NCBI GenBank assembly: GCA_951406725.2
Contig: OX597825.1
Span: 41,354,001 to 41,418,000 of the forward strand
DNA: 64,000 bases
From: Octopus vulgaris
Taxonomy: Eukaryota
Reading direction: 5' to 3'
Shown here: positions 1 through 64,000 of the stretch, piece after piece
How the letters are laid out: every line of letters starts with the position of its first letter
Position numbering within the stretch: position 1 is the stretch's first letter
Position numbers and translations under genes: made by a program
The notes under the pieces: generated by a model
The model's database searches: none
What the model saw: the letters and a program-made list of their open reading frames with translations, nothing else
What the model was told of the DNA's origin: nothing

Positions 1-242
1 ACAACATTTGTTTCTATGCTGTTGCCTTAATAGAAATCTACCAATGAAATATTGGCACCCAGTTGTTGCCAAATCATATTTATTTATTTGATTATTCATA
101 AAATAATCTTATATAATGGTATGAGATGAAAACTCAGCAACTTAAAGCTTGTGCAAAACAAATGTAACTAAAACCTGTTGTTTCATTTGGCTATATCAAC
201 CTCATACATTTATATGTGTATATGTATATGTATGTGTATATA

Positions 243-284
<42 letters not shown>

Positions 285-285
<1 letters not shown>

Positions 286-660
286 TGAGGAAATATTATT
301 CCAAACTTACAGGGAAAAATTCAATTTAGAAATACTAAATCAAATTTCACAAAATATAAGATATATATATTAGAAAAAAATCACCTTTTATCAATTCAAT
401 AATGAAAAAATTAAATTATAACATTTAGAAAAATTACATCTAATAGAAAGATTAAATATAAGATAAAACATATACCAATGATTAAGTAATGTGCAAAATA
501 ATAAATAAAACGTAACCAAATATATACATTTTATTTATTATTTTGCTCATTACTTAATCACTGGTTTTTGTTTTATCTTATATTTAATCTTTCTATAAGA
601 TGTAATTTTTCTAAATGTTATAATTTAATTTTTTCATTATTGAATTGATTAAAGGTGGTT

Positions 661-675
<15 letters not shown>
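285..675. mobile_element. AT-rich palindromic insert (arms ~361-512 and ~525-675, plus a ~75-nt unpaired left extension) between (AAT)n and (TA)n
   Basis: tagaaaaaaatcacctttt...ataaataaaacgta is matched by its reverse complement tacattttatttatt...aaaggtggttttttcta with few mismatches. Microsatellites flank both sides. Confidence 0.8.
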
Positions 676-715
<40 letters not shown>

Positions 716-718
<3 letters not shown>

Positions 719-840
719 CCACTCACAAGGCTTCAGTCAATCTGGGCTGTAGCAGAAGACACTTGTCCAAGGTGCCATGCAGTGGATGTCAACCTGGAAT
801 TAAGTATTTGGGAAGCAAACTTCTTACTACATAGTCACTA
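716..840 (-). mobile_element. SINE family B, 5' fragment
   Basis: Matches the reverse complement of the heads of the copies at 45488 and 33045 (gcaccttgg(g/a)caagtgtcttct...gccttgtgagtggatt). Confidence 0.7.
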
Positions 841-1229
841 TGTCCAACATCTTAAAAAAACAGCAGTAAGAACATATAATTATTCAGTTACATATAACTC
901 TGAGCTGTGAGATGAAATTGGGGAAACTGCATTTGCTAGTTATAGATCCTTGAAGATTTTGGGTGTTCTGTGGGAAATAAAAGGGATAAGTCAAAAGAAA
1001 AAAATTATAATTTTACAATTTTATCAGCTAATTTTAATTTGTCATTTCATTTAACATGGAAAACTGATTTAAGTTTATTCTTTTATTTTGTTCAAAAGGA
1101 AGTCTAATAGGTATTGTTATGCAAAAGTTAGCCAATTTTTATGTCAGTTTCTGATATTGACTCCATTATATTCTGTTTCTATTTGAGTTGCTCTCTTTGT
1201 AAACATGAATTATTTAGTTGAACCAAAAG

Positions 1230-1445
1230 CAGTGAGTTGACAGAACCATTATCATGATCAGGACGAAAGGTATAGTGATATTTCATCCATCTTTACAATA
1301 TGAGTTCAAGTTCCACTGAAGTCACCTTTGCCTTCCATCCTTTCAGGTTTGATGAAATACATACCAGCCGTACACTGAGATCGATGCAATCAACTAGCCT
1401 CTTTCTCCAAAATTTTGGGCCATGTGTCTATAGCAGTGAAGAATA
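1230..1445 (+). mobile_element. SINE family A copy (degenerate)
   Basis: Core gagttcaag...ctttgccttccatcctttcagg..gatgaaa...accag is shared with the copies at 3803, 30237, 33940 and 61297. Confidence 0.7.
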
Positions 1446-2029
1446 TTTAGTTGAGCTGGTGAGATAGCATTTTACATATTGTTTCAGCTTGTGAGAAATA
1501 TCAATGAAATCTCTCAAATCACAACCTTTATTTGCCTAACAAGTCCTTGGGTTACTGGCACAGAAAACATGACAGCCTGGTCAGGACTGGAATATTTCCT
1601 CTGAGTTGACCTTTGGCTAAACAAAATCACGTATTTTGTTTTAAGCTTCTAAAAATAACAATCTTGGTAAGAATTGCCTCTCACATTTATCACAACTTCA
1701 TGCTGTGTTGTGCCAGATATTTATCAGAAACATTATTATATCAAATAACCCCTTTAAATTCTAACTAACACAATCACTAGAATTCAATAAAAGGAATCTT
1801 AAGTGTCACTCTTGTAATCTCATCTTCAATGTATAATGAGCAAGTGATAAATTACTGACAGCTCACTTGTTGATTAATATTACCATGGAATCAAAAGATT
1901 TTAAGGGTTTTTGTATCAACAAGTGTGAGCCATAAATTTATATGATTTGATTATTCAAGCAATGATCTTAATGACAAAATCCCAGCTTACAATGTGTAAA
2001 AGAGCTGTGACAATGTAAAAATTTAAATC

Positions 2030-2890
2030 ATCATGCAGTTTGGTGTTGTGCCAGAGAGAAGCACCACTGATACTATATTTCTGGTATGGCAGCTGCAGGA
2101 GGAATACATAGCCAAAGGTAAACCTCTGTACTTAGTCGTTGTTGTCTTGCTGAAAGCTTTTGACAGGGACCCCTGTTCCCTTATATGGTGGTCAACACAA
2201 AAACTAGGGATAGACAAATAGTTGGTGAGAGCTGTACAAGCTATGTACATGGATGCTACCAGTAAGGTGAGGGTTGACAAGGAATACAGCAAAGAATTCT
2301 GGATACAAGTAAAGGTTCACCAAAAATCGATGCTCAGCCCCCTTCTTGTTCATCATAGTACTCCAGGCAATAACAAAGGAATTTAAGATAGGCTGCCTCT
2401 GGGATCTCCTCTGCTGATGACTTTGCTCTTATTGCTGAATCATTACCTGAACTAGGGAAGTTCCAGGTATGGAAGCAAGGTCTAGAATCGAAGGGTCTTA
2501 GAGTTAATCTAACAAAAAACAAAGTCTTAGTAAGTAGGAAGGCAGACAAATCACAAATCCCTTCAGGTAGATGGCTCTGCTCAATCTGTAGAAGAGATGT
2601 AGGTAGAAACTCCATAAGATGCACCAGATGTAAGCTATGGACATATAAAAGGTGCAGCAATATCAGAGGAAGGTTTACAAGGAAACTAGCATTTGTATGA
2701 GGAAGATGCACAGGTACAATAAACAGTGAAAATATGCAGAAAATAGACTCTATTAACTACCAGTGGGACAAGCTAGAGGTAGTAACTTCCATTATCTAAG
2801 TGACCAGGTTAGTAGTGAAGGTGGATGCTCTGAGAGTATAGCTGTGAGAATAAGATTAAGCTGGGCAAAGATCAGGGAACTCCAACATTT
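2030..2890 (+). pseudogene. RTE-clade LINE reverse transcriptase fragment (stops and frameshifts)
   Basis: QFGVVPERSTTDTIFLVWQLQE...KAFDR, followed by SPLLFIIVLQAIT and ADDFAL. Homologous to 11957-12556. Confidence 0.9.
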
Positions 2891-3210
2891 AGCAGCCTTT
2901 CATAGCATTTTTCTTTGCAGATCCACTAACTGCAAGTGAACCATCATCCATGCAAACACACTTCTCTTCCACAATATCACATTTTTCGCAAGTACAGTGT
3001 CTTGCAAACTGAAACACTTCGAGCCACTGGTCCTCACATTGCAGAACATTGGCAAACTTCTTTTCTGCTTCCTCCCTGGTTATGTCAACCTGCTTTCTAG
3101 CTTCCCTTCTAGCTGACTAATATAGCTCCTTGCTACTGCCACCCTTCCAGTTCTCCCAAGCATGTTTCTTATCTCTAATGGCCTTGTCAACTCTACTGTT
3201 CCACCAGGCC
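2891..3210 (-). mobile_element. RTE LINE fragment (region upstream of RT), inverted relative to the adjacent copy
   Basis: Translation AWWNSRVDKAIRDKKHAWENWK is typical of the LINE ORF2 linker. Confidence 0.65.
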
Positions 3211-3264
3211 TGGCTGGGACTTTGCACCAACCACAAATTTGGCCTGGGGCTCTCTGAAAGTACT

Positions 3265-3650
3265 AAAGGGTTAAGTATCATATCTATAAATTTCCCTGTG
3301 CCTTTCCTTATTACCCCAAGTGCCTCAATGATAACAGTATCGTAGTGGTTTCCATTTTCCTCATTTTGACAATCTGCATCCCTGAGTTTTGTACTTACGC
3401 AGTTCATCAAGATTTTTGACAGCAATATTGTTGTTCATGAGGATAGCCACATCAATTAGGAGATAAATTTTATTCATATGCCTTTATTACTGTTATATCT
3501 GAGTGATTCGTCTTCTTGGTTCTGTTGGTATGAATTGCAGAATCCCAGAGAATGGTCTCAGTAACTTCCTGGGGAAGGTGTTCATTCTAGGTCTTAGTAA
3601 CTTTTTTCCACAATGTTTGCAGATTTTCTAATGAGAATATTGCTTTATTT
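3265..3650 (-). mobile_element. R4/Dong-like RLE LINE C-terminal fragment
   Basis: LWDSAIHT...PDI-like segment and VIIEALGVIRKG match the C-terminus of the element at 62820-64000. Confidence 0.55.
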
Positions 3651-3802
3651 GTTTATTGCTTTTTATACTTATTAGTAGCCATTAAAGAACATCTAAAGAC
3701 AAGGTGGTCAATCAGTTATCATCATCATCATCATCCTTATTATAATTATTATTATTATTATCATTATTATTATTATTATTATTATTATCATTATTATTAT
3801 TA

Positions 3803-4020
3803 AGTCAGTGAGTTGGCTGAATCATTAACACACTGGAAGAAATGCTTAGCAGTATTTTGTCTGTCACTATGTCCTGAGTTCAAATTCCACTATGGTTGAC
3901 TTTGCCTTTCATCCTTTCAGGGTTGATAAATTAAGTACCAGTCAATTACTGGGGTCAATGTAATCAAATATCCCCCTTTCAACAAATTTTAGGTTTTGTG
4001 CCTATAATAGAAAGGATTAT
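3803..4020 (+). mobile_element. SINE family A copy
   Basis: ggttgactttgcctttcatcctttcagggttgataaattaagtaccag core, flanked by (ATT)n. Confidence 0.8.
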
Positions 4021-4029
4021 TATTATTAT

Positions 4030-4580
4030 TGAGTGAAAGAGCAGTGCATGCCATCAAAGTGATACTGGGATAGAAAAATACAAAGCCCAATATACCATCA
4101 TGACTACCCATCTGCTAAGGGTACACCAGGCACATGCATCACAACCATATGTGTGTGATATATCATGATCCCAAATCAAGATAAATAGGACATGACCTTG
4201 CAGGTGGGGCTCAGAATTTTCTTCAGGTCGAGTGGCCATCCCACTCAAATGATCCCTGAATAAAGTTTGTTTAAAGATGATTAACAAAACACCCATTTTT
4301 CCAGAGGTGAATAATTCAAACCCCAAGGAGTTCCTCTCAACACAGCACTATGGTGTTCTCCCACTACTTCTGCTCACAATTAGATATGCACGTTCCATCA
4401 ACCACTAAGGGGCTGCTCAACTGGTTAAGGTCAAGTGACTGACAAGCAGATCTGTGGTATTAAGCAGAATATTTGCTGCAACCTATCTTTTATACTAAGA
4501 GAAAACATAGATGATAGCACTTTCAATCAGTTAAGATCAGAAGCTATAAGAGCCACTGCCTGGTACTGCATCAGGGCATT
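4030..4580. repeat. Probable unclassified interspersed repeat between (ATT)n tracts
   Basis: Higher-GC block sharply bounded by ATT microsatellites. No second copy in the window. Confidence 0.35.
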
Positions 4581-4659
4581 TATCATCATTATTATTATTA
4601 TTATTGCTGTTGTTATTGTTCGAAAGCTGTTACATGCTACATTAATTAGCATATTATCC

Positions 4660-6510
4660 TGGGGTTTGGCAAAGAAAAGTCTTTCCAAATCTCAAGCTCT
4701 CTCTTGAGTTTCTTGCAAAATATAGGATGATACTTTTCTGCAGGTCAACAATACCTTTCTCAGTTCCAGTTTGTCTTTTAGTGTCTTAGGTAGCAGTTTG
4801 GAGTTTTGACTGAATGCACCAATTACAACTGGAACAACTTCCACTTTTGTCTTCCACAATCTCTTCATTTCCTTGGATAGATCCTGATATTTCCCAATTT
4901 TCTTGGTATCCACTCTGCTATCATACTGTTTCAGCAGTATAACCAATCCTTTTAGAGAAATCCTGTAAATATCATTCACCATTTCAATTTCTGGATCTGG
5001 CTCACATACTATTTCTTCATCACTTTGAAGCCATAAATTGGGCTAACATACCAATACACTCTTTCACTTTAACAATCATATCTGAGTTTATATATTTTTG
5101 TACTTGTCTGCTGCAACTTCTTAAGATGGTTAATAGAAATAATTACATCTTTTTTTCCAAACATCCTGCATTTGCTTTCTGCTTGATTTTGCCAATTTTT
5201 ACTTCATCAAGTTCATTCAAAGGGTTTGTTTCTGAACAACTATAATCAATGATTTGGTTTCTCGTTTCAGATTTTCATCTCTCAGTCACAACTAGTGTTC
5301 TTTATTTCAAACATCCTCAGTTTATTACATGAACTGACCATGCAATTCTCTTTCCAGCTATTTGTCCTGTCTTTCTTCTTCTGTTCTTGAACATTTTGGA
5401 TATACATGGCTACAGACGGTACTCTTACTTCACCACATACAAAATAATTTTTCAATCCCAATATTGCAATACTAATGGTATGTTCTATTTTTAACAAACC
5501 TCTGCCTCCTTTTCTTCTTGGTATGTAGACTGTGTTGATAGTCTTTTTAAGATATTGTACTGTGAGCAGCTTAGTTCTTCTGTTCAAAACCTGTAACTTT
5601 GTCTTTGTCTACTTTAGAAAAGAAACAAAATATCTCAACATTGGCTTGGCCCACATATTGATTGCATTGATAACATTCCTTTCATTAAACTTTGTTTCAG
5701 GCATTTTCCTAATCCTTCTGTTATACTTTTTGGAAGCTTTCTCATTTCTTTTTCCTTCAACTTATCATCTTGCAATACCCCTAGGTGCTCGTATCCTTCA
5801 TTATCTCACAGCAATCTAGTAATATCATCTTGTGATATCTTTATACAATCAAATTTACTCTTTTATTCTATCTTCATAATTTAAATGGCACCCTTATTCA
5901 CTCTAAAATCTGCATACCAATATCCTTGCTTAACACTCTTACTGTTTGGAGAAGAGAGTTCAGGTTTTTCATAATTGGTGTATAGTTTGTGGTCATTCAC
6001 AAATGACATGATTTATTCTCACTCTGCTATAAGAAAACCAGTTTGAATTTTCTCAGTGTTCTTCTCAAAAGAAGTAACATGATCCCACAAAGTAACAGAC
6101 AGTGCAAGTCTCTCTGAAACATCCTCCCACATATTCTTACCCTTCCTTATGATTCAAGTCAGCATTTTAGTTCAACTTTTCATGATCTCATTGCCTTTTC
6201 TAAAATCTATTTTCATCTACTCATTGTCCCTGAGTGTCTCTAGGAACTCCAAAAGGTAACCGTATGATGCATTATTGCATGCTTTCTTGTAATCTATTCA
6301 ATCCAGTTAATTTCTTTCTTATTTGCATTTCACTTAGTATCATACTAATGATTTGCAATTCCCTCTAACTTCTTTCTGCATCCTTATTCCATTTTCTGGT
6401 AATAGAGTTTTCTTCACTAGATGCCTATGCAATTCATCTATTATGAGGCCAGTTTGTAATTTCCAGAGTAACAGTAAGCATGTAATAGGCCTATAATTAC
6501 TGACAATTCT
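4660..6510 (-). pseudogene. Degraded R4/Dong-like RLE non-LTR retrotransposon (RT to endonuclease)
   Basis: KYQDLSKEMKRLWKTKVEVVPVVIGA, YIPRRKGGRGLLKIE, and upstream NYRPITCLL and DYKKA motifs. The 3' end lies near a (TAA)n tract. Confidence 0.85.
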
Positions 6511-9500
6511 TCATAGGAATAATAAATATAAAAGTATTATTCTGTGAAAAAAATTTAGGCTTGGGACATAATACATGATTCTGATTGCAGCGTAGTAAAT
6601 ATTTTGCTTAGCATTTCCCATAGACTGAATTTCTTCTCAAACATTTACATATTTGTCATGTTTATACTCGAGTGACACATTCCATATAGTTAATACATTT
6701 TAGCTGCAGAAGCCATAGCTGCTATTAAAGGATTAGACCCTAATTTTCTTTCTGCAATAGAAAAGCATACATAAAGATGATGATGATGAATATAAAAGAG
6801 CAGTCAGCACAAGTAATAACGGCGGAATTGAAGTATGAACCTTTTAACAACAGCAATCTTTACTTAGCTTAAGTGATTCCCATTTGTTAGCACAAAGTAA
6901 AGAAACCACAGAATAGTAGAATATTTTCAACATCATTCACTGGTTATCTGCTGAATGGGATCAAGTGAAAACCTCAATGGAAACACCTTTGATTCTGAAT
7001 CGAATGCTCTGTCAAATTCCAGTGAAAGCCCAATTCATGGCAGAATTTAGGTCACACAATTCCAGTACAAAAAATCTTTAGAATTATTTCACTTGGTGTA
7101 CTTCCTATTTCTGTTTGAATACTCAGAATAATATATCCCATCATAAATATTTCTAAAGGTTTTTAACATATGCAAATATACACCCTGTAGTAAAATGGAA
7201 TTTATAGAAATCTTTCATTTCAAGATTCCAATATATTAAGTTATACAACATTAAGAAGAAAATCCAAACTAAAAATATAACAAAGACATCACCCCTTTCT
7301 TAACTCCATGTAATCTATGGATTTTACCGGCAAAGACTTTCTCTGGCATACATCAATGTCACATTCATTCCATTTTAAATACATTTTGTGTTGGCAAGGA
7401 ATAATGTATGATTGATTCATGAGAAAGAATGTATGCACATACAAAGATACAATGTTCTATAAGCTTGCATGCATATAAGAAATTAAACCAATAGAATCGT
7501 TTTCAGTCTAATTGATTGTTTTTCGTTCAAACATTATGCTAACACTAGAATGATGAAAATAGATTATTACAAAACTGATAAAAATTAGGAAATTAAAACT
7601 ATTAACTTCAAACAACACCTCACCTATTATATTTCTGACTATCAACTAAATTCACAAGATGTAGATATGTATAACTGTAGACAAAATTAAAAGCTAGAGA
7701 TATTTCGTGTTCAGCTTATTAAAAATTAAATCTATCACGGTTCTGTAGTTGTACATGTTGGAATGTGACTTAGTCTAATATAGCAGTATTAAACTGTAAC
7801 AAATGCATCATGTTAGTTGAAATAGACATCGAAATACATATACCATAATATTTACTGTTCACATTTATTGTAATATAGTTAAAAATCATTTACCCAAAAT
7901 GCTTTGGACTGGAAAAAGACAAATTAGCTGAGTTGTTACTGCATCAGACGAAATGTTTTGTGCCATTTATTCTGGTTCCCTGCATAATGAGTTCAAATTC
8001 AACTTTAGATTTGTCTTTCATCCTTCCAGGGTTTATAAGGAACCAGTCAGTCCAGGGGTTAATTGGAGTGGAGGAAGAATTTAAGAATTTGGCCAGATGC
8101 ATTGCAGTGTTTGGTTTGTTTCCTCACATTTCAAGTTCAAATCCTGCAGTAACCTACTTTACCACTACCACATTGTCTTTGAGTACCTTTAGCAATGTCG
8201 TCCACTCTCTTGCAAGCATTTAGTTAAGATTTCCAATTTGAGAAATCTCCCACCTTTCCACTTGTCTGAAGAGGGTCGTGTGGACGACGTCTTTTTTTCT
8301 AACTAAAAAATTGTTTTGAATTTCAATTGTTTTCAGTTCCAGGATGATGGTATAAGATTTTGGAATAATTGTATACATGTGTCTATAAAGTGGGACAGCT
8401 TGGGGATAGAACCCATGCCTAAAACTGTTATCTATTCATATTCTATAAAACAGATTATATTTTCACTGTGAATGTTGTTTTATATAAAATTGATGCTAGT
8501 TCACTTTTGCACTTGTACAAATTCCCCTTTGGTTGCAAAACAGATCTACCTATTACATTTATGCACAGTGCAAATGACATAAGTGACATTACTCCCAGCA
8601 GTTGATGGCTTGATGCACAGCTAGTGATAGTAGGACATTTCCAAGGAATCTTCTGAACACTTTCTGAAATTCTATATTTCTAGTGCTTCTTTCCCTTAAA
8701 AATAAATTTGGGTTTTTGGCCTTCTCAGAATTTCAGATAAAGTATTACACTGAAAAACATTTTTGAAAAAGTCTTAGTTGTTTTGTTTTTTACTACTTAA
8801 TTTTGGTGCTGGGATCAGAAATGCCCTCAGAAATTTTCTTTCACATCAAGTGTTTTGTTGAACAGGAATTAAGTTTTTTACCAAAATATATCTATTTTGC
8901 CTTAAATACAATACTGAAATAAGAAAGTAATGCAAACCAAACAGTACTCTTTATTGTTTAACAAATATGTTGCACAAAATGTTTAATTACACATCTTAAG
9001 ACAGTTGTTTCTGCCAAAATAGAGCTTCAGCTACTCAGGAATCAAACTTTCTTTCTCCTTGCTGCTTTACAAGCATAACTTGCATCAGGACAATTTCTTT
9101 CCAGAGACAAGCAGTAATCAGCCATCATGGTTGTGTTTCGCCTACCTTGGTAACTAGTCTCCATGGTTGTGATGGAATTTGTCTCCTTTCTCATCACTTA
9201 TTGCACTATGATCTTCAGGGAAGTAGTTCAGATCAATGTGCAGGAAATGCATTTTTACACACATGTTGCAGCCCAGTGCTCAAAAACTGGTTTCCATGGT
9301 CTGCACAAGTTATTCATAATTTGGTGATTCCTGTTTCCCAGAAAATCAGTTGTAATTGCAACAGAAGCATCCCATGCTTCTTTTCCAACACCAGATACAA
9401 TATCCAAAAATTGCTCATCCTGCAATAGTCACCTAATCTGTGACCCACCAAATAGACCAATCTTAATTTTCTCACAAGACAAAGCTAGAAGCTTTCTAAT

Positions 9501-10479
9501 TAAGTATTTAAAATAGTCACTGTCTCAGTGTTTCAACACATGTTTTACACAGTGGGGTACCCAGGCTTTGTTTCGATCCCCTAGTTTCATGCCAAAGTAA
9601 GTAAACTAAGCCCTCATCACAAAATCTGTGATTTTGTTTTGCTGCCTAGGTAAAATGTAACATCCCTTCTCTTCCTCACATTTCCATTTCATGTACCATG
9701 ATTACCTCCCACTCCCAATCTTGTCCTCTTGCCTGGTCCCACTGTATCATTGGTTTCTGCTTGCCCCTGACCTGTGTGTTCTACCCACATGCCTTGTCTC
9801 ACTCTATTATTGCCATCTGCTAGCCCCCAACATGGGTGTTCCACCCATACATAACAAGAAAACTTTTCCCTTACCCTACCCCAACAAACCAGTTTGCATC
9901 TCTTCTCTTCCTCGCATTTCCTCTTTCATTCACTATGCCTAATTCTCACTCCTTGCCTAGCTCTCACTCCCCAATCATGTCCTTATACTTCTGTTCCTTT
10001 GTATCATTGCTCTCCAGTAGCCCCTCCAACTCCATATATACTCAGGTCTTTTGCTACTTATTCGCACTCTTTGATCACACTCCATTCATAATATCCTGCC
10101 ATTTATATTATGGCATTTGAACCTCAAGGGCATGCCCTGACACTTGCCACTATCTCTGTCTCTCTCTTCCTTTACTCAACTATCCATTTATAATTTGATC
10201 CCTGTTCCTTGTGAGCATGCCTGGCATTTTGCCATCATCTCCACCCTGTTGTCTTCCACTCTCTCTCCTTCTCCTTCACTTCTCTCAGGCTGGGCAACCA
10301 TGTACTTTCTTTGTGGTAGCACACTTTTATCTGTCTTCATTCCTGATCTTTCTCTCTCCAGCTGGGTAACCTTGTACTTCCGCATCAGCAAGACACCTAT
10401 ATGTGTCTCAATATAACCTTTTCATCATCACCTCCTCCAATGCCTCCTCCCCTCTTAAAAGTTTTTGTCTTGCAAGTAC

Positions 10480-10785
10480 TTGGTGACCCTGTCATTGCAG
10501 ATGCCATTTAAAAGGACCCAATTCACACTGTAAAGTGACTGATGTTCAGAAGGGCATCCAGCTGTAAAGGTCTTGCCAAAACTTATCTCACATGTGTTTG
10601 TGCCACATAAAAAGTGCTAAGTCCACTCTGTTGAGTGGTTGGTGTTAGGAAGGGCATCCAGCTGTAAAGATCCTGCCAAACAGTCACAAAAGTCTGGTGG
10701 CGGCTTCAGCCTGGCCAGCTCTTGTGGTACCATCCCACCTGTGCTAGCATGGAGAACGGATGTTAAATGATGATGATGATGATGG
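10480..10785 (+). mobile_element. RTE-associated 3' end / non-autonomous element ending in (TGA)n
   Basis: ggaagggcatccagctgtaaa motif occurs twice. Ends in gctagcatggagaacggatgttaaatgatgatgat, shared with 13105, 19250, 48733 and 62580. Confidence 0.75.
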
Positions 10786-10984
10786 AGTAGTACGTACATG
10801 TTTTTAAACAACTCTCATGCCCCTTCAGTGATGTAATTATTTATAAAGATTAGTACTTCCTAAACATACTGGGGTACTGAAAGTTGTAAGCTAGGTACAC
10901 TGTAAAAATAATAACAAAAAACATGAAAAGTAGAACTTGAAACTCTAAATATTATGCTTTTGCAATTTTAATTCAGTTACTAAA

Positions 10985-12850
10985 TCTCTTACGTGCCACT
11001 GGTATCACAGCTACAAATTTCATTGATGTTGATCGATTTTGATTTTGATTTTGATTTTGATTTTGATTTTCACTTGCCTCAACAGGTCTTCGCAAGTAGA
11101 GTTTTGTGTCCCAAGAAGGAAAGGTATGCATAAGTGAACTGGCTACATCCCAGGTAGAGGCCACGGGTTATGGTCTCACTTGTCCTGCCGGGTCTTCTCA
11201 CGCACAGCATACTTCCAAAGGTCTCGGTCTCTAGTAATTTCCTCAGTGAGACCTAAAGTTCGAAGGTCGTGCTTCACCACCTTGTCCCAGGTTTTCCTGG
11301 GTCTACCTCTTCCACAGGTTCCCTCAACCGCTAGGGTGTGGGCACTTTTTCACACAACTATCTTCATCCATTCTCGTCACATGGCCATACCAGCGCAAAC
11401 GTCTCTCTTGCACACCACGACTGATGCTTCTTAGGTCCAACTTTTCTCTCAAGGTACTTACACTTTGTCAAGTATTAACACTGACATTACACATCTGGCT
11501 TCATTTCTTGCAAGCTTACGCATATCCTCAGCAGTCACGGCCCATGTTTCACTGCCATGTAGCATGGCTGTTCGTACACATGCGTCATACAGTATGCCTT
11601 TTACTCTGAACGAGAGGCCTTTTGTCACCAGCAGAGGTAAGAGCTCTCTGAACTTTTCCCAAACTATTCTTACTCTAGCAGTTACACTTTCAGCACACCC
11701 GCCCCCACTACTGACTTGGTCACCTAGGTAACGGAAGGTATCAACTATTTCTAGTTTTTCTCCCTGGAATTTGGCGGAAGTTGGTCTCTGCGCATTTTCA
11801 GTGTTTACTGATCCTGAGCATCTGCCACATACAAAAACTATCTTCCTATTTAACCTTCCTTTGACATTGTTGCACCTCTTATGTGTCCATAGCTTACATT
11901 TGGCGCATCTTATAGAGTTTCTACCAATGCCTTTTCCACAGATTGAGCAGGGCCATCTATGAAGGCGTTTGTGATTTGTCTACCTTCTTACTTATTAGGA
12001 CTTTGGTTTTAGCTAGGTTGATTCTAAGGCCCTTCGATTCTAGACCTTGCTTCCACACCTGAAACTTCTCCTCCAGTTCTGATAGTGACTCTGCAATTAG
12101 AGCAAGGTCATCAGCATAGAGGAACTCCCAGGGGCAACCTGTCTTGAATTCCTCCGTTATTGCCTGGAGGACTATGATAAATAGGAGGGGGCTGAGGACT
12201 GAACCTTGGTGGACCCCTATCTCTACTCGGAATTCTTCACTGTACTCGTTGCCAACCCTCACCTTACTAGCAGCGTCCCTGTACATGGCTCGAACAACTC
12301 TCACTAACCATTCATCTATCCCTAGTTTCCTCATTGACCACCAGATAAGGGATTGGCGGACCCTGTCGAAGACTTTCTCCATGTCAATGAAAGCCAGGTA
12401 CAGGGGCTTATCTTTGGCTAGGTATTTCTCCTGCAGATGTCTTACCAGGAATATAGCATCAGTGGTACTTTTCCCTGACACAAACCCAAACTGCATCTCA
12501 TTTAAACTAGCTCTCTCTCTAATTAGTTGAGCTATGACCCTCTCTGTAACCTTCATTACCTAATCCAACAGCTTGATACCTCTGTAATTATTTGTATCTA
12601 GGGCGTCACCTTTACCTTTGTAGCAGTTGACTATTATGCTGCTACACCAGTCATTGGGTATAACTCCTTCGTGTATCACCTGGTTAACTATACGGGTGAC
12701 TAGGTTATAGCCAACACTACCAGATATTTTGAGCATCTCTGCAGTAATTCCTGATGGGCCTGGGGCTTTCCTTGTCTTCATGCTTCTAATTGCCTTAACT
12801 ACCAAGGAACTGTCAACTCGGATAGCTGGTCCCTCTGTTGGGTCAACATT
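10985..12850 (-). pseudogene. 5'-truncated RTE-clade LINE: RT domain, PHD-like finger and 3' region
   Basis: ORFs 12560-12805 and 11957-12556 are in frame across one TAG. Motifs NYRGIKLL, QFGF, DMEKVFDRV, GVHQGSVLSPLLF and YADD. Confidence 0.95.
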
Positions 12851-12889
12851 AAAGAAATAGATACACTGTAATTTTGTTTATATTATGTT

Positions 12890-13095
12890 GGTTTCTAATT
12901 TTGGTACAAACCAGTAATTTTGGGGAAGGGGTTAAGTCAATTACATTGACCCCAGGGCTCAACTGGCACTCATTTTATTGACCCTGAAAGGATGAAAAAC
13001 AAAGTTAACCCTGGTGGAATCTGAATTCAGAACTTTAAAATAGATGAAATGCTGCTAAGCATTTCTACTAACAATTTTGCCAGCTTGCCACCTTT
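12890..13095 (-). mobile_element. SINE family A copy
   Basis: Reverse complement of the family A core (ttttattgaccctgaaaggatgaaa...gttaacc). Confidence 0.75.
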
Positions 13096-13104
13096 GACTT
13101 TATC

Positions 13105-14035
13105 ATTATCATCGTCGTCACCGTCGTTGCTTAACATCCACTTTCCATGCTGGCATGGGTTAGACGGTTTGACTGAGTGCTGGCAAACCAGAAGGCTGCA
13201 CCAGGCTCCAAATCAATCTGGCAGAGTTTCTACAGCTGGAGGCCCTTGCTAATGCCAACCATTCTGAGTGTATAATAGGTGCTTTTTACGTACCACCAGC
13301 ATGAGGGCCAATCAGGCGGCACTGGCATCGACAACATTTGAATGGTGCTTTTTACATGCCACTGGCATGGGAGCCAGTTAAGTAGCACTGGCACTGACCA
13401 CGCGTGAATGGTGCTTTTTACATGCTACTAACACGCATGCCAATCAGGCAGTTATGTCATCGGCTATGACAACAACCTCACTTGCCTCAACAGGTCTTTG
13501 CAAGTGAAGTTTATTGCCTAGTGATTGAAGGGTACTCTTAAATGGGCTTGCCAGGTCTTCTTAAGCACAGCACATTTCTAAAGGTCTTGGTCACTTGTCA
13601 TCACTGCCATGTAGCATGACTGTTTGCACACATGCATCATACAGTCTACCTTTTACTCTGAGTGAGAGACACTTTGCCACCAGCAGAGGTAAGAGCTCTC
13701 TGAACTTTGCTCAGGTTATTCTTATGCTAGCAGCTATGCTATCAGAACACCCACCCCAGCTACTGACTTGGTCACCTAGGTATCGGAAGCTATCAACTAT
13801 TTGTAGTTTTTCCCCATGCAATGTGACAGAAGCTACTTTCTGCACATTTTCAGTGTTTATTGCCCCTGAGCATTTTCCACACACAAAATCTATATTCCCA
13901 GTTAGCCTTCCTCTGACATTGCTGCACCTCTTATGTGTCTATGTCTTTTCTAGAGATCGAGCAGAGCCATCTACCTAAAGAGATTTGTGGTTTGTCTGCC
14001 TTCCTACTTATTAAAACTTTGTTTTTTTGTTAGAT
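13105..14035 (-). mobile_element. Internally deleted RTE 3' portion with (TGA)n tail
   Basis: 13595-14030 aligns to 11550-12020, and 13110-13590 matches the RTE 3' end family. Confidence 0.85.
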
Positions 14036-14329
14036 TGACTAGTTTATATTGTTTATATTTCTAGGGTAATACTTTAAAGTACTATTTTAAAGTCAGGAAA
14101 TGTGTCAAGGCCAACAAGAGGAGGTGCTTCCTAGGGCTAAATAGCAGTAGTATTCTTCCTTTTCATGGGACTGTCACATTAAGTTGACAACATACCACCA
14201 CTTTATCATGTTACTACTGTATAAATCTCACTGAGAGATTAAGAAATGTATCATTTCATTTTCTAATTAGTCTAAACTACACCACAGAGAAAAGAGTCTG
14301 ATAATTGTTAATCTAGGTTATTTATCCTT

Positions 14330-14690
14330 TGTCTTTTATCTTGTACTCTAGCCATGCACTTCAAGGGTTCAGATGAGCAAATTACCCCAGTACTTTTTTT
14401 TTAAAGTCTGGTGTTTATTCTATCAGTTTCTTTTTACTGAACTGCTAAGTTATAGAAAATGTAAACAAACCAACAGCAGTTATCAAGTGGTAGTGGGGGG
14501 ATCAAACACAAAGATACACATGCATATGCATGTGCGTATGCACACACACAATGAGCTTCTTTCAGTTTCTATCTATTGCTCAGGGCTATAGTAGAAGACA
14601 CTTGCCAAAATGCCATACAATGGGAATGAACCAATAACCATGTGGTGGGGAAGAAAACTTCTTACCACACTGCCACACCAGTGCCTAAAG
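14330..14690 (-). mobile_element. SINE family B copy (degenerate)
   Basis: gctatagtagaagacacttgcc...aaccatgtgg...cttcttaccacac matches 31195-31597. Confidence 0.7.
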
Positions 14691-14759
14691 TAAATTAATA
14701 CAAACAAGCACACATACACACACATACACACATGTATATATATATATAGAAAGAAGTAT

Positions 14760-15640
14760 AGTAAAAAAGATATTGAACAGTATGATGAAGATAGGAGCTA
14801 ACTTGGGAATATACTGTTTGAGGTAATGAGATAATGGAAGGGACATTTTCATGACCAGCGTTCATGTTGGCTTGAAGCAACTACAGGCACTTGCCCATTT
14901 TCAATGAATGTGTGCGGTGGTGGTGGTGGGCCTGATGAAGTGGAGAGGAAATTTGGGGAGGAGATTTTACCAGAGTATATCTACTATGAAGTTGGACCCA
15001 TTGGCAAAGTGGAGAAAATAGGTTTTTACAAAGTTTGTGGAGATTCTTTTTGCAAAGAACCAAATGGATTAAGTGCATTTTGGGAGACAGGAGTGCTTGT
15101 AGGATGTGTGATGCATGAAGGAAATCTATACAGTTTGGATGTTGGTCTTGGAGGACTTATGATGATGTCTAAGAGCTTTCTCGTTGGTAGAGGTGAGGGA
15201 TTTCCTTCAAGTGTTGTTGGCTATTTACAGTTGCTAAACTAAACTGCTGCAGTATAGCTAAGAATGAACCATAAGAGGGATTAAAGTTTTAGAGATTTTG
15301 TTTGGTGGAATGTAGAAGGACATGTTGAAGAGGACGGTTTTAGTTACTTGCCTAGTTGTTTCTGTAATAAAGCACATTTGATGCCACAAATAGTCAGCAT
15401 AGAATCAACAGGGCTCAAAGCAGCGATTTATGAGGTTTGGGAATGGAGAAAGCAGTGTGTTGAAATAAATGCAGTGAGTGATAGTAATAAGGTTTGTTTA
15501 ATACTAAACAAGTAGAGGAAAAAATATCTGATGCATTTAGTTTTATTTTTTGGCATGTAGGAAAGTGTATAGCACGTTGGGACACAGTACTCTTACATTG
15601 CTGAGAAGTAAAGGTTTTCCATGTAAGGGACAATGTGAGC
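14760..15640 (-). pseudogene. Highly degraded Penelope-like RT fragment (tentative)
   Basis: Minus strand gives YMPK.IK-like and LDIII...YRFPS..HP..SQ-like segments in PLE RT order, with many frameshifts. Confidence 0.35.
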
Positions 15641-16212
15641 AGACTATGTCACAGAGATATTTTATGAAGTATTTTGATATGATTTCTAGCATAAAATCTT
15701 CAAATATACAATCTTGTAACATTTAATGAATGTATTAACTATTTTGGAATATGCTATCTTAGAATTTAGGATACTTTTTTGAAATATGCTGTGGATTATG
15801 CAAAAGAAAACCTCTTTATAACTTATATTATCAAGAAGGAAAATATATATCAAGGTTTTCAAACAGACTTGCATGTTATAAAAGTTGGCAGATTTCCCTG
15901 TCATCCACTTAACAAATTGGAAACTGGAGTTAAGCACCAGCTGTGTGAATTCATATGATTTCAGGAAAATATATTCAATTTCCTGGTTTGTATTCAATCC
16001 ATTATGGAAATCTAAAAATATGTTACCATGTAAGAATATATAAGACTAAATAATTCCTTCAAATTACTGACTGAAATCAGTTGGTGAAGGGAATTTACAA
16101 TTGTTTTTCTATTTCCTCTCATTCCTCTGTATTTCCGTGCCATTTAATACAAATGTGTTTGGATGTTTGTGTGTGCATGTGCATGCACATGTGTGTGTAT
16201 ATGCATGCACAC

Positions 16213-16249
<37 letters not shown>

Positions 16250-16769
16250 TGCACACACATACATGTGTATATCTGCACACATATACAACTTTTTATTACA
16301 GATGCTTTATAAATTACACATTGCATACAACTACTGACTGCTTGAGGATTTGATAATTCTTAGCTGAGTATAACCTTCACATTAGTGATCTGTTGCTATA
16401 TAGTATAACACTGCCTATGATATTCCAGCTTAATAGGGCACATTCTATTTCTGCTCCCTTACTTTTCAAAATGAATTGGTCAAAAGAAATGTATAATTTT
16501 TCATATACCTCAACCAGGTGAGTTTTAAATGCTGGTTACAATGGTTTTTACACGTGCTTCAGGTTAGTCCCTTTTATTTCTATCAACACCATTAAAGGGT
16601 GTTTGATTGTTGTCTATGTTTGGATAAGTATGATAATAATATAATTCTTACTAAATAGAAAAAATGGGGCGGCATCTGTTCAGCATCTGCATAGATAGTT
16701 GCAATTGAGTACTGGTTCCTGACCTCATTGTAACAATTCATTTAACAAATCAAACTAACTTTAAAACTT

Positions 16770-17040
16770 TGGACTATATAAAGCTGATGGTTCAGCTATT
16801 TGATATAACACCAAAAGCTACACCATGGATGTAAGAAGAAAAGAACTGATAGGAATATTTGAAGAAATCCTTTTAAGCAACTTTGTTGGTACCAGTCTAA
16901 AAATAGCTAATTTTCAGATTTTAGATACTACATGAACAAGAAGCTAAATAGGAGAAACACGTACTTATATGACTGATAATTTCTAACATTTCATTCTTGA
17001 TAGAGAATCTCATAAGTGCTACAAGTAGAAGAGTTCCCCT
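16770..17040 (+). pseudogene. Degraded Penelope-like RT fragment
   Basis: GLYKADGSA (compare the PLE motif GLYRDDGL), then RRKELIGIF and LKIANFQILD. Confidence 0.55.
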
Positions 17041-17099
17041 ACTTAATCTTTAGAAAAGGACATTTTCAACAGAAATGATTCCTATTATAATGATGCAAT

Positions 17100-17245
17100 A
17101 ACAAGAAGTGGTTTTACCTAAAATCATCTTATGTGTCCTTAGCATGCTCTTAGTACACCATATGGAATTTCTACCTACACTTTTTCTAGTTTCCAAGCAT
17201 GGCCATTTCACTGAAATGGTTACTAATTTGTCAGCTTTCCTGCAT
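17100..17245 (-). mobile_element. RTE fragment (PHD-like region)
   Basis: KADK...KWPCLETRKSVGRNSIWCTK is homologous to 11880-11990. Confidence 0.6.
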
Positions 17246-17259
17246 CTACATATATATAT

Positions 17260-17296
<37 letters not shown>

Positions 17297-17339
17297 TATT
17301 TAGATATCATTTAATGATTGCTTTCTATGCTGGCATGGT

Positions 17340-18268
17340 TTGGATAGAACAGGACGTCCAGTTGAGTTTGATGATAAGCTCCTTGAGGCATTACTTGAAG
17401 AAAATCCTGCATTATCAGTTGAAGAATTGGCAATAAAGCTAAATTCAAACAATACAACTGCTCATCGTCATCTTCAACAACTTGGAAAGGTTCCTAAACT
17501 TGGAAAATGTGTGCCTCATGAATTGTCCGAAAGCAACTGCAAATACCGAGTTGACATCTGCTCGTCCCTCCATTCTCGTGAACTTATTTCACCATTTTTG
17601 GATAGACTTGTGACTGGTGATGAAAAATAGATCTTCTATCGAAATGTTAAATGACGTAAACAGTGGCTTGGTAAAAGGGAAAAAGCTCAACAAAAACCAA
17701 GAAGGAAACTTCATGGGAGAAAGGTTCTTCTTTCTATCTGGTGGGATTGCAAAGGAGTAATTCACTTTGAATTGTTACCACCTAATGCAGCAATCAATGC
17801 TCAAGTCTACTATCAGCAATTAGAGCGTTTGAACCAAGCTTTGAAGAAAAAAAGACCCGCTTTAGTGAATCAAAAAGGAGTGATGTTTCATCAGGACAAT
17901 GCGCAACCCCACACTGCAAAGATCACATTACAGAAGATTGAAGAGCTTGGTTGGGAAAAAATTCCTCATCCACCTTATTCTCCTAACCTTGCATCTTCAG
18001 ACTACCATTTGTTTCATAGTTTACAGAATCATTTGGGGGACATAACTTTTGCAAACCAGGAGGAGGTCGAAACTGACATTTCAGAGTTCTTCACTTTGAA
18101 ACCAAAAGAGTTTTACACTGGTGGGATTAAAAAACTTGTAAATAGATGGAAGGAAGTCATAGATAATCAGGGAAAGTACACTGATTATTAAATTTCAATT
18201 AAATATAACATTTGATCACTTGTTTTCTTTATTCAAAATTCAGACAGAACTTATGGGATGACCTAATA
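17340..18268 (+). pseudogene. 5'-truncated mariner (DD34D) transposase with putative right TIR
   Basis: GRP, VPHEL, VTGDEK*, HQDNA and HPPYSPNLASSDYHLF motifs, with stops. Ends in gaacttatgggatgacctaata. Confidence 0.92.
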
Positions 18269-18769
18269 CTTGCCTTGTCACCAACCCTCACCTATTTTCA
18301 AGACATGTTTTCACCACAGACTGGAAATAAAGGGCTGTTTACTTAATAGAGACATTCATTTTCAACTATTACATGAGACTGTAAGTAATACACGCACTTG
18401 TTAGTGTGTGTGTATGTGTGTGCGCAAGCCTAAGCATGTGCGGATCTATATGTGTGCATGTATTTGTATGTATGCAGTTATTTATGTGTGTAACATATAC
18501 TATAATATTCTTTCAAACTAGCATTTTCATCACAAATTCCAGCTATTTTACCATCTAACTTTCTTCAGGTCCCCCTTGTAATTAGTAATGTCTCAGAATT
18601 TCAGACTGAAGCTTTTTTATATATCCATAGGGGTAGATTGTTTACATTCTCTGATATTCTCATATTAGTTATTCTCCTACATAAGATGTTTCTTGTTCAT
18701 TTTGCTACTACCAGAGTAGTGCATATATATATATATATTTATGTGTTTGTGTGTGTGCATGTGCATGAG

Positions 18770-19525
18770 AGGACCCATCAGGCCAAGTGTACCAGTGGTG
18801 GTGGCATGTAAAGAACACCTTTTGAGCATTGGGCCTCACAGAGCCAAAGTGGCTGAGTTTCTTTCAGGCGTTAGGCTTCACAGAAGCAAAGTGGGTGAGT
18901 TCCTTTCAAGCTTTGGGCTTTATGGAGGCAAAGTAGCTGAGTTCCTTTCAAGTTTTGGGCTTCATGGAGGCAATAACCAAGACCATTGGCGTTATGTCAT
19001 GCTTGAGAACAAGACCCATGAAGCTAAACAAAATCACAGTCATGGCAGATACTGGCATCATGCTAATTGGCACCTGTGCTGGCGACATGCAAAGCACCCA
19101 TTACACTCTAAAGTGGTTGGTGTTAGGAAGGGTATCCAGCCATAGAAAATCTTGCTAAATCAGACTGGAGTCTGGTACAGCCTTCCAGCATACCAGCCTG
19201 GTCAAACCATCCAGCCCATGTCAGCATGGACAATGTATGCTAAATGATAATTATGATGATGATATCTGATCTGGCAGAGTTTCTACAGCTGGATGCCCTT
19301 CCTAACACCAACAACTCTGAGTGTGTAGTGGGTGCTTTTCATGAGGGCCAGTCAGGTGGTATTGGCAACAGCCATGCTCAAATGGTGTTTTTTACATTCC
19401 ATCTGCACAGGATCCAGTCCAGCAGCACTGGCAATGACCTTGCTCGAATGTTTTTTTCATGTGCCACCAGCACAAGTGCCAGTAAGGCAACGCTGGTAAC
19501 GATCACGCTCAAATGGTGCTTTTTA
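18770..19525. mobile_element. Two RTE-3'-end elements arranged tail to tail (+ to ~19263, then -)
   Basis: ggtgttaggaagggtatccagc...tgatgatgat is followed by ctacagctggatgcccttcctaacacc. Three ~45-bp internal tandem units lie at ~18820-18975. Confidence 0.7.
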
Positions 19526-19627
19526 TTCATATATACACTTATACATATATATTTGTGTATTATATATGTGTGTGTCTATGTATGTGTATATATGTGTATT
19601 TATGTGTATATATGTGTGTGTGTGTAT

Positions 19628-19676
<49 letters not shown>

Positions 19677-20091
19677 TATATATATATATAATCCATAGAT
19701 GAGATCCAGAGATTTTCCATATAGAAGACACTTAGTAGTGCTCAAATGATTCAGTCTTAGATTCTGATGTCTTTACAGGGGATCAGTTCCACAAGGTAAA
19801 GAAAGGCTACAAGAGGGATCACGTTGAGCAGGTATAGAAGCAATTATGCAGATAAACAAATTAGATACATTAAATATAATAAATATATTAAACATATTAA
19901 ATATAATAGTTTGGGTATTAAATACAAAGTATGTATTTATGTATGCAAGTAAAATGAGAAAAAGCAAAATGTAGAGACATTCAGATGTTGAATTTTTAAG
20001 TATAAATGTATATTCATATTAATAGGTCCAACTTACTCAAAGTATATAAAAGACAAAAAAAATTAAAGGGGTGGAAGAATGGTGTTATAAT

Positions 20092-20212
20092 TCCAACAGC
20101 TGTTTCTGTGGGCTTGGAGATCCATAATAACGTTGTTAGATGTAGTTAGTCACAATATGTGGCCATACAAATGCAAATAACATTCGCTAAGACAAGCCAG
20201 CTTCATCAGGGT
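20092..20212 (-). ncRNA. Type I hammerhead ribozyme motif with a long stem II insertion
   Basis: Minus strand reads ccCTGATGA agctggcttg...caagcccaca GAAA CAGCTG TT gg. Stem III is the palindrome CAGCTG; the base of stem II is mismatched. Confidence 0.65.
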
Positions 20213-20643
20213 AGAGAAGATCTTAATGCAGAGAAGTTCAAAGATTACCTATTCTCTTGGATTATTTACATGTTTTTTGAAAAGTTCAGCCTCAACACTC
20301 TGATGTTTTCTATTCACTCTATTCACGTTTTTATAAGGGCTTATTTTTATTCTTAATAATTTCTACATTGCTGTTCTAACCTTATTTCACTTATCTATTT
20401 ATAAATGCATATTAGATTTTTATATATTTGTGTATTTATGAATTTTTTATGTTTTAATATTTTAAAGACTGATATACATTGATCTATGGCAGAATATATA
20501 TTTAAATTGTTGAACCTATCTGAAGTTCTCCTTAACATTTTTTATACCTTTGTGTCTCAGGTCTTTTATCTGAGCACTTCTGGTTACTGCCTATAACAAT
20601 AAACAAAGAAACTTTACTATAAGTATGACTTTACTTGTTAGTA

Positions 20644-21490
20644 TATGTGGTCTGATCAATAAATATCCGGACTGTTGCTATAGTAATGAAGCTGAAGCAC
20701 AAGAGTGAAGCTGTTTTGTTCAGATTGACCTTGAACACTGCTGTTTACAGCAGTGCTTGGTAGGAAGGTGTGTAGTGTGTAATCATCACATTGACCATGA
20801 CAGAGAATTTGAGCAGAGAATCTACATCAAATTTTGACAAAAGCTTGATGATATTTGCTCAGGGACCTACACAAAGTTTTCAACAAGTTTTTCTCATTCT
20901 CAACACAATCAAGGAGATATTGTGCAGCTGAAATCTGAGTGTCTTTTTGGTCAGCTGAAAGCAGTTTTAGCACAAACTTGGCAGACACCCATTTCATACC
21001 CAAATCTTCAGTGAGAATGGACTGAACTGAACTGTAACTAATCTGCACTTCATTTGATAACTCATTTGATGATTTCCCCTGACAACTGCACGCACATCTA
21101 TGATGTTTTTTTCAGTTCTGCTGGTTGCAGAGTGTTCATCAATATCGACATTTTGCTGCTGTCTTGGAAATGTCTGAACCACTTGTACATTTATACACTC
21201 ATGTGCAGCCCATACACTCCTCTCCATATGCTTTCTGCAACTTTGTGCAGGCCTCTGAGCAGGTATCATCATGACAGCTTTCTCCTGTCATGGTCAATGC
21301 AACAGTTGCATGCTACACACCTTCCTTCCAAGCACTGCTGTAAACAGTGGAAATGAGCTTGAATGTTAAAACTTAGTGTGCATGCATAGCAGAGTTCAAG
21401 GTTAATCTGTGTCAAGTGGCTTCACTCTGCATGCTTTAGCTTCGTTACTATAGCAACAGTTTGTATACTAATTGATCAAACCTCTTCGTG
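20644..21490 (-). mobile_element. Non-autonomous mariner derivative with long inverted termini
   Basis: 20644-20880 is the reverse complement of ~21240-21490 (tgatcaat...ctgttgctatagtaa.gaagct). Internal minus-strand ILTEDLGMKWVSAKFV. Confidence 0.85.
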
Positions 21491-22095
21491 ACTACTCTGA
21501 TTTCTTCTTCAGATTTTACAAGCTATTTTGCTTATCTATGTATATATGTGCTGATATTCACATACAAACACACACACACACACACACACACATATATGAT
21601 GATTACTTCATCTTGAGAGATGATAGCCATCCCATCAACACACACACCATCATGCAGCACAGTCACCCTATTGATGAGCCCTTAGATGACTTTTAAGTCC
21701 AGCTGCTCACTGGTAAGGTTTAAAACACAAATGACAGATATTATTCATGTTTCTTCTATATCTTTACTCTTGGAATCTGATTCTGAAGGAATGTTTTTGT
21801 GAACATATGTCTTTTAAGTCCTGATATTGTCTTACGACACAAGTTGTAAGAGGTGGTTGGTGTCCCGGATCATTACCTATCTGGTCATTTCAGTTTTCCT
21901 GTGACTTCATATGGTTCATGTATATATATGTATTCGCCACATCAAAGTGATTGTTCCATGTTACTGCTAGTTTAACCCCAGGCAGATCTTCTGCCAGCTG
22001 AGTATCAGTGTGATACTGGACCCTTTATATACAAAATATACTGCTAACAGGGGGAGCGAACTCCTACCATCTTGTAGCAGACAACAGGATTGCAA

Positions 22096-22133
22096 GACTG
22101 ACTTATTTTGAGCTGATTGGCTCATCCTCAGTC
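22096..22133 (-). ncRNA. Minimal hammerhead-like motif (degenerate)
   Basis: gaCTGAGGA tgagc caatca gctc AAAA taa GTC agtc. GAAA is replaced by AAAA. Confidence 0.5.
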
Positions 22134-22171
22134 ACAGACCCTGGCTATGTCTCTGGTGACGAGGTGCATGC

Positions 22172-22210
22172 AACTGATGATGGACCAAACAGCTTGAAAC
22201 TGAGTCAGTC
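22172..22210 (+). ncRNA. Minimal hammerhead-like motif
   Basis: CTGATGA tggaccaaacagctt GAAA C tga GTC agtc. Core nucleotides are intact but stems I and II are poor. Confidence 0.55.
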
Positions 22211-22615
22211 TCATGATCCTGTTGTCTGCTAGAGGTTGGGTGGTAGTTCACTCCCCCTGTTAGCAATATATATTGTATATAACGGGTGCAGCATTACACT
22301 GATAACTAGCTGGTGGAAGATCTGCCAGGGGTTAAAATAGAAGTAACATGGAACCGCCACTTTGATGTGGTGATTGATTTTACTTATCTCTCTCTCTCTC
22401 TCTCTCACTCCAGATATATATATATACATATATATATAACTACATATACATATACATGCCTAATTGCATGGTAAGAAGCTTGCTTCCCAACCACATTGCT
22501 CTTCTTTTAATGCTGCCATGTGGCACCTTGGACAAGTGTCTTCAACTATAGCCGTGGACCAACCAAAGCCTTGTAAGTGAATTTGGTAGACAGAAACTGA
22601 AAGAAACCATCACAC

Positions 22616-22650
<35 letters not shown>

Positions 22651-22661
22651 CATGTGTATGT

Positions 22662-23329
22662 AATTATTAGATAATAAAACAAATGGTTTATACCTGGAAG
22701 CTTTTGCAGTTGTCATTATGTATATGGTAAATGAAAGACGGAAGATGGAAGATACGAGAATTTTTATTAATCACAACAATAGTTTGGAGACGTCTAGCAT
22801 CGGCCCCTCATGGGTGGAATATTGAACAGCTGGTTCAGGAGCATCCGACAGTGCAGATGTGTCTCTTTGGGTGATAAGAATTTTATAACTGGTTAAAATA
22901 AGTTCTACAATGTATCTTCTCATTTCATGTAAAGAAAAGCAACAAAATTAAGATATATCTTCATTTATATAGAAAATCAAAAATAAAATAACAGATGCAA
23001 AAAAAGAAACAAAATCACAAGTCTTTCCTTGCTGTATTGCAAGTTCGTTTCTTTTTGGCATCTGTTATTTAATTATTGATTTTCTATATTAATGAAGCTA
23101 TATTCTTTAATTTACTGCTTTTCTTTACACGAATTAGAAGATACATTGCAAAACTGTTATTTTAACCAGGTACATTTACTTATCACCTGAAGAGACACAT
23201 CTGCACTGTCAGAAGCTCCTGAACCAGCTGTTAAGCATCCCACCCATGATGGGTCAATGCTAGATATATCCAAACAATTGTCATGATAAATAAAAAGTCT
23301 TGTGTCTTCCATCTTCCGTCTTTCACTTA

Positions 23330-23335
<6 letters not shown>
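22662..23335. mobile_element. Palindromic insert (arms ~22724-23012 and ~23045-23335, plus a ~60-nt left extension)
   Basis: tatatggtaaatgaaagacggaagatggaaga... is matched by ...tcttccatcttccgtctttcacttaccatata, colinear through to the centre. Confidence 0.9.
23181..23288 (+). ncRNA. Hammerhead-like motif with a long stem II (G12 replaced by C)
   Basis: tatcac CTGAAGA gacacatct...agatatatc CAAA CAATTG TC atgata. Stem III is the palindrome CAATTG. A mirror copy lies on the minus strand at ~22770-22877. Confidence 0.55.
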
Positions 23336-23374
<39 letters not shown>

Positions 23375-23709
23375 CATATATATATTTCTATATATGTATG
23401 TGCGTTTGTGTCTGTGTTTGTCCCCCCACCGTCGCTTGACAACAGATGTTGGGGTGTTTACATCCCTGTAACTGAGCGATTCATCAAAAGAGACTGATAA
23501 AATAAGTACTCGGTTTACAAAGAATAAGGCCTAAGGTCAATTTCTTTGGCTAAAACCCTTTAAGGCAGTGCTCCGATATGGCCACAGTCAAATGACTGAA
23601 ACCAGTAAAACAATAAATATACATACATGTGTGTGCACGCGCACTTGCGTGCGTCTTTGGGTGTGTGTGTGCTTGTGTGTACATGCAGAGAAAGAGAGAA
23701 AAGGAGGAA

Positions 23710-24343
23710 GATTGACTGATCAAGGGACTTAACTCATGCCCACTTAATAAACACTTCTATTCATTATTCTGTTATCCCATAGGAAAATTGTGTAATGGAA
23801 ATTAAGAGCTATAAACGCAACACTTTTGTGGTTGGTGACTTAATGTTCTTCGTTCCTTAATTAAAATCATCCATATGGCGTTCATCTCTATTGCAAGCTC
23901 ACTGATGAGGTTATCAAAGCCCAACATATGTGATCATTCTTTCAGTCATCTTATCTTCCAGTGTTGTTCCAAATCCATTATCCTAACTTTGTTCCACAAA
24001 GATTATTGAATTCCCTTTTCCCTTCACAAATGATCAGCCATGCTGATTTTTCTGTCTCAACCTGGTTTAGTCAATTGAAAGAATCAACACATATGAAAGG
24101 CTTTGATAACCTCCTCTGAAGACCTAGTGTAAAGATGAATTCCATTTGGAATCATTAAGAAAGAAGGTACATTAAACCTACAACAATAAAAAAAGATGAT
24201 AGGTTTAAAGCTCCTAATTTCCATTACTGAATTGTCCAACAAATAAGACAATGGAATAGTAAATGCAGCATTGATTAATTGTCAAATGTTGAGTATTGTT
24301 GTTTATTTAGTGGATGTGAGTTCATTTCCTTGCTTACTCAATC
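23710..24343. mobile_element. Diverged palindromic insert (arms ~23710-23950 and ~24070-24343)
   Basis: gaggttatcaaagcc pairs with ggctttgataacctc, and gtaatggaaattaagagct with agctcctaatttccattac. CTGATGAG at 23902. Confidence 0.75.
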
Positions 24344-24723
24344 CGAACATAATTCTTCAAACTGAATGTGCAAGTGGTATCAGAAGCACAATAATATATA
24401 TGGTGTAGGCAATGAAAGGAAAACAATATCCTCACTATGGGTTTAAATAAAAGGCTCAGTTTGGAATTTAAAAGGATGGAGTGTGTGTGTGTGTATGTGT
24501 ATATATGTTGTGTGTGAGTGTGTTTATATGAGTGTGTGTGTAAATTAAAAAGGGTGGCTTATTAGCAATTACAACCTAAAGGCAAAGTTAAAAAGCAGTC
24601 ACAAAAGTGACAGAGGGTAGTGACGAGCACTGTGTTTGCTAAAAATAAAAGTTAAAACAACTCAAATGCCACAAAAGCACTGTCTTAATGACTATCAAAG
24701 GGAGGAAAGTACCCGGCATATAT

Positions 24724-24779
24724 AGTCGGATCGCAATTTCAGATTTTGATGTCGACCATCTTAATCCACATCAGCGACT
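24724..24779 (-). ncRNA. Type I hammerhead ribozyme (A9 replaced by T)
   Basis: agtcg CTGATGT ggat-taagatggtcgacatcaaa-atct GAAA TTGCGA TC cgact. Stem I is a perfect 5 bp. Confidence 0.75.
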
Positions 24780-25020
24780 CCTAATGCCTAGGGTTAGACT
24801 CAAGTTTTTTTAACTCTTATTTTTAGTAAAAGCAGTACTATTCAGTACCTTTGTCACTTTTGTGACTTCTGTTAATTTTGCCTTTTGGTTCTAATTGCTA
24901 ATAAACCACCCTTTTAAAAATATTGTTTACACTTTAACTGCTTTGAAAATCAACAAATGCTTTCAACGGTTTTTCTTATGAGACTGACAGAGGTAGTTGA
25001 GTTTAACCCTATGCATCAAG

Positions 25021-25075
25021 AGATACTGATGAGGATTAAGATGGTCTACATCAAGATCCAAAGTCGTGATCTGAT
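25021..25075 (+). ncRNA. Type I hammerhead ribozyme, second copy (GAAA decayed)
   Basis: CTGATGA ggat-taagatggtctacatcaag-atcc AAAG TCGTGA TC tgatc. Confidence 0.65.
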
Positions 25076-26471
25076 CATATGCGCTGGGGAATTACCTCCT
25101 TCTGTCAGTCATTAAGACAGTACTTTGTGGCTTTTGAGTTTTAACTTTTATTTTTAGCAAAAGTGGTGCTAGTTAGTACCTTCTGTCACTTTTGTGACCT
25201 CTCTCTCTCTCTCAACATATATATGTATATATATATACACACACACAAACATACTAACTCATATTTAAACATACATGCATTCATTTATAAATATATGTTC
25301 ACATCCAAAATATATATGGCTATGATATACAAAGATGATAAAAATCAATTTTGAACATACAGGCACACTCATAAAATTGCTCATGCACACAAAACATAGA
25401 TTCACACACATATACAAAAACACAGAAATAATCCTACATATATTTATATATATGCGTAAGTAGCAACTATGCACATCAAGATATATGCATACACATATAA
25501 TGTTCCTTATTAGTGTTTTGAACACTAGGAAATAGTGTAATAAATTGGCTATAGTCATTATTTAAATTGACTGGTGTGGAAGAAACATCTACTTTCCAGG
25601 GGAGGAATTCAAATTAAGATTAGTCTTTTGAATATATAGAATTCAGTACACTACACTACAGCAGGAAATCCTAAATAGGTTGGCATAATGCCAGATAATT
25701 TCATTAAAAGAAAATGATAATTCTTTGAGGAAATAGTTTTTCATTACATTAGGAAATTCTTCATTGCAGAAATAAAGAAAAACTATAGAGAACCTAAGAA
25801 GTAATGATACAGAGAAATAGAAAGGGAGAAAAGAGCAAGAGAAAAGAAAAGAAGACAAGAGAGAAAGAAAAAAGAAGGGAGTGAAAGGGAATTTGATGTT
25901 ATATTATTATGGTAGTACTTCAGCTGAAATCACAACTTAGCAAATCACTTGGTCACTATTGCCAGTCACTTTACCACGTATAAGTCCATATTAATTTTGT
26001 TGATGGTCTGTATTGTAGAATTTTGTTAAGCTTTCATTGACTGAGAGGTTAAAATTGACATTATAGATGCTAGTCATTAATATAACACAGATCAATATTC
26101 TGCTTCTTATCATCTTCTTCTGAGTGAGACTTTGAATCATTTGGTGGATACACAAAATTTATATGTAGAATATATGAGCAAATATGAAACAGTTATGAAT
26201 AAGAATATCAGTTTTATTGCTTGCTTCTTCTATTATCATTCTATTCACATTCGGGATGCATAATGGTCCTGTGACTTCCTTTTGTTGAATAATTCTGAGT
26301 TTGAAGAAAACATATTTTCAGTATATTAATGAATGTTCAAGTTCAGTATAGTTGTGAACTAACCAAGAATACCAGATTACATATGAAATATAAACTTCTA
26401 ACAATATTAAAACAAAATCACACAAGTACATTCAGTACAGAAATAACATATAACATGAAATAACCTATATA

Positions 26472-26520
<49 letters not shown>

Positions 26521-26704
26521 CACATACACACGCATATATGTATGTGTCTTCTATTTTTAATTATTATAAATCTTCTACTGAGGAGAGAGCTGGTTTCCAA
26601 CATAGATACAAGGCTCCATCTTCGGGATGTATGTATGTATGTATGCGTATATGTGTGTGTATCTATATATATAAAACAGAAACTGTCTGTGTGTGTATGT
26701 GTGT

Positions 26705-27990
26705 ATCCATAATTAAATCATTTCATGATGGGATTGAGGCTTGGGTCAATGTTGGTGGTGGCATGACAGGACCCATTCCTGTAGAGAATGCTGTCAAGCA
26801 GGGTAACATCCTTGCGCCAACTCTCTTTTCTTTGTACTTTGCTGTTGCTTTTACTCATACTTTTGCTAATGTTAGCTCTTTGGGAATATATGTCAGGTGT
26901 CGATCTTCTGGCCACCTTTTTAATCTGTTCCAGTTTGCTGCCAGTTCCCAAATTTTCCAGTCTCTTATTCATGACCTCCTTTATGCAGATAACTGTGACT
27001 TAGTCACCCATACAGTGGATGACATGCAAATACTTATGAATTGTATTTCTGCTTCTTGCAAGGCATTTGGACTTGGCATAAGTCTGAACAAGACTGTTGT
27101 AATGTTTCAGGCTGCACCAGGATATCCATATGTGGAACCAGCAATTTTGGTTGGAGGAATAATACTGAAAGTCGTAAACGAGTTTGTTTACCTGGGCAGC
27201 ACACTCAGCCATTCTTGTTCCCTGAATGATGAAATATCTTTCAGGCTGCAGAGAGCAACTGATTCCTTCTGGTCTCTTCAGTTTCATATCTGGTCCCAGC
27301 ATGGCATCACAAGGCAAACAAAAGTTGCTGTGTACAGTACATGTGTACTGACATCTCTCCTTTACTCATGTTAGACATGGACCCTTTACAAACGTCATGT
27401 AAAAGTTTTTCAACACTTTCATCAGAGATATCTGAGACACATTATGAATGTTGGCTGGACCTTAACATCTCCAGACATACAACAAGTCCTGAGGAAAGCT
27501 GATATTTTGAGTAAGGAGGCAATGGTGCACAAGCACCAGTTACATTGGGCTGGACACCTTATTAGAATGAAGGCTAGCAAGATCCCGAAATAGATGCTTT
27601 AAGAGGAACTTGTTAGTGAAAAGAGACCCCAGCGAAAACCACGGCTGTGATTTAAGAACTGTGTCAAGTCCTCATTAAAGGCCTGTGATACACAGGAGAC
27701 TGACTGGGAGAGCAATGCCTGTCATCGCCATAGATGGAGGAAGCAGGTTAAGGAGGGGGTCGTCAGCTTTGAAAGAGCACATAGTCAGCATGAAGAATTT
27801 AAATTCGCTGCTCAAAAGCACATTGCTAGCTTAGTGAATGGTGAAAGCTTGCTTTGCAATGTTTGTAGTTATGTATGCTTGTCAAGAGCAGGGTGCATTA
27901 GCCAACAATGCAAAATATAAGTTAGTCCTAGAGCACACATTTTTCTTAAAGGTCAGCAATGGAGTTCCTCAGTCATGAGTGGACAGCCAT
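26705..27990 (+). pseudogene. 5'-truncated LINE (RTE/BovB-like, second family): RT and C-terminus
   Basis: VKQGNILAPTLF, LLYADNC, ISLNKT, FVYLGS and LLYSC*TW, then HQLHWAGHLIRM. The ORF N-terminus is microsatellite read-through. Confidence 0.9.
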
Positions 27991-28239
27991 CATGTATGTA
28001 TGTATATATGAGATTTGTTATTGATACATCTTTACAAGGTGCTACATAAATGATTTGTTTAGAATGCAATATACTAACATTATATTCCAGTACATACACT
28101 CACAATAATGTATTCACATTCATATGATGCATGTGTATAGACCAGAATCACCATAGAGTAAAATGCAATTATTGAATAACAAAGAAAAACAAAAGAAATT
28201 CATTTAATTGCATCAATAATGCTGAGAATCGAATGAATG

Positions 28240-29116
28240 ACAGGGTACCCAAAAGTAACTGGAAACGTTCTCTATGGGACAAGTCTTTTGCAGTTAAGGC
28301 TTTCCCCACTAGAAGCTACTAGATTTAACCCTTAGGTATCAGTCTGATGACCAGCAGCATCTGGTGAGGTCACGTGGCGCATCTTTGTTTTGCAATGCTT
28401 CTCCTCTGTTCATTGATTTTTGCAATGACTGAAACAAAGAAATAGAGTGCTTCCATGAAATTCTTCTTTTTGGCTGGGGAAAAACAGGAGCTGAAACAGT
28501 TGTCATGCTTCAAACAGCCTCCAAGGACGCTGCCATGAGTAAAACACAAGTTTACAAGTGATCTTCATGCTTTAGGAATGGTTACTTGTCGCTTGAAAAC
28601 CAACCCCATTCAGAGTGACTGTCAACCTCCCAAACAAATGAAAACATTAGGAAAATTCATCTTGGAGGACCGTCGCCAAACAATTGACAAACTTGTTAGT
28701 ATGACTAGTGTGTTTTGGAGATTCTGCCAACAAATTTTGAGTGCAGAATTGCAAATGAAAAGAGTTGCAGTAAAATTTCTGCCTCACCCATGGAAAATCA
28801 AAAGTAGTCAGGATTGGATGCATGTCATGAACTGAAAGAAAAGTTGGAAGTTGATCCAGGCCTTTTTTTGAAGGTCATCACTGGTGATGAAAGTTGCTGC
28901 TATGGAATTTGAAGATGTGGAAGAGATGAAGAAAAAATCAATGAAGGCATTAAAAGGTATCCCTTTGCAAGGATTCTAGCACTGCTTTGAACAGTGGAAA
29001 ACATATCTGGACCAATGCATTGGTTCAAATGAAGAATACTTTGAAGGTGATAAAAGTGTAAACATGTAAAATTGCATAAAATGATATTGCAGAATTCTGG
29101 TTTCTTTTGGGTAGCA
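28240..29116 (+). mobile_element. Internally deleted mariner element with both TIRs
   Basis: gggtacccaaaagtaactggaa and ttctggtttcttttgggtag are inverted. Motifs MSKTQVYK, MKRVAVKFLPH and VITGDES. Confidence 0.8.
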
Positions 29117-29626
29117 TTGCATTAATTACTTCAGAGACAGATGAAATGAAATCACTTCAGAAGTGATCACAAGAGCATCAGATACCATATGTCTCGGGTA
29201 ATTTCATTTTGTCTAGCCCTGATATATATACTATGTTTTTAACACAATACATCTTTAACACTATACTGTACGTCTTTAAAGGGGTCTTTTCTGGATAAAC
29301 ATCTCCATTTTCTGGTATTAAAACATGTGTTCAATAAATATGTTGCATTGATAATACTTACACTATAGAGTTGCTTATATTGCATTATCTCAATTCAAGT
29401 AATGTTATACTACTTCAGTCATTTCGACTCTGGAAATATGATAGGATGTTAATCTTTCCCAATGCAATGAGTAATATCCCGTTTTAAGAAGCTTACATAC
29501 TGAACAAAGGTAATTAAATTAATCTGTTCCATTTTCTTTAGATATTTAATCATTACATACATGCATCACTCTCTCTCTCTCTCTTTCTCTCTCTGTATAT
29601 ATACACATACATATATATATATGTAT

Positions 29627-30015
29627 ATGTGGAAGCACTCCGTTAGTTACGATGATGAGGGTTCCGGTTGATCCGAATCAATGGAACAGCCTGCTCGTGA
29701 AATTAACGTGTAAGTGGCTGAGCACTCCACAGACACGTGCACCCTTAACGTAGTTCTCGGGGATATTCAGCATGACACAGAGAGTGACAAGGCCGGCCCT
29801 TGAAATACAGGTACAACAGAAAGAGGAAGTAAGAGTGAGAGAAAGTTGTGGTGAAAGAGTACAGCAGGGATCACCACCATCCCCTGCCGGAGCCTCGTGG
29901 AGCTTTTTTAGGTGTTTTCGCTCAATAAACACTCACAACGCCCGGTCTGGGAATCGAAACCGCGATCCTATGACCGCAAGTCTGCTGCTCTAACCACTGG
30001 GCCATTGTGCCTCCC
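29627..30015 (-). mobile_element. tRNA-derived SINE family C
   Basis: Minus-strand head ggaggcacaatggcccagtggttagagc...ggtttcgattccc has A and B boxes. Flanked by (TA)n. Confidence 0.8.
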
Positions 30016-30017
30016 TA

Positions 30018-30076
<59 letters not shown>

Positions 30077-30194
30077 GTATGTATATATATATATATGTAT
30101 GTATGCATATATATATATATATATGTATGTATGTATGTGTATGTATATTATATATATATATATATGTATATATGTATATATATGTATGCATGTG

Positions 30195-30233
<39 letters not shown>

Positions 30234-30235
30234 AT
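30016..30235. repeat. Compound (TA)n/(TATG)n microsatellite
   Basis: Directly visible. Confidence 0.95.
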
Positions 30236-30236
30236 T

Positions 30237-30462
30237 TAAGGTGGTGAGCTGGCAGAAGCATTAGCACGCTGGGCGAAATGCTTAACGGTACTTCGTCTGC
30301 TGCTACGTTCTGACTTCAAGTTCCGCCGAGGTCGACTTTGCCTTTCATCCTTTCGGGGTCGATAAATTAAGAACCAGTCATGCACTGGGGTCGATGTAAT
30401 CGACTTAATCCGTTTGTCCTTGTTTGTCCCCTCTGTGTTTAGCCCCTTGTGGTAGTAAAGAA
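30237..30462 (+). mobile_element. SINE family A, young CpG-rich copy
   Basis: ggtgagctggcagaa...gttcaag..ccgccgaggtcgactttgcctttcatcctttcggggtcgataaa-type sequence with CpGs retained. Confidence 0.85.
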
Positions 30463-30494
<32 letters not shown>

Positions 30495-30646
30495 CCTTTA
30501 AGTTCATTTACAGAAAACATTTTTGAGTATGTATATAAAAGTTCCTATTTTATTATGCTGGCTACAGCCTTATGATACCAATGCGCAATAGCAGTTTTAT
30601 AGGGTTGTACTGAGCTGTGCCAATATAATGCTGGATAAATATAGCA

Positions 30647-30810
30647 ATAATAATAATAAGAAGAAGAAGAAGAAGAAGAAAAAGAAGAAGAAGAAGAAGA
30701 AGAAGAAGAAAAAGAAGAAAAAGAAGAAGAAGAAGAAGAAGAAGAAGAAGAAGGAGAAGAAGAAGAAGAAGAAGAAGAAGAAGAAGAAGAAGGATAAGAT
30801 GAAGAAGAAT
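30647..30810. repeat. (AAT)n followed by a (GAA)n microsatellite
   Basis: Directly visible. Source of the poly-K, poly-F and poly-S ORFs. Confidence 0.95.
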
Positions 30811-31102
30811 CTGTGCTTGGAATGTAAAAACATTTTAATCTATTACTATGCACGTTTCCACCTATCACATGTTTCTTATGATCATTGTCTGTATTCCTGG
30901 GATGATCACATTACTGTCCATAATATCACGGGACATGTATGGATATATTACAGACAGTACTTTAATCATCCCAGGAATACAGATGATGATGATCATAAGA
31001 AACATGTGATTTATGGCAAATGCACATAGGGATGCATTAAAATATTTATAAATTTCATCCATGGATTATTATCATTATTGTCTGTTTTACTACATGTACA
31101 TT

Positions 31103-31150
<48 letters not shown>

Positions 31151-31194
31151 TATATATACACATACATACATAAATATATGTTTATTTTTTCAAT

Positions 31195-31597
31195 ACTCTT
31201 TTACTCTTTTACTTGTTTCAGTCATTTGACTGCGGCCATGCTGGAGCACCACCTTTAGTCGAGCAAATCGCCCCTGGGACTTATTCTTTGTAAGCCTAGT
31301 ACTTATTCTATCGGTCTCTTTTGCCGAACCGCTAAGTGACGGGAACGTAAACACACCAGCATTGGTTGTCAAGCAATGCTAAGGGGACAAACACAGACAC
31401 ACAAACACACACACATACACTCATAAATATATATATACATATATATACAACAGGCTTCTTTCAGTTTCCATCTACCAAATCCACTCACAAGGTTTTGGTT
31501 GGCCCGGGGCTATAGCAGAAGACACTTGCCCAAGATGCCATGCAGTGGGACTGAACCCGGAACCATGTGGTTTGTTAGGAAGCTACTTACCACACAA
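31195..31597 (-). mobile_element. SINE family B, near full length (tRNA-like head, internal microsatellite)
   Basis: Reverse complement of 45488-45895. Confidence 0.88.
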
Positions 31598-32109
31598 ATA
31601 ACATGGAAAAAAACAAATAAATAGTTACTAAGGGAGCAAAATTTCACATAAGAGCCAAGGATATTACAGCTTACTTATAAACGTAGAAATTCCAGGGTTA
31701 AGTGAAATGTTTTTGTATAACATAGATAAATTAAGAAAATGAGTCAAATGTAGGTGTTATTCAAATCTTTATACTTCCGACATATGTCTTGAAGAAAACA
31801 TTGATATTATTCAGGAAGGAATAAAATGATGTAAAACAATGCAATCATCTTGTCAGGGAAAAACAAAGAAACAAAACACATCAATAAGCCATTTTAACCA
31901 AATATGATTACCCCATATATAATGACAGAAAATTAAGAGTGGAGAAATATAGTGTGATAGATGAATGGGAATATTGCTTAAAATCGTGGAAATAGATATA
32001 TATAAAGGAAATTGAAATGTAAGAAAACAGTTAAAGGTCAAATTTTATAGATTGGTAGAAATTACTTATAGGAAATAAAGGTATGTTTTTGCCAATGTCT
32101 ACAACAATA

Positions 32110-32870
32110 AACATGTTCTTTAAAGATGTTTACAAGAGAATTCTCTGAGAACAGGTCCAACAAAGTCAATCGGCTCCAGAAAGTCAATAAGAACCATTGC
32201 AAAGGACCTCAAGGTTTCAGAATGCACCCTTGGAAGAGTTGTGCATGAGGAAATCTGGTACAAGTCGAATGTGATGTGGAGGACCTAGTTTATGCTGAAT
32301 GTCAAAAGAGAGAATGGTTTGATCCATGTAAAGTGCTTGCTAAACAAGTTAAATCACCAAGAGAAAATCCTCTGTCAAGACCAGAATGTAAACTGAAGAA
32401 ATGACAGATGCTTATGCAGAGACTTGATGGTTCTGGGAGTCATCAGCAATGAGTTAGTTGTCATGCCTCCTCATATTTTTTTTACTTAAGAGTCAATACT
32501 ACTGTCTACACAGGAATACTGGAGAAAATTGTGTGTCCCTGGATAGTCAGAGTATGCAACAGAAGATCGTACATCTTCCAACAAGACTCTGTGCCATCTC
32601 ATATGGCTAGAACAGCTCAAATGTGGATGTGAGCCAATCTCTGATTATGTTCTCACAGTCACATGGGCCCCTAGGTCACCCTAGGTCTCAATCCACTGGA
32701 CTATTATGTATGGGGCATAGTTGAGAGAGATGATAATGAAATCCACCCACCCCATAATACCATGCAATCTCTCAAGTCTGCCTTAACCAGCACTATGTCC
32801 AAAATTGATGAAGACTTTCTGATGAAGGCATGTCAGCTTTTGATCCTGTATTCAAGCAGCCATTGGATTC
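32110..32870 (+). pseudogene. Degraded Tc1/mariner-superfamily transposase (possibly maT/DD37D-like)
   Basis: YIFQQDSVPSHMA and WAPRSP..LNPLDYYVWGIVE motifs, with stops and frameshifts. Confidence 0.75.
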
Positions 32871-33044
32871 ATAGCATAGGTGTCATAAAAGGGTTCCCAA
32901 GATTATTTGTACCAATTTGTTTTCAAATACAGCGTTTTTCTTTTTGATGACCTAAGCATTCTTTTTCTAAATTCAAATAAATGACATCAGTCAGAACACT
33001 GACACATCCTATACCGCACACACACACACACACACACATATATA

Positions 33045-33428
33045 GGTACAGATATGGTTGTGTGATAAGAAGCTTGCTTCTCAACCTCATGGTTCCGGGT
33101 TCAATCCCACTGTATGGCACCTTGGGTAAATGCCTTCTACTATAGCCTCGAGTGGATTTGGTAGACGGGAACTGAAAAGAAGCCCATTGTATATATATAT
33201 ATGTATGTGTGTGTGTATGTATGTGTGTATGTATGTATATTTATGTGTGGGTGTCTGTGTTTGTCCACCCACCATTGCTTGACAACCGATGTTGGTGTGT
33301 TTATCTCCCCTAAACTTAGCAGTTTGGCAAAAGAGACTGATAGAATAAGTACAAAGAATAAGATCTGGGGTCAATTTCTTTGGCTAAAGGTGGTCTTCCA
33401 GCATGGCCACAATCAAATGACTGAAACA
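33045..33428 (+). mobile_element. SINE family B copy
   Basis: Colinear with 45488-45895. Confidence 0.85.
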
Positions 33429-33480
33429 TTTGATACACATACACTCACACACACATGCACACATGCGTACACGTGCATGT

Positions 33481-33526
<46 letters not shown>

Positions 33527-33939
33527 ATTGCTTGAAACAATGTTCCTAACATCCAGCTTGCAGTCTCTTAATTCCACAGTTACTTTATATAGGAAAATCA
33601 AAGCCTTTTGATAGAAATTATTTAATTAGATTATTTAAAGTGAAATTTATCTTCTCTACAGAATCTTCATTATAATTATTTTACATATTCGTACCAAAAA
33701 AGAAAGTCTTATTGAGAAAGTTTGGGTAGCTATTTCCTCCGTCCTAACTCTAAATCCTAACTAGACGAATACAAAGATTGAGGTAAATTACCTACAGATG
33801 CCATTCATATAAAGCACAATAGCTGAGTGACTGTTAAATTACCTAAAGCAGTAAGAAAAAATTTTGAATATTCAGAATTGCCATTTCAATGGCAAAATGA
33901 AATTATAAGCTCGGTTGATAATGCGATTAAATTTTTTAG

Positions 33940-34130
33940 TTGCCAAGCTGGCAGTATCACTAGCAAGCTGAACAAAATTTTGTTCTGAGTTCAAATTCTG
34001 CCAAGGTCAATTTTGCCTTTCATCCATTTGGGGTTGATGAAATAAATACTAGCCAAGCACTGGAAATGATGTAATTGACTACCCACTCCTCTAAAATTGC
34101 TGGCCTTATGCCAAAATTTGAAACCAATAA
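33940..34130 (+). mobile_element. SINE family A copy
   Basis: gagttcaaattctgccaaggtcaattttgcctttcatcc core. Confidence 0.75.
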
Positions 34131-35551
34131 CGTGAATTAAGCTTAATTAAGGATAAAGGCTGACAACTCCAAAGTACTGAATTACACATTTGCTGAACCT
34201 CTATAATAAAGATTTTCTATCAACAGATATGGGAAAAAACAAGAAAATTCTATCTATCTGTGTTTTAAAGAGGTCTAATAACACTGAAACATGTCCAAAC
34301 TTTTCTGGATAATTAGGTCTGAGAATTACTTCAATGTAATGCATTGGTTAGCCATTTAAAAATTTTCCATGCAATAAAATAACAATCTACATGAGTTACT
34401 TTTTTGCAACAATGTAGTTGAAGTAGGAATTATTTTGAAGTTCAGCTACAGGCATGTATTTGCAGTATATAACTAGAGAAAAAAGTGTTTACAACAAATA
34501 AAATGCATGAAGTTACTGTGACATAACTGATTATTTACAATGGTAATGACTAATTAACTGATAATACAATATGATTTGAGGCAGAGATATTCAAACTGAT
34601 ATGGAGAAAGATTCCTATGGAAGATTCCATGAGAGATTCAATAAAGGAATAAATGTTGCTTGGTTGCATTCATAACATTTATGACCAATATTAAATCTTT
34701 CCTTTCAGAATGGTTTATACTTTGATCACACTATCAGCCTCATGTTTTCATCAGAACCAGTATTTGATTTGTATATTCTTCAATCATTTTCAAATGCCAC
34801 TTAATTACATATTTAGCTTGGCTGGTTTAGAACTCATGAACATTTATTCTACATTCCCTTTTGCATTATCTAATTTAAACAGGAAAGATATTGCATCTAT
34901 CTTTAAGACTTTTATCAAATGGTAAAATTATATTCTCTATTACGAGCCATCAAGTCAAGGTTTGGATTGCTGCCAAATGCAATCTAATGGAAAAACATTC
35001 ATTTCTTCCTGTCAGTCTACTTTTCTTTCACAGAAATTTCAAATTACTTAAATAATCCTAAAGGGGAACTGAAAGACTGATATTTAGCTCATGTTTTAAT
35101 GATATAAAGCAGTTGAAGGATAGAGAGTGACCTCCAGAAAAAACAACACAAATAAAAACAGCAGCCTATCTCAGGCAGCATTCACAGACCTGGCACATCT
35201 TCCTGATAGTTATTTCAAGTTTATAGAAGGAAGTGTACAACTTAAATACAAAATACTACACTCACAAAAGATTTCATGTTAAAACTTTTCAGCTGGAAGT
35301 CTGCTACCGTATACACTTGGCTATTTTGCATAACTGGTTGTAATATTGCTTTAGAAATTCTTGTAGAAACACATTTTTTAAGGAGAAATTTATTGCAAAA
35401 GGTACAGAAATATTTGTTACTCATTTTAGTTTTTAACATAAAAGAGAATTTTCTTTTTATTTATATATTATATGCTACAAAAATGGTTGTCTGTGTACAA
35501 ATCTACAAGAACAGAATTTGGCATCTGGAAAGAGAATGTCAAGGAAAGAGA

Positions 35552-35593
<42 letters not shown>

Positions 35594-38500
35594 AGGGAGA
35601 GAGAGAGAGAGAGAGAGGAGGGCACAGACACACAGACAAACAGAGAAGAGAGAGAAAAGGAGGGAGAGTGATGTGTGTGCATGTCTGTATACTTGTATGT
35701 ATGTATAAACGAATATATATGTACAAACATATACTTCATATATTACAAACACAATTACACATTCAAATATCTGGATATGTGTATGTAAATAGAAGACAAA
35801 GTACACATGTTCAGTAGTTGTTATTTATTTGAAGTTTTGTTTAGACATTGTCATCATTCAGAGTTTCTTGATATACAAAGCAACTGCCAAATAAAGCAAC
35901 ACATAGACACACATGCTACAATAGACAAAGGAACTGCAGTTATTTATTGATATTTTTTGTTTAAAATATGTAGAACTATTATAGTTATGTAGAAACTGAA
36001 AACTTACTAAGTATATTAATGAAACAAAACAATGCAGATATTCTTGGTTTATTGCTGATACTATAATGCCTTTATTTATTACAATAGTCTCATGGATAAA
36101 TATGCATTTATAAATGTGAATGACTACTTAGGGCATTGCACAAAATTTAAATAACTAAATGTGTCTGAAAAAATATTGCAATATATGCTATTGAGGATTT
36201 TGATTTGATAACTATTATTATTATCACATCTCTACAAGTATTACAGATATTTCAATGTTAGCTTTTCATTTTATAGGTTTTAAGATCAATGTTTTAAAAA
36301 GCCTTTATAATGATGTGGAGAAGTCTTGCTAAATAAATCTAAGGAAATTTAAATTGTATTTATTCCCGAGTAAAGTACAAAAAAGATTAGGTTGCTAAAA
36401 GAATTTTTTACCCTTTTTCTGTCACTAGGTTTTGCTTTAATGACTTGAGTACCACCTTTAAATGGTTTATAAAATTCAATCAATTCCAGGACTTATTTTC
36501 CTCTGGTACTACTTAGATATTTATAATTGTCAAATTATAAAAGGATACACCAGAAACAACACTGGTTCTTATGCAGATGCACAGCTAAGCAAATACACAC
36601 ACATCATATATACATAAATACACATACACACACACACACATCATCTGGTTACAAAGTGAGATTCTTAGCACATGTTATCAATAACATACAATAAATTAAA
36701 GTTGTTTGTATTTCAACACGATATTATATAAAGCATTGGAATAGTACATGCATTAGAAGAATTGGTACAGACTATCTCATGGTTTTGTTTACAATTCCAT
36801 AAAATGACATTAGCCTATAGTCCTAAGTTGACTTACTCTTTTTTGATTAAAACTGTGAAGACAAAAAAAGTGCTATTTAGGCTACAAATTTACATGTGGA
36901 ATAGATTATACATATTCTTAAAAGTAGACTTAATCACCTGGTTTAATGCCACCAGTTGGTCCTTGTTGGCTTTAGCAATGACTAATCTGTTGCAAGTATT
37001 TCAACCAGACCTCTTATCTGAAGCGGATTCATTGAAGTTGTGATGTTTCTATCATACCAACTAAGTTGTGGATTCTTCCATCCTTCTCTTAGTCTCATGT
37101 GTTCTTTAAAATGAGTGATTCCTTTCATACCCTGGCTAAGTTTTTATAAATTAGCAAAACAAAACTAAGAGAATAGGTACCAAAACTTTTGGGTTATTTA
37201 TTAATAACTGATGTGTGACTTAGCAAAGGAGAAATTTAGTTTTCCTTGAAGTATGCTACAGGAACTAGATCTATATTCTAGCTTTATAAATTTCTGATTT
37301 TCCAGAATATAATGTCAAACAAGATTCTATGGGGTGGTACTTAGCTCATTTTTAGCTCTATCTATGTCATTCCTTGATTACAATGTCATACTTCAGATTA
37401 CATGGCCACAGAATCTGGTACTTATTTTCAAAATTTAGCAGAACAGAGGTATATGGAATTAAGAGGACTTCTCAAATACACCAATGAGAAAATCCTCTAG
37501 TCATTTTGAATCTGAAATCATTCAGCTATAGCAGTTTATCATCATATTCAATGAGCCATTTTATGAACCATTCTGATTTTTGAGGCCTTTTAGTTAAACA
37601 TTTACATTGTGAAGCATAACGTTTTTTATGGGTTTTTTTAGTTTTTTCTTTGTTTTTTGTTTTGATTGATCAGCTTTCAGTTATGAAGGCTGTTTAAATA
37701 TTTATGTAATTTACATAGAGACCTTTAATGCACATACCAATAAAATTTTCTAAAGTTTTCTTTAACAAACTCATTGCAATCTGAAATATTCATTAATCAC
37801 TATATTCATAAATTATTTATTTTTAAAGTCTTAGATTTATCAGGCAACTCCACATCATGTCTCAGTTTTACATAATAATGTTGTTTTGCTTCTCCACATG
37901 GCTTCTAGTTGATACAGAAATGATTGTTGTATAGAACCTGGCCAGGCCTCAGCAAGCAGACTAGTGATCTCAAAGGAACGTCATGCTATCTTTGATCATA
38001 CTGCCTTGTATTTAGACACATTGGATCTAAGATTTCAATATCTGAAATATCCTTTTGAAAAATGTAGAGTATTATTAGAGGAGGGAATATTTGTTACTAA
38101 GCATAGTGGGATGAGTGACTGCACAGAGAGGCTTCCTTATTGGTCTGAAGGAATATCATAGTTGATTGCATTGGTTCTAGTTCATTTGGAACAGTAAAAA
38201 AGAAAGTTGATCCTAGTAAGATTTGAACTTTAAAACGAGAAGGATGAAATTAAATACAATACTTCATTGGATCTGATAGAACAGACTCTCAACCACCTGC
38301 ATCACTTTCAATTCAAGATAAATTATAAAATATGAATTACAGATTTAGCAGCCACTAATGTATTATGGAACATAAATGTGTTCAGATACCTTGGATGAAA
38401 CAAGTAACTTATTTGTCATGCTATTTATAGAAAAACTTGAAGGCACTTACCTCTCGATAAGCATGGTTGCTTGTTTGCATGCATTATGGAATGGACAGTC

Positions 38501-40532
38501 AAAGAACATTCATATAAATAGAAGTAAGAAATGTTAAAATAGATTTTGGACTAATAGCTAAATGTAGATCACGCCATCAATGTTCTATACCAAAACAGTA
38601 GAAATCAATCTGACAGTTACAGAATTCAGTGATTCTCATACAAAGCATAGAATTGAGAAGAACATACTTCAATTGTTACTGCAAAATAGCAATCAGTCAA
38701 GTTCATTAAATAAAATGTTTACAAAAAGTTAAATCATGAAATTAAATACTTGCAAAAAGTTTACATCAAAATAAAAGGAAATACAAGAAATGAAATGATA
38801 ATAATAAAGATAACAACAACAACAACGACAACAACAATAACAATGATAATAATAATAATAATAATAATAATAATTATAATAATGATAGTAATAACCTTTT
38901 AAAGGAAATGCATCAGTTGAATATCATTATTCATTGAGGGAAGCTTTCATTGTTTTTCTGATGAAGCAAAACAGGGTTAGGGTAAAGTATTTCCGAAGCA
39001 GAGATGATGTAGGGTAATGAGGGATTGTCAATTAAAGCTAATTACTGTGTGATCTTTTACCGCCAATCCCATTTTATGTTTTCTTTCCACATATTGTCTT
39101 TTTGTGGCTCTTAGAAGTAAATGACTGCTGAGTCACTTCCATACTTGTGTTTTTCTTTCATATTTCCTACTTATTAGTGTAATGGTAATTAAAAGTTTAG
39201 AACAGTTTAGAAAAGTGACTTGGCAAGCATCATTGAAAAATACTATGTTTTCTTATACTGAGTGTTCAGATTTGGCTCTCAATAATCTCAGTTCTAAACT
39301 GCTCAGTTTCAATTTTCCATGTTTTTACTTCAAGAAATGTATACTAGACTATAAACAGAAATTATGCACCTTCACCTAAAAATTTGTGGCCTTGTGTGAA
39401 TAGGAAATCAAAATTAATTAAATAACTATGAAAGCTGGTATCAATGATAGAATGATTGACAAGATGTATAGCAATTTTTACTTCCATCACCTCTAAATCC
39501 TGAGATCAAGTGCTGCTAGTGTCAGCAGTGCTTTCATCACTGTTAATAAAATAATTATACTAATATATCAGAGACAATTTCAAAATCGGTTTCTTGCCAA
39601 GTCAAAAGTAATTAGTGCATATATCATATAAGTATAGGCCATAATATAAGAGAAAGAGATTAAATAAATTGCTAAGAAAATTTGCGAGCCAATTTTAATT
39701 CCCAATGGAAGCCATTTTGCTTCACTTATAACTTTATTGCTTTTGTGAATACCACACAGTATTATTTTTTCTTTAAGAAATCCGGATTAATCAAATAACT
39801 GCAAGCACTGTATAGAAAGAAGTAAGCTCACAGTAAGATAAAATTGTGATGCATTTTGCATTTTTGGTTTGAAGCCATTTCATTTCCGTTATACTATTGT
39901 AAGAAAGGTGTAAACATTACAGTTTGCATATCCTCTTCCCCTATGCATAGAAATGTAGGGCCTCACTGCTTAGTTAAAATAAATCAATATTGATTAAAGA
40001 ATTTTAAATATTCAATAATATTAGGCATTCACTGTTTCAAGAATTAATGTTTTTTATTTTATTGTATTTCTGTGTAGGAGTTGGATTTAGATAAAAATTA
40101 AACTAACAGTAATTTAATTTCCATTATCAAATGAAAGTGAGCTTTATGATATCTGCATTGTCAACTTTTATCCGTTTCTAGTACAATGTATTGAGTGACT
40201 CTTGGTAACACATTAAACATTTCTTTTGCATAATATCTCACTAGCATCAAATTATTTCTTTTTTATTGTTTAGTTCATTTCAATTTACAGAGATACCATT
40301 TAGTTCTTTTTGTATGAATTTTGCTCTATTTATTGACATATTAGAGCTGTGATTTGTTTACTGTCATATACTGTTTCTTCTAACTTCACAACCTGAATAC
40401 AAAGTCTTTCTTCTACACATCTGAGTTTCAAAATTCCTCATTTAAAAATAAAATTGTAACTTTGAAAAGTTTGTATGAAGTCTCAAATACTACAAAAGAT
40501 GGAGTATAATTTCTTCTCTGATAGTTTTACAA

Positions 40533-40760
40533 TTAACCCGTTAGAATTTAAACTGGCCTTATCAAGTTCAAATATTCTATCTGTTTTATGTTCAAAATAT
40601 CAAGACTGACCTCTCACACCTACCCTACAATGTCATTCTAAAAAAAAACAATCACATCATCAAAAGCGCAAAGCTACAAGAAAATGCATGATTAATTTTA
40701 AAACAATGTGAATAAAAAAGCATTACATTTGACAGATTTATCTGAATGTTAAAAGTACAA
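40533..40760. mobile_element. Possible piggyBac-like MITE
   Basis: Left end TTAA-CCCgttagaattt. The right end tctgaatgttaaaagtacaa is a degenerate inverted match. Confidence 0.4.
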
Positions 40761-40993
40761 ATTTGTTTATATTTATAAAATATTCAGGAATTATTCTCTA
40801 TGAATCAGAGAGTTAACTTTTATAGAGTTGAAGTAATAAGTAAATAAATTTATAAATACACACAAATATACCCTCAGACACATGCACACACAGAATATAT
40901 GTAATAAGTGGTTGACATTAGGAGAGATGTTCACTTGTTTCACTCATTAGACTGCAGCCATGTTGGGGCACTGCCTTGACTACACCCCCCCCC

Positions 40994-41024
<31 letters not shown>

Positions 41025-41029
41025 AATAT

Positions 41030-41185
41030 ATCATCATCATCATCATTGTTTAACGTCCATTTTCCATGCATGTATGAGTAAGACGGTTGATAGGAGCCAG
41101 CCAGGTAGAAAGATTGCCCTAGGCTACTATGTCTGCTTTGGAAGGAATTTTATGGCTGAATGCCCTTCCTAACACCAACCACAGC
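41030..41185 (-). mobile_element. RTE 3'-end fragment
   Basis: catcatcat..tttaacgtccattttccatgc...tgcccttcctaacaccaaccac. Confidence 0.7.
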
Positions 41186-41360
41186 ACTTTGACAATATAT
41201 AAGCATGTGGCAGTAAACAATGTACACATTGATTCTTGAAAAGCTTTGATATATATATATATAATGTACTGATCTGTGATAGAAAATTCAGCAAAAAAAT
41301 ACTCCACCAGGTGAGAGATAAATATTATTTATTTAAAGGTCACAATACGTGTATTAAAGT

Positions 41361-41413
41361 GTTACTAATAATCTCATATGTTGAGAAAGCTCAAACATAT
41401 TCTTCAGGTGCAA
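41361..41413 (-). ncRNA. Degenerate hammerhead in the PLE 3' region
   Basis: cac CTGAAGA atatgtttgag cttt ctcaacatat GAGA ttatta. Strong stem II, ~170 nt downstream of the GIY-YIG stop. Confidence 0.55.
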
Positions 41414-41580
41414 ACCTCATATCATAATGAATGAAAGAAATTGAATAAAAGAAGAAATGTGTAAAAACTGAGAAGGCAGCATATAGAAAACACAAACAGT
41501 AAACAACAGAAAATGAAAAACAGAAACTAGAATGTCAAATATAGAAAGTAAAAAGTAAAAAGGTAAAAGTGCTATCTTCC

Positions 41581-42175
41581 TTAGGCCTTAAATGATAAGG
41601 CTGGAAAGATTTTCCAATTCTTCAAAATATATTTATACATATGCATGCAACCACTGAAAATTTCTGACCTGGAGTTCAATAGAGAGATAGAGATCTTAGA
41701 TCTGAAGAGGATCTGCAATCTTTCAGTGCAACAAAGTCTACATTTATTCAATCCATTCACATAAGGTATGAATTTCTCAATTACTTTCCGTTTACTCACA
41801 TGCGGTGTTTCATTATCTTTCAAACTCCATACATGACTTGCCAACTTAGTAGCTTTACTTTCGTCCCTATGTCGGAAGTGATTGGCATAGCAATTTTTAA
41901 ATTCACCTTGACATAATCCAATATAGGTCTCCTCCTCAGTTATACTATTATTTAGGATTGCAGCAAAGGATCCTGACCGTCGTTGGTCAAGTGGACAGGA
42001 TCCTGGGTTGCAACAGTTGTAACTGGATTCAGGTTCTTGGTATTGACCCCATGTAATGATATTCTTCATACTGGGGTAGCAGCTACAAGATAGTTTCACA
42101 GAATGCCTATTAAATATTTTCCTCTGGGAAGTGTTTGACTAAGAGTGACAGGAATCTTTTACCAATGTTAGTTTT
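41581..42175 (-). pseudogene. Penelope-like element GIY-YIG endonuclease C-terminal fragment
   Basis: KLSCSCYPSMKNII, NC..PGSCPL, YIGLCQGEFK..YANH, TKLASHVW, CRLCCTE and LLNSRSEIFSGCMH. Confidence 0.85.
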
Positions 42176-42714
42176 CCCTCAATATAAAAACTCTGCTATC
42201 TATTTTGATATGGTTTCTATGGCTGGCTGACCATCCCATCACCAACCACTTTACAGAATGAAATGGGTTCTTTTCATGTGTCACCTGCAACAGTGAGGTA
42301 ACTTGCTGGACAAGACTCCACAACTAGGGTAGAGAACAGTATTGAGAGAAATAAAGGTTGTTTTGCATTAGAAGAGAGGCAAAACTTCCTTTGATGGAAA
42401 AGAGAGAGAGAGGAGAGAAAGATGGCGAAGATGTGACAGAGTTGGGGCAAGGGCCATACATCCAAGTTAAGGGGTGGGGTATACAGTGAAATGGACTGGG
42501 TATAAGATTTGGTTGGTAGGTGGATCAATTCACAAGATTTCAAAAAGAGAATGGGAGCTAGATGTAGGGGAGAGGGATAGGATTTAACAGGGGCTTATTT
42601 TGTGCAGACAGGTAGATGGATGTGTGAGAGGAAATGAAGGGGAGGGGAAAAACTGTGGTAGTGAGCCTCAGTGGATTGTGAGAGAAAGAGGGATACATGG
42701 ACATGGATTTTACT

Positions 42715-43965
42715 TTATTGGCCTTAGTCTTCTCAAGCACAGCATATCACCAGTTGTCTTGATACTTTGTTCTCTCCTCTGTGAAGCTCAACATCTGAAG
42801 ATCATTCCTCTCCATTTCATCCCATGTCTTCCTGGGCCTTTCTCTTTCAAAGGTTCCCTCCACATTTAGAAATTGGTGTTTCTTTATACAACTATTCTCA
42901 TCCACATGCATCCCATGACCATACCATCACAGTCTTCTCTCTTGCACACTAAAACTTATGCGCCTTATAACCAATTTCTCTCTCAAAATATTTACATTTT
43001 GTCATATATACACACTGACATTGTATATTCAGATGAGCATGCCAGCTTCATTTCTTACAATCCTTTATATGTCCTCTGTAGTCACAGCCCATGTTTTGCT
43101 GCTATCTAGCATAGCATCTGTACACAGACATTATACAGTCTACTTCTCACTCTGAAAAAGATGCCCTTTGTAACCAACAAAGGTAAAACAGCTCTCTGAA
43201 CTTTGTCCAGGTAGTTCTTATTATGGTAACTATGCTTTCAGAGCAACCTCCACTGCTGCTAATTTGGTCACTTAGTAAGTAAAAGTTATCTACTGCCTCC
43301 GAGGGTCCCACTGGATATTTGAGCAAATCTATTTCCTGTACATTCTTAGTTATTAGTATGCCTGCTTTTCTACTACACACAAAGACTACTTTCTCTCTTA
43401 ACCTTCTTGTGATTCCATTGCACTTCTTTTGTGTCCATAGCTTGCACTGGATACAGTGTGTGGAATTTCTGCTTACACCTTTATTACACATCAAGCAGGA
43501 CCTGAAGGGATTAGTAATTTGTCTGCTTTCTTGCTTAATAGTACTTCCTTTTACCCTTAGAATCCAGTCCTTGCTTCTATACTCCCACATCTGAAATTTC
43601 TCTATCATCGAATCTCTTTTTTTTTTCACTGAACTCCTACCTGCATAATAAATTTGTCATTTATATTCAATGCTAACTTTCAACTCACTGACAGCATCCC
43701 TGTACATGCTTGGATGGCTCTCACCTGCCACTCATCTACCCCTAGCTTCTACATTAAGCACCAGATGAGTGAGTGAGGGATTCTGTCAAAAGATTTCTAC
43801 ATGTCTGCAAAAGCCAAATACATTGGTTTATCTTTTGCTAGATGCTTTTCCTGCAGTTTCCTTACTAGGAAGATAGCATCAGTTATGCTTCTTCCTGGCA
43901 CAAAACCATGCTGCATCTCATCTAGGTTAACTCTTTTCCTAATTAGTTGAGCTGTGACTCTTTCT
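42715..43965 (-). pseudogene. Degraded RTE LINE (RT to C-terminus)
   Basis: ERVTAQLIRKRVNLDEMQHGFVPGRSITDAIFLVR and CLMCNKGVSRNSTHCIQCKLW. Homologous to 11150-12550. Confidence 0.9.
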
Positions 43966-44554
43966 GTACACACATACACATATACCCACACACATATACA
44001 TCCATACATATTTATATATGTGTGTTCATGTGTGTGAATTTACATATATAAACATATATCATCATCCTCATCATCATCATTTAACATCAGTTTTCCATGC
44101 TGGCATGGGCTGGATAGTTTGACATGAGCTGGCAAGGAGCTAACCAGATTTTATTGTCTGTTTTGGTGTGGTGTCTATGAGTGGGTAGGGTGAAGTGACT
44201 ATAGCAAAGGATGAAGGGAAATATTGGAGAGGGTTCAAAGGCATTCAGGGTGATAGCAGGCAAGTGAGGAGTTGATGATGGAGAACATCACAGGAAGCAC
44301 AGATAAAACAGAGAAAGGATGTGGTTGGTTAAGAGAGTAGGAGGAGGAAGAAAGTAAATGAATGTGGAGCAAAGGTAACTGAAAAAGCCAGGTGGGTGTA
44401 GTATGTGCCCATTCTGCTCTCAGGTGATAGAGGAAGTGATGAAATGTAGATGAAGGGAGAAGGTTGACAGGGCAGAGCCGCTGTGGACAAATTCTGTTGT
44501 GTGATGGATCTTCTTGAGTACAGCAAGATATATATGCCATATATCTTGGTCTTT

Positions 44555-45195
44555 TATCATCTTTGTAAGTCTCAGCATTTTGAGATCAGCCTTCAATACT
44601 TTGTCTATCTCTTCCAAGATCTGCCTCTCTGCAACTTCTTTCCAGTTTAAGTGATTAGCACTTCTTTATGTGACTGTCCTCATCCATACACATCACATGA
44701 CTAAACCAGCACAGTCTCCTCTCTTGCACACTGCATTTAATTTCTCTTTTCTCAATATACTTGCATTCTATCAAACACGTACTCTGATATTTGTACATCC
44801 AGTCGAGCATACAAGCTTTATATCTCTCTAAATTTCACATGTCTTCAGTATTCAGTGTTTATGTCTCACTATCATGTAGCAGTGTAGTTTGTACCCGTGC
44901 ATCATACAGTCTTATCTTCACTCTGAGAAAGAGACCTTTGGTTGCCAATGGAAGAAAAAATTCTCTAAATTTTCTGCATCCTATTCTTATTCTAGCAATT
45001 ACACTTTCAGTACATCATCTTCAATACTACGTAGCAGAAATCATCTACTACTTCTAGAGAGCCTCCAGGACATTTGACAATATCATTCTTGCTTATCTGT
45101 AGTTTTTATGGCTCCTGTACATTTTCTACATACAAACACTTCTTTCTCTGTTAACTTTTCTGATATTCCACTGCACTTCTTGTGTACCCATAGCT
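44555..45195 (-). mobile_element. Degraded RTE LINE C-terminal fragment
   Basis: KLWVHKKCSGISEKLTEKEVFVCRKC and downstream similarity to 11380-11700. Confidence 0.75.
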
Positions 45196-45487
45196 TGTGT
45201 GTGTCTATTTTTGTTTTTGCATAAAATGATATAAGAATATGTGTCAAGTTGCATCTTTTTAAGAAATCTAACTTAGCCATGTGGTAGAGTTCAGTGCAAT
45301 AAGTATTGGATTAAAATGATTGATTAAATCTCTTGAAAATATGCTACGGCATTGCAATGTTCCATTGCCTGGAACCAGTAAAAAGATAAGCGAATTTAAA
45401 AGAATGCCAATATGTATCAGATATTTTAAAGCATATAAAGCGAAGCCGTGGTACATATGCCTTGTTGAAAAGCATTATCAACATTCC

Positions 45488-45646
45488 TAGGAGTGGCCGT
45501 GTGGTAAGTAGCTTGCTTACCAACCACATGGTTCTGGGTTCAGTCCCACTGTGTGGCACCTTGGGCAAATATCTTCTACTATAGCCTCGAGCTAACCAAA
45601 GCCTTGTGAGTGGATTTGGTAGATGGAGACTGAAAGAAGCCTGTCG

Positions 45647-45679
<33 letters not shown>

Positions 45680-45895
45680 AGGTGTTTGTGTGTCTGTGTT
45701 TGTCCCCCCCAACATCGCTTGAGAACCGATGCTGGTGTGTTTACATCCCCGTAACTTAGCGGTTTGACAAAAGAGACCGACAGAATAAGTACTAGGCTTA
45801 CAAAGAATAAGTCCTGAGGTTGATTTGCTTGACTAAAAGGCAGTGCTCCAGCATGGCTGCAGTCAAATGACTGAAACAAGTTCAAGAGTAAAGAG
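45488..45895 (+). mobile_element. SINE family B, full length
   Basis: tRNA-like head (tggccgtgtggtaag...gggttcagtccc), CORE-like ccttgggcaa segment, internal (TA)n and 3' tail. Several copies in the window. Confidence 0.88.
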
Positions 45896-46504
45896 TATTA
45901 TGTAAGTGGTTAAAATTCAGAATGAAACAGGCTATTTGGAAGTACAATTGTATCATAACATTAAAAATACTGAATAAGGAAAAACTATATTTTCCAACTA
46001 ATACTGTAAAAGTATTATTTTGCTGGAGTTCATTTTTGTACTCTCATGTTCACATAAATGTACACACACACATAAACATACAAAGACATACCTATATACA
46101 TATATGCACATACACACATACAGATGCACATGTATATGTGTGTGTGTGAGTGTATATGTATGTATCTATGCATGTATGTGAATATTTATATTTACATTGT
46201 ATACTATATACATGCACACACACACACACACACGCATTTATATATATATATAAAGTGCAAGAAAAGGAGACAGTTGGGTGAGTGATATCCTTTATTCTTT
46301 ATTTGTTTTGCAATACTGTTGATGTGAATTGGTACTGAAATAAATGGTTTTTGTTGTATAGCAGGGGGGCATTTTAACCCTTCTTTCATACAACACACAC
46401 ACATACACACATTTATAGGCATATGTGTGTATACACATGCATATATAAGTGTTATATATATATATATAATCACCATCATCATATACATATATAGATAGAT
46501 GGTC

Positions 46505-46555
<51 letters not shown>

Positions 46556-48646
46556 TGTATATGTGTGTGTCTATATATATATACATACATGCACATACAC
46601 AATATACATGTGTTTATGCATGTGTGTGTGTATCTGTATGTATGTATGTCATGTATGTTTGTAGGTATGTCTGTATAAGTGTGTGTTTATATGTATATGG
46701 TTATGCTTATGTGTATTTTTTTGTCTGCATTTCTGGTCTCTTTGTGTATGTATATATTTGAATTAAAAAGGTAAATATTGCATAAAAAAAAACATTGTCA
46801 TAGAATCATATATCAATATATTGACAAAGAAATGCTGCTTGCAGACCAGAAGAATACATTAATAATATATTAATGACCATATGTAAATTCATGTTATGAA
46901 GCCAATCTTTTTTTGTTTTTGTTCGTTTGTATGAATGCTTTGCAAAAACCCCACTGAACATGAATTAATAACAGACTACCTCGAATGTTTTATCTTTATT
47001 AATATATTTCAGTATATTTATTTTTTTTGCTATTTGAAAGGAAGCCGATTGTCTAGATGCTGTTGTTTTATCAAAACTATAGAAAAAAAGCAACTCATAC
47101 TTACGTTTTGCTTATAAGATGTTTTAAAGTTACAGCAACATATGCACAACATATTCATGTAAAGAATGGAATCATTTGTGTCTGTCTGAGCGGTCCAATC
47201 TAAAATAGTAAAGTGGGTACTGGACTAGCTTTCTTGATATGGTACACCAAAAAATTTCAGTTCAATGAAATTACACTCAAAATGCAATGAAGAATGAATT
47301 TGAACTTTTGCATTGCAATGCTATTAACTCCAAACATATTTCGATCATATTACACCTCATCACTAAAACAAAGTCTAAAATCATACAGCAATCCAGTGTC
47401 TCTTTATTTACTAGATTTTTCCTCCATTTTCTTCCAGCTTCCACTCAGCAGTATTTTGTGCCATTTTTCAATAGTTAGCTATAAATACAGTGTCATCCAT
47501 CTTGAAAAAAGGGAATTTGGTTCCAGTCAGTCAGCTGGCAGTTAGCAGAAGGCTTCAGTGAGAGTATAACTATTTTCATGTGAGACTTTGGAAGGACACT
47601 ATCCCAGATGGCATTACTTCAAAATGAACTGCTGTGTTATTTCACTGACTTAATGCTGTAAACTTCGGGATTACATTAAGCCTACACAGTGAATCCCATT
47701 ATTCTCTATGTACAGAACCTGCCTGTTTAAACTTCTTACTACCTTTTATCACGGTATGCTTCTACCCATTTGTGTAATAGTAAGTCCAAAAGCCTTCCTT
47801 GACTCCTACATACAACAATTCTCTATACTCATTCTAACCCAAATAAATTATGATGTTTGCTCTAATATAGCATTCTGATGTATTTTCTCAATGTCTCACA
47901 GATGCAACTCTTCCATTTACTTTCCACATTGTATATTTATTTAGTAACATGCTAAAATTGGTAGCACTTTACTCAAGTTACATTCTTACATAGTTTTATT
48001 CGAACACAGAAACAACTCTGTTACAAACTGATGACTTGCATAACTTTCTTATACATTTTTCCATAACTTGTGGGAAATTATCATTGTTACACATCTAGTT
48101 TATGCTTGCTGTTATTTCTTTTTGTCAGTATTAAAGAAGTCAAAGTTAGTTTTGTCATTTAAATGTTTAAATTTCATTTCAAAGCTATATCCCAATGCAA
48201 TGTTTTAATCTGTTTTCTTAGTAAATGTTTATGTTCGGTTAGGTTCCCATAAGATAATTTGGCAGTCATATCTAGATTAGAAATGTAAATGAAAAAATTA
48301 GCATATGCTTTCCATGCTGGAATAACTTCATGATAAATAAGATAAAATAAGCACGAAAGCTAGCTAAATCAAAGTTTATTTGATACAAATAGAAAGCAGC
48401 AGAAATTACATCTAACCGACATCTTGACCATTAATAGCAAATAACACGAAACAGGAAAAGGATAGAAAATAAAGATTTAGTTTATCAATCTCACAGGAAA
48501 TTAACCATATAAAAGCTTTGTTACAATAAAATTTAAAGTGTGCATGAGCTTCATAGTTTTGGCAGTACATATACTACCATACACACATACACATTATATG
48601 TGTGTGTGTGTGTATGCATATATATGTATATATGTATATGTGTGTG

Positions 48647-48715
<69 letters not shown>

Positions 48716-48732
48716 ATTTAAACGTATATATA

Positions 48733-49706
48733 TCATCATCATCATCATCATCATTTAGCGTCCGTTTTCCATGCTAGCATGGGTTGGACGGTTCAACTGG
48801 GGTCTGGGGAGCCCGAAGGCTGCACCAGGCCAGTCAGATCTGGCAGTGTTTCTACAGCTGGATGCCCTTCCTAACGCCAACCACTCCGAGAGTGTAGTGG
48901 GTGATTTTATGTGCCACCGACACAGGTGCCAGACGAGGCTGGCGAACGGCCACGATCGGATGGTGTTTGTTGCGTGCCCACAGCACGGAGGCCAGTCGAT
49001 GCGGTACTGGCTACGGCCACGTTCGGATGGTTTTCTTGTGTGCCACTGGCACTGGTACCACAAGATACAAATTCCATTGATGTTCATCTATTTTGATTTG
49101 ATTTGATTTGATTTGATTTTCACTTGCCTCAACAGGTCTTCACAAGTGTCACAAGAAGGAAGGAAGGTATGCACAGGTGGACTGACTACGTCCCAAGTAG
49201 GGGCCATGGGTTATGGCCTGACTAGTCTTGCCGGGTCTTCGGTTGGTGTTTTTATGTGCCACCGACACAGGTGCCAGATGAGGCTGGCGGACGGCCACGA
49301 TCGGATGGTGTTTGTTATGTGCCCACATCACAGAGGCCAGTCGATGCGGTACTGGCTACGGCCACGTTCGGATGGTTTTCTTGTGTGCCACCGGTACTGG
49401 TACCACAAAGATACAAATTCCATTGATGTTCATCTATTTTGATTTGGTTTGATTTGATTTGATTTGATTTTGATTTTGATTTTCACTTGCCTCAACATGT
49501 CTTCACAAGTGTCATAAGTAGGAAGGTATGCACAGGTGGACTGACTACGTCGCCGGGTCTTCGGATGGTGTTTTTATGTGCCACCGACACAGGTGCCAGA
49601 TGAGGCTGGCGAACGGCCACGATCGGATGGTTTTCTTGTGTGCCGCCGGTACTGGAACCACAAAGATACAAATTCCATTGATGTTCATCTATTTTGATTT
49701 GGTTTG

Positions 49707-49707
<1 letters not shown>
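48733..49707 (-). mobile_element. Young RTE-3'-end element with internal tandem triplication
   Basis: Units begin ttttatgtgccaccgacacaggtgccaga at 48905, 49250 and 49572. (CAT)n at the left end and (TA)n on both flanks. Confidence 0.88.
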
Positions 49708-49738
<31 letters not shown>

Positions 49739-51599
49739 ACAATATATACATACATTGTGTGTGTGCATTTTGGTTTTTAATTTCATTGTTTTATGTATAT
49801 CAGTCAATGGACTTTAGTTATGTTCATGATTTTTCTTGAAAGGTTAAATCACACCAATACTTATCTTGAGACCAGTACTTATTCTATTAGTCGTCTTTTG
49901 GCCAAAATATCAAGCAAGAGGAATGTAAACTAAACAATACCAGCTGTCAAGTGGTGAGCAACAAATAATTTGACAAATGTAAAAACTAACACACACAACT
50001 CCTATACATATGTAACTGGATTCTGTGCAGTTTCCTATATTAAGCTCACTCACAAAATACTGGCAGGCCTTGGGTTAGCTAATGCCTTGCACAGTGTGAC
50101 AGAATACAAAATCACAATGTTTAAATGATTTTGAATTGATCTTCTTAACCACACAGTGTTGATAAGTACAATGTTGATAAGTACAATATATCAATCATTC
50201 ACAAAGTGAGGGGCTGTTAGAAGGAGAGATTAAGCGAAAGAAGGGAAGAAAGCAGTGCAAGGCTTTATACAAAGCAATTAGAGGTTAGGTCTGGTGAGAT
50301 CTACAACTCTAAGGCCCAACTGAATCGCAGGTGGCTGGAGTAATTTAATTTTGTGATATGATTGACATCATAAATATTTTCAATACAGTCCTCTTCAACA
50401 TCCACAGCACTACTTACAGAAAACTAAATAATACAATAAATAAATATTTATCAACAATTGTTATACAAATAAGCTGTATAACAGTACAGAAACAAATAGA
50501 ATGCAATGAATACATCAGACACTTCACTTATTAAGAAGATGCATGAATCACATGCATGCTGATTATAAGATAGAACACATCCAATAACTCATAAAACAAA
50601 GCATAAAATTCATTGCCACGCCATAAACTAAAATTACAAACATGCACTTCTTGCAAGAGTAACAATCTTGTGAACTTGAAAAGAAGATACAAATTAGAAA
50701 CATAACAAGACATGCAAAAATTTGAAACTCCAATATTGACCACATGAATGACACTTTCCCACAGCACTTACAACATACCGCAATCATAATGTAAAACCAA
50801 GCAAAATTTTAAAATGCCTGTAAAAAACACAAATCTCATCAACAGAATTTCTCCCTCACTTTGCCACTCTTTCTCATTCTCTTTCTCTCTCACACACTCT
50901 CCCTCATTCTATTTCTCTCTCTCCCAATTTCTCTCTCTCACACAAACACACACACACACAAATTCACAAATTCACAAAAAGAAGCCAATCCAGATTAAGT
51001 CGTAGAGGCAAATCATGTAGCAGACCACAATATTGAAATAAATAAACAAATAACATACTTTTGTAAAATAAATAAAAAATAAAATAAAACAAAATGCACA
51101 ATTAATAAAGTATAACACGGAATATTCTAATATTGGCAATGATGTCAAAAATAATGCCATTGTCTCAGATCAACAAAGTAAGAAGAACACAAACCAACGT
51201 CATCCTCTTCCTTCTGAGGATGAGACCATGAATGTGTAGAAGCAGTGATGACAGATTTCTTGGACAAGCAAATTCTACCGTATGCTACAGAAAGTGCAGT
51301 AGTTAATAAAAATGAATTGTCAAATGCAATAGCTTTGTTTTATGACATCAGACTCTTTATGGAAATTCATCTCAATATCAAACAGATACAGCAATATACA
51401 TAATACAAGATATTACTAATATAACTAATATATTCATGCCTATATGTATTCTGATTTTTATGTTTTATTTTTGTATTTTTCACACTTCTCTAATTTTACA
51501 ATGTTACATATTACAAGAAAGTGCTTTTCTACTTTCTGCAATGCTTAGGTTTATATAGCAGCACTATTAACTGACAGTTATGTTTCACAGTAGATAACT

Positions 51600-52965
51600 G
51601 TAGTGGAATACTTGAATTTGTCCTTTAAGTATTTTCTAGGATGCTCCAGCAAGCTGTATCTTTCACTCCACTTAAAGGAAGAAATATTTATTCATCTAGA
51701 CCAATACATAGATAACCTTTACAAATTTCCACTGAGGCATAATAGAAGTGCCAGACCAAATATTACCAAATCAGAGAAGTTTATACTTAAACATCTCCAA
51801 ACTGATAACACAACAGTCACCAAACTAGCAGACAAAGTGGTTGCCATTGTCATAATGGAAGCCAAATATTACCAGGATTTAGCTGAGAATAAATCGAAGG
51901 ATACAGCATTTTACAGTGTGATATAGATCCCTGCATCATGAAAAAGCTCAATAGCTTGGTTTCAGAATACATCTCCCTTACTATGAGTGAAAGAGATAGC
52001 ATTTTACCAATTTTGAACCTAAAGTAAGCAAATTTTATGGCATGCCAAAAATATATATAAGTGATGGTAATTAAAAATGACATCACTATCATCACTGATA
52101 TGTATTATAAAGACACAGATATTCAACAGTGCCTGAACTTTAACTCATGCCATCCAATACATACAAAATGGAATATCCAATAATGTCTAGCCAGAATAAT
52201 TTTTACCATTGTTGACAATGGAGATATTAGAGACAGATGTCTCACAGAATGTAGGATTTCTACTCAAACGAAATCACCTACTCCTACTTATTGAAAATGG
52301 TACAATGTGTGCTAAACAAATACCTACAGAACAACTTAGAGCAAACCAAGAAAGAGGAATGCAAAAACAAAACATCATACCATTTATAGTGACACAAAAC
52401 CCACATCACCAAAATAACTTTAACATCAACAAATTAAATTAGCCTATCATTGGTCAAAGTAACAAACTAAAACCTATAATTACTGATCAAATACTGATTC
52501 AAATTAAAAGACAACCAAAACATTTGAATCAATTATTAAAGAAGGCAAAATTTGACTCAAACAACAATGATAAAACATACATAGTATCCAAATGCACTGA
52601 CAATCAATATGGTACATGTGAGTTCAAGCATGCTAGTCAATATATCCATCCAAAAACCAGAAGAATATTTACAAAAGCAAATATGAACTGTAAAAGCAGA
52701 AAATTAATCTGCTGCATCAAACTCCTGAATTTTGAAGAGATATATATTGACCAGACAGGAAAGTGATTATCAGAACGCTCATGAGTACATCAACAGCAAA
52801 TTAGGGTCCCTGATGTTTGCCAGATTCTATTAAGCAGTCATTTAGGAATAGGTATCCAAAAATGTTTATAATATTCTCATTTTTCAAAATGTACAACTCA
52901 AGTGAAGATGAAAGAACAGTGAGTGAAATAAATTTTATAGAGAAATTCAAACCCATTTACATGGA
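51600..52965 (+). pseudogene. Degraded, internally deleted Penelope-like element (RT N-terminus, thumb and GIY-YIG)
   Basis: NITKSE...KLADKVVAIVIM, FYGMPKIY, IPFIVTQNP and NMNCKSRKLICCI...YIDQTG. Confidence 0.85.
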
Positions 52966-53044
52966 CAATAATAATAATGATGTTAATAGTAATAATAGTA
53001 ATAATTAATGCTAGGAAGTTTAGCAGTAATATTAAATTCATTTA

Positions 53045-53350
53045 AGGCAGGAATACTAGCTCAATGGTTAGAACATTGAGCTCACAATCATGAAGTAGTG
53101 AGTTTGATTCCCAGACCAGGCTGTGTGTTGTGTTCTTGCAAGATACTTCATTTCATGTTGCTTCAGTTCATTCCGCTGTAGAAATGAGTTGTAACATCAA
53201 TGGTACCAAGCTGTATCAGCCTCTTTCTTTTCCTTGTTTAACATCAGAGGTGTAGAGAGAGGAGGCTGATATGCATGAGTGACTGCTGGTCTTCCATAAC
53301 CAATTTTGCCCCAGAGGGGAACTTTTTAGGTACAATCCCAAGGTTCTTAG
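53045..53350 (+). mobile_element. tRNA-derived SINE (degenerate)
   Basis: tagctcaatggttaga...gagtttgattcccagacc has A and B boxes. The head resembles family C. Confidence 0.65.
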
Positions 53351-53886
53351 TATCGAGTGATTTTCAACATTTTAATATCACTGAATCCTTTATAGAAGAT
53401 CTTAACTAAAATGTATTTGGGAATAAGCACTGTCAATGTCCATTATGTTGGCATGTTCACCAAGTCATACTGGATAAGCTGAATGTTGATTGGTTGAAAT
53501 GTTTTTTCAAATAAGATAATGTCAATGCTACTTGTGTCAGCAGAGCTAACCAGGCCATGATATCTAAGCCACACACTGATTGGTTAAAGTAATGTTTGTA
53601 AAATACGGCTTGCTGGAATCTATTGGAAAGCATTTAAAGGACAAATTCAAGCAACTCACAGCAGTTATCAGTTGTGAAACATAACTGTCAGTTATTGATT
53701 GCAGAGAGTATAAAAGTAGTTGTATGATCATAAAATGCAACATTATAAAAATGTGAAACATCGTCGTTTAACGTAAACTAAAACGTAAAAATCTGACTAT
53801 GTTGTAATTTCATTGATTTAATATATATTAATTAGAAAAAATGAATAGATATGACTTTTCTGATAATTTTCCCACATTAATAATTA

Positions 53887-53940
53887 GTTATAAGTTATTA
53901 GGGGTTTACAAAAGGTGTAAACCCCAAATAACTTATAAAC
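53887..53940. repeat. Near-perfect hairpin (23-bp stem, 5-nt loop)
   Basis: ttataagttattaggggtttaca-aaagg-tgtaaaccccaaataacttataa, with one mismatch. Confidence 0.9.
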
Positions 53941-54087
53941 ATTTAATTATTGAAGCTACTGTTTATAACTCACTCTAAGATTTATTATTGCTTGTTTACA
54001 CTTTTTCGATATCAGTGTCTTTACGATACTGGAAAAAGTATATGTATTTGTGAAGGGAACCTACTTCGCATCGACAACTGTGATTGT

Positions 54088-54132
54088 CACATGCCGATGA
54101 TGGGTCAATACCCAGAAACTCGAGTCCGTGTG
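54088..54132 (+). ncRNA. Minimal type I hammerhead ribozyme (U4 replaced by C)
   Basis: cacatg CCGATGA tgggt-caat-accca GAAA C-TCGA-G TC cgtgtg. All three stems pair, stem III is palindromic, and the cleavage triplet is GUC. Confidence 0.8.
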
Positions 54133-54564
54133 TATCATAAGTTGGAGACGGGAAGGATGGCTTCCCTTTGCAAATACTGATAGGGCACAGAAAGTGTGTC
54201 TATAGCCAGCTGGAGGAGGTGTCCTCCTGGGGCTACAAACTACAGTAGCATCCACCATTAGGGGTTAGCCATATTTAAATGGCAAATATACGTCACAATT
54301 TAATTATTAAAGTGGGAAAAGTCATTTCTATTCATTATTTTCAAATATATGATAGTGTACCAAGGACTTTCTATTTCTTATTCTACTACATATATCTAAA
54401 ATTTATATATACATACAAATACAATGGGAATACTACAAAAAATTCTATATACACACACTGTGGTCCCTGTGTGTATATATATGTGTGTGTGTGGGAGTCT
54501 GCGTGAATTTACTTCTATCTATTTATCTATTTATCAATCTATTTATCTATCAGTCTATAATCTT

Positions 54565-54610
<46 letters not shown>

Positions 54611-54613
<3 letters not shown>

Positions 54614-54856
54614 GAAGGTTTGGAGATGATGTACAGGTATTATATATTAGAAAAATTGAGGTAATCAGATCAGATGGTTCATATTTGTAGATATTTATTT
54701 ATATATTACATTTTTTACATATATATCATATCATTCGGATTAGCGCTTGCTCCCATTCTAGTGGGTTTTCAAATCAAATCAGTTGTGGGTAGTTTGAACC
54801 TTTTTATAGTTTCGTAGTAGTGGGTGAGGAGGAAGTGAGACAGAGAGAAAATATGT

Positions 54857-54938
<82 letters not shown>

Positions 54939-55152
54939 ATTTATATCTGAGAGTGAAGAAGTGTTATTTCCGTTGGTCTGCTGGACCCCCTGTGGTTTTA
55001 TAAGAACTTTGGCTGTCCATTTCAATGTCACTGAGTGTGTGTTGTGCATAGGTTGGCCTGGCAAATGTCATTTGGGGTCACACTTTCTATGATCATTCTG
55101 TGGAGGTGTGTGTGTGTGTGTGTGTGTCTCTGTGTGTCTGTGTGTGTTTTTT

Positions 55153-55208
<56 letters not shown>

Positions 55209-55840
55209 GAGAAGGGGAGAGAGACAAAAAGAGAAAAGGGAAAATAAAAATAATAATAATAAAAATAAAAAATTAAAAAATTAAAAAAATAAAATAAAAT
55301 AAAAACAAAAAATAAAAAATAAAATAAAAAAATATAAAGAATAAATAAAAATATAAAGAATAAAAAATAAAAAAATAAAAATAAAAATAAAAATAAAAAT
55401 AAGGGAGGAAGTGGAGAAGAAAAAATATTTTTGTGTGTTGATATTTATACCAACACATATATATACACACACACAGACTTATACATAAAATATTTGAAAA
55501 AACCTTTTTATCGGTTCAAAATGAACAACCAAATTATACCATCTTGAAAGTTGTATGTCATAGGAAAGTTAAAATTAAAGTGACAATTAAAGGGTAAAGA
55601 TGGAAGTGAATTATAAAGATAATAATATAATATGATACACACACACACACCTCCACAGAATGATCATAGAAAGTGTGACCCCAAATGACATTTGCCAGGC
55701 CAACCTATGCACAACACACACTCAGTGACATTGAAATGGACAGCCAAAGTTCTTATAAAACCACAGGGGGTCCAGCAGACCAACGGAAATAACACTTCTT
55801 CACTCTCAGATATAAATGCGCACACACACACACACACACA

Positions 55841-55909
<69 letters not shown>

Positions 55910-56115
55910 CACACATATTTTTCTCTCTGTCTCACTTCCTCCTCACCCACTACTACGAAACTATAAAAAGGTTCAAACTACCCACAACTGATTTGATTTG
56001 AAAACCCACTAGAATGGGAGCAAGCGCTAATCCGAATGATATGATATATATGTAAAAAATGTAATATATAAATAAATATCTACAAATATGAACCATCTGA
56101 TCTGATTACCTCAAT

Positions 56116-56129
<14 letters not shown>
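54611..56129. mobile_element. Young long inverted-repeat insert (arms ~54641-55119 and ~55637-56129, ~520-bp spacer)
   Basis: Arms are essentially identical apart from the (TG)n tract and its margins. (TA)n on both flanks and a ~30-nt left extension. Confidence 0.93.
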
Positions 56130-56147
<18 letters not shown>

Positions 56148-56727
56148 CATAAGTTACATCTATAGGGTGGTGAATATTATTCGTTATAAATATCACCACC
56201 AGTGGCCTAGCATGTATAAATAGTCAATAGACAACATATTCATATTTTAAAATAGAAAATTACTTTTTAACAGGTAATTTTTACATGCTAGAAATAGCAG
56301 CCAACACGGCCAAAACCACAATTTAATAGCACATTTCAAAGTAAACGAAAAATTAAAAAATTTACCTCGTTATTTAACGGTTATACCATGGTTTTGAATT
56401 TCTCCAGCAAACAATATTATTCGCCATCCTTTAATAGGTAATATAGCAAAACAATATTATCCACCAGGCGAATTCTCATCAGTAACCGGCCTCAACAACT
56501 AACTTATAATTCAGAGACAAGATAACACGTGTCCCATCATTATATGTTATAATTTTTCAAAATACTGCCTGTGTTGTCTACTATTTGTAGCATGTAAAAT
56601 TACCTGTTAAAGGGTAATTTTCTATTTTAAAATATGAATATGTTGTCTATTGACTATTTATACATGCTAGGCCACTGGTGGTGATATTTATAACGAATAT
56701 TCGCCACCCTATAGATGTAACTTATGA
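56148..56727. repeat. Inverted repeat (~160-bp arms, 56148-56308 and 56568-56727) enclosing a hammerhead
   Basis: cataagttacatctatagggtgg... is matched by ...ccaccctatagatgtaacttatg with few mismatches. Confidence 0.9.
56378..56488 (-). ncRNA. Type I hammerhead with a long stem II (G12 replaced by A)
   Basis: cggtta CTGATGA gaatt...aattc AAAA CCATGG TA taaccg. Perfect 6-bp stem I, palindromic stem III, GUA site. Confidence 0.78.
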
Positions 56728-56765
56728 ATATGTTCTTAGCATTCTCGAAGATTCAGCTCGGCATT

Positions 56766-57780
56766 TTATTTATTGCTGATTGTATATGCGCCTGCACGCA
56801 GTATTTCCTTTAATTTGGGGTCCTTATGAAGTATTGGTAAATTCTGGGTGATGATGGTGAAGGCTTCTTTGTTTCTGGGGTTGCATGTGGATATGTAAGG
56901 CAGTATTTTTGGAGAAGGTGTGTTGTTGTGTTGAACTTTTCTCAAAGTTTCTATGTCTATTTCTGTTGCACGTCTGATCCCATCCTCTATGAGTTGAACT
57001 AGGTAGTGTCTGTCAATTAGGGTGTTTTTGAGTTCTTGTAGTCTAAAGTTCCTGGTATTTTGTTCTGACACTATTGTGCATATCCTTCTTGCAAGGTTGA
57101 AAGGGATGTTTGTTTTAGTGTGTCTTGGGTGGCATGAATCAAAAAGTAGGTATTGTTTGGTGTCTGTGGCTTTGTAAAATATGTCTGTTTCTATTTTTAG
57201 GTTAATTTTCTTAATCAGTATATCTAAGAATGGAAGCTCCTTTTGGTTGTACACCATTGTGAACTGTATATTTGGGTTTATGCTGTTCAATAGGTTTTTG
57301 AATTTTAGGAGTTTGTGTTTTCATTCCAGAGTATAAAACAGTCGTCCAAGAATCTTTTCCAATTCTCTTTTATGTATTGAGAAAGGGGTTTCCAAAGGTC
57401 GATAAAGATTCCTGGTATATAACTATTTCCAGGTAGCCCATTGTTAGGTTCGCAATGACTGGTGCTGCCCTTGTACCCATAGCAATTCCGGATTTTTGAC
57501 GGTAAAACGTATTGTCAAACACGAAGTGATTATTTTGTAGGATGAATTCAACCGATTTAGTAATGAATTTTTTACTGATTCTTTTTGGTATTTCTTCCGG
57601 AAATTGGTCCAGCCAGAACTGTATTGCCTCTAGTCCATAATTATGAGGTATACTGGTATATAAATTAACTACATCAAATGAAACCATGATTGTTTCTTCC
57701 TTGACTTTTTTGGGAAGGTGGTTTAACATATCCAAGTCATCTCTGATATGACTATCGATGTGTTTGAGGAAGGGTTTCAG
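56766..57780 (-). pseudogene. Penelope-like element reverse transcriptase (frameshifted, truncated before the endonuclease)
   Basis: SFDVVNLYTSIP, QKSGIAMGT, WKRFLDDCF (frame between the two ORFs), LPFLDI and FYKATDTKQYLLFDSCHP. Confidence 0.95.
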
Positions 57781-58129
57781 AGAGAGAGAGATAAATAGGT
57801 AGGTACTTAGATATGCATACATGTGCACATACATATCAACTTTTGGGCATCATGTATATACACTTTAAATGAGTACATGACACTACCAAACCTACAGAAA
57901 GCTTAAATATGTCTGTCATTCTCATGAGTCACGATGGTGACAATCTTCATCTCACTCTGATATATACTGTATTTTTGGCACAACAAATCTCTCAAGACAT
58001 TTTATCTCAGACAATTCCACAGATTCATGCCTTCTCATAGTGTATATGCATTTAGCAGGAAACACAAACAGTGATTTTAATTTCATGTTGTTTTAGATAC
58101 ACTAAATTTTTACCTGCACACACACATAT

Positions 58130-58236
58130 GCACTGCTTCCCAATCACATGGTTCTGACTTCAGTCCCACTGTGTGGCACCTTGGGCAAGTGTCTTCTACT
58201 ATAGATTCAGGCCAACCTTGTGAGTGGGTTTGGTAG

Positions 58237-58270
<34 letters not shown>

Positions 58271-58425
58271 GTATGAATATGTATATGTTTATGTCTGTGT
58301 TTGTCCCCCTACCATCACGTGACAACCAATGTTGGTGTGTTTACATTCCCATAACAAAGTAGTTCGGCAAAGAAACTGATAGAATAAGTATGATGCTTAC
58401 AAAGCCTAAGTCTTAGGGTCAATTT
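58130..58425 (+). mobile_element. SINE family B copy
   Basis: gtcccactgtgtggcaccttgggcaagtgtcttctactatag and the downstream family B body. Confidence 0.8.
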
Positions 58426-58429
58426 GTTC

Positions 58430-59236
58430 TCTTCCTCTCACACCTACTTCCTACCACCCACCTCCCCTCTCTTGCTTTGGCTCCTACTTCTTCTCTTCAC
58501 TCCTACCCTCCTCTCTTCTCTTCACTCCTACCCACTTTCTCCCTTTCCCCTCATCGTCACCCCTCCCTTGTAACCCCAACCCCTACACAATCCAACTCCA
58601 CCTTCCCTATCCATCCCATCTCACATTCACCCCCATCCCTTACACCCACTCCCACATACCCCTCCTCTACCCACACCCCACCCTTGCTTTCCCCACTCTC
58701 GCCTTCCCCACATCCCAACACCACCAGACCACACCACATACAACCACACCACATACCACCACACCACACACCACCACACCACACTACCACACTACCACAC
58801 AACACCACATCACATCACACCACCATGCACACACTAGCACTGACCACTTCTCAGCACCCCCACCATCATCCACATACCTACACATGCATACATGCACATG
58901 TCAAGGTCACCAGCCCTCTTCCACACATATATACATGCTCTCTTATACACACGCACGTGCACCTTTGTTTTGGGATCACCACTACTTTATTACCTCCCCT
59001 TCTTCCTAGCTCTCCTGTGTGACCCCTCTGTCCAGCATTTGCCATGATAGTTCACTAGCCACTACACATTCTTTATTTTTTCTCCCTGTTTCTTTTTGTG
59101 TTCCTTTCTGTGGAAGAGCGTAGTCTCAAAACGTTAAAGACGCTTTCTTTCACTTCCTGAGTGTTAAACTAATACATCTGTTTGTTGTCTAAGCCATCTG
59201 TCTTCGTCTTTTGTTTTTTTTCTGTGAATTCTCTCC

Positions 59237-59240
<4 letters not shown>
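58430..59240 (+). repeat. C-rich/(CACAC)n low-complexity block, possibly a retroelement 3' region ending at (TA)n
   Basis: Strong strand asymmetry. A weak hammerhead-like remnant gaagagcgtagtctcaaaacg at ~59113. Confidence 0.45.
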
Positions 59241-59271
<31 letters not shown>

Positions 59272-61296
59272 ATGTGGTAAACAAACAGTGTGTATTAGGT
59301 TAATACTTAGGAAAATAGGAGAAGTCTTTTATTTTAAGTGCTTATGCTTTTCTATAGAAAGAATAGACAAGGAAAGAAACAAGGGAGAGAGAAAAGAGCA
59401 AATGTGACTCAATTAGATGACCACCTCATACTGAAATGACCAGCAGTAGAAATAGTTTGGTAGTGGTGTGAGTTGCATGAGGAACAATGGTGAGGGGTAA
59501 ACTGGGGTCTGAGTGGCAAGGGGACCAACTGTGAACTTGGTTTATGTGTGTGTAAGAGAGAGAAAGAGTAAGGGAACTACCTAGTCTAATAATGTATTTC
59601 TTTTGTTCATTCTCAAACAAACTCAACATATTTTGATGATTAGCTAAATCAGTATACATATTCATATTGAGGTGAGATGAAAAATTCTGATGAATTGAAA
59701 TTAATTAGAAACCAAATTTAGGCAATACAGTGGAGTGTAAGTCTAATATTAGCAGTATAGGGAGAACTCTGAACATGATTTGGTCTCAGTAGATCTCTTG
59801 AGCAAACCACAGTCTTTACCAGTACAGCCAGATAAGGATGAGGTGAGAGATTTTCTTTTATTATTATGTGGTTTAATAACTTGAAATGTATTGTTGCAAG
59901 CCAAGAAATGTTAATTAATTAATATTCAGCTAATAGTAAGGAGAAGCAATTATTAGCTTGCTGATCAATTCTGTATGTTAGCACCAGTCTTGCAATTTGA
60001 ATTTCATGCTGAGCATATCCATTATAGTTTTTGCAATGCCTGACATGCTTTAAACAGATCTACTATATTATAATTTGTTGTAGTCTTCTTATTCTGTTTG
60101 TTGCTCTACTCTCTCTTCTAATGCAATGTGTTATCTGACATGCATTGTTGTTCCTACTACTGCTGCCTGATTTCTTGGACTTCTGTGGTAGTCTGATATA
60201 TTTATTAAATAAATGTTGACTATAAAGCATATAGGATGTAATATAAATATTATTTTATGAAAATCTCTTTCTCCATTTGTTTCTTTCTTTCATTCTACTT
60301 CTCTGTCGACTTCCTCTTTCTCCTACACTTGGCTGCTTTTATTTGAGCATAACAATTTTCAAATAAAAACATGCTATAGAGGGAGAGAGGGATTTACAAT
60401 ATACTACATACTAAAAGACTATTTATTTTACATCCTTATTGTAATAATTTTATTTGGATATTTATGGAGTCCAAAAAACATAATGGTCTGCAGCCCATTT
60501 TACATTTATCTGTCTACATAACATCATCATCATCACCATTTTACCATATGTTTTCCTATACTGTCATAAGTTGGGTCTGTAGTGTGACATGCAAATACTT
60601 TTCTGAATCTAGTATCATCTTGCTTGCGAGACTTATTATCTATAGTTCTGACCTCTCCATTATTTATCACATCTTCATTTGCTATGAATATCCTCTGCTG
60701 ACACCACACATCACTTTTTCATCCAGCATTTATTGTCTATTTACATCACATGTCCATAGCAACACAGTCTTCTTTCCTGCATATATTAACTGATGCATCT
60801 ACTACCCACTCATTCTCTCTCTCTCCCCCCCTCTCTCTCTTATTTGTACTTCAACTTATATTTTATGTAATATTACATCTCTGTCAGTTCATATTTCATT
60901 CACTTCTCTTTTGTCACCATTGGTCTTTTACATTCTTGCACATGGGTAACACATAATTATCAATCTTCCATAATCTGCATGCAAATTAATATAATGTTTT
61001 TATCAGAATATAATGCTTCAGTTTCAAATTGAAAGAAAGTCAGTCTATTTATGGATTAGTCAGCAAAGGAATGGCAGTATCTATAAACTCTTGTTGGAAT
61101 CTAAGGGAAAGGTGATAGGGAAAAGTGAAGCAAACCACTCGACTTATGAGTTATTTTTAATTTGAAGACCTGCTTCAAATTTTCACAACACAATGGACTC
61201 TTCTAAAAGCACCCTAACACCATATAGTTGTGTTAATTGGATGACAGATTAAGACTACTGCCAATACGTTATGGTAATGTTATAAACAACATGTTG

Positions 61297-61490
61297 AAGG
61301 CAACAAGTTGGTAGAATTGGTAGCATACCAAGTGTAATGCTTAGTGGCATTTTGTCCTTTTTTACATTTTGAGTTCAAATTCCACTGAGGTTGACTTTGC
61401 CTTTCATCTTTTGGGGTCAATAACATAAGTATCAGCAGAGTACTGACGTCAATATAATTAACTTACTCCCTTCCTAAAATTTGAAATCAT
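61297..61490 (+). mobile_element. SINE family A copy
   Basis: gagttcaaattccactgaggttgactttgcctttcatc core. Confidence 0.75.
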
Positions 61491-62493
61491 TATTATCACA
61501 TAATCACATTGAAATATATATCTAAATCACTTCGGAAATAATCGCAAATTTTTGTTATTCATGTTGACTCCCTAGTCACCCCTTATCCAGTGAATGCTGT
61601 TTCAGCCATGGCAATCCTCATCCATTTTATTTAATATTTTCCATTCAGTGAGTTTCTAAAACAACATTTCCCAGTATTTTATATTTTTAAGAGTGTTGTG
61701 TATAATCCAAGAGAGATTTAGTTTCTATTTCTAGACTGTCAGATGACCATATAGATACTTCTTTGTTAACTTGAATCATAAGTGCACTGGATTGGAACAA
61801 ATTGTTTAATTTATTTGAGCATCATAAAAACACAACAACCATCACACAATAACATACTATGAAAAGAAATATTGGGAATAGCAATGCTATGATGTGTCGC
61901 AACTTTAACAAATCACTGTGGTGGCTTCCTTTATCACATTGGACAAAGAAGTTGAATAAGTATCAAATATAGATTTATTAGTTAGATTCGTTTTCATCTT
62001 TTTAACTTTTAATGCTTTCATTTATGCTTAATGTTTTCATGCTGGGGCAATGCTTTCAAGGATTTTTAGTTGCTTATATTGGCCCCAGTATTTTGTCTGG
62101 CAATTATTTCATTGTTCTCATGATATATGAAATATTAAGTGGATATTAGTGAAAGTTTTGATAACTCAGTTAGATGGAAATACTGCTGAATACTTCTGTT
62201 CAAATGTACCAGTTCTTGCCTATGCCATTGTAAACATTCCACACACACATTGAAACATTGATATTCATCAAGTTGCAAATCAATGGTATGGTAGAAAGAT
62301 ACTACTTATGATGCCAAAACCTTGAATAACATGGCAGCCAAGCAAACTGCTAAACCACACATTCATGCCTACATAAAAAATACTAAAATACAAACTGTAA
62401 AATGCATCGTTTCTTAACAGCATTTGTATTCTAATATCCATAAACTGCCCTCCTAGCCTCAATACAAGCAAATTCTTTACTTTTTCATTTTTC

Positions 62494-62755
62494 ATCCTCC
62501 TCCTCCTCCTCCTCCTCCTCCTCCTCATCATCATCATCATCATCATCATTATCATCATCATTATCATCATCATCATCATCATCATTTAATGTGTGTCTTC
62601 CATGCTGACATGAGTTGGATGGACTTGACAAGTGCTGGCAAGCCAGAGGACAGCACTGTGTTTCACTGTATCTTTTGGTATGGGATTTACAGCTGGATGC
62701 TTTACTTAATGCCAACCACTTTACAGAGTAGACTGGGTGCTTTTCACATGGGACT
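62494..62755 (-). mobile_element. RTE 3'-end fragment with an expanded (CAT)n/(CCT)n tail
   Basis: catcatttaatgtgtgtcttccatgctgacatg...tacagctggatgc. Confidence 0.7.
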
Positions 62756-62775
62756 AGTAACTTTTATTATTATTA

Positions 62776-62819
<44 letters not shown>

Positions 62820-64000
62820 TAGTATAATTTTTATATCGTGCTTTCACTTCACTACCGAGCGCAGCTCTGTGTGCCTTGGGTATGTGCTGTGATTTGTTGT
62901 GATGCTCTGATGGTTATTGTATGGAAAGTGTTCTGTGTAGGATGTGTCAGGGCCTAGTAGTGCAATTTTCTGTATGTTATATGTGTTTGTAAGTCCTGGT
63001 GTTTTTGTTATGTATTTGTCTGAATATTTTTTTATCATGCCTAATCAGAAGGAATTGTGATAGGAATTGTTTCTGTTTTTAGATTCCACATTCTGGTTAC
63101 CTCTATTTTCAGGTCTTTGTATTTTGAAAGTTTCTCCATTTCTTTTAGAGACACGTTGTCATCCGCTGGAATTGATACATCAATTAGAAAAAAAATTTTT
63201 CTTCATGATCTCTGACAACTATATCTGGTCTGTTGGCCTTTATTTCTCTATCTGTGTGTATTGGCATATCCCAAAGTATGATTACTTTCTCGTTTTCTGT
63301 GACCTTTTCTGGTGTGTGCCTATACCATCTTTTTTCTGTTGTTATTCCATAATATTGGCATAGTTTCCAGTGTATATAGGTCTCAACTCTGTCGTGTCTG
63401 TGAATATATTCCTTCTTAGCCAGGACTGGGCAGCCAGAGATAATATGATTTATTGTTTCTTGTCCATCTCCACATGTTCTGCAGTTACTTGTTATATTTC
63501 TTTTCATTACATGTTTTTGGTAATTTCTGGTGGGAGGCTTTGGTCTTGTGCTGCAATTAAAAATCCTTCTGTCTCTGCTTTTGAGTCCTGAGCTTCTCAA
63601 CCATTGTTGGGATTTTTCTTTGTCTATTTCTTTTGCATTTAGTTTAGTCCAGTATTTGCCATGAAAGGGCTTTTCTTTCCATCGTTTCACCATGGTTCGT
63701 TGCTGTTCTATTTTTAGTTTGGATTTCATTTGTTTTATAGCTTTTGTTGTTTCTTCTTCTTCTTCTTCTTCTTCTTCTTCTTCTTCTTCTTCTTCTTCTT
63801 CTTCTTCTTCTTCTTCGTATTTGTTAGGTGGTATGATTTGTCAGCTTCCTTAAATACTGAGAACAGTTTTTTGTTTTGCTCGTGTTTTGCCGCTATTTGT
63901 ATCAGTTTTCCTTCTTTCTGAAGTAGATATTTTTGCAGTCCTGTGGTGGTTATATTATAGTAGTTTTCCAGCTGTATAAGGCCTCTACCACCATCTATAC
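62820..64000 (-). pseudogene. R4/Dong-like RLE non-LTR retrotransposon 3' portion (CCHC knuckle and endonuclease), continues past the window end
   Basis: CRTCGDGQETINHIISGC, YIHRHD, ILWDMPIHTD...NRPDIVV and IQKIALLG. The 3' end abuts (TAA)n. Interrupted by (CTT)n at ~63750-63817. Confidence 0.93.

Follow-up and report, generated by a model that had tools for sequence, protein, structure and literature searches.

In L1 twin priming, two primers at one double-strand cut give rise to an inversion. Inverted 5′-truncated copies, a one-sided tail and targeting of (TA)n have been reported for Penelope-like elements (PLEs), and the formation of PLE inverted insertions was called undefined (Craig et al. 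2021, PMC8557442). PAc is capable of cutting and extending both strands, and the tail is bounded by two start sites of the reverse transcriptase (RT) (PMC11167929). Retrozymes have been described as non-autonomous PLE derivatives (10.64898/2026.07.22.740005). Mussel retrozyme repeats measure ~350–390 bp (Cervera & de la Pena 2020, PMC7229834; Li, Clavereau & Pollet 2026, 10.64898/2026.07.22.740005). A retrozyme is counted as 'active' if it has at least two consecutive intact hammerheads (Li et al. 2026, 10.64898/2026.07.22.740005), and low GC content (<45%) is a descriptive trait of non-LTR retrozymes (PMC7229834).

The window analyzed here is the whole stretch of 64,000 nucleotides from Octopus vulgaris contig OX597825.1 (positions 41,354,001 to 41,418,000). 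The cluster under study occupies about 5.5 kb of it. Very probably, with the insertion mechanism discussed below included in this explanation, the region consists of decayed copies of six repeat families, designated A1, A2, B, C, D and E. The locus itself is ordinary, being made of dead copies of known kinds of elements; these elements represent a known kind of genomic parasite and do not constitute a new class. Its value lies in documenting, as a fossil record, the formation of PLE inverted insertions.

Composition of the Cluster

Four inverted repeats were found in the cluster: B (21934–22373, arm identity 78%, inverted-alignment score 304 against a shuffled maximum of 50), C (22717–23340, 82%, 468 against 63), D (23782–24237, 59%, 147 against 48) and E (24545–25198, 67%, 241 against 77). 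The initial annotation had listed five such inserts; the one at 19.7–20.6 kb scores 69, below its shuffled maximum of 77, and is A1 on the minus strand joined to A2 on the plus strand. As had been noted, the inserts are without common sequence, since the families share none outside simple repeats. The local density of palindromes is about ten times the background (4 against 0.31 expected per 5.5 kb, Poisson P 3e-4). Long palindromes are frequent genome-wide: 34 were counted in the 600 kb sampled, which extrapolates to ~160,000 per genome, and this background frequency predicts ~150–156 such clusters by chance in 2.8 Gb.

Relics of both PLE enzymes, RT (RVT_1, E 5e-5, below the Pfam cut-off) and endonuclease, were found in the window, as anticipated; Pfam, run on the endonuclease relics, gave no match, and neither did one protein search. 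A DNA transposon relic with terminal inverted repeats (TIRs) at 20649–20742 and 21388–21482 occupies positions 20647–21487 (no strand assigned). We take this element to be mariner-like by peptide likeness; it lies outside the PLE system. In each family search, scoring was confined to the 40 best candidates.

Coding Penelope Families

A1, A2, C and D correspond to 3′ termini of coding PLEs, which bears out the link to PLEs drawn in the initial annotation. Of the ORF-less ribozyme-bearing families postulated there, B and E are retained and these four are not. Likewise, the description of the inserts as non-coding is correct for B and E and wrong for D, the arms of which are endonuclease coding sequence.

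The left arm of D (23744–24069, minus strand) comprises the C-terminus of a CCHH-type GIY-YIG endonuclease and its 3′ flank, and the right arm (24076–24264, plus strand) contains the same coding sequence, head-to-head. The D consensus and copies, read by eye, translate to this CCHH-type C-terminus.

A1 (19690–20245, minus strand) is the 5′-truncated 3′ end of a Hydra-type PLE, with its own 3′ end adjoining (TA)n. It is joined head-to-head, over the 5-nt common word AAGAT, to A2 (20241–20621, plus strand), the 5′-truncated 3′ end of a second Hydra-type PLE family. The left arm of C (22660–23020, minus strand), the 3′ end of a Hydra-type PLE, carries the optional 3′ tail of the family (~22660–22725), with an internal deletion within, while the right arm (23023–23331, plus strand) is untailed and adjoins (TA)n.

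Upstream, A1, A2 and C run into relics of Hydra-type GIY-YIG endonucleases; the copies seen are 5′-truncated relics only, and (TA)n is found at their 3′ flanks. In C, three copies (L030, L047 and L057) have ~1 kb of common upstream sequence encoding a GIY-YIG-like domain. The Atlas clusters nearest to this domain score 0.95–0.97, and in the nearest clusters with a family PF01541 (GIY-YIG) occurs in 27% of members. A1 as a non-autonomous element with a fixed 5′ end was considered and rejected: a query with its 5′ edge revealed common upstream sequence of up to 1.2 kb in three copies (L355, L363 and L364), with an endonuclease relic in L364. This copy and the A2 copy L154 match the C endonuclease domain (tblastn E 1e-7 and 1.5e-10, respectively). 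The set of CxCx5C linker, CxxC and CxH motifs without CCHH, read by eye, is intact in C and has one cysteine decayed in each of L154 and L364. Since the RT of A1, A2 and C was not recovered, their clade placement rests on these endonuclease motifs.

ORF-Less Families

B is a 362-nt and E a 336-nt unit; both are ORF-less and circularly permuted (longest stop-free stretch 98 aa in B and 43 aa in E), and both consensuses contain a type I hammerhead, canonical in E. On their sequence, B and E are classified as non-LTR retrozymes with a predicted hammerhead. The left arm of B (21934–22133, minus strand) covers monomer positions 151–351 and includes a decayed hammerhead; the right arm (22137–22385, plus strand) covers positions 116–363, with CTGATGA at 22174. 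A tail-only piece of B (20626–21533, plus strand) of ~68 nt is split into 20626–20646 and 21488–21533 by the later TIR element. The left arm of E (24542–24803, minus strand; monomer positions 116–376) has a tailed, long 3′ end at (GT)n. The right arm (24803–25202, plus strand; positions 257–661, or 1.2 units), with CTGATGA at 25026, has an untailed, short 3′ end at (CT)n.

Pieces exceeding one unit occur in 19 of the 42 B loci and 34 of the 44 E loci (the E count includes L081, a mis-merged palindrome). GC content is 47% in B and 38% in E. Copies of both families are ~87% identical to the consensus; no young B or E copies were found, the best pairwise identity being 84–88%. Neither B nor E resembles any of A1, A2, C and D in sequence, and no autonomous partner was identified. 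Among the sequencing runs listed with matches, none was of RNA. The sequencing contigs matching element E were mostly other copies of the family and uninformative on expression.

Predicted Hammerhead Ribozymes

The initial annotation had ascribed CTGANGA…GAAA-like cores to four inserts. No window copy retains an intact hammerhead, and for these inserts it is the family consensuses that have the motifs intact. The strict hammerhead descriptor gave 0 matches in the window, with none of its copies passing, and an Rfam search of the window found no hammerhead at E ≤ 1 (the only matches were microsatellite-driven miRNAs). The type I descriptor is passed by the consensuses of B, C, E and A2 (0/200 shuffles each). 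C passes only with the core CCGAAGA, accompanied by a long stem II and stem III CAATTG. The A1 consensus fails, having a stem I of 2 bp; the window copy of A1 shows a hammerhead-like motif, with CTGATGA at 20209 and GAAA-CAGCTG-TT at 20106–20095. The A2 window copy is without a hammerhead, which in the family sits upstream of the extent of this copy. The palindromic stem III reported earlier was recovered as CAGCTG, CAATTG and TCGCGA in the consensuses of A1, C and E, respectively.

In the B and E consensuses the descriptor matches the sense strand only. All 11 core bases are kept in 25/50 B copies and 24/59 E copies, and the full descriptor is passed by 2/65 B segments and 7/73 E segments, the longest pieces being ~2 units. 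The minimum-energy structure of the isolated consensus hammerheads differs from the three-way fold; as circles, the units are strongly self-pairing (z −8.2 for B and −4.7 for E).

D has no hammerhead on either strand of its 420-nt consensus, the 3′ repeat of which is poorly resolved. The insert at 23.7 kb had been credited with half a core. A reading of D as pointing inward with half a hammerhead was rejected: its CTGATGA (23902, plus strand) is a chance match, antisense to endonuclease codons.

Geometry of the Palindromes

Head-to-head arrangement was found in 14/42 B loci (one more is tail-to-tail) and 22/44 E loci (0 tail-to-tail). The first B query was itself palindromic, and only 4/21 of the loci new from a single-arm query are head-to-head. 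In the other families, palindromic loci amount to 8/29 in A1, 5/15 in A2, 1/28 in C and 0/28 in D, counted outside the window for C and D. The junctions are all different (14/14 in B and 22/22 in E, 36/36 together), so the palindromes probably arise at insertion.

The association with microsatellites was confirmed: one lies within 30 nt of the 3′ end in 32/55 cases for B and 53/66 for E, and of the 5′ end in 7/27 and 10/22, respectively. Together with the family identities, this head-to-head geometry, with 3′ ends facing outward to microsatellites, is observed directly. There are two preferred 3′ ends ~55 nt apart, tailed and untailed, which were defined as classes after viewing the histogram. 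A tailed arm is paired with an untailed one in 17/17 classifiable E palindromes (p 8e-6) and in 5/7 of B; 5/22 E and 7/14 B palindromes have an unclassifiable end. In the window's own B palindrome both ends are short, and the related family E2 has, by eye, 2 short/short against 2–3 long/short cases.

The tail as a hairpin whose feet would be the start sites was also considered. It folds in B (z −3.1), weakly in C (z −1.1) and not in E (z +1.1), and therefore a hairpin is not general. One locus, L023, is a mixed-family palindrome of B and E2, which keeps the long/short rule across two families; it is the only such further junction among 328 loci and among the listed part of 134 one-strand loci. 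Two other candidates proved to be a same-family palindrome (L081) and a same-strand neighbour (L330).

Alternative Explanations

The initial annotation proposed that ORF-less fold-back elements moving as palindromes form a class of their own. Four real palindromes within 5.5 kb, the palindromic state of half of the E loci and the lack of ORFs in B and E speak for such a class, but the B and E junctions show no recurrent identical one, as all of them differ, and what moves is not the palindrome. The expectation that copies would usually be palindromic and ORF-less fails on the rarity of palindromes in C and their absence in D, and on the coding origin of A1, A2, C and D; as ends of coding PLEs, these four families refute the proposal for themselves. 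It is extremely improbable. That B and E are pLTRs or tandem ends of coding PLEs with unsampled ORF-bearing copies is unlikely, though sampling can hide an ORF, since A1 seemed ORF-less in 30 loci until the 5′-edge query gave long extensions, and partial tandems are formed by PLEs (PMC8557442). Against this stands the structure of B and E themselves: the queries were whole units, every extending locus has the unit's own 3′ end upstream (circular permutation), and no endonuclease relic was found upstream in the B and E loci drawn from the best 40 candidates, the 4 matches lying downstream or far away.

Alternatively, palindromes could postdate insertion or stem from fold-back copying of a single cDNA, instead of resulting from two RNA-templated primings. 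Variants are shared about twice as often between arms of the same locus (0.021 per site in B and 0.016 in E) as between arms of different loci (0.010 and 0.008, respectively), and in 5/17 E cases the reach of the long arm covers the short one. However, the tailed cDNA cannot have been copied by folding back, since the untailed arm extends further 5′ than the tailed arm in 12/17 E and 4/5 B cases. The two arms have different defined end sites, each arm often with sequence absent from the other, both outer ends lie at microsatellites, and the mixed-family palindrome L023 exists. This origin is very unlikely.

Proposed Insertion Mechanism

The mirror-image copies probably originated at insertion, when a Penelope RT/GIY-YIG enzyme primed on both strands of a single cut. 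The enzyme would cut both strands of a (TA)n tract, and each 3′-OH could prime reverse transcription on the element RNA. One primer would start at the downstream site, giving the tailed arm, and the other at the upstream site, giving the untailed arm. Both cDNAs would terminate early and then be end-joined. The RNAs of B and E, multimeric or circular, may borrow the enzyme in trans. After insertion, the copies presumably decayed near-neutrally, and the cluster presumably grew in two or more waves within a patch rich in microsatellites.

The two mixed-family junctions are a new lead and hint at one insertion using two different RNAs. Tentatively, one Penelope insertion might involve an asymmetric dimer carrying two different RNAs, with one active site starting at the tailed and the other at the untailed site, a possibility that we hold somewhat short of even. 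If this is the case, the A1/A2 join and the B/E2 palindrome would be products of a two-RNA dimer, the long/short rule would be a property of the enzyme dimer and not of a single RNA circle, and unrelated RNAs would be spliced head-to-head into microsatellites by PLEs. Both the strict pairing of tailed with untailed arms and the mixed-family junctions lead to predictions testable in the existing PAc in vitro assay.

Comparison with Known Systems

D resembles canonical CCHH-type EN+ PLEs with a C-terminal endonuclease (Penelope/Poseidon) in its CCHH-type endonuclease C-terminus, and differs from them in having no hammerhead in the part examined and in its greater age, with copies ~80% identical to the consensus. 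A1, A2 and C are similar to Hydra-clade PLEs (Craig et al. 2021, PMC8557442) in the C-terminal GIY-YIG-type domain and (TA)n insertion; the consensuses of C and A2 also have a predicted hammerhead in the 3′ repeat, and C shares the inverted truncated copy with a one-sided tail. Unlike that clade, C has an ancestral core that looks like CCGAAGA.

B and E are like non-LTR retrozymes in their ~340–360-nt unit, consensus type I hammerhead, lack of an ORF, partial tandems and strong self-pairing as circles. In contrast to these retrozymes, B and E, as read from sequence alone, are dispersed, old, at most ~2 units long and often head-to-head with PLE-type ends, and B has 47% GC, a palindromic stem I and a single additional base following the core. 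In contrast to L1 twin priming, the arms described here have overlaps of hundreds of bases and two fixed start sites on the RNA, and two different families can become joined.

Inserts in the Window

The initial annotation placed five inverted-repeat inserts in this cluster. Self-alignment retained four of them, B (21934–22373), C (22717–23340), D (23782–24237) and E (24545–25198), with scores well beyond those of shuffled sequence; insert A (score 69, shuffled maximum 77) was lost as a palindrome. Genome searches split it into A1 (19690–20245, minus strand) and A2 (20241–20621, plus strand), which have nothing in common in sequence comparison except simple repeats and meet at a 5-nt word, AAGAT, common to both. 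One further insertion event is represented by a tail-only B piece of 68 nt, broken in two by a TIR element (20647–21487) with a transposase-like relic (20827–21111, minus strand), which we take to be mariner-like. Another transposase, almost intact and spread over two reading frames as judged by eye, lies at 17304–18191 (plus strand) and is presumably mariner-like as well. Other inverted repeats are found at 361–677 (92%), 30805–31070 (74%), 54641–56129 (97%) and 56143–56731 (92%); the last adjoins a reverse transcriptase relic of Penelope-like element (PLE) type (56766–57849; RVT_1, E 5e-5).

Families were sampled from the 2.8-Gb genome (227 contigs). The best 40 candidates were scored out of 2453 (A), 115 (A2), 912 (B), 1976 (C), 50 (D) and 701 (E), and 20–30 loci per search were used for family comparison.

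Families A1, A2, C and D

A1, A2, C and D are ends of coding PLEs. Copies of C have about 1 kb upstream in common, encoding a domain of GIY-YIG type that has the motifs CxCx5C, CxxC and CxH. No match to this domain was found in Pfam or in one protein search; its closest Atlas clusters score 0.95–0.97, and among those assigned a family, 27% of members have PF01541. An A2 copy (L154; tblastn E 1.5e-10) and an A1 copy (L364; tblastn E 1e-7) contain a domain of this type. A fixed 5′ limit of A1 was an early impression, rejected because a query at the A1 5′ edge contradicted it. A Hydra-type endonuclease relic in the window (41581–42138, minus strand) matches the family C domain at 31% (E 2e-7).

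The D arms are coding and correspond to the C-terminus of a CCHH-type endonuclease. The insert had been described as non-coding with half a hammerhead core, which does not hold, since the plus-strand CTGATGA is antisense to endonuclease codons. Outside the window, palindromic loci make up 8/29 (A1), 5/15 (A2), 1/28 (C) and 0/28 (D). An optional tail of C, found in 4 of 29 anchored copies, is present on the left arm of the insert and absent on the right.

Hammerhead Motifs

Most inserts had been credited with hammerhead motifs; no window copy passes the type I hammerhead descriptor, and Rfam detects no hammerhead there. On the sense strand, the family consensuses for A2 (built from 6 long copies), B, C and E pass the descriptor, against 0/200 shuffles each; those for A1 and D fail. 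Stems vary between families, the core being retained. The E hammerhead is canonical, with TCGCGA as stem III; in B, stem I is palindromic and an additional base follows the core, and in C the stem II region spans 77 nt. For PLEs, PMC4209133 describes hammerheads whose helix III is palindromic, whose helix I has 2 bp or in which a base bulges out 5′ of helix II, as well as opposite-strand hammerhead pairs spaced 100–700 bp apart. The C core begins with CTG in 11 of 29 copies, CCG in 6, CCA in 3, TCG in 2 and other words in 7, a spread that shows the pattern of CpG decay from a putative ancestral CCGAAGA.

Other hammerhead families exist in the genome (at least 8 Hammerhead_1 matches above the cut-off, 73 candidates scored). 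None of 30 retrieved hammerhead sites falls within families A1, A2 or B–E, and several lie inside palindromes. Many of the RF00163 matches L169–L198 end in AATAAA, several have a CCGAAGA core and some lie within palindromes.

Families B and E

B has a unit of 362 nt and E one of 336 nt; both are circularly permuted, each unit being preceded by its own 3′ end, and pieces longer than one unit occur at 19/42 (B) and 34/44 (E) non-redundant loci. Since many segments cross the predicted cleavage site (B 51/65, E 54/73), the template is an uncut multimer or a circle, and the data fit either alike. As circles, the units fold strongly (z −8.2 for B, −4.7 for E); for the isolated hammerheads, the minimum-energy structure is other than the three-way fold. 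Mean identity of the copies to consensus is 87%, with conservation hardly differing between core and remainder (0.92 vs 0.88 in B, 0.91 vs 0.88 in E). Near-consensus queries gave closest matches of 84–88% among the best 40 candidates scored per search, and both families look extinct. No autonomous partner was found among the loci sampled.

E2 (L319–L348; 1197 candidates) is a circularly permuted 341-nt unit about 70% like E, its hammerhead having a CCGATGA core and a palindromic stem III. At locus L330 (1502–2130), roughly one B unit is followed, after a TA-rich spacer of 9 nt, by an E2 piece on the same strand; one element was likely inserted at the end of the other.

Formation of the Palindromes

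B loci comprise 14 head-to-head (3′ ends outward), 1 tail-to-tail and 27 one-strand arrangements (4, 1 and 16 among those new from a single-arm query). For E the counts are 22, 0 and 22, locus L081 really being a 23rd palindrome. All 36 counted B and E junctions are distinct, so the palindrome arises at insertion. The 3′ ends use two preferred sites about 55 nt apart, with microsatellites adjoining. With the tailed (long) and untailed (short) classes defined after the data were inspected, the two are paired in 17/17 classifiable E palindromes (p 8e-6; 5 more unclassifiable) and 5/7 of B, the window's own B being a short/short exception; by eye, E2 has 2–3 long/short and 2 short/short.

The short arm could be taken for a fold-back copy of the long one; its greater 5′ reach (E 12/17, B 4/5) rules this out. 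Variants common to both arms of a locus reach twice the background, consistent with a shared source or with local conversion. Inverted 5′-truncated copies, (TA)n targeting and a tail of 30–40 bp, frequently at one end only, are described for PLEs in PMC8557442. One PLE protein, a predicted dimer, was shown to cleave and extend both strands, starting at two internal sites that flank the tail, with no start-site difference between the strands (PMC11167929). From these reports and the end and junction data we infer two-strand priming: synthesis would be primed on both strands of the cut, stop prematurely and be followed by end joining.

Two junctions are mixed. At L023 (G000:C19:68106261-68109495, 1215–1772), an E2 piece with a short end and a B piece with a long end, each 87% to consensus, meet head-to-head and overlap by 1 nt. 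Outside the window, such cases are at least 1 of 63 head-to-head junctions in 328 loci, detectable only for families in the library; A1/A2, singled out post hoc, is the second. Both joins could reflect deletion between adjacent insertions; if they are primary products, one event used two RNAs. Neither strict end pairing nor mixed junctions were found in the literature searched, mainly open-access main texts (the Hydra/hammerhead supplements of PMC8557442 may already list relatives of the families found here).

Density of the Cluster and Known Systems

Sixty preset 10-kb stretches (L199–L258, 600 kb) contain 34 long palindromes, an estimated 160,000 or so genome-wide; in 22/34, at least one outer end has a microsatellite, vs 12% of background windows. 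Three within 5.5 kb occur in 1/60 stretches. Four in 5.5 kb have a Poisson P of 3e-4, with about 156 such clusters expected genome-wide. In the 600 kb, A1, C and D consensuses each match once and A2, B and E not at all. D is about 80% like its consensus, the other families mostly 85–90%. The cluster is enriched, yet pile-up in microsatellite-rich DNA in at least two waves explains it.

The fold-back class proposed initially gives way to old, inactive elements of types already described. The motifs of the A1, A2 and C domain agree with Hydra-clade PLEs as described in section 11 of PMC8557442. B and E agree with non-LTR retrozymes as described in PMC7229834, and these are derived from PLE pseudo-LTRs according to a 2026 preprint (10.64898/2026.07.22.740005).

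Follow-up and report, generated by a model that had tools for sequence, protein, structure and literature searches.

Does the compact hammerhead motif that closes a long hairpin in Octopus vulgaris DNA belong to a ribozyme-bearing RNA element, and is the C at position 4 of its core decay or a family-wide variant? The stretch analysed, hereafter the window, comprises 64,000 nt of contig OX597825.1 (assembly GCA_951406725.2, positions 41,354,001–41,418,000, forward strand). The reading we favour, with a probability of roughly 0.7, is that the hairpin forms the hammerhead arm of a non-LTR retrozyme, here a solo copy of a non-coding repeat 352 nt long, which a Penelope-like element likely mobilises. 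On this reading, the CCGAUGA core is a state that its subfamily inherited, and the ribozyme probably still cleaves.

A sequence check recovered the stems, the CCGATGA core, the palindrome and the GUC exactly where the original prediction had placed them. The type I hammerhead motif occupies 54088–54132 of the plus strand and consists of helix I (cacatg 54088–54093 / cgtgtg 54127–54132; 6 bp, one of them U-G), the core CCGATGA (54094–54100), helix II (tgggt 54101–54105 / accca 54110–54114; 54101–54114 with loop 2), GAAA (54115–54118), a 2-bp helix III with a palindromic loop (CTCGAG, 54119–54124) and GUC (54124–54126). By standard hammerhead numbering, the predicted self-cleavage site follows C17, at 54126/54127. 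By prediction, the self-complementary 8-mer ACUCGAGU (54118–54125, plus strand) lets two ribozyme copies share a helix III, with a self-duplex energy of −10.7 kcal/mol. Compared with the core C3 U4 G5 A6 N7 G8 A9 / G12 A13 A14 / A15.1-U16.1 / H17, the window copy agrees at every position except U4. A descriptor requiring at least 4 bp in stem I and at least 3 bp in stem II had a single match in the 64 kb, scanned on both strands, at 54088–54132, the motif first described as the best-formed hammerhead of the window.

Two bases of the motif are private to the window copy, both at CpG sites: T54092, where 31 of 36 close copies have C, and T54101, where 33 of 36 do. The U-G in helix I and the U-A pair closing helix II at 10.1-11.1, seen in the window copy only, are due to these private changes. 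Elsewhere 10.1-11.1 is C-A, C-U, U-U or A-U depending on the subfamily, with a C-A mismatch in the window's own, and the usual G10.1-C11.1 pair is absent from the family. Across 25 aligned copies, 10.1-11.1 was unpaired in 17, and the adjacent helix II pair was G-C in 18 and A-U in six.

Helix I extends into a rod (54044–54177, plus strand) that folding and covariation predict to be an arm of a circular monomer. Its pairing was as first described, with the inner stems tgat/atca and caact/agttg confirmed and an outer stem of 54044–54061 / 54159–54177, but it starts one base before the 54045 originally given. The interval 54040–54185 folded at −57.9 kcal/mol (z = −5.15), a value that none of 200 shuffles equalled or bettered. 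The element size of about 130 nt proposed earlier did not hold; judged by the limits of similarity between copies, the rod is one arm, in the middle of a 352-nt repeat.

That similarity starts at 53950–53955 and stops at 54295–54302. At tandem joints, 54299 is followed by two extra bases and then by 53950 again, giving a period of 352. The window carries a solo monomer of this retrozyme-like repeat at 53950–54299 (plus strand), the first few bases of which overlap a target duplication. We searched the genome of the window's own assembly (2.8 Gb, 227 contigs, coded G000). The query 54030–54280 gave 52 matches of 91–100% identity, the best 40 of 2,267 candidates being scored. Exact patterns gave 2,189 matches to the 3′ motif and 1,032 to the core, in partial or whole copies, both counts being lower bounds. 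Copies thus exceed two thousand, and pairing is kept across subfamilies. The phrase "small, highly base-paired ribozyme RNA element" is supported, with self-cleavage as a prediction, by the copy number, the kept pairing and compensating changes, but the unit is a 352-nt mobile one.

The copies occur as partial tandems, one nine-unit array and inverted pairs; the majority are solo or truncated, and long tandems are not typical. In the nine-unit array (G000:C2:14086522-14089376, period 352) the first eight units differ by 1–6 bases, and several dimers were also found; the hammerhead is present in consecutive tandem units. The longest ATG frames across the array encode 57 and 39 aa, and those of the window unit 29 aa (plus) and 65 aa (minus), in line with the statement that no ORF is attached. 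The repeat family is present in three further organisms. The window copy has eight differences from the majority of its closest copies and, having a single hammerhead, would be unable to release a monomer alone; for both reasons it is probably a dead-end, inert insertion. An old 5′-truncated copy of the same family, with a tail-like second piece, lies elsewhere in the window (14094–14263). Contigs of presumed RNA runs span the unit and its head-to-tail joint; since DNA-type runs show the same joint, these contigs say nothing on expression.

Conservation of the rod and hammerhead, as named above, was scored in 25 hand-picked, related copies across subfamilies. Pairing was kept in 88.2% of 1,292 cells, versus 35–49% in slid controls. 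Cells changed on both sides numbered 47, against 22.3 ± 4.8 in shuffles (0/500 reached it), although kinship among the 25 rows can by itself beat shuffles. Two of five covariation measures were weak: pairs with a change on both sides (15 vs 11.3; 30/500) and further pair types (44 vs 46.1; 464/500). RNAalifold did not recover the outer stem from the 25 rows. The rod had z ≤ −3 in 21 of the 25 copies, and circular folds of four natural monomers (five loci tried) gave z values of −4.7, −7.4, −2.0 and −3.7 with 63–68% of bases paired. Among subfamilies, a helix II pair changes from G-C to A-U and the palindrome of the helix III loop switches between UCGA, CCGG and UGCA, the latter two occurring in older subfamilies.

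These data bear on whether the unit is simply a satellite or foldback element, repeated at the DNA level, in which a hammerhead-like motif arose by chance. Rfam yielded no hammerhead match over the whole window (E ≤ 1), where it gave only microsatellite look-alikes of miRNA models, or within 53900–54400 (E ≤ 10). The minimum-energy fold of the apex differs from the hammerhead fold (−16.4 vs −10.9 kcal/mol), and inverted pairs and a tandem array exist, as such a repeat would have. Against this, in 22 of the 25 copies the plus strand gave a better fold than the complement, and a generic core pattern matched the genome 1,529 times with C at position 4 (C4) and 1,808 times with U (U4), while backward-read controls gave 28 and 32 matches. 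The copies also have fixed 3′ and ragged 5′ ends, which point to reverse transcription. End profile and covariation together already largely refute a DNA-level origin, which we consider highly improbable.

The copies were then tabulated by core position 4 (54095, plus strand in the window), where C replaces U. With helix II left free, 344 copies were C4 and 537 were U4, the latter having the complete canonical core. Neither of the alternatives offered for this change, decay or a family-wide variant, survives these counts. It is not decay, because the CpG gain is shared by 344 copies in one clade, and it is not family-wide, because 537 copies carry U4. An impression that C4 was family-wide had come from the 30 closest loci, a sample biased to the window copy, and was ruled out by the U4 pattern counts. 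With helix II fixed, the pattern matched 187 times for C4, 156 times for U4 and 10 times for G5A, the mirror change at the CpG; the 156 against 10 ruled out that the U4 copies are mere CpG decay of C4. In 27 loci chosen by the 3′ motif, 13 segments spanned the core, of which five were C4 and eight U4.

Mean divergence from their own majority was 3.9% for C4 (43 segments) and 8.7% for U4 (30 segments, helix II-fixed set). In a 72-row tree, all 51 C4 rows fell in one clade (100/99) within older U4 rows, with three single U4 rows inside. This had suggested that C4 took over the family, a view ruled out by younger U4 lineages in wider trees (57 rows, 19 close copies having been dropped at random; 37 chosen rows). 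With other helix II types included, two U4 lineages were nested in the C4 clade (100/100, two rows; 99/99, ten rows), the ten-row lineage having the shortest branches. All trees were midpoint-rooted and read without a clade test. The likely order is U4 to C4 to U4: C4 probably arose a single time among older U4 copies and spread, after which two younger lineages went back to U4. The G-C to A-U change in helix II is already present in C4 copies (L256, L257), which suggests that selection acted on the fold at a time when C4 was fixed. A whole subfamily inherited C4 and went on multiplying, so a ribozyme with this change is probably still functional. Within the family, the idea that C4 favours arrays found no support: judged by eye among the 100 matches listed per state, four loci of each state had same-strand neighbours at 350–357 nt.

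C4 recurs with otherwise intact cores in three lineages of this genome. The first is the family itself and the second a 360-nt sister family, 59–61% identical to the unit, with C4, a U-U mismatch and long arrays; one of its loci (G000:C1:31008800-31014200) holds two-armed arrays of many units. A third relative has C4 in one arm and U4 in the other. The remaining C4 lineage is an autonomous Penelope-like element, in which, by eye, 77 of 100 matches listed of 1,549 were C4, 23 U4 and none G5A. Median identity to an intact tandem unit, itself C4, was 99.5% for C4 (18 segments) and 91.6% for U4 (nine segments); here the youngest copies are C4 and older ones U4. A young two-ORF locus of this element (G000:C1:27840600-27850400) forms 4,271-nt tandems and has the C4 hammerhead core CCGAAGA with a GUA site. 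Other hammerhead-like cores were also seen: an abundant Penelope-like family with 781-aa open frames has a U3-A8 core variant (L061, L062, L070 and related loci), and in a small (TA)n-flanked element a CCGACGA core closes a 37-bp hairpin (L063:2010-2090).

The main rival to our reading accepts the same mobile element and takes the C4 hammerhead to be catalytically dead or irrelevant, the enzyme copying uncut multimers and the fold being structural or protein-binding. Cleavage was dispensable for Penelope-like insertion in vitro (PMC11167929), so the spread of C4 is no proof of catalysis; in the same account, the anole element gave no reads ending at the cut site. Naiad elements are reported to spread without hammerheads (10.1101/2021.04.23.441226). 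C4 is accompanied by the 10.1-11.1 mismatch, and the youngest lineages of the family are back to U4. Weighing against a dead ribozyme are the compensating changes in helix II and the helix III palindrome, the former also within the C4 lineage, the three C4 lineages with cores otherwise intact, and the tolerance of C4 by viroid-like RNAs. For the latter, PMC9608096 states, citing another study, that CUGA to CCGA did not affect cleavage in PLMVd, and PMC3088659 reports that U4C lowers in vitro activity in a viroid-like RNA yet leaves its infectivity. On balance, we judge a dead or irrelevant C4 hammerhead unlikely. A bolder proposal, which we offer with considerable doubt, makes position 4 an evolved tuning switch: the retrozyme, its 60%-identical 360-nt sister and the autonomous Penelope-like element would each have fixed C4 independently, against CpG decay. 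The advantage would be that circles or uncut templates last longer when the hammerhead is slower or works only as a dimer; alternatively, a factor from the host or encoded by the element would rescue cleavage.

The route of mobilisation was addressed through the ends of the copies. Mapping of 170 segment ends in 110 loci placed 90 at unit positions 340–352, about a dozen of these being inner tandem joints, and 56 at unit positions 30–49; these are two fixed 3′ sites, A and B, about 43 nt apart round the unit. Site A (unit ~349) coincides with two small hairpins (54274–54299, plus strand), the first of which is kept in the 360-nt sister family; by end mapping and folds, reverse transcription would start in the CACG loop there. 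The unit start (53950–53992, plus strand) reappears in many other copies as a 39–43-nt tail after the 3′ end, ending at site B, as the 56 ends above indicate. A second tally was restricted to true outer ends in 132 loci. The 78 single-strand insertions ended at site A in 48 cases, at site B in 24 and elsewhere in six, and the 54 inverted pairs were A+B in 35 cases, with one arm elsewhere in 16, and A+A, B+B or neither in one each. A (TA)n tract followed 46 of the single-strand insertions (n = 78); among the 54 inverted pairs, 37 had such a tract after one or both arms.

The window copy lies between the two copies of a 15-bp, AT-rich target duplication, 14/15 identical (53941–53955 and 54298–54312, plus strand). 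As a general feature, target duplications were not found, few being clear among 26 non-microsatellite loci. The retrozyme interrupts a high-copy, AT-rich host repeat (53812–53949 and 54313–54435), for which similarity to other copies spans about 53812–53889 and 54319–54435; it has inverted arms (53831–53860 vs 54316–54346) and a strong hairpin at about 53877–53952, and contigs of it without the retrozyme insertion exist. Beside the retrozyme, an inverted repeat at 54641–56129 (arms 54641–54851/55919–56129, 100% identical, and 54854–55119/55637–55902, 99%) may be a foldback insertion of very recent date or a product of the assembly.

Frangieh et al. (PMC11167929) show for a Penelope-like enzyme that both strands of AT-rich DNA are nicked and that an AC-rich stem-loop holds two internal start sites for cDNA, which bound a 30–40-bp tail. 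Partial tandems, inverted copies and tails of Penelope-like elements are described by Craig et al. (10.1101/2021.04.23.441226). The two 3′ ends, inverted truncated copies and AT-rich targets of the octopus family match this footprint of Penelope-type mobilisation. The autonomous element of the same genome, which has an RT and a GIY-YIG domain, likewise ends at two 3′ sites roughly 46 nt from each other and is flanked by (TA)n. It has a 4,271-nt period, a 430-aa ORF1 and a GIY-YIG domain above the Pfam cut-off; its RT scored 29.3 bits, just below the cut-off of 29.6. No autonomous partner sharing sequence with the unit was found in this element or in 40 GIY-YIG loci sampled of 6,136 candidates. 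A candidate partner locus (L065) was rejected, its sole shared-sequence match being an inserted copy of the retrozyme.

The unit itself is no autonomous Penelope-like element, having no RT/GIY-YIG ORF between pseudo-LTRs. Instead, an autonomous Penelope-like element not yet found could have left it behind, either as a solo pseudo-LTR or as a remnant of internal deletion. Pseudo-LTRs carry type I hammerheads with a palindromic helix III (PMC4209133), vertebrate retrozymes are reported to derive from them (bioRxiv 10.64898/2026.07.22.740005), and tail and inversions are alike. Broken Penelope-like RT/GIY-YIG ORF fragments of two families also lie in the window, at 51696–52954 (plus) and 56742–57795 (minus), and are about 61% identical to ORFs in L065 and 60–73% to those in L061/L057. 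However, the ORF fragment in the window lies about 1 kb from the unit, with another repeat and a tRNA-like SINE in between, and RT/EN fragments occurred in five of 80 family loci, none joined to the unit as a shared flank. In tandems, moreover, the end of the unit joins its own start, and the tail is the unit's own start and not an ORF leader. A solo pseudo-LTR or remnant is thus improbable, while ancient descent of the unit from a pseudo-LTR is possible. The SINE (53058–53345) is about 75–80% identical to copies in several loci.

The retrozyme reading can be set out as a mechanism, drawn from the model of PMC7229834, as given in its main text, and from the insertion footprint. A tandem source locus would be transcribed into multimers, in which two neighbouring hammerheads would pair through the ACUCGAGU palindrome, cut after GUC and free 352-nt monomers. 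A host ligase would close these into a branched circle, in which the rod may keep the single ribozyme misfolded. A Penelope-like RT/GIY-YIG enzyme would nick AT-rich DNA on both strands and copy the circle or an uncut multimer, cDNA starting at two internal sites about 43 nt apart, 170–215 nt downstream of the cut. The two starts would account for truncated copies, for copies longer than the unit and for inverted pairs with one arm per site, and position 4 would alternate between U and C without halting spread.

The element class is already known. Like the metazoan non-LTR retrozymes (mussel 350–390-bp repeats and axolotl Rtz_353 with HHR_Amex2; Cervera and de la Peña 2020, PMC7229834, as described in its main text), the octopus family has a non-coding unit of about 350 nt with less than 50% GC, one type I hammerhead per unit, tandems, a 2-bp helix III with a tetraloop and a highly paired predicted circle. 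Among the features by which non-LTR retrozymes are recognised, the family has a non-coding unit within 150–450 bp that holds one type I hammerhead, head-to-tail tandems and a highly paired predicted circle. Such retrozymes are further marked by the lack of LTRs, primer-binding sites and 4-bp duplications, any duplications being longer (the window copy has one of 15 bp), and by expression as linear and circular monomer RNAs. Where our family mostly has a mismatch at the foot of helix II, HHR_Amex2 carries U-U, and it cleaves, better as a dimer. Unlike the retrozymes in that account, the octopus family has C4 in 39% of copies, consists mostly of dispersed solo, truncated and inverted copies, is known here from sequence alone, and has fixed two-site 3′ ends, a feature without description in the sections of PMC7229834 covered here. 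Vertebrate non-LTR retrozymes (main text of bioRxiv 10.64898/2026.07.22.740005) share dispersed monomers, rarer multimers and co-occurring Penelope-like elements; they are linked to pseudo-LTRs by sequence, whereas the octopus unit is linked by its insertion footprint, with no sequence-sharing partner in the loci sampled. With pseudo-LTR hammerheads (PMC4209133) and anole Poseidon (PMC11167929), the main texts show in common a palindromic helix III, partial tandems, inverted truncated copies, a 30–40-bp tail and AT-rich targets. The octopus unit differs from these elements in having no RT/endonuclease ORF, helices I (6 bp) and II of canonical and not minimal size, and a self-closing unit. Through its inverted pairs with one arm per site, an animal retrozyme is connected to the Penelope mechanism of two starts and two strands.

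In the literature searched, we found no account of the octopus family or of lineage-wide C4 in genomic elements; cephalopod families may be listed in the supplements of PMC7229834, PMC4209133 and the 2026 preprint, and Lunse et al., on hammerhead variants associated with Penelope-like elements, may cover C4. The in vitro work left open whether hammerhead cleavage plays a part when retrozymes and Penelope-like elements spread, and natural U4/C4 pairs on a near-identical background and in a datable order offer a test. The same CUGA to CCGA change in an otherwise intact hammerhead is described for peach latent mosaic viroid and CtaHVd-LR1 (PMC3088659, PMC9608096). In those viroid-like RNAs U4C occurs as rare quasispecies variants, whereas here it is fixed in whole genomic lineages and accounts for 46% of the genome's core matches, so that descriptors restricted to CUGA would miss nearly half of such cores in the octopus genome.

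Follow-up and report, generated by a model that had tools for sequence, protein, structure and literature searches.

A remnant of a Penelope-like element (PLE) reverse transcriptase (RT), found in a 64-kb stretch of Octopus vulgaris DNA (the window), abuts about 1.5 copies of a 492-nt hammerhead ribozyme unit. We propose, with a probability of roughly 0.55, that the hairpin beside the RT arose by two-ended, Penelope-type priming on this unit and that the RT sequence is likely the DNA into which the unit inserted.

Anatomy of the RT remnant and its neighboring hairpin

Read along the minus strand, the locus runs from the RT remnant through an inverted segment (tail, arm) and a direct segment (spacer, hammerhead, spacer, arm) to a (TA)n tract, with the following features:

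56803..57780, minus strand: PLE RT remnant from the core motifs to the end of the thumb, doubly truncated and frameshifted (RVT_1, tblastn, protein P0001, loose contig ends)
56803..56806, no strand assigned: 4-nt microhomology at the junction of RT family and module (family contigs reach down to 56803, the module 9-mer up to 56806)
56727..56806, plus strand: the unit's tail in inverted orientation, 71 nt followed by 9 nt that overlap where the direct segment begins (9-mer, opposite-strand joints)
56571..56726, plus strand: inverted copy of the unit's 3' arm, the upstream hairpin arm (93.3% to the direct arm)
56489..56568, minus strand: beginning of the direct segment, lying upstream of the hammerhead (fold-back junction at 56568-56571)
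56378..56488, minus strand: type I hammerhead; stem III is palindromic (3 bp), the stem II domain 80 nt long (motif scan, shuffles, constrained fold)
56308..56377, minus strand: spacer from hammerhead to direct arm (sequence; covered by related contigs in all four runs)
56148..56307, minus strand: direct copy of the unit's 3' arm, the downstream hairpin arm, with no tail (repeat alignment)
56123..56147, no strand assigned: (TA)n microsatellite, the likely insertion target ((AT)n detected at 56123-56151; (TA)n preference of PLEs, bioRxiv 10.1101/2021.04.23.441226)

The inverted repeat (56143-56307 against 56571-56731) extends over 165 columns at 93.3% complementarity, and the hairpin module folds with a z-score of -26 relative to 20 shuffles, bearing out the hairpin of about 160 bp described in the original prediction. 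The arms differ from one another at several places, indels included, and constitute the sole non-microsatellite match of the module inside the window. Between them lie 263 nt that contain the hammerhead and no open reading frame (ORF). Both outer ends of the module map to the 3' region of the unit, 80 nt apart, one with the tail and one without it. The downstream end coincides with the (TA)n tract, as predicted, and the upstream (RT-side) end sits in an AT-rich site with no TA at the boundary. The RT had been described as joined directly to the hairpin; the two are indeed adjacent, but 71 nt belonging to the module (56727-56797) intervene. These are followed by a 9-mer at 56798-56806 on the plus strand that is identical to 56568-56560 on the minus strand, with which the direct segment begins. 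The 4-nt microhomology with the RT family is the overlap read off the contig alignment and the position of this 9-mer.

The window as a whole is AT-rich (GC 0.35), with many microsatellites and retroelement remnants. A near-perfect inverted duplication (54641-55119 and 55637-56129; arms of ~490 nt at 96.6%, 517-nt spacer) ends at the module's (TA)n; its arms differ mostly in microsatellite length, and it represents either a recent rearrangement or an assembly fold-back. A second fold-back between microsatellites, at 24545-25198, has arms 80-84% alike, a hammerhead-like motif at 24774 (minus strand) and a decayed inverted copy of that motif near 25030, and is unlike the module at 56 kb. Inverted repeat pairs of 68-399 nt and 71-85% identity also occur at 19086-19343, 20649-21482, 23782-24237 and 31214-33428, in none of which did a motif scan find a hammerhead.

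The RT remnant is a dead copy of an endonuclease-bearing family

Evidence on the family comes from protein searches and from contigs of four public runs (X1, X2, X9 and X12) aligned to 56308-57790; each run contains less than half of the stretch's words and may derive from other individuals or species, and X12 is taken as RNA by guess only. Traced by tblastn of relatives, the RT remnant spans three frames on the minus strand from 57780 to 56803, and contig comparison explains the frame changes by indels at 57313 and 57384. Its RVT_1 match (E 4.7e-5) is below Pfam's cut-off. The closest named RT relatives, from Argonauta hians and Octopus bimaculoides, are 57-65% identical, and protein P0001 shares 145 of 153 residues (95%) with the remnant up to ...KLKEIL. 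The predicted loss of PLE similarity after KDPKLKEIL, with no GIY-YIG following, is confirmed both by this end point and by the relatives, whose protein similarity stops at 56799. A tblastn search with 120 relatives found no linker or GIY-YIG in 56100-56800 (five weak matches, best E 2.0), and an arm translation, 'YPLTGNFTC', was rejected as an endonuclease linker, as tblastn finds nothing there. The 10 module-derived residues after the break occur in none of the 240 relatives listed, a weak test in that the near-length set is at most 65% identical throughout, and one 6-of-10 match lies elsewhere in P0012. At the other end, a loose contig end at 57780 in run X9 extends the family ORF upstream, which indicates that the remnant is 5'-truncated. 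Searches with the RT alignment returned no relative in viral contigs and one distant locus in genome contigs.

Whether the full-length family has an endonuclease had been left as a question, and the answer is yes. Past the break, P0001 continues with a CxxxxCxxC linker and then a GIY-YIG core, and P0002 likewise carries a Cys linker and a GIY-YIG core; the Pfam GIY-YIG match in P0002 (E 6e-4) is below the cut-off, and none is called in P0001. Loose contig ends at 56803 appear in all four runs (32, 21, 11 and 6 contigs; best 24 of 747 seen) and encode the same continuation as P0001. Amongst the best 120 of 190 longer relatives, a set chosen for length, 118 reach the break, 114 carry the Cys motif and 98 the GIY-YIG core; amongst the best 120 of 136 near-length relatives, all at most 65% identical, the corresponding counts are 52, 18 and 9. 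The family thus has the PLE-type RT core and thumb together with a CX2-5CxxC linker plus a C-terminal GIY-YIG, as seen in the P0001 and P0002 sequences, the motif counts and the loose ends. The window copy has no intact ORF with endonuclease, given the break at 56803, the frameshifts and the 5' truncation at 57780. The remnant is therefore a dead, doubly truncated copy of an endonuclease-bearing PLE and not a member of an endonuclease-less clade.

Neptune/Nematis is the likely label for this family, taken from the linker motif rather than from a tree; the available text of Craig et al. (bioRxiv 10.1101/2021.04.23.441226) describes the motif on which it is based. Like PLEs of that type, the family has the RT and thumb motifs, the Cys linker and the GIY-YIG core (P0001, P0002), whereas the window copy is frameshifted and without N-terminus, linker or endonuclease.

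Other PLE-like sequence is present in the window. An older, second PLE remnant at 51568-53694 (plus strand) retains linker and GIY-YIG remnants, is 33-46% identical to P0001 and is bracketed by a 98-nt inverted repeat; near it, at 54094, lies a minimal hammerhead-like motif whose core has one mismatch. A frame of 185 residues at 41581-42138 (minus strand) has no relevant Pfam match, and by eye we take its motifs to resemble the endonuclease end of another PLE clade.

A hammerhead with a long stem II

The hammerhead predicted at 56378-56488, on the same strand as the RT, was recovered by the motif scan. Stem I pairs 56488-56483 with 56383-56378 (6 bp), CUGAUGA occupies 56482-56476, the base of stem II pairs 56475-56471 with 56400-56396, and stem III covers 56391-56386. 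A comparable motif arose in none of 5000 module shuffles and none of 30 window shuffles, and the fold constrained to the hammerhead reaches -28.8 kcal/mol, against -31.5 kcal/mol with no constraint. Rfam yielded no window match at gathering level, and two narrower scans that admitted E values up to 10 returned no hammerhead family, plausibly due to the long stem II. A 26-nt hammerhead motif had no match in metagenome contigs, nor did a 22-nt tail motif in viral contigs.

The G of the core GAAA is required for hammerhead activity. The window copy reads AAAA, with A at 56395, where G accounts for 87-100% of contig depth in all four runs; since the read majority has G where this copy has A, the core of the hammerhead family appears intact, and the ribozyme of the window copy is, judged by sequence, probably inactive. 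Short repeats had been noted in the stem II insert and are present (a 12-mer at 56409 and 56449, a 9-mer at 56418 and 56698), although they seem partly peculiar to this copy because one copy of each spans a read-majority difference (56412, 56422). Substituting read-majority letters into the predicted stem II brought no consistent gain, with two of five paired positions improved and three broken.

The hairpin is built from a 492-nt head-to-tail unit

Related contigs link the two ends of the module to each other. Four of the best 15 of 39 joints connect the tail, on opposite strands, with the start of the direct segment (56565-56800, 56562-56801, 56522-56801 and 56562-56761; five contigs, runs X1 and X2). 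The joint 56565-56800 is an exact head-to-tail join with six shared letters, as the 9-mer predicts, and each such joint comes from one contig per run at 85% likeness. Because the tail rejoins the start of the direct segment in this way, we read the unit as closed, running from spacer through hammerhead, spacer, arm and tail back to spacer over 492 nt. By this reading the window holds approximately 1.5 units, the first half being inverted. The module is non-coding with a GC content of 0.32, and the unit yielded no trace of coding sequence to tblastn of PLE relatives, be it the beginning or the end of a PLE ORF. No contig piece among those listed carries two hammerheads, and the window has no tandem array.

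Three of the four listed pieces over the fold-back (from the best 32 of 6886 pieces) leave the window sequence there: the matches of records 1, 9 and 25 end at 56563, 56561 and 56565, leaving 16, 83 and 46 letters over (runs X1, X12 and X9), and the fourth piece ends earlier. The hairpin would result from partial inversion of a direct 1.5-mer rather than being a fixed module. A same-strand joint, 56511-56673, is seen in three of the four runs and represents another arm-to-spacer join, produced either by a fold-back with other breakpoints or by a deletion copy. The junction between RT and hairpin is bridged by none of the best 32 of 6886 pieces, and this test of recurrence leans toward adjacency.

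Depth varied strongly along the locus. Summed depth in the hammerhead bins was ~1-5% of that of the RT in the DNA runs, contig depth being no measure of copy number, and the arm core (56608-56707) had ~5 to 40 times the summed depth of neighboring unit parts across the four runs and may be common to a more abundant repeat. Compared with 81 related loci, the module gave a best E of 0.14; a 48-nt arm stretch resembling RT-coding DNA of two of them, L004 and L066 (E 0.49), was treated as chance. Three module motifs had no occurrence in the supplement text of PMC8557442. An octopus repeat library may already contain the unit as an unclassified or MITE family.

A two-primer model for the fold-back

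Directly read from the data are the anatomy, the endonuclease of the family, the head-to-tail joint in related contigs and the inversion; the further steps of our preferred reading are inferred and would run as follows. The 492-nt unit would be transcribed as a multimer or circle, like non-LTR retrozymes. A PLE protein would nick two places, the (TA)n tract and an AT-rich site that lies within or next to an old PLE copy. One 3' end would then copy the arm, hammerhead and spacer of the unit (421 nt), stopping where the second primer started, while the other would copy 236 nt (tail and arm), starting 80 nt further round. Because the longer cDNA stops within 9 nt of the start of the shorter, both may have been primed on one circular or multimeric RNA. 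The two cDNAs (421 and 236 nt) would be joined head to head, and the endonuclease half of the old PLE copy would be lost at insertion or by later rearrangement, for which the near-perfect 1.5-kb inverted duplication ending at the same (TA)n is a possible candidate. The ribozyme core would have mutated afterwards. In this model the RT sequence occupies the position of target DNA and is linked to the unit by the 4 nt (56803-56806) that match either side.

A comparable geometry is known from L1 twin priming, where 5' inversions place the inverted 5' part of the template next to the stop of the 3' part and duplicate a short stretch at the point of inversion. The module inversion likewise starts beside the direct stop with a short duplication. 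It differs from L1 in having no poly(A) and no target-site duplication that we could see, and in that the template here contains the arm twice, such that inversion yields a hairpin.

Parallels are also found among PLEs. In the available text of the sources, PLE insertions have an inverted, 5'-truncated copy beside the 5' end, carry a one-sided tail and use (TA)n targets (bioRxiv 10.1101/2021.04.23.441226; PMC3846280), the (TA)n preference being described for PLEs with a linker Zn finger (bioRxiv 10.1101/2021.04.23.441226). PLE protein, when purified, cleaves and extends both strands with a preference for ATT, and the tail is defined by two closely spaced internal sites where reverse transcription begins (both from the available text of PMC11167929). 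Non-autonomous PLEs with head-to-tail insertions (PMC8557442), and truncated PLEs as a source of dispersed and opposite-strand hammerheads (PMC4209133), are also described in the text available. Two fold-back features of these insertions are present in the module, where an inverted, truncated 3'-end copy lies beside the direct 5' end and the target is (TA)n or AT-rich. As in the PLE fold-back units of PMC3846280, PMC8557442 and PMC11167929, so far as their available text describes them, the inverted copy adjoins the 5' end of a truncated direct copy, the tail is one-sided, insertion is at (TA)n and the hammerhead lies inside the repeat unit; in contrast to them, no ORF lies between the repeats here, the tail is 71-80 rather than 30-40 nt, and the RT remnant is outside the inverted unit, at its tail end. 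Inverted repeats of at least 40 nt occur in three of the 81 related loci. One of these loci (L060) is a 5'-truncated PLE with a 338-nt, 99.7% inverted 3'-end copy (2519-2856 and 4051-4388) whose repeat carries a hammerhead-like motif, and its ORF lies between the inverted repeats in the ordinary PLE layout.

Several observations count against the two-primer model. The tail is longer than the published 30-40 nt, and the depth excess of the arm core is left unexplained. An additional deletion must be assumed, though none was observed, because the remainder of the target PLE is missing from the right flank. Finally, the sense-strand A-to-G excess described below, which extends over both the RT and hammerhead parts, would fit a common RNA, though the excess is weak in full tallies.

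Alternative origins

The original prediction offered, as one possibility, a template switch from PLE mRNA to a non-autonomous RNA. The non-autonomous nature of the unit is supported by the lack of a coding remnant and by the head-to-tail joints, but a one-step switch from RNA to RNA is excluded and two are needed, because it is the antisense part of the unit that abuts the RT. A related reading, which we consider unlikely, is chimeric co-integration, in which a PLE RT, in a single event, copied the unit, folded back on the cDNA to produce the inverted arm and tail and then, by way of the 4-nt microhomology, moved onto its own mRNA, copying ~1 kb of RT before stopping, such that the RT family would be the mobilizing partner of the unit. 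Co-integration would account for the missing endonuclease half with no deletion, for the hammerhead and RT lying on one strand and for the microhomology at 56803-56806. The need for two switches weighs against it, as does the inverted piece starting within 9 nt of the direct stop, for which a second primer on the same RNA would be simpler.

Nucleotide differences bear on co-integration in both directions. On the sense strand, A-to-G changes outnumber T-to-C by 16 to 1 among 38 majority-run differences (best 40 of 162; p = 0.0013 after base composition), with 10 in the RT and 6 in the unit, which would fit passage of both parts through one edited RNA. In full tallies of the four runs, the excess is 0.98, 1.49, 2.4 and 2.09-fold, and in run X1 it is gone. 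ADAR has a neighbor-base preference, which these sites do not display: the 5' neighbor is G at 2 of 16 sites, against 87 of 559 in the background, and the 3' neighbor is G at 2 of 16. With this unsupportive context and a weak excess in full tallies, we rejected an ADAR footprint; alternatively, the A-to-G excess could come from host transcription on that strand.

Elements of both readings can be combined, and in a quite unlikely history a Neptune-type Penelope enzyme would have used two primers on one circle to reverse-transcribe a hammerhead RNA of 492 nt, unusual for its long stem II, and then continued onto the element's own mRNA. If true, the locus would identify which autonomous element serves an animal retrozyme-like RNA and reveal the way such circles integrate.

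The other possibility offered at the outset was a deleted PLE whose pseudo-LTR (pLTR) is a long hairpin. The first half of this claim holds in that the RT is a deleted copy of an endonuclease-bearing family, but the reading of the hairpin as a pLTR in its own right is not supported, as it derives from a partly inverted 1.5-mer. We regard as improbable the variant in which the unit is this PLE family's own pLTR, the direct segment is the element's 3' terminal repeat, an inverted pLTR end replaced the linker and endonuclease, and the joints stem from solo-pLTR tandems. A sense-strand hammerhead does lie 75-575 nt after the endonuclease in 14 of the 81 related PLE loci, Xenopus retrozymes are described as resembling pLTRs in the available text of bioRxiv 10.64898/2026.07.22.740005, and the runs contain the arm core in abundance. 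Yet the listed contigs that leave upstream of the hammerhead enter the tail rather than coding sequence, the unit contains no PLE ORF end or start, and stem II measures 3-16 nt in the 14 related hammerheads as against 80 nt here. The hammerhead's summed depth, far below that of the 3' part of the RT, where 5'-truncated families should peak, is a further, weak hint against it.

It is very improbable that the hairpin is a fixed, non-autonomous MITE-like element with 160-bp terminal inverted repeats and a TA target that neighbors the PLE remnant by chance. Its long arms, 93% alike and ending at (TA)n, and an arm core that is the deepest part of the module would suit such an element, but the upstream arm extends 80 nt further, into sequence found joined to the hammerhead segment in other contigs, the window's arm-spacer join is absent in three of the four listed pieces, and the upstream boundary has no TA. 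An assembly artefact, whether a fold-back read or collapsed repeats, is scarcely credible even with a near-perfect 1.5-kb inverted duplication starting just behind the (TA)n and no listed contig spanning the whole stretch, since an artefact would give near-identical arms, whereas these arms differ, indels included, and copy-specific decay is found in both parts.

Relation to retrozymes and implications

By sequence, the unit looks like a non-LTR retrozyme, and we do not claim membership. In the available text of PMC7229834 and bioRxiv 10.64898/2026.07.22.740005, metazoan non-LTR retrozymes are likewise non-coding, AT-rich units that carry a single type I hammerhead whose stem III is short and palindromic; their ends join head-to-tail, they co-exist with PLEs, and molluscan examples are described. 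Accordingly placed beside them, the unit has a type I hammerhead (GAAA intact in the read majority), is non-coding and has a GC content below 45%; at 492 nt it lies outside the 150-450 bp given in the available text of PMC7229834, and its stem II domain of 80 nt also sets it apart. Another difference is that the copy here forms an inverted 1.5-mer rather than a tandem array, and the unit is known from sequence alone. Mobilization of animal retrozymes by PLEs has been proposed, and not demonstrated, according to the available text of the same two sources. Ribozymes go unmentioned in the available main text of the Octopus vulgaris repeat annotation (PMC13282606), and our partial library of papers, which leaves absence unproven, yielded none on this unit or on fold-back-inserted retrozymes.

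The physical link between hairpin, hammerhead and PLE RT that the original prediction emphasized is real as adjacency but probably incidental to one locus, so no new endonuclease-less element is defined. The locus is now most likely inert, and if transcribed it would give long double-stranded RNA. It is largely explained by known PLE biology, and what stays of interest is a 492-nt hammerhead unit, long in stem II, whose integration seems to have been the work of PLE machinery. For annotation, hairpins of this kind are mistakable for MITEs and missed by Rfam. A head-to-tail hammerhead unit bearing a PLE insertion signature provides circumstantial support for PLE-mobilized retrozymes and makes a countable prediction, namely that genome-wide the outer ends of such fold-backs would cluster at two fixed points of the unit.
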